This document shows positions 1 to 16,669 of a stretch of DNA of 16,669 bases, in pieces. Origin of the DNA: Candidatus Iainarchaeum sp. (GTDB taxonomy: Archaea > Iainarchaeota > Iainarchaeia > Iainarchaeales > JAFCCJ01); assembly GCA_043816965.1 (NCBI GenBank), contig JBDRHK010000063.1, positions 1 through 16,669 on the forward strand, written 5' to 3'. The notes under the pieces were generated by a model, which saw only the letters and a program-made list of their open reading frames with translations, did not search any database and had not been told where the DNA came from. The position numbers were made by a program, and so were the translations under genes. Position 1 is the first letter of the stretch; every line of letters starts with the position of its first letter.

Positions 1-75
1 AGAAACAAACGCCTTGCGCAAGGCGTTTGTAGAAACGCCTTCAAGAAAATCGTTTCCAGAAGTAATCCAAGACAT
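1..75 (-). CDS. 5' part of a gene running off the left edge (MSWITSGNDFLEGVSTNALRKAFVS...); product unknown
   Basis: My translation of the minus strand: ATG at 75-73, preceded by SD-like AGGTGA (88-83) and TATA-like TTTTTATA (116-109); open to the window edge. Only 25 codons are visible. Confidence 0.5.
   Translation of the reverse strand, partial: MSWITSGNDFLEGVSTNALRKAFVS
5..30. repeat. Perfect 26-bp palindrome ACAAACGCCTTGC|GCAAGGCGTTTGT
   Basis: Bases 5-17 are the exact reverse complement of bases 18-30. Confidence 0.9.
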
Positions 76-120
76 ACTATAATCACCTATTATAGTAGGT
101 CAAACAAGTATAAAAAGTTT
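71..120 (-). promoter_or_regulatory. Putative archaeal promoter, plus an inverted repeat enclosing the SD of the leftmost gene
   Basis: Inverted repeat 71-83 / 89-101 (13 bp, one mismatch; perfect 9-bp core TACTATAAT/ATTATAGTA) with a 5-nt loop reading AGGTG on the minus strand. TATA-like box at 109-116. Confidence 0.45.
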
Positions 121-121
121 C

Positions 122-685
122 CTAATTAAAGTCCGATACTACTAGTACGATTATATTTGATGCTTTTTCAGGGAAATGATAAATCGTTAAATAATTTTCA
201 CAAAAATCCTCATAAATATTTTTCAGTTCTTTCAGGGCAATACTTTTGTTTTCCTTTATAAATCGCTTTGCTAATATTTTTTCTTCCTTAGGAAGAGGTA
301 TTGTTGTTGGTTCAAAAAACCTAAACAATTGTGCAAGAGTGGGTTTGTGGAAGAACTCTTGAAATCCAGCATTCTCCAAAAAGATGTTATGGCCCTTAAG
401 ATTAATTCTATGTCCGGGCGTAGAGGCGACTGGAACGAGTTCCCATCCATTCGGAGTAATTTCGGATTTATTAATTGCTTGCAATAACCTTTTTTCCCTT
501 TCGGCAATTTCTTTTAGATCACCTACTTTTTTACCTGCAATCAACCTCTTGTGTTGTCCAGTTCCAACTCGAAATCTCCTACCTACCAACTCAACCTCTT
601 TGAAACCTTCCCCTCTTTGAATTGCCTTATCAAAAGCTACAGCTCTTTGGTCAAAATGCCTCAAACGCTTATTTCTGACACTCAT
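122..685 (-). CDS. Hypothetical basic protein, 187 aa
   Basis: Longest ORF in the interval, with an ATG start and an AT-rich TATA-like stretch about 25-35 bp upstream (709-720). No motif recognised. Confidence 0.65.
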   Translation of the reverse strand: MSVRNKRLRHFDQRAVAFDKAIQRGEGFKEVELVGRRFRVGTGQHKRLIAGKKVGDLKEIAEREKRLLQAINKSEITPNGWELVPVASTPGHRINLKGHNIFLENAGFQEFFHKPTLAQLFRFFEPTTIPLPKEEKILAKRFIKENKSIALKELKNIYEDFCENYLTIYHFPEKASNIIVLVVSDFN

Positions 686-729
686 AGCAAATAATGTGTG
701 AGGGAAATTTATTATATTTAGTGTCTTTC

Positions 730-1383
730 TCAGTCAACAAACGACTTGTCCAAATCCCCTGAATTGCTGTAGCCCCTCTGCTCCCAATAGCCCCTGTAAT
801 TCGGGTCATTGGAAAGTTCGATTTTTGTTATCCATTTGACCCATTTATAGCCCCATTTTTCCTCTGCTACAATTTCAAATGGAAAGCCCCTCTCAGGCGG
901 GAGGGTTACACCATTCATCTTGTGGGCCATTATAATGTCATTGCTGATTATGTAATCAAGTGGCAGGGAGGTTGTGTAGCCGTCGTAGGCATGGAAAATC
1001 ACTGTGTTTGCTTCGGGTTTTATTCCGGCCCCGTTCAGCAAATCTTTTACGAGAATCCCTTCCCATAAAATTTTCGCATTCCAGCCCTCAACACAATAGA
1101 GGGTGACAACTTTTGAATATTTCTGGCGGGAAATGACTTCATTATATGAAAGTGATTTTGGATTTTCCACAAGGCCTGTTATTTCAAGCGAGTAATTTCC
1201 TAGATCAATATACTGCGGACCCTTGATTGAGTTCTCCCTGAAATCCCCGATTGATGAGAGGTTTTCCCCCTCATAATTCTTGACCTCAACATCCTGCAGC
1301 TGCTTTATCTCCTCGCTGACGCATCCTGAAATAATTATTAGTGCCACAATCAAAAACAAAAAAACAAAAATTTTATTTTTCAT
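730..1383 (-). CDS. Molybdopterin-dependent oxidoreductase (sulfite oxidase/MsrP-YedY-like family), predicted lipoprotein
   Basis: Motifs TLYCVEGW (Mo-ligating Cys), WEGILVKDLL, DGYTTSLPL, MNGVTLPPERGFPF, WGYKWVKWITKIEL and GYWEQRGY. N-terminal hydrophobic signal ends in lipobox-like ISGC. Confidence 0.9.
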   Translation of the reverse strand: MKNKIFVFLFLIVALIIISGCVSEEIKQLQDVEVKNYEGENLSSIGDFRENSIKGPQYIDLGNYSLEITGLVENPKSLSYNEVISRQKYSKVVTLYCVEGWNAKILWEGILVKDLLNGAGIKPEANTVIFHAYDGYTTSLPLDYIISNDIIMAHKMNGVTLPPERGFPFEIVAEEKWGYKWVKWITKIELSNDPNYRGYWEQRGYSNSGDLDKSFVD

Positions 1384-1384
1384 T

Positions 1385-1642
1385 TCATCCCTTTCCTAAG
1401 AATTTTTTTATTGCAGAAGCAATCCATCCCCAGTTAAATGAGAGGTGGATTGGGATGAAAATTATCAGCAATATTCCTGTCCAGTCATGGATGAAACTTA
1501 TCTGGGCAAAGGGAAGCACAATGTCCGTAAGGCCAAGCCATGGCTGGAGGAAAAGGAATTTTATAATTCCTGTTATGAGGATGGAAAGAAACAGTATTCC
1601 AAGAATCAGGTTTACAGGATATTTCAGATTCTCTTTTTTCAT
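1385..1642 (-). CDS. Small membrane protein with two His in the second hydrophobic segment (DUF4405/cytochrome b-like)
   Basis: Two hydrophobic stretches and the pattern IHDWTG-x9-IHLSFNW. Ends 1 bp before the oxidoreductase start, suggesting translational coupling. Confidence 0.75.
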   Translation of the reverse strand: MKKENLKYPVNLILGILFLSILITGIIKFLFLQPWLGLTDIVLPFAQISFIHDWTGILLIIFIPIHLSFNWGWIASAIKKFLGKG

Positions 1643-1705
1643 GGGAACCGATTCAATTAATGATGCAATCCTTTTAGTTATATAGTTGGGCCGAATTCCG
1701 CAAAA

Positions 1706-2629
1706 TCAGACAAACTGCTCATAGTTTTCGAAATTGAATTTGTAGAGGAATCTCTTGATTTTTGAATCCTCAAATGAATATTTTGCGATTACATTCTTTT
1801 TCTCGCCCGAGAATTTTTCAAATTCCGCTTCCTGTGTCGGGTCAAGAAGATAGAATTTGCCCTTGAATTCTGTAATCACAAATGCATGTGTTGAGCGGTT
1901 TTCAAGTTCTGCAATTACTACCTCTGCCTTTTTATCCCCAAGCGCAAAAAGCATTGAGCAGAGGAAAACCGCCTGGTCCTCATCATCGCCAAGTTTGGCG
2001 GTTACAATCTCCTTTGGCGAGAGCCAGAAATTTATTTCCAGGTCGGATTTTACATAATTAATCTCCCTGGAAATGTACTCATGCACTTCTTTGGCTGACT
2101 CAAGGTAGTTTTCATCAAATGAATAGTTTTCCGGCCTGAAATCATTAAGGAGTGACTGGACTGTCAAATCCTCGGAATTTACCAGGCCCTTTATCTCACC
2201 CACAGTTTTCTTCTCAAAATCATTGATAATGCCGGAGTATTTTCCGAGCAGCAGTTTGTAAAGGGCGAATTTCAGTTCACTTTTCGGGATTTCCTCCTCA
2301 AGCTCCTCCTTAAGCGAGGCAAAGCCGGAATTCTCTTTCAGGAGGGTGTTTTCCTTCTTAATCTGCTTATGCTCATCCTGCAATTCCTTCAATTCCTGCT
2401 TCATCTCCTCATTTTCCTGCTCCAAATCAAAATATGTTGGGCCCTGGACAGAAGCCAGATGGCTCTTTAATTCCCCAATTTGGGCAATTAGCTCCTGTTT
2501 CCTTGAGCCATCCCTCTCCCCTGCAAGTTCCAGTTCCAGTTCCTGCAGGTTTCGGAGAATTGTCTGTTCTGCAGAGGTCTTCTTGAGCTTTTCCTGCGGG
2601 AGCTCTGAAACCGCTTCATTCCGGGCCAT
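1706..2629 (-). CDS. Coiled-coil plus transglutaminase-like (cysteine protease fold) protein, catalytic Cys replaced
   Basis: Glu/Leu/Lys heptad-rich N-terminus. C-terminal WLSPKEI...GDDEDQAVFLCSML...THAFV...YLLDPT matches the GDCED / HA / DPT triad layout. Confidence 0.8.
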   Translation of the reverse strand: MARNEAVSELPQEKLKKTSAEQTILRNLQELELELAGERDGSRKQELIAQIGELKSHLASVQGPTYFDLEQENEEMKQELKELQDEHKQIKKENTLLKENSGFASLKEELEEEIPKSELKFALYKLLLGKYSGIINDFEKKTVGEIKGLVNSEDLTVQSLLNDFRPENYSFDENYLESAKEVHEYISREINYVKSDLEINFWLSPKEIVTAKLGDDEDQAVFLCSMLFALGDKKAEVVIAELENRSTHAFVITEFKGKFYLLDPTQEAEFEKFSGEKKNVIAKYSFEDSKIKRFLYKFNFENYEQFV

Positions 2630-2733
2630 AATTAGTAATATTAACTGGGAGAAAATGCAGAAAAAGGCTTACTTCTACATAATTTTGGTTTAATATTGCC
2701 TTTCGCCCCCAAAATCCATTTCCCCCTTTTTAG

Positions 2734-2750
2734 GAAAAAATTAATAAGTT
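2734..2750 (+). promoter_or_regulatory. Putative BRE/TATA promoter for the pilus operon
   Basis: Purine run GAAAAAA followed by TTAATAAG about 30 bp upstream of ATG 2777, in the divergent intergenic region. Confidence 0.4.
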
Positions 2751-2776
2751 AAGAGTACAATCATAATAGGGTTCTA

Positions 2777-3397
2777 ATGTCTGATGAAAAGGGTTTTGAG
2801 GAAAAAAAGAAAAGGGCAATTCAGGCGATTATAATTATTGCTTTTGTTTTCATAATAATTGTCGTTATTAGCATAACCCTGGATGAGACGCAGACACAAC
2901 CTGATTTCAAGAATCCGATTTGCGGGAATGGGTTTGTTGATATCTCCGAGGACTGTGACGATAAGATAGGTGGAGAAGGTTGCCCTCCAAATTACGGTTG
3001 CAAATACTGCAAGTGCACTAGATTGGATAAAATTTCTGATGGAATTTCCAATGGAATTGATGATGGAAAAGATGATGGCGTAATTGGCGGAGGAAATGGC
3101 AATATTGATGATGAAAATGTTTCTGAAGATGGAAATGCTATGGGTGGTGGAGGCAGGCCGGATGATGGAACAACTGGTGGGGGAGAGGACATTGCCCCTC
3201 CACAAGCATGCACGATTTCCTCAGAGCTTGTGGGAACAATATGCGAGGCGGAAAATTGCATTGGGGAGATGATTGGGGAATGCTGTGCCGGTGTTTGTGT
3301 TAGCCCAAATGCCGGATTTACCGAATGTTTTAACACATGTGTTCAGCAGGGGCTTTTTTCGCAGGCAGAATGCGAGGTGCTTTGTTCGCCAAGTTAG
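2777..3397 (+). CDS. Membrane-anchored Cys-rich extracellular protein with Gly/Asp-rich linker
   Basis: Basic N-terminus plus one TM helix. CGNGFVDISEDCD resembles the myxococcal Cys-rich repeat. Low-complexity G/D linker and a second Cys cluster at the C-terminus. Confidence 0.8.
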   Translation: MSDEKGFEEKKKRAIQAIIIIAFVFIIIVVISITLDETQTQPDFKNPICGNGFVDISEDCDDKIGGEGCPPNYGCKYCKCTRLDKISDGISNGIDDGKDDGVIGGGNGNIDDENVSEDGNAMGGGGRPDDGTTGGGEDIAPPQACTISSELVGTICEAENCIGEMIGECCAGVCVSPNAGFTECFNTCVQQGLFSQAECEVLCSPS

Positions 3398-3408
3398 GAG
3401 GGATTTGT

Positions 3409-3807
3409 ATGAAAGCTCAGGCTTCGATGGAATATTTGATCATAATTGCTTTTTTGCTGCTGGCTGTCGGCCTGCTTTTTGTTTTATCATTGATAATGTT
3501 CGATGATTCGAGCAGGTTCTCGGCCGCCCAGATAGCGATTTCAAAGCTTAAGAATGCCGCTGACGAAGTTGATGGACTGGGGGAGGGAAACACTAGGATT
3601 GTTGAAATTGTGCTTCCTAAAGGGGTTACGGCAGGAAGGGGGCTTGAGAATGTGATTGAATTTACCATCGGCATTTCAGGGACCACAACATCCGCCAAGG
3701 AATTCCCAAATGCCAAGGTTACTTATGTCAGCCTCCCCATATCAGAGGGAATCCATTTTATAAGGGTGGAAAGCATTGACGGCAATGTACTGCTTTCAGA
3801 GGTCTGA
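3409..3807 (+). CDS. Minor pilin-like protein with class III signal peptide (132 aa)
   Basis: Start re-called to ATG 3409 after SD GGAGGG. MKA/QASMEYLIII has Gln+1 and Glu+5 followed by a hydrophobic helix. Confidence 0.88.
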   Translation: MKAQASMEYLIIIAFLLLAVGLLFVLSLIMFDDSSRFSAAQIAISKLKNAADEVDGLGEGNTRIVEIVLPKGVTAGRGLENVIEFTIGISGTTTSAKEFPNAKVTYVSLPISEGIHFIRVESIDGNVLLSEV

Positions 3808-3811
3808 TGGC

Positions 3812-4174
3812 ATGGAAAAGGGGCAGGTGGCACAGGAAACAATTGCGGCAGTTGCGATTTTGCTAATTGTGTTTGTTCTGGTAACAAACCAATATGTGGA
3901 AAGGTACAATCAGGGGTTGGAATTGGGGGCCTCAAATACGGCAAAGATAGAATGCGAAAAGATTTCAACAATGATTAGCTTTGTAAATATGAGCCCGGGA
4001 AATGATTCTGTCAGGCTGGGCAATATCTCAAATGATTTCAACATTTCAGGCAATGTTGTTAAGATTAGGGACAGGTTCTGTGATTTTTTTGGTGATGCAC
4101 AAGATGCAACGCTTTCGGAGGGAAATGTTTTGATTTATGAGGCAAATGGGGGGGCTGTTGTTGAGAATGTCTGA
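3812..4174 (+). CDS. Minor pilin-like protein with class III signal peptide (120 aa)
   Basis: Start re-called to ATG 3812. MEKG/QVAQETIAAVAILLIVFVLV (Gln+1, Glu+5). Confidence 0.85.
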   Translation: MEKGQVAQETIAAVAILLIVFVLVTNQYVERYNQGLELGASNTAKIECEKISTMISFVNMSPGNDSVRLGNISNDFNISGNVVKIRDRFCDFFGDAQDATLSEGNVLIYEANGGAVVENV

Positions 4175-4649
4175 CAGGGGCCAGGGAATAATGCTTGATT
4201 TGCTGATAGGGGCAATCATTTTTATGCTTGTCCTTATGTCGATAAATGGGTTTTGGGTAGGGGAACTTAACTCCATAGATGACAATATAGAATCCAATGA
4301 GATGAATTTAATTGCTTTCAATGCGATTGAGGGCCTGGTTACTGGGCAAGGCAGCCCTAACGGCTGGGAAACCCTTCCAGAGGCTTCGGTAAATGAGATT
4401 GGGCTGATTGAGGGTAACCGCGTGATTGAGGAAAATAAGCTGGTTGCGTTCCAGAATATGAGTTACAATCTGGCAAGGGAAAAGCTGAAGATAAGGCATT
4501 ATGATTTCTTTTTTGAGTTTGAGGGAATTGACGATGTAAATGCAGGTTTGCCGCCAATGGGGAATGCGGATAAGGTTGTTATCTACAGGAAGGCAAGTTA
4601 CAAGGGGGTGGGTGCTGATGTTAAATTCACGCTCTACAATCTCAGGTAA
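4167..4649 (+). CDS. Minor pilin-like protein with class III signal peptide (160 aa)
   Basis: Start re-called to ATG 4167, overlapping the previous stop. MSDRG/QGIMLDLLIGAIIFMLVL; internal GSPNGWE motif. Confidence 0.85.
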   Translation: MSDRGQGIMLDLLIGAIIFMLVLMSINGFWVGELNSIDDNIESNEMNLIAFNAIEGLVTGQGSPNGWETLPEASVNEIGLIEGNRVIEENKLVAFQNMSYNLAREKLKIRHYDFFFEFEGIDDVNAGLPPMGNADKVVIYRKASYKGVGADVKFTLYNLR

Positions 4650-7089
4650 CAAGCCGTTTAGCGAGGGCGTAAGGCCGAGCAGGGTGTCCTCCGCGAGGAC
4701 GCCATCGTGTAAACGCAGACAGGCGTTTAGCGAGGGCAAAGCCCGAGCAATATCCCTGCGCGTACCCAACAGGGTGCGGAGCAGGGATGGTCCCGTAAAC
4801 TCGGATAGGGGTTTCGTATTTTCAATGGATGCCGCAATGGCGGTTATTCTCCTGATTGTGCTGATGGCGACGGTTGCAAACAGACCTGATTTGGGTGAAA
4901 GCGCCTTTCCGCGGGCGCAGCTAAACCAATTGGTTGATGATTCCATTGCCTCAATGGAAAGCACTGGTTTTATGCTGGAACTCCTCGATACAAACACAAT
5001 AGATGATGCCGCGCTGGAAATTGAGGGCAGGCTTTCATCAGACCTTCCCCAAACTATTGACCTTAATGTCCAGATAACTCAATACACCCTGAACCTTTCC
5101 ACCTGCAGGGCATCACAAACATTTGAGGATTGTTTTTTGGGAAGCGGGCTTGTGATTAGCAGCAGCGGCTCGGCAATTCCGGACAACAGGGCCATCCTGC
5201 ATGGGCGGAGGATTTTTGCAAAAAGGCAGCAGAATGCGGACTGCAATTTAAATTATGGGGCAGGCTTGATCGGGAAAGAATTCGATGAAATTTTGGGGGC
5301 AATAATGTTCTCTGATTACTATGGCCCTCTTTATTTACAGGCGGGGGGTGATTTGAATGTGACCTTTGATGTAAATGTCAGCCCCTCAACAGAACTAAGC
5401 TGTGATGAAAATGTTACCGTTACTTTAGGCATAACTGTCCCTGAGGGGGCAAGAAAACCTGTGGATGTTGTTGAGGTTATGGATGTCAGCGGGAGCATGG
5501 GTGAGTGCGCTATTGCCGATGGAAATGTTATCGCGGAAAGCCAGAGCTCTTTGGGCGGGGGAACATCTTTTTGGAGTTGGTGGGTGTGGAATTACATATA
5601 CCAGAATTGGGTGAACATTGACAGTTTTACAATAAATGATAACGATGCTTTTGATGTATTCCTCGAATGGGAAACCGCATGCGGAGGAAATTGGGCAGGC
5701 TTCAGAAATTGCATTAAAATGTATATTGAGGCACCGGATGGAACCCTTTATGGCTACTATGGGGGAACTCCTGGGGGCGGGGGTTGTTATATTGCGCCAA
5801 GCTCAAGCACTGCTTCGAATAATATTTATTTGGCGGTTCCAGGCTCCTCTTCACAAAATGGTGTCTGGCAGGTGTGGGCATGGAATGATAATCCTGCGAT
5901 AGATGTAAATCTTACTGTAAAGGAAATAGGGGTGCCAATTACAAAGATTGAGGCAATGCAGGCAGTGGGTAAAGAATTCATAGATAATGCCCTGTGGACC
6001 AGCAACGATTACACTGGATTGGTTTCATTTAATAATGTTGCAACACTGAGGCATCAATTAAGCACTGACAGGGAATCTGTAAAGGCACAAATTGACCTTC
6101 TAAATGACGGCGGTTCTACAGCAATAGGTGAGGGGATTTACACTGCGACAGGGGAACTTAGCACATCCCCAAGGGCGAGAAGTGAAAGCCTTGATTTTCA
6201 GGTCCTCCTTTCTGACGGGCAGAGCAATTCAGGGAGAAGTTCTGCAGGTGCAGCCCAGGATGCTGCAGACAATAATATTATAATTTTTACAATAGGGTTT
6301 GGGACAACAATAAATGAGGCAGAGCTGACAACTATCGCAAATTTAACCGGGGGGCAGTATTACTATGCGGCAGACCAAAATGCATTGCAGGACGCATATG
6401 ATTTAATTGCGCAGACTATTCAGGCTGCAGCAGCTGACGCAAATGTAGTTGTCCCTGTGATTACTGATGTTAACATCATGGAATCCGGAGGCGGGGTTAT
6501 TGTCGGGCAATCCATAATTTTTGATGTGAATAATGTTGGCGGTGGCCAGAGATGGGAGTCCAGCTATATACTTAATTTCCCCTGTTCAAATGCAAACACC
6601 TGTGGAAGTGACGCCATAAGCTTCCCTGGGGAGGGCGCCTATTTCGAGTATGTAGATGATGAGGGCTATCACCAGATAGATTTCAATGTGCAGACGATAA
6701 TTCCATTCCTCACAAGGGATTTGACCGTGGATATTTTCGCCGGGGAGATTACAGGGCCTGATGACATTTACCTTGATGTCAATGTCGCAAACATTGCGGA
6801 TTTGGATACCCCCTCAACAACCCTTAATTTCTATGCGGATTTTGTCGGGGGAACGCTCCTTGCAAGCAGGGCTGTTAATGCCATGTGCGGGGGGGAATCT
6901 GCAGGATGTGTAAATTCTGAACAGATATTCAGTGCGGTAAATATTACGCAGGAAGGGGTGATAGTTGCCGTGATAAATGAGGATGGCTCCATAAGCGAGT
7001 GCCCGGGAAACAATGAGGATATTGTAAACTGTTACGCAGGCTCTGTCCCGCAGTTCTATGTGATTGACTACTATGTATGGAGGAGGTAA
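4618..7089 (+). CDS. Large pilin-like adhesin: class III signal, vWA (MIDAS) domain with internal insertion, C-terminal CARDB-like domain
   Basis: DRG/FVFSMDAAMAVILLIVLMA class III motif. vWA motifs DVVEVMDVSGSM, GLVSFN, GGSTAIGEGI, VLLSDGQSN, IFTIGFG and IANLTGGQYY. CARDB-like DLTV...VANIA...INEDGSISE..GNNE. Start uncertain: ATG 4618 (after GGGGTGGGTG) or GTG 4774. Confidence 0.85.
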   Translation: MLNSRSTISGNKPFSEGVRPSRVSSARTPSCKRRQAFSEGKARAISLRVPNRVRSRDGPVNSDRGFVFSMDAAMAVILLIVLMATVANRPDLGESAFPRAQLNQLVDDSIASMESTGFMLELLDTNTIDDAALEIEGRLSSDLPQTIDLNVQITQYTLNLSTCRASQTFEDCFLGSGLVISSSGSAIPDNRAILHGRRIFAKRQQNADCNLNYGAGLIGKEFDEILGAIMFSDYYGPLYLQAGGDLNVTFDVNVSPSTELSCDENVTVTLGITVPEGARKPVDVVEVMDVSGSMGECAIADGNVIAESQSSLGGGTSFWSWWVWNYIYQNWVNIDSFTINDNDAFDVFLEWETACGGNWAGFRNCIKMYIEAPDGTLYGYYGGTPGGGGCYIAPSSSTASNNIYLAVPGSSSQNGVWQVWAWNDNPAIDVNLTVKEIGVPITKIEAMQAVGKEFIDNALWTSNDYTGLVSFNNVATLRHQLSTDRESVKAQIDLLNDGGSTAIGEGIYTATGELSTSPRARSESLDFQVLLSDGQSNSGRSSAGAAQDAADNNIIIFTIGFGTTINEAELTTIANLTGGQYYYAADQNALQDAYDLIAQTIQAAAADANVVVPVITDVNIMESGGGVIVGQSIIFDVNNVGGGQRWESSYILNFPCSNANTCGSDAISFPGEGAYFEYVDDEGYHQIDFNVQTIIPFLTRDLTVDIFAGEITGPDDIYLDVNVANIADLDTPSTTLNFYADFVGGTLLASRAVNAMCGGESAGCVNSEQIFSAVNITQEGVIVAVINEDGSISECPGNNEDIVNCYAGSVPQFYVIDYYVWRR
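4655..4800 (+). repeat. Tandem pair of GC-rich structured units (REP/palindromic-element-like or RNA motif)
   Basis: Direct repeat CGTTTAGCGAGGGC-(GTAA/AAA)-G(G/C)CCGAGCA at 4655 and 4724. Each unit has its own second hairpin and closes with TAAAC (4710-4714, 4796-4800), complementary to its opening GTTTA. Confidence 0.8.
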
Positions 7090-7090
7090 A

Positions 7091-8065
7091 ATGAACCAGA
7101 AAGGAATATTTTTCACAATTATGGCTTTTCTCCTGGCATTTAACGTTATTCTGCTTATAGGTGTTGCAACAGAAAATAACCGTGACAACCAGGAGGTATT
7201 TACTTTAATTAGTTCCTTTATTTCAGTCAACAACAAGTCCAATAACATTTACAGGGATGCGATTCTTTACGACCAAACAGGCCCTGCTGCGGCAATTGAA
7301 CAGAGGATTCTTCCCTTCAGCATGGCACTTGATGAGAACAGGGTTAATATCACGGCAAATCTTCCTGTGGAAAGCTCGAAGATGAATTCCTACATCGACA
7401 GCCTTAATGCAATGAAAATATTCCTTGAGGATTCCAACTACGGCAATGCATATGACGGCATTGAGGTAAGCATAGACACCATACAGGATTCGAGATGGGG
7501 GGGAACCGCTGATTCTATCTCGTTTATCGCATATCCTTTTTGCCTCGAATACAGGATTTCCGGGCTTAACCAAATAGGGTATGGGCCTGGCAATTGCACA
7601 GATATTTTTGATGTATCAAATATCAGGAGATTTGACCTGAATATTATGGTTACCAACAGCAACGAGGACCTTAATTATGTGAGCTGCACTTTTGGTGGGG
7701 TGGCTGGATGCCCGCAAAATTCCTTTGACCCAATGGACCCACTGCCTTTCTTTGAGCTGGAAATTGATGACACTGACTGCGGGAGTTGCGCATTTGGTGC
7801 AGCTGACTTATTGGTGAGCACCCATTTTGACCCTGCCGAAAGCAATGACCTCTCTATATGGTGCAGCCCTGGGACAGATTGCCCTTACTCTGAAACAATT
7901 TCTGTTTCAATCGGGAATGGATTTTCTGTGGCAAGGGATGGCGGCATTCCGGTTTCAACTGAAATGGCGGTTGATTTCAAGTCAGGGATTAGAGGCATTG
8001 AGGCAAATGATTTCAACTACACTCTTACAAAACCCTCTGCCCAGATAACAAAAAGATATAGGTGA
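7091..8065 (+). CDS. Pilin-like protein with class III signal peptide and Cys-containing acidic ectodomain (324 aa)
   Basis: ATG 7091 after SD AGGAGGT. MNQKG/IFFTIMAFLLAFNVILLIGVA. Confidence 0.85.
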   Translation: MNQKGIFFTIMAFLLAFNVILLIGVATENNRDNQEVFTLISSFISVNNKSNNIYRDAILYDQTGPAAAIEQRILPFSMALDENRVNITANLPVESSKMNSYIDSLNAMKIFLEDSNYGNAYDGIEVSIDTIQDSRWGGTADSISFIAYPFCLEYRISGLNQIGYGPGNCTDIFDVSNIRRFDLNIMVTNSNEDLNYVSCTFGGVAGCPQNSFDPMDPLPFFELEIDDTDCGSCAFGAADLLVSTHFDPAESNDLSIWCSPGTDCPYSETISVSIGNGFSVARDGGIPVSTEMAVDFKSGIRGIEANDFNYTLTKPSAQITKRYR

Positions 8066-8069
8066 TTAT

Positions 8070-9272
8070 GTGGACCCGGAACTTGTGAGTAAGGCTGTTT
8101 TTTTGCTTGGCATACTTATTGTCGGGTTTGTGCTTCTTGCAGTAATTCCTATCCCCGGATTTCCAACTGATGGGAAACTGGAATTTACTTCCCTTAATCT
8201 TGAGAAGGAAGATGTTGCCCTTGGTGAGAAAGTTGCGATTGATATTGCCGCAAGCGGCGGAAACGGGGTTAAGGAGATTACTGTTGAGGGCGGGGGAATA
8301 ATGGAAAGGATTGATTGCGGAATGGGCGCGGAATGCAGCAAAAAAATTGAGCTGATTTTCAGGCAGGTTGGAAACTATTCATTAAAGGTTAAGGCTGTTG
8401 ATTCCGGGGGAACTTCCATTGTTGAAACAGTACATGTGCGGGTTTCCGGCAGCGGAAAAAAATGTTCAGACCAGACCCTTTTCGGCCAATGTTCTGCGCA
8501 AAGGCCTTTAATCTGCATAAATGGGGAGCTCCTTTCTGACTGCGAAAGTTGCGGCTGTCCTCTAGAGGGGATTTGTGAAGGGGGGGTATGCAAATCTGTT
8601 GCTGTTGATGCGAAAATTGCGAGATTTGATTCATTGAAAAAAAGGGTTCTTGATGATGAGGAAATTGGGTTTGTTCTCCAGGTAAAGCCTGCAGGGAATT
8701 TGGAGATTCAGCAGGGGGCGCCATACAAACTCAGGGTTGAATTAGAGGGGGCCGATAGAAATTTTATGCTGGAGTATGATATTGTTCTTGAGCAATCCCT
8801 CTCCTGCTGCAGGGGGGAATATGCGGTGCAGGGAATTATTCCATCCGGAGAGCTTTCTGTTGGGGATTATTCTGCAACTGCAGTTTTGCTGGACCCGAGG
8901 GAAAGGGATGGGAATAAGGCTGTGTTTGACAGCAGGGTTGTGGGGGAATTTGTTTCTGTTTTTGAGAGGGATGATGTGCCGCCATCAAAACCACAGGCTT
9001 TAAATTTTACAAAAACTGAAGATGGAATTAGGCTTAGCTGGTCTGCCAACAGCGAAGCAGATCTTGCAGGCTACAACATCTATAAATCGACAGATGTCGG
9101 GGAGTTATATATTCTTTATTCGCTTTCCGAAACTGTCAGCTCCGAGGAAACCTCCCTGGATTTAACAATTTCAGGGAAGGGAAGATTTCACTTCACAATA
9201 ACTGCATTTGACCTTTCAGGGAATGAATCGGAATACGGCCCAGGCCTTTTGGTTGAGTTGGATGGGGTTTAA
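8070..9272 (+). CDS. Membrane-anchored surface protein: Ig-like, Cys-rich and C-terminal fibronectin type III domains
   Basis: GTG start after GGTGA, and an N-terminal TM helix. GNYSLKVKAVDSGG is an Ig/PKD-like strand, followed by a Cys cluster. FN3 signature PPSKPQAL...LSWSANSEADLAGYNIY...TAFDLSGNES. Confidence 0.85.
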   Translation: MDPELVSKAVFLLGILIVGFVLLAVIPIPGFPTDGKLEFTSLNLEKEDVALGEKVAIDIAASGGNGVKEITVEGGGIMERIDCGMGAECSKKIELIFRQVGNYSLKVKAVDSGGTSIVETVHVRVSGSGKKCSDQTLFGQCSAQRPLICINGELLSDCESCGCPLEGICEGGVCKSVAVDAKIARFDSLKKRVLDDEEIGFVLQVKPAGNLEIQQGAPYKLRVELEGADRNFMLEYDIVLEQSLSCCRGEYAVQGIIPSGELSVGDYSATAVLLDPRERDGNKAVFDSRVVGEFVSVFERDDVPPSKPQALNFTKTEDGIRLSWSANSEADLAGYNIYKSTDVGELYILYSLSETVSSEETSLDLTISGKGRFHFTITAFDLSGNESEYGPGLLVELDGV

Positions 9273-9317
9273 ATATGAGTAATTACATAAATTTAGTGAG
9301 TTTTGGTTGTGAGAAAA

Positions 9318-10994
9318 ATGGCTAAAAAAAAGGGATTGTTTTCGGATTTTTTCAAAAATCTGGGCAACATATTCAAAAGGAAGAAAAAGGCCCCTGACAG
9401 GAGAGCGCCAGCAAAGAAGAAACTTTCCAGCAAGAGTAAAAAGATTATTGAGGAAACAAGGAAAAAACTCGAAAAACTGGAACAGGAGTCCAGAATTAAG
9501 GAATCTGCGGCATCTCAGGTAAAAAATATGCCCCTGGAAAAGCCGCCTGTGCCAACCAAAGAGGAATTTTTGGGGCCATTGTATTCTAAAAAGGGGGCAG
9601 AGGTTGCTGGAAAAAAGGAAATACCAACCAAAGAGGAATTCTTAGGGCCATTGTATTCGAGCCAGGAGAAACCGGTGGAAAAAGTTTTTGGGGAGGATTC
9701 ACCAAGAACAAAAAGCAAATTTGAGAGAAGTTTTGATGTTGAAAAAATTCCGGTAAAAAAAGAGGACGTAAAGGAAAGACCAAAGGAAAAGATTAAAACA
9801 GGGGTGGAGATTTTTGCCGCAAAAAAGATATCCCCAAAAAAGAATGTTGTGGTGAAGAAAGCCGAGATTAAGAAGCCAAAAGTTAAGCCCAAGTCAGGGG
9901 TAAAAATTCCCAAAAAAGTTATCCCCGAAAAAATTCCTGCGAAAGTTATTCTTGAAAAAAAGCCTGAGCCAAAACCAATTATGGCTGAGAAGCCGGTGGA
10001 AGAAAAACCTAAATCTGAAAAGATGCCTGTTGAAAAACTTGTGGTGGAAAGAGCTGCCCCTGTTGCCAAGCCAGCGCCGACAAGGCCAGCGCCGATGAGA
10101 TCAGCACCTATGCCTGAGAGGCCAATGGCGGCAAGTGTTGTTTCCACGATACAAAACTTTGATGAGCAGATATCGATTACGAAGGAACTCATAAAGAGCC
10201 TTAACATGGACTTTTTCAAGCGAAGGATTACTGAGGAGGAGTACAGGAGAAAAACTTTGGAATACAGGGAAAAGATGAAGCTCCTGGAGATAAGGAGGAG
10301 GAATGTCCTGAAGGCGCAATCAGACGGGGCTGCTGTTGCCCAGGCTTTCAGGCCTGTGACTGCTGCCGAAACAAGGAATGCAGTAAGCCAGACAAAAGTG
10401 CACCAAATCCTAAAGGCAAAGGCAAGGGGGAAGATTGATGACCATAGGCTAAATGAGCTGGAAAATAAGTTGACTGAACTCGCAAAGAGATACAATCTCT
10501 CTGAAAAGGAGCTTGAGCAGGATGTTCTGGATATTGATACCAGCAAAACAATTGAGAGCTTCAACAAGCTTGTTTCATTGATTGATTTGGAAAGGGAGGC
10601 CAACAGGAGGCTGGACCAGGTCAGGATTGTCGGTGTGCCCAAGGCATTTAAGGAATCCGCAAAGGAGGTCGAGGCGATTAAGGGAATAGCAACAGAAATA
10701 AAGAAGCACAGGATTGTTACGGATTTTGATAAGATTGTTGCCATTGTTGGCCAGCAGGGGAAGCTGAAACTGAGCGAGCTTTCAGCACAGCTCAAAATAG
10801 ACAAAAGGACCTGTTCAGGGCTGCTCCCTGACCTTGAGAAGGAGGGGCTTCTGGAGATTAAATACCCTGCATTTGGGGAGGTTTCGGTACAGCTTCCGGG
10901 CTATGATGATATGCAGAAGGTTTTGAAGGAGAAGAAAAAGGCCGAGGATAAGGCGAGGAAATTGCAGGAGAATCAAAAGAAAAAGAATAAATAG
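9318..10994 (+). CDS. Lys/Pro/Glu-rich cytoplasmic protein with coiled coils and a C-terminal winged-helix-like domain
   Basis: ATG 9318, with TATA-like TTTAAATA at 9268-9275. Low-complexity N-half. IVTDFDKIVAIV..QGKLKLSELSAQLKI...LEKEGLLEIKYP fits a wHTH pattern. Confidence 0.8.
   Translation: MAKKKGLFSDFFKNLGNIFKRKKKAPDRRAPAKKKLSSKSKKIIEETRKKLEKLEQESRIKESAASQVKNMPLEKPPVPTKEEFLGPLYSKKGAEVAGKKEIPTKEEFLGPLYSSQEKPVEKVFGEDSPRTKSKFERSFDVEKIPVKKEDVKERPKEKIKTGVEIFAAKKISPKKNVVVKKAEIKKPKVKPKSGVKIPKKVIPEKIPAKVILEKKPEPKPIMAEKPVEEKPKSEKMPVEKLVVERAAPVAKPAPTRPAPMRSAPMPERPMAASVVSTIQNFDEQISITKELIKSLNMDFFKRRITEEEYRRKTLEYREKMKLLEIRRRNVLKAQSDGAAVAQAFRPVTAAETRNAVSQTKVHQILKAKARGKIDDHRLNELENKLTELAKRYNLSEKELEQDVLDIDTSKTIESFNKLVSLIDLEREANRRLDQVRIVGVPKAFKESAKEVEAIKGIATEIKKHRIVTDFDKIVAIVGQQGKLKLSELSAQLKIDKRTCSGLLPDLEKEGLLEIKYPAFGEVSVQLPGYDDMQKVLKEKKKAEDKARKLQENQKKKNK
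9552..9658 (+). repeat. 35-bp direct repeat (9552-9586, 9624-9658) encoding PTKEEFLGPLYS twice
   Basis: Copies are 72 bp apart and differ only at synonymous sites (TTT/TTC, TTG/TTA). Confidence 0.9.
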
Positions 10995-11029
10995 TTCAAA
11001 ACAGGAGATAATAGTTGAAAGGTGCTTGA

Positions 11030-14000
11030 ATGGTTGATAAACTTTTGAAAAAATATAATCTGGAATCTGAAAAGGTAAAGATTGAGATAAGCATTGTCCA
11101 CAAGGAGGGTTGTTATGTCCTCAGTTATTTGCTCGACATTCCTGAGTATGGGGAAGGCACTGAGGCCATGCTTCATGGGCTTAAGAAAGACCTTATAATG
11201 GACACCAAAATCCAGACCGAAAGAATGCTGGAGCCGAAGTTTATTGATGAGCTTAAGGAAAGGTTCAGGACAAGGGCACTTACAATCATGAACAAAAAAT
11301 TGCCTGATCTTGACCTTGAAACAAAGAATGCGCTTATTGGAATTCTCCTGAGTGAAATGCTTGGTTTGGGGAAGATAGAATTTTTGCTCAGCGACGGTAA
11401 CCTTGAGGAGATTGTTGTCAATTCATCCAAGGAGCCTGTCTGGGTTTACCACAAGGAATTCAGGTGGCTGCAGACAAATGTTTTCATAAAGCCCGAAACA
11501 GAGGTGCAGAACTATGCGAGCATTATTGCAAGAAGGGTGGGTAAGCAGATAACAATTCTCGAACCACTCCTTGATGCCCACCTGATTACAGGTGACAGGG
11601 CAAATGCAACTTTATTTCCGATTTCAGGGAAGGGAAACACCATTACAATCAGGAGATTTAAGAGGGATCCATGGACTGTTGTTGATTTCATAAAAAACAA
11701 GACAACCAATTCAGACGTAATGGCCTTGATTTGGCTAGCGATGCAGTATGAGCTGAATATAATTCTGAGCGGGGGAACCGCATCAGGAAAGACATCTTTC
11801 ATGAATGTATGCATGCCATTTATCCAGCCTAATAACAGGGTTATTTCAATTGAGGACACAAGGGAATTGTCTTTGCCAGACTTTCTCCATTGGGTACCGA
11901 TGACAACAAGGGAGCCAAATCCTGAGGGGAAAGGTGGTGTCTGTCTTTACCCTGGAACCTGGTTTGTTACCGGCGACGGTGAAATAAACGAAATATCTGA
12001 ATACGTTGAAAACCGGCTTGCAACCAGGCCGACTCAGAGAATAGAAAAGGGAGTTCTGGCTGGGGAGGGGCGAAGTGACACGGTTTTGGCTGGTGACCCG
12101 GAAAAATTCAGTTACCAACCAGAGAAAATCAAGATTGTATCAAGAGTGACGGAAAGGGAATATGTTTGCAAGGTTGAATGTGAAAATGGCGAAACAATGG
12201 TGCTGACGGAAAACACCAAACTGCCCGTGATTGGAGAAAACGGGAAAATTGAATTGCTTACGCCGGGAGAGATAAAACAAGGAAAATTTTATTTGCCTGC
12301 CTTTACCAAGCTTGACATAGAAGGAAGTATTCAGGAGATAAATGCACTGGAACTTTTCTCCGAAGGCGAATTCTATGTCGTTAACAAACTTAACCTGTTT
12401 CTGGATTTAATCAGGGAGCAAAAAGAAAGGGGGCTGACCCTTAAAGAAATAGCAAAAATGTGCGGAATGAAAAGACAGGCATTTAATTGGTACAAAAAAA
12501 CAGGCATTGTAAATATTGGTGTGTTAAAGAAACTTACCGAAAAAAGTAGGTTAATTAACATGGAACGGTTGGAAACGGAGGTTTCTTTGGTTAAAGCAAG
12601 GGGACAGGGAGCAAAAACAGTCAGGATACCAAAACAGATTGATGAGGACTTGGCATACCTTGCAGGGTTTATTTTGGCTGAAAAAAGCCTAAGTCCAAAT
12701 GGAATCCATATTACCCAAAAAGATGAGCTGCCAGAAATTGAGCGCTTGGTCAAAAAAATCTTTGATATTTCTGTAATCCATAAAAAAAGGGAATACAACC
12801 AGTATAGGATTCTCTCACAAATAGTTATGAAAATAATGTGCAATGTTTTTGGGGCCACAAAATCAAAACAGATAAGGGTTCCAAAATGCATTATGAGAAG
12901 CCATGACCAGGTCATAGCATCGTTCCTGGCAGGATATATTGATGGTGACGGTACAGTTGGCAGAAAAAGAGTTTCATTGGCGACAGGAAACAAAGAGGCT
13001 GCAATAGAATTCAAATACCTGTTAACAAGATTGGGTGTGTGGAGCAGAATCCAAAAAGCGAAACGAGCATGGGTTGTCAACATCTGCACAAGAGAAGACG
13101 TGAAAAAAGCATGTAAAAAAATCGGTTTCAGGCTTGTGAAAAATAAAATACGGGCCGAACTAGTGAAAAAAACAAATTACAGCTACAACACTAAGAGAAA
13201 CAGGATTCCTGCAATGATGCTGCACACATATCTGAAGGGGCTGATGCAGCCATTGAGTGTTGAAGAAAAAAGAAAACACCTTTATCATGTTGCCTACAAC
13301 CAAACGAGTTTACCGAAAAACTATTTGCAAAAAATGTTAATGCATACAAAACTTAGCAAAAAAGAAATTGAAAATATGCAATTGTTTTTAAGGGAGGATC
13401 TGGAATTTGTAAGAATAACTGATGTAAAAATAATTAGAAACAAGAAAAATATTCCAAGCTATGACATTACGCCAGAGAAATCAACATACTTTGTTGCAGG
13501 CATAAACAATCTGACGCTTGTCATGGATACAATGCTTGACCTTCTTGTTAACAGTTTGAGAATGAGGCCTGACAGGATTATTGTTGGAGAGGTAAGAAGG
13601 CAAAGGGAAGCTGAAGTTTTGTTTGAGGCAATGACCACAGGGCACAGTGCCTATACAACAGTACACGCAAACACTGCTGATGAAACCATTAGAAGGCTTA
13701 CAAACCCGCCAATTGAACTTCCAGCCAGCATGCTTGATTCTGTTCACCTTAATGTTGTGATGTTTAGGAACAGGAGATTGGGAGTTAGGAGGGTTTTGGA
13801 ACTTGCTGAATTTGTCCCTGAGAAAAGAGGGGATACTGAATCCATAAAGGCAAATGTCCTCTATAGGTGGATGCCTGCCCAGGATGTTATTGGTAAGCAT
13901 GCGGATAGTGTGAGATTTTATGATGAACTTTCCCTGCATACAGGGCTTACGATTGATGAGATAAACAAGGAGATTGCATCCAAGAAAAAGATTCTTGAAT

Positions 14001-14119
14001 GGATGATAAAGCACGACCACAGGGATTTGGAGCATGTTGGGAGAATAATGGCGACATATTACATGGACAAGGAAGAAATAGAGGCATTAGTCAAAAAGGA
14101 CGCCGATTTCAAGCTGTGA
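11030..14119 (+). CDS. Type IV pilus assembly ATPase (TadA/CpaF/VirB11/FlaI family), intein-containing; about 500 aa after splicing
   Basis: EEIVVN, ITIRRF, Walker A SGGTASGKTS, Asp box ISIEDTREL, LRMRPDRIIVGEVR (Walker B) and His box TGHSAYTTVHA. Followed by two platform genes. Confidence 0.95.
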   Translation: MVDKLLKKYNLESEKVKIEISIVHKEGCYVLSYLLDIPEYGEGTEAMLHGLKKDLIMDTKIQTERMLEPKFIDELKERFRTRALTIMNKKLPDLDLETKNALIGILLSEMLGLGKIEFLLSDGNLEEIVVNSSKEPVWVYHKEFRWLQTNVFIKPETEVQNYASIIARRVGKQITILEPLLDAHLITGDRANATLFPISGKGNTITIRRFKRDPWTVVDFIKNKTTNSDVMALIWLAMQYELNIILSGGTASGKTSFMNVCMPFIQPNNRVISIEDTRELSLPDFLHWVPMTTREPNPEGKGGVCLYPGTWFVTGDGEINEISEYVENRLATRPTQRIEKGVLAGEGRSDTVLAGDPEKFSYQPEKIKIVSRVTEREYVCKVECENGETMVLTENTKLPVIGENGKIELLTPGEIKQGKFYLPAFTKLDIEGSIQEINALELFSEGEFYVVNKLNLFLDLIREQKERGLTLKEIAKMCGMKRQAFNWYKKTGIVNIGVLKKLTEKSRLINMERLETEVSLVKARGQGAKTVRIPKQIDEDLAYLAGFILAEKSLSPNGIHITQKDELPEIERLVKKIFDISVIHKKREYNQYRILSQIVMKIMCNVFGATKSKQIRVPKCIMRSHDQVIASFLAGYIDGDGTVGRKRVSLATGNKEAAIEFKYLLTRLGVWSRIQKAKRAWVVNICTREDVKKACKKIGFRLVKNKIRAELVKKTNYSYNTKRNRIPAMMLHTYLKGLMQPLSVEEKRKHLYHVAYNQTSLPKNYLQKMLMHTKLSKKEIENMQLFLREDLEFVRITDVKIIRNKKNIPSYDITPEKSTYFVAGINNLTLVMDTMLDLLVNSLRMRPDRIIVGEVRRQREAEVLFEAMTTGHSAYTTVHANTADETIRRLTNPPIELPASMLDSVHLNVVMFRNRRLGVRRVLELAEFVPEKRGDTESIKANVLYRWMPAQDVIGKHADSVRFYDELSLHTGLTIDEINKEIASKKKILEWMIKHDHRDLEHVGRIMATYYMDKEEIEALVKKDADFKL
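11942..13528 (+). mobile_element. Intein (529 aa, ORF residues 305-833) with LAGLIDADG homing endonuclease and HTH insert
   Basis: Block A CLYPGTWFVTGDG. Endonuclease blocks LAYLAGFILAEK, FLAGYIDGDG and YLLTRLGV. Block F SYDITPEKSTYFVAG; ends LVMD before Thr. Removing it restores the family-typical GKGGV-TMLDLLVNSLRMRPD. Confidence 0.93.
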
Positions 14120-14123
14120 TTCA

Positions 14124-15023
14124 ATGGATCCAAAAACATCCATACCGATGAACCCTTTCCCCTTTCCGGTTCTCTATACTTTAAGTACCAGATTCACCGG
14201 TTTTGGCTTTAAGGTTGCAGGAGCTTTCCCATACCTGAAAATGGAATTGGCACAGGCTGAAATAGACCTTCATATTGAGGAATATGGGGCAATAATGTTT
14301 TTGCTCGCAGCTATCTATTTTGGGTTTGGTGCACTTACCGCTTTTCTGTTTTCTGTTGGTTTAAAGCTTGATCTATTTACGTCCATTGCAATATCAATTA
14401 CTGCAGGACTTCTTTTGGGGCTTTTTATCATTGTTCAGCTGAGCATGTTCCCGAAAATAAAGGTGAAAAAGAAGGTGAGGAACCTTGAAAGGAATTTAAT
14501 TGATGCATTGAGGACAATGCTTGTTGAGATAAAATCAGGGGTAAGCCTTTTTGATGCTATTTCAATGGTTTCAGATGGTGAGTTCGAGGGCGTGAGCAAG
14601 GAATTCAGAAAAACAGTTGAAAAGATTAATACAGGGGAATTGCAGGAGCAGGCAATGGAAGATATGGCCTCAAATAATCCCTCGCTCTTTTTCAGGAGGT
14701 CAGTATGGCAGATAGTGAATGGCCTGAAGGCAGGGGCAGATGTGAGTGTTGTAATGGGCGCATTGGTGGATTCCATGGGCAAGGAGCAGAGAAACCAGAT
14801 AAGGGAATATGGTTCTGCAATGAGGCTTATGTCCCTGATTTACATGATGTTAGGGGTGATAATTCCTGCACTTGGCTTTACTTTTATCATAATTCTGGCC
14901 ACTTTCCCCCAAACTTCCATAGGGGAATGGCTTTTCTGGTTCCTTTTGCTTTTCATCCTGGCGGCACAGTTCATGTTTCTGGGATTTATGAAATCAAGGA
15001 GACCAAATTTAATGAGTGAGTGA
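14124..15023 (+). CDS. Type II secretion F-domain membrane platform protein (TadB/TadC/FlaJ-like)
   Basis: Multiple TM helices; LERNLIDALRTMLVEIKSGVSLFDAI...GVSKEF pattern; directly downstream of the ATPase. Confidence 0.9.
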   Translation: MDPKTSIPMNPFPFPVLYTLSTRFTGFGFKVAGAFPYLKMELAQAEIDLHIEEYGAIMFLLAAIYFGFGALTAFLFSVGLKLDLFTSIAISITAGLLLGLFIIVQLSMFPKIKVKKKVRNLERNLIDALRTMLVEIKSGVSLFDAISMVSDGEFEGVSKEFRKTVEKINTGELQEQAMEDMASNNPSLFFRRSVWQIVNGLKAGADVSVVMGALVDSMGKEQRNQIREYGSAMRLMSLIYMMLGVIIPALGFTFIIILATFPQTSIGEWLFWFLLLFILAAQFMFLGFMKSRRPNLMSE

Positions 15024-15024
15024 C

Positions 15025-16020
15025 ATGGTTGAGATATACAAAAGGCTGGCGGCATTTCTCCCGGATTCCATTGTGGGCGCTTTCAAAAAGCAGATGGATT
15101 ACCTGGATATTGATATCAGTGAGAAAAGGTTTGTTGGTTTTCTTTTTATTTATGGCTTGATTCTTAGCTTTTTCCTTGCATATCTTGTTGAAATTTTCAA
15201 TATACTTTCTTATTTTATTGCATTCCCTTTCTTCTTCCTGCTTTTTACGGGTGGAACCTATCTCTGGCTCAGCATTGCTGCAGAATCAAAGGGGAAATTT
15301 GTTGAGAGCATTTTGCCTGATGCCCTGCAGCTTGTTGCATCAAACATGAAATCAGGCCTTACAACAGAAAGGGCTTTGCTGCTTTCCGCAAGGCCTGAAT
15401 TTGGCCCATTGGAAAATGAGCTTCGGGATGCGAGCAAAAGGATAATGGCAGGTGCAAGGATTGATGAGGCATTAAATGAGATTCCAAAAAGCATAAAGTC
15501 AGTCATTCTGGAAAGAACTATTTGGCTGGTTTCAAAAGGGATTAGTAGCGGTGGGCAGATAGCGAACTTGCTGATTCAGCTGAGTGATGATTTAAGGGAC
15601 CAGCTTGCGCTAAGAAGGGAGATAGCGGCAAATATTTCGATTTACATAATGCTGATTTTCTTTGCGGCAGCACTGGGGGGGCCTGTTCTTTTCGGGATAA
15701 GCAGCTTTATTGTTGAAATTTTAACCAAACAAATGGCAACTATGCCGGAAATAAACGCCTCAAACATTCCAGGGGGAATGGGGTCAAATGTCTCCCAATT
15801 TTCCGGGGATAAGGAGCCGATAAGTGTTGAATTTGTCCAGATGTTTGTCATGATTATGCTTGTTACAACAAGCCTCTTTGCGTCGCTAACCATCGGCGTG
15901 ATTAATACAGGCAAGGAACAGGGTGGCCTAAAATACTTCCCGATAATACTTGTTGTCGCATTTATCCTGTTTTTTGGAATAAGGATGCTGCTTGCAAGCG
16001 CTTTCTCTAATTTGGTTTAA
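15025..16020 (+). CDS. Second type II secretion F-domain membrane platform protein (TadC-like)
   Basis: ESILPDALQLVASNMKSGLTTERAL...EFGPLENEL and SSGGQIANLL; TM helices. ATG 15025 preferred over GTG 15016. Confidence 0.9.
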   Translation: MVEIYKRLAAFLPDSIVGAFKKQMDYLDIDISEKRFVGFLFIYGLILSFFLAYLVEIFNILSYFIAFPFFFLLFTGGTYLWLSIAAESKGKFVESILPDALQLVASNMKSGLTTERALLLSARPEFGPLENELRDASKRIMAGARIDEALNEIPKSIKSVILERTIWLVSKGISSGGQIANLLIQLSDDLRDQLALRREIAANISIYIMLIFFAAALGGPVLFGISSFIVEILTKQMATMPEINASNIPGGMGSNVSQFSGDKEPISVEFVQMFVMIMLVTTSLFASLTIGVINTGKEQGGLKYFPIILVVAFILFFGIRMLLASAFSNLV

Positions 16021-16031
16021 GAGATGCCGCT

Positions 16032-16487
16032 TTAAGCTGTACCTGAGCAGGTTGTTGTCTCTATGTGAATTATGCCTGAGTCAGTAGTGTATGTGATTGT
16101 TATGGTTCCATTGTAGGTTCCTGTGACTGCTGCAGTGAATGCTGTATCTAATGCATCACTATTATTGACTGAGAAATTGCCCCCGCTCCCGATGTTTGTG
16201 ATTGTTGATGCATCTGCCCCTCCAGCGAAATCCCCGCCATATGCCACACCTGTTACATCAATTGTGCTTCCTGCGCCGTTGCCAAATGCAATTGTGATGG
16301 TGTCGCCTGCAGCAGATACTGCATGATCCTTGTAAAGCAATTTATCAAGGCCTGCGCATCTTGCGGCTGCTGGGGGATTGAATATTCCGAAAGCAAACAG
16401 GGCCGCGACAACAATTATGATTACAATCAATGCCCAGCCATAGGTCATCAGGTATTCCAATGCTGATTGTGCTTTTGAATCCATCAT
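16032..16487 (-). CDS. Archaeal type IV pilin, probable major pilin
   Basis: SKA/QSALEYLMTYGWALIVIIIVVAALFAFGIF class III signal. Small Thr/Gly/Ala-rich beta domain with two Cys. Has its own promoter-like sequence. 'Major' is inference. Confidence 0.9.
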   Translation of the reverse strand: MMDSKAQSALEYLMTYGWALIVIIIVVAALFAFGIFNPPAAARCAGLDKLLYKDHAVSAAGDTITIAFGNGAGSTIDVTGVAYGGDFAGGADASTITNIGSGGNFSVNNSDALDTAFTAAVTGTYNGTITITYTTDSGIIHIETTTCSGTA

Positions 16488-16505
16488 CTATAGAACTGCA
16501 AACTA

Positions 16506-16522
16506 TTATATAATTCTTTTCC
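16506..16522 (-). promoter_or_regulatory. BRE/TATA promoter of the pilin gene, probably giving a leaderless transcript
   Basis: Minus strand reads GGAAAAGAA-TTATATAA, with the TATA box about 20-26 bp upstream of the ATGs at 16487/16484. Confidence 0.6.
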
Positions 16523-16529
16523 TTTTTGC

Positions 16530-16669
16530 GGCTGTGGGACAGAATAGGCGTATTACCCTAACCACAGCAGGTTGTGCCAGATGGTTGTGAGGAAGCATGC
16601 CGTGTTGATGGTGTTGGTTTTTCTTTGCGGGATTTTCCAGCCGAAGCGTCTTTTGTCTTCTGAGAAACC
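16530..16669 (-). mobile_element. End of a probable insertion sequence: DDE transposase C-terminus (stop at 16553-16555) and candidate terminal inverted repeat GGCTGTGGGACAGAATAG
   Basis: My translation of 16669-16553: GFSEDKRRFGWKIPQRKTNTINTACFLTTIWHNLLWLG*. This resembles the (E)xxFSxxKRxFG...HNL tail of IS4/IS5-superfamily transposases. The catalytic Glu and the other end lie outside the window, so the boundary is inferred. Confidence 0.65.

Follow-up and report, generated by a model that had tools for sequence, protein, structure and literature searches.

Structure of the locus

The window, meaning the whole 16,669 nucleotide stretch of contig JBDRHK010000063.1 from Candidatus Iainarchaeum sp. 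that was analysed, contains an open reading frame (11030..14119) encoding 1029 aa, comprised of a host gene plus an intein; this and all other features described here lie on the forward strand. The 304 aa N-extein (11030..11941) is part of a FlaI/TadA-like ATPase of the T2SSE family, matching Pfam T2SSE at 1.8e-28 and NCBIfam FlaI at 3e-69, the latter under the equivalog cut-off, and ends in PEGKGGV, such that Val occupies the -1 position. The 529 aa intein (P0001; 11942..13528) runs from Cys1, encoded by TGT at 11942-11944 directly after GKGGV, to Asp529. It is followed by a C-extein of 196 aa plus stop codon (13529..14119), which begins with Thr+1 (13529-13531), continues into MLDLLVNSLRMRPDRIIVGEVR in the Walker-B region and then the His-box, and is matched by Pfam T2SSE at residues 834-893. 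The insertion point is in the catalytic core of the ATPase, downstream of the Asp-box IEDTRE and upstream of the Walker-B region RPDRIIVGE. The filament-assembly core is completed by a pair of T2SSF (FlaJ/TadC-like) platform-protein genes that overlap each other (14124-15023 and 15016-16020, together 14124..16020; Pfam T2SSF 1e-15 and 4.6e-16). The genome has five T2SSE-family matches in all, four of them besides the ATPase of the window, and an Rfam scan of the window found no RNA families.

The corresponding allele in a genome of the same genus (locus L022 of G152) is uninterrupted, its 500 aa being equal to 1029 minus 529, and its N-extein is 93% identical to that of the window. It reads PEGKGGV-TMLDLL across the junction and, because it is continuous there, the ends of the intein at Cys1 and Asp529, with Thr at +1, are fixed independently of motifs; the same final Asp and Thr+1 had been deduced in the initial annotation by rejoining the flanks. 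As expected of an intein, the element is an in-frame insert with exact ends that is absent from an orthologous allele.

The codons at the end of the intein are GTC ATG GAT ACA (Val-Met-Asp followed by Thr+1), with GAT at 13526-13528. A 297 nt contig from the public run X2, covering 13398-13694, has no differences from the window, although the run possibly represents the source sample and so lends weak independent support to the GAT codon. Contigs from public runs cover small parts of the region, the interval 11928-12247, which includes Cys1 and block B, lying outside them. One contig from an RNA library is identical to 12780-13013, which does not constitute proof of transcription.

Splicing motifs and fold of the intein

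The N-terminal half of the splicing (Hint) domain comprises residues 1-125 (11942..12316), with model strands up to residue 121, and holds block A, formed by Cys1 in the sequence CLYPG, and block B. The latter consists of T89-E90-N91-T92 (12206..12217; ACG GAA AAC ACC), then Lys93, retaining the Thr at B:7 while having Thr in place of His at B:10. The motif LTENTK that was initially assigned to 12206-12217 is indeed present, but those coordinates cover TENT alone, the longer motif extending over 12203-12220. The C-terminal half comprises residues 485-529 (13394..13528), with model strands at 487-499, 506-511, 516-520 and 525-528. Its block F, Y507-D508-I-T-P-E-K-S-T515-Y516-F517 (13460..13492, YDIT beginning at 13460 and S-T-Y-F at 13481-13492), retains the Asp at F:4 and has Thr at the position of the usual His and Tyr at that of the usual Asn. 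In block G, T525-L-V-M528-D529 (13514..13528), the penultimate residue is Met instead of His and the last one Asp instead of Asn. No intein residue is said to be more conserved than His B:10, and cyclisation of the terminal Asn is the textbook release step; an Asp end is found in the Carboxydothermus RIR1 intein. Inspection of the individual codons bore out the positions and deviant residues of the initial annotation throughout, including its statement that none of the three usual catalytic His is present, and in this copy the whole splicing domain is devoid of His (residues 1-125 and 485-529, 170 aa, limits that are our own partition).

Between the two halves lies the homing-endonuclease region, residues 126-484 (12317..13393), consisting of a helical DNA-binding part and a LAGLIDADG core. 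The first LAGLIDADG motif, YLAGFILAEK (residues 239-248; 12656..12685), includes the acidic Glu247, and A246, E247 and K248 are each present in at least 90% of the rows of alignment A1. The second, FLAGYIDGDGT (residues 328-338; 12923..12955), includes the acidic Asp336, with D334, G335, D336 and G337 invariant in the same alignment. Pfam LAGLIDADG_3 matches residues 324-395 of the intein at 1.8e-16, and in a PDB profile search the endonuclease domains of VMA inteins match this region at 8.6e-17.

In the PDB profile search, the matches were to endonuclease domains only, plus a weak match to PI-PfuI (0.0039), and when the 130 aa of the N-terminal splicing half were compared by sequence with PDB chains, no intein was found at E values up to 10. 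Both Pfam Intein_splicing (20.3 bits, cut-off 35.8) and NCBIfam intein_Nterm (18.6, cut-off 24.5) scored under threshold. The AF2 model of the intein (pLDDT 90.3, pTM 0.90) retrieved TliVMA (6.3e-26) and PI-PkoII (6.9e-24) with Foldseek, and superposition with VIA over model residues 1..529 gave Z = 30.1 for TliVMA and 29.0 for PI-PkoII, with a third complete endonuclease-bearing intein at 23.6 and PabCDC21-1 at 20.3, all spanning residues 1..529. A Hint fold with a nested LAGLIDADG endonuclease, as found in inteins, is thus indicated by AF2, Foldseek, VIA and Pfam alike. The arrangement, in which a DNA-binding region and a LAGLIDADG core interrupt the Hint domain, resembles that of TliVMA (7qss/7qsu), PI-PkoII (2cw7) and PI-PfuI (1dq3), which we take to keep the canonical splicing residues; solved endonuclease-bearing inteins superpose on the window intein at Z = 23.6-30.1 with only 16-22% sequence identity.

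Alignment to a canonical intein with hhalign matches T89 to the block-B Thr and T92 to the His of TPDH. The same program, run globally, put the terminal His-Asn on Asn522-Asn523, leaving LTLVMD outside the intein, and this placement was rejected: LTLVMD is intein and not extein, because the L022 allele lacks it. Also against an end at Asn522-Asn523, the final beta-strand of the model is formed by residues 525-528, the superpositions pair the solved inteins, from first residue to last, with the entire model (residues 1 to 529), and positions 522-523 vary within the family.

Conservation and selection within the family

The family consists of 15 inteins, that of the window and those of 14 DPANN proteins, which are 40-76% identical over the intein and all derive from uncultured archaea. 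Cys1, T89, N91, T92, K/R93, D508, Y516, D529 and a Thr or Ser at +1 (Thr in 14 members, Ser in one) are kept in 15/15. The check on homologous inteins suggested in the initial annotation thus found its deviant motifs throughout: block B follows the pattern T-(E/D)-N-T-(K/R) in every member, block F has Ser, His or Phe, then Thr or Lys at position 515, where the His would usually be, before an unvarying Tyr-Phe, and the intein ends in Met, Leu, Gln or Glu followed by Asp and then Thr or Ser. No His was found in the splicing domain of 8/15 members; the other seven have one to four, no position being common to more than two members. Judged from these sequences, the recurrence of the deviant residues in all members is far beyond chance.

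The codons concerned have changed without altering the residues they specify. Those of block B vary synonymously (ACG/ACT/ACA/ACC and ACC/ACT), Asp529 is encoded by GAT or GAC, and across six distinct loci the catalytic codons differ synonymously, with no instance among them of the one G-to-A substitution needed to turn position 529 into Asn. Synonymous sites have reached saturation (pS 0.61-0.81), whereas pN is 0.08-0.13 in the splicing domain and 0.13-0.18 in the endonuclease region, and dN/dS is 0.06-0.08 where dS is computable. In comparisons of the window with loci L008 and L009, amino acid identity is 0.78-0.80 in the splicing domain as against 0.62-0.68 in the exteins. The reading frame is intact in 15/15 members. 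With motifs kept in every member and replacement differences of 8-13% against saturated synonymous sites, the window intein is no decayed singleton; the degenerate copy envisaged in the initial annotation as a refuting outcome is contradicted by this strong purifying selection on motifs shared by all orthologous inteins.

A nucleophile is present at +1 in 15/15 intein-bearing alleles and in 10/19 intein-less orthologues (Fisher one-sided p = 0.0018, uncorrected for relatedness). Co-conversion during homing could carry Thr+1 along with the intein, and the conservation of the intein could stem in part from selection on the endonuclease or from recent horizontal spread instead of from splicing.

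Distribution and relationship to other inteins

Of the 215 genomes of the phylum, six, distributed over five families, carry the orthologous intein, which also occurs in proteins named Woesearchaeota by NCBI; the acidic residues of both LAGLIDADG motifs are conserved in the family. The family belongs to a broader clade of inteins in archaeal secretion ATPases, with at least three further insertion sites. Terminal Asp is a trait of this whole clade, found in 27/28 sampled members, and no oddity of the window copy; in 18 of the clade's inteins His B:10 is lost as well. The signature recurs at a different site in the P0082 group, in which all three proteins have TPNTK at block B, end in Val-Glu-Asp followed by Ser or Thr, and carry the insertion before the Asp-box. 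Position 516 is Tyr in 15/15 family members and 3/3 P0082 proteins, Phe or Tyr in the sister clade and Asn or Ser in other inteins. No report of an intein in these archaeal pilus or secretion ATPases was found among the best-ranked literature matches, and a search for literature on Asp-ended inteins turned up general reviews alone. The sole mention of an intein among those best-ranked matches concerns DNA gyrase.

When compared with the recognised classes, the family has the Cys1 and the Thr or Ser at +1 (15/15 each) that characterise class 1, along with the Thr at B:7. At G:7, Asn is absent and Asp529 is found in 15/15, which passages of two reviews treat as an accepted variant (PMC4031507, PMC7664689) and one of them as able, like Gln, to replace Asn through cyclisation (PMC4031507). 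The T-x-x-H of block B is broken by Thr at B:10 in 15/15, and the penultimate G:6 His is replaced by Met, Leu, Gln or Glu; according to a passage of PMC4031507, the block-F His is 'less conserved' and active inteins lacking the G:6 His exist. Class 2, typified by KlbA, has Ala1, Ser at G:6, Asn at G:7 and Cys+1, where the window intein has Cys1, Met, Asp and Thr. Class 3 inteins have a W-C-T motif with Cys at F:4 and no nucleophile at position 1, as opposed to the Cys1 and F:4 Asp found here. The BIL domains, described in part of PMC7664689 as being without a +1 nucleophile and chiefly cleaving, differ in this respect from a family with Thr or Ser at +1 in 15/15.

Each of several known systems shares some of these features. 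The Tko CDC21-1/MCM inteins are likewise class 1, with Cys1, Thr at B:7, a residue other than His at B:10 and Thr+1. The MCM inteins among our matches have T-x-(N/E)-(T/N) at block B, often then K-L, which is close to the TENTKL of the window intein. Passages of the reviews record that Tko CDC21-1 splices without His B:10 (PMC4031507) and treat its group as the sole active natural one of this kind (PMC4031507, PMC6333167). The comparison with Tko CDC21-1 made in the initial annotation is therefore apt for block B, where the MCM inteins have Thr or Asn, but it does not extend to ancestry: the His-less MCM inteins group by themselves (support 0.97), apart from the secretion-ATPase clade, and the window intein, hosted by a T2SSE ATPase, falls outside their group. 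The MCM inteins also differ in insertion site, in keeping H-(N/S)-F in block F and a His-Asn end before Thr, and in having a conserved W-K around 12-14 residues after B:10, where the window intein has L-L. The class 1 inteins ending in Asp or Gln, those of Pab and Mma Pol II and CIV RNR, similarly have a cyclisable residue in place of the terminal Asn (PMC4031507, PMC7664689, in part); as described there, these are isolated cases that keep the block-B His, whereas here Asp is spread across a clade.

The Mja KlbA inteins share a host superfamily with the window intein, that of the archaeal VirB11/FlaI-like secretion ATPases, and superposition with the solved KlbA structure (2jmz) gives Z = 17.5; a KlbA-type intein is found in the same genome, in a paralogue on contig C15. 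However, KlbA inteins have Ala1, keep T-x-x-H, end in Ser-Asn before Cys and are inserted in the His-box (TGHEG-CMGT), while the window intein has Cys1, no His and a Met-Asp end before Thr, and is located about 60 residues upstream of the KlbA site.

Proposed splicing mechanism and alternative explanations

Given what is established for the element, namely its ends and fold, its conservation across the family, the purifying selection on it, its patchy distribution and its place in the clade, we consider it best explained, with a probability of roughly three in four, as a working class 1 mobile intein in a DPANN pilus ATPase, predicted from sequence and model to splice with a histidine-free active site and Asp cyclisation. 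Each of its deviations is already known singly, and the chemistry would be a little-explored version of that used by ordinary inteins. The alternative splicing chemistry offered among the interpretations of the initial annotation is still the best reading of the sequences.

Splicing would begin with an N-S acyl shift at Val(-1)-Cys1, aided by the retained Thr89 (B:7) and Asp508 (F:4), in which the hydroxyl of Thr92, the amide of Asn91 and strain from the beta-branched Val or Ile at -1 may replace His B:10; a passage of PMC6333167 notes that loss of the block-B His can be offset by bulky -1 side chains. The N-extein would then move to Thr+1, after which Asp529 would cyclise to a succinic anhydride in place of the Asn succinimide, freeing the intein, possibly with the help of the clade-specific Tyr516, and without a block-F or penultimate His. 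A final O-N shift would produce a 500 aa ATPase whose junction matches that of the intein-less allele. Only N91, P95, P511 and Y516 are conserved in both His-less groups as candidate compensating residues. In Tko CDC21-1 the compensating residue is Lys58, 22-23 residues past B:10 according to a passage of PMC4031507; no conserved Lys occurs at T92+22 or +23 in the family, residue 115 being Lys, Asp, Gln, Ser, Gly or Cys, although the mapping onto Tko Lys58, taken from that review passage, is uncertain. We infer that the window intein probably does splice, the residues named being candidates for compensation.

Splicing might instead be slow or conditional and gate filament assembly, either through Asp cyclisation without a helper His or through a redox switch involving Cys76, Cys80 and Cys1, with a dependence on pH, temperature or redox state. 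This we regard as possible though rather unlikely; it refines the working-intein explanation instead of excluding it. The natural Gln-ended Pol II inteins splice slowly according to a passage of PMC4031507, which adds that slowness of the release step is not necessarily harmful, and Cys76 (15/15) and Cys80 (14/15) are conserved in this family only, relatives having hydrophobic residues or Thr there. Judging from the hairpin register of the model (strands 74-80 and 85-88), Cys76 should pair across from Thr89. Yet Thr at B:10 and a terminal Asp also occur together in the P0082 group, which lacks these cysteines, and intein-less orthologues, which are the majority (19/19 examined), imply that the host needs no such gate.

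The absence of all canonical helper residues, and the location of the insertion in a stretch between conserved ATPase boxes, would also suit a domesticated element, in which the Hint and endonuclease domains stay in the ATPase, or only cleave, and are kept for a host function. Such domestication is improbable: it supplies no reason for an invariant Cys1, terminal Asp and +1 nucleophile, the conserved endonuclease residues and patchy presence (6/215 genomes) are those expected of a mobile element, and the closest relative of the host gene is entirely without the insert. Least credible of all, and very improbable in our judgement, is a decaying, inactive intein that disables this copy of the ATPase, which had also been suggested at the outset. 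The four other T2SSE-family matches in the genome mean that the host might temporarily tolerate an inactive copy, and one His-less intein is recorded as a pseudogene in a passage of PMC4031507, but decay is contradicted by the intact frames (15/15), by synonymous change in the codons, by the low pN (0.08-0.13) against saturated synonymous sites, by a splicing domain more conserved than the exteins and by the invariance of the deviant residues themselves.

Possible significance of a histidine-free lineage

On the working-intein explanation, a selected lineage lacking both His and Asn at no fewer than two insertion sites would represent a natural test of the residues that splicing needs, and would show how Asp anhydride chemistry stands in for succinimide formation; it might also furnish a histidine-free, perhaps pH-tunable, scaffold for protein engineering. 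Rather more speculatively, and with a low likelihood, archaeal type-IV-filament ATPases may host an intein lineage of their own that switched from Asn to Asp, one branch of which dispensed with the active-site His. Splicing would then require no more than Cys1, the Thr at B:7, the Asp at F:4, an Asp able to cyclise and Thr+1. It would also respond to pH or redox state, and in this way switch the assembly of pili by DPANN cells that are attached to a host. Such responsiveness would follow from the dependence of Asp cyclisation on protonation and from the two conserved cysteines beside block B. Since the Pfam intein model scores below threshold, ATPases of this kind may be miscalled as 1000 aa fusions or as pseudogenes.

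Boundaries of the intein

The residues quoted in the initial annotation were all found at their places on the forward strand of the window: Cys1 (codon TGT) at 11942, T-E-N-T of block B at 12206-12217, Y-D-I-T and S-T-Y-F of block F from 13460 and at 13481-13492, and a V-M-D|T end in which the terminal Asp is encoded by GAT at 13526-13528. This last codon stands when checked against reads, as one DNA contig from run X2 spans 13398-13694 with 0 differences, read cover outside that interval being partial. A search for the N-extein gave matches in 31/31 related genomes. The orthologue in the same-genus genome G152 is 93% identical, exactly 500 aa long (1029 minus 529) and uninterrupted across ...PEGKGGV|TMLDLLVNSLR..., and the insert is also absent from the 18 remaining best orthologues, which are 61-71% identical. 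The intein therefore runs from Cys1 to Asp529 with Thr at +1, and the proposed boundaries are upheld by the G152 allele without recourse to motif reading.

Conservation within the family

Among 5.8 billion proteins, a word-indexed search identified 14 further ones spanning the whole element at 40-76% identity, all TadA-like ATPases and some carrying the NCBI names Micrarchaeota or Woesearchaeota. Whether T-E-N-T, S-T-Y-F and M-D/T are kept in homologues had been left as a check, and the corresponding patterns hold in 15/15 family members, the window's included: block B is (L/I/V)-T-(E/D)-N-T-(K/R), block F comprises Y-D-(I/V/L)-T-P and (S/H/F)-(T/K)-Y-F, and the end is (V/I)-(M/L/Q/E)-D, after which comes Thr (14) or Ser (1). 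Cys1, preceded by Val or Ile at -1, is likewise kept in all 15, and blocks A and B are unchanged in a sixteenth member, P0028, which is truncated. The splicing domain, by our own partition residues 1-125 and 485-529, has 0 His in 170 aa in the window's copy; it lacks His in 8/15 members and contains 1-4 in the other seven, any one His position being common to at most two of these. Cys76 (15/15) and Cys80 (14/15), at 12167-12181 of the window, and Arg72 (15/15), at 12155-12157, are conserved only in the family, with relatives having V/I/L, T/L and Pro, respectively, at these positions; Cys76 is expected to face Thr89 on the opposite side of the hairpin.

Fold and motif assignment

An AlphaFold2 model of the intein, made from a 16-row alignment, had a mean pLDDT of 90.3 and a pTM of 0.90. 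Its top Foldseek matches were endonuclease-bearing archaeal inteins, TliVMA (6.3e-26) and PI-PkoII (6.9e-24), and VIA-align superpositions, all five running over model residues 1 to 529, gave Z values of 30.1 for TliVMA (7qsu), 29.0 for PI-PkoII (2cw7, chain 1..537), 23.6 for PI-PfuI (1dq3), 20.3 for PabCDC21-1 (chain 1..164) and 17.5 for KlbA. Hosts P0006, P0007, P0008 and P0010 harbour a second, canonical intein directly after the Asp-box I-E-D (columns ~340-851 of the family alignment A1), with Ser1, T-P/Q-D-H-S and an end ...(C/A)-H-N|T; it is a 184-aa mini-intein in P0006 and ~500 aa long, with an endonuclease, in the other three. Profile-profile alignment to this canonical comparator (S1...TPDH...HN|T) places T89 opposite the Thr of block B and T92 opposite its His. 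As the last strand of the model is 525-528, M528 and D529 therefore occupy the usual His-Asn places.

Relationship to other inteins

When 1.84 billion cluster representatives were scanned in full with HMMER, 1344 proteins scored E <= 0.001, only three of which belong to the family, the next score dropping to 2e-37. Alignment of 173 proteins (all but P0001, the window's own) to the family HMM yielded 294 matched stretches. The nearest relatives are inteins that interrupt other T2SSE ATPases of archaea ahead of T-I-R-K-F; they keep the block-B His as T-x-(N/E)-H yet end (F/Y/H)-D|(T/S/C) in 9/9 cases. This group (P0017, P0029-P0032, P0036, P0041, P0062 and P0074) lies upstream of Walker A, and several of its hosts contain two or three inteins. 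Another group consists of P0082 (residues 304-800) and two relatives from a second search, P0175 and P0176, inserted at a third site just before the Asp-box (...K-V-V|C...V-E-D|(S/T)-x-E-D-T). With block B reading V-T-P-N-T-K-I-P and an end ...V-E-D|(S/T) in 3/3, at 41-42% identity, it shares the signature of the window's intein but occupies another site.

Inteins of MCM proteins, an identity confirmed by Pfam for the 11 hosts scanned, have T or N at B:10, the usual block-B His position, but read H-(N/S)-F in block F and end H-N|T. Among the representative hits, P0019, P0037, P0043, P0057, P0061 and P0071 are examples of such MCM proteins. The tree includes twelve of their inteins, ten with Thr and two with Asn at B:10, and these have a conserved Trp-Lys ~12-14 residues past it. 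They are the CDC21-1 type of the literature, and this His-less type is much larger in current databases than the 'small group' in print.

Trees were built with FastTree (LG+gamma, midpoint root), first from 48 stretches spanning blocks B to F, picked from the 294, and then from 52, adding P0082, P0175, P0176 and P0035 in an independent MAFFT re-alignment. In the second tree the family is monophyletic (0.999), as is the T-I-R-K-F group (1.0); the ATPase inteins without the block-B His cluster, P0035 included (0.947), as do all secretion-ATPase inteins of this kind (0.91), and the 12 His-less inteins of MCM proteins fall in a clade of their own (0.969). Support values in the first tree were similar. 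Terminal Asp is present in 27/28 members of the secretion-ATPase clade, the exception being P0035, which by our own reading of its boundaries ends in Asn. On this tree, terminal Asp came first, and a single branch subsequently lost the block-B His in an event separate from that in the MCM inteins; this order is read from a tree that has only local support values, is rooted at the midpoint and samples sequences chosen for similarity to the query. The related P0035 intein (residues 332-814) occurs in a single PilB3-like ATPase, its insertion point lying 12 residues upstream of that in the window, and has T-P-N-S in block B, Asn at the block-F Asp position (Y-N-I-A-P) and apparently an end ...A-T-N-P-N|T; it may be degenerate.

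Class-2 KlbA inteins share an ATPase superfamily with the window's intein, but unlike it are described, in an extract of PMC4031507, as starting with Ala1 and ending S-N|C. The window's genome encodes an intein of this type, with endonuclease, in a paralogous T2SSE ATPase (1043-aa ORF, minus strand, contig C15:13500-18500), starting A-L-N-G-E-T-L after ...NTGHEG, with block B T-K-D-H and an end ...F-V-S-N|C-M-G-T-V-H-A-N; the window intein's site is uninterrupted there (G-E-I-T-M-D-I-L).

Mobility and selection

The splicing domain is more conserved than the host ATPase (78-80% against 62-68% amino acid identity between the window and its closest intein-bearing relatives, L008 or L009), which fits later horizontal spread of the intein. 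The closest relative of the exteins (11030-11941 and 13529-14116; 93%) lacks the intein at 11942-13528, and together these two observations indicate its horizontal movement. Full-length orthologous inteins (E <= 1e-160) were found in 6/215 genomes of the phylum, the window's included, across 5 families, the same-genus genome having none. Both LAGLIDADG acidic residues are conserved in the family, and, with this distribution, the pattern is that of a mobile, homing intein. The +1 residue is Thr or Ser in 15/15 intein-bearing alleles, compared with T2, S8, E2, Q3, G1, A1, K1 and N1 in 19 intein-less orthologues (Fisher one-sided p = 0.0018, the rows not being independent).

The initial observation is confirmed overall, with the exception of one reading it had offered, that of a decayed intein disabling the ATPase, which is rejected. 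In codon alignments of loci with fetched DNA, replacement differences amount to only 0.08-0.13 for the splicing domain, compared with 0.13-0.18 for the endonuclease region and 0.12-0.26 for the exteins, against saturated synonymous sites (pS 0.61-0.81 in five closer, non-identical pairs), and splicing-domain dN/dS is 0.06-0.08 where dS is computable. Decay is further opposed by the unusual residues being common to 15/15 members, with codons varying only synonymously: across six distinct loci, Cys1 is TGT/TGC, T89 uses four Thr codons, T92 is ACC/ACT, D529 is GAT/GAC and +1 is ACA/ACG/ACT, and the single transition from Asp529 to Asn occurs in none of the six. The most probable reading, at about 0.75, is that the window's intein belongs to an active variant lineage, which is predicted to splice; slow or conditional splicing is a less probable reading.

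Proposed splicing mechanism

Each single deviation of the intein has precedent. Extracts from published accounts describe two inteins without the block-B His, one a pseudogene and the other, Tko CDC21-1, compensating with Lys58, and a terminal Asn replaceable by Asp or Gln via cyclising (PMC4031507); block-B or penultimate His absent from several inteins, with Ser/Cys1 and a final Asn, Gln or Asp being the sole omnipresent residues (PMC7664689); and bulky -1 side chains standing in for the block-B His (PMC6333167). Among the papers listed by the literature searches, none was found to report the fixed combination of a His-free splicing domain and terminal Asp at two or more sites of one host family.

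A class-1 pathway would be expected, in which Thr89 and Asp508 would assist the first step, along with Asn91 and Thr92, both invariant, and the beta-branched residue at -1. The N-extein would then be moved to Thr+1, the Asp529 carboxyl would attack to give an anhydride, and an O-N shift would follow. On the anhydride route no amide nitrogen has to be activated by a base, and this may explain the loss of the block-F and penultimate His. In a comparison of alignment columns, position 516 is always Y in both the family and the P0082 group, whereas the sister clade has F or Y and other inteins have N or S. Pro95 and Pro511 are specific to the two His-less groups; Tyr516, Pro95, Pro511, Arg72, Cys76 and Cys80 could be splicing participants.

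Host gene and locus

The ATPase ORF (11030..14119, +) encodes 1029 aa, both ends of which match the T2SSE secretion/pilus ATPase family (Pfam 1.8e-28). Its middle part contains a LAGLIDADG_3 domain (1.8e-16), and intein models of Pfam and NCBIfam match there weakly, below threshold. It is named 'FlaI/TadA-like' because its NCBIfam matches to FlaI (3e-69) and TadA (6.7e-44) both fall below the equivalog cut-offs. Two T2SSF platform genes (Pfam) lie 3' of it, and a VWA-domain protein and several small ORFs with N-termini like pilin signal peptides lie 5', which makes this a type-IV-filament locus. Directly upstream of the ATPase is a Lys-, Pro- and Glu-rich protein of 563 aa (9303-10994) with a weak C-terminal winged-helix (MarR/HTH_24) match, itself preceded by the VWA-domain protein (4540-7089) and by another that is weakly fn3-like (8070-9272). 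The small ORFs, at 3337-4649 and 7064-8065, had no Pfam match; their N-termini (K-A-Q-A-S-M-E-Y-L-I-I-I, E-K-G-Q-V-A-Q-E, D-R-G-Q-G-I-M and Q-K-G-I-F-F-T) resemble archaeal class-III (pilin) signal peptides, a hydrophobic stretch coming after K-A-Q-A-S-M-E-Y-L in one of them, and they are likely to encode filament subunits of the locus.
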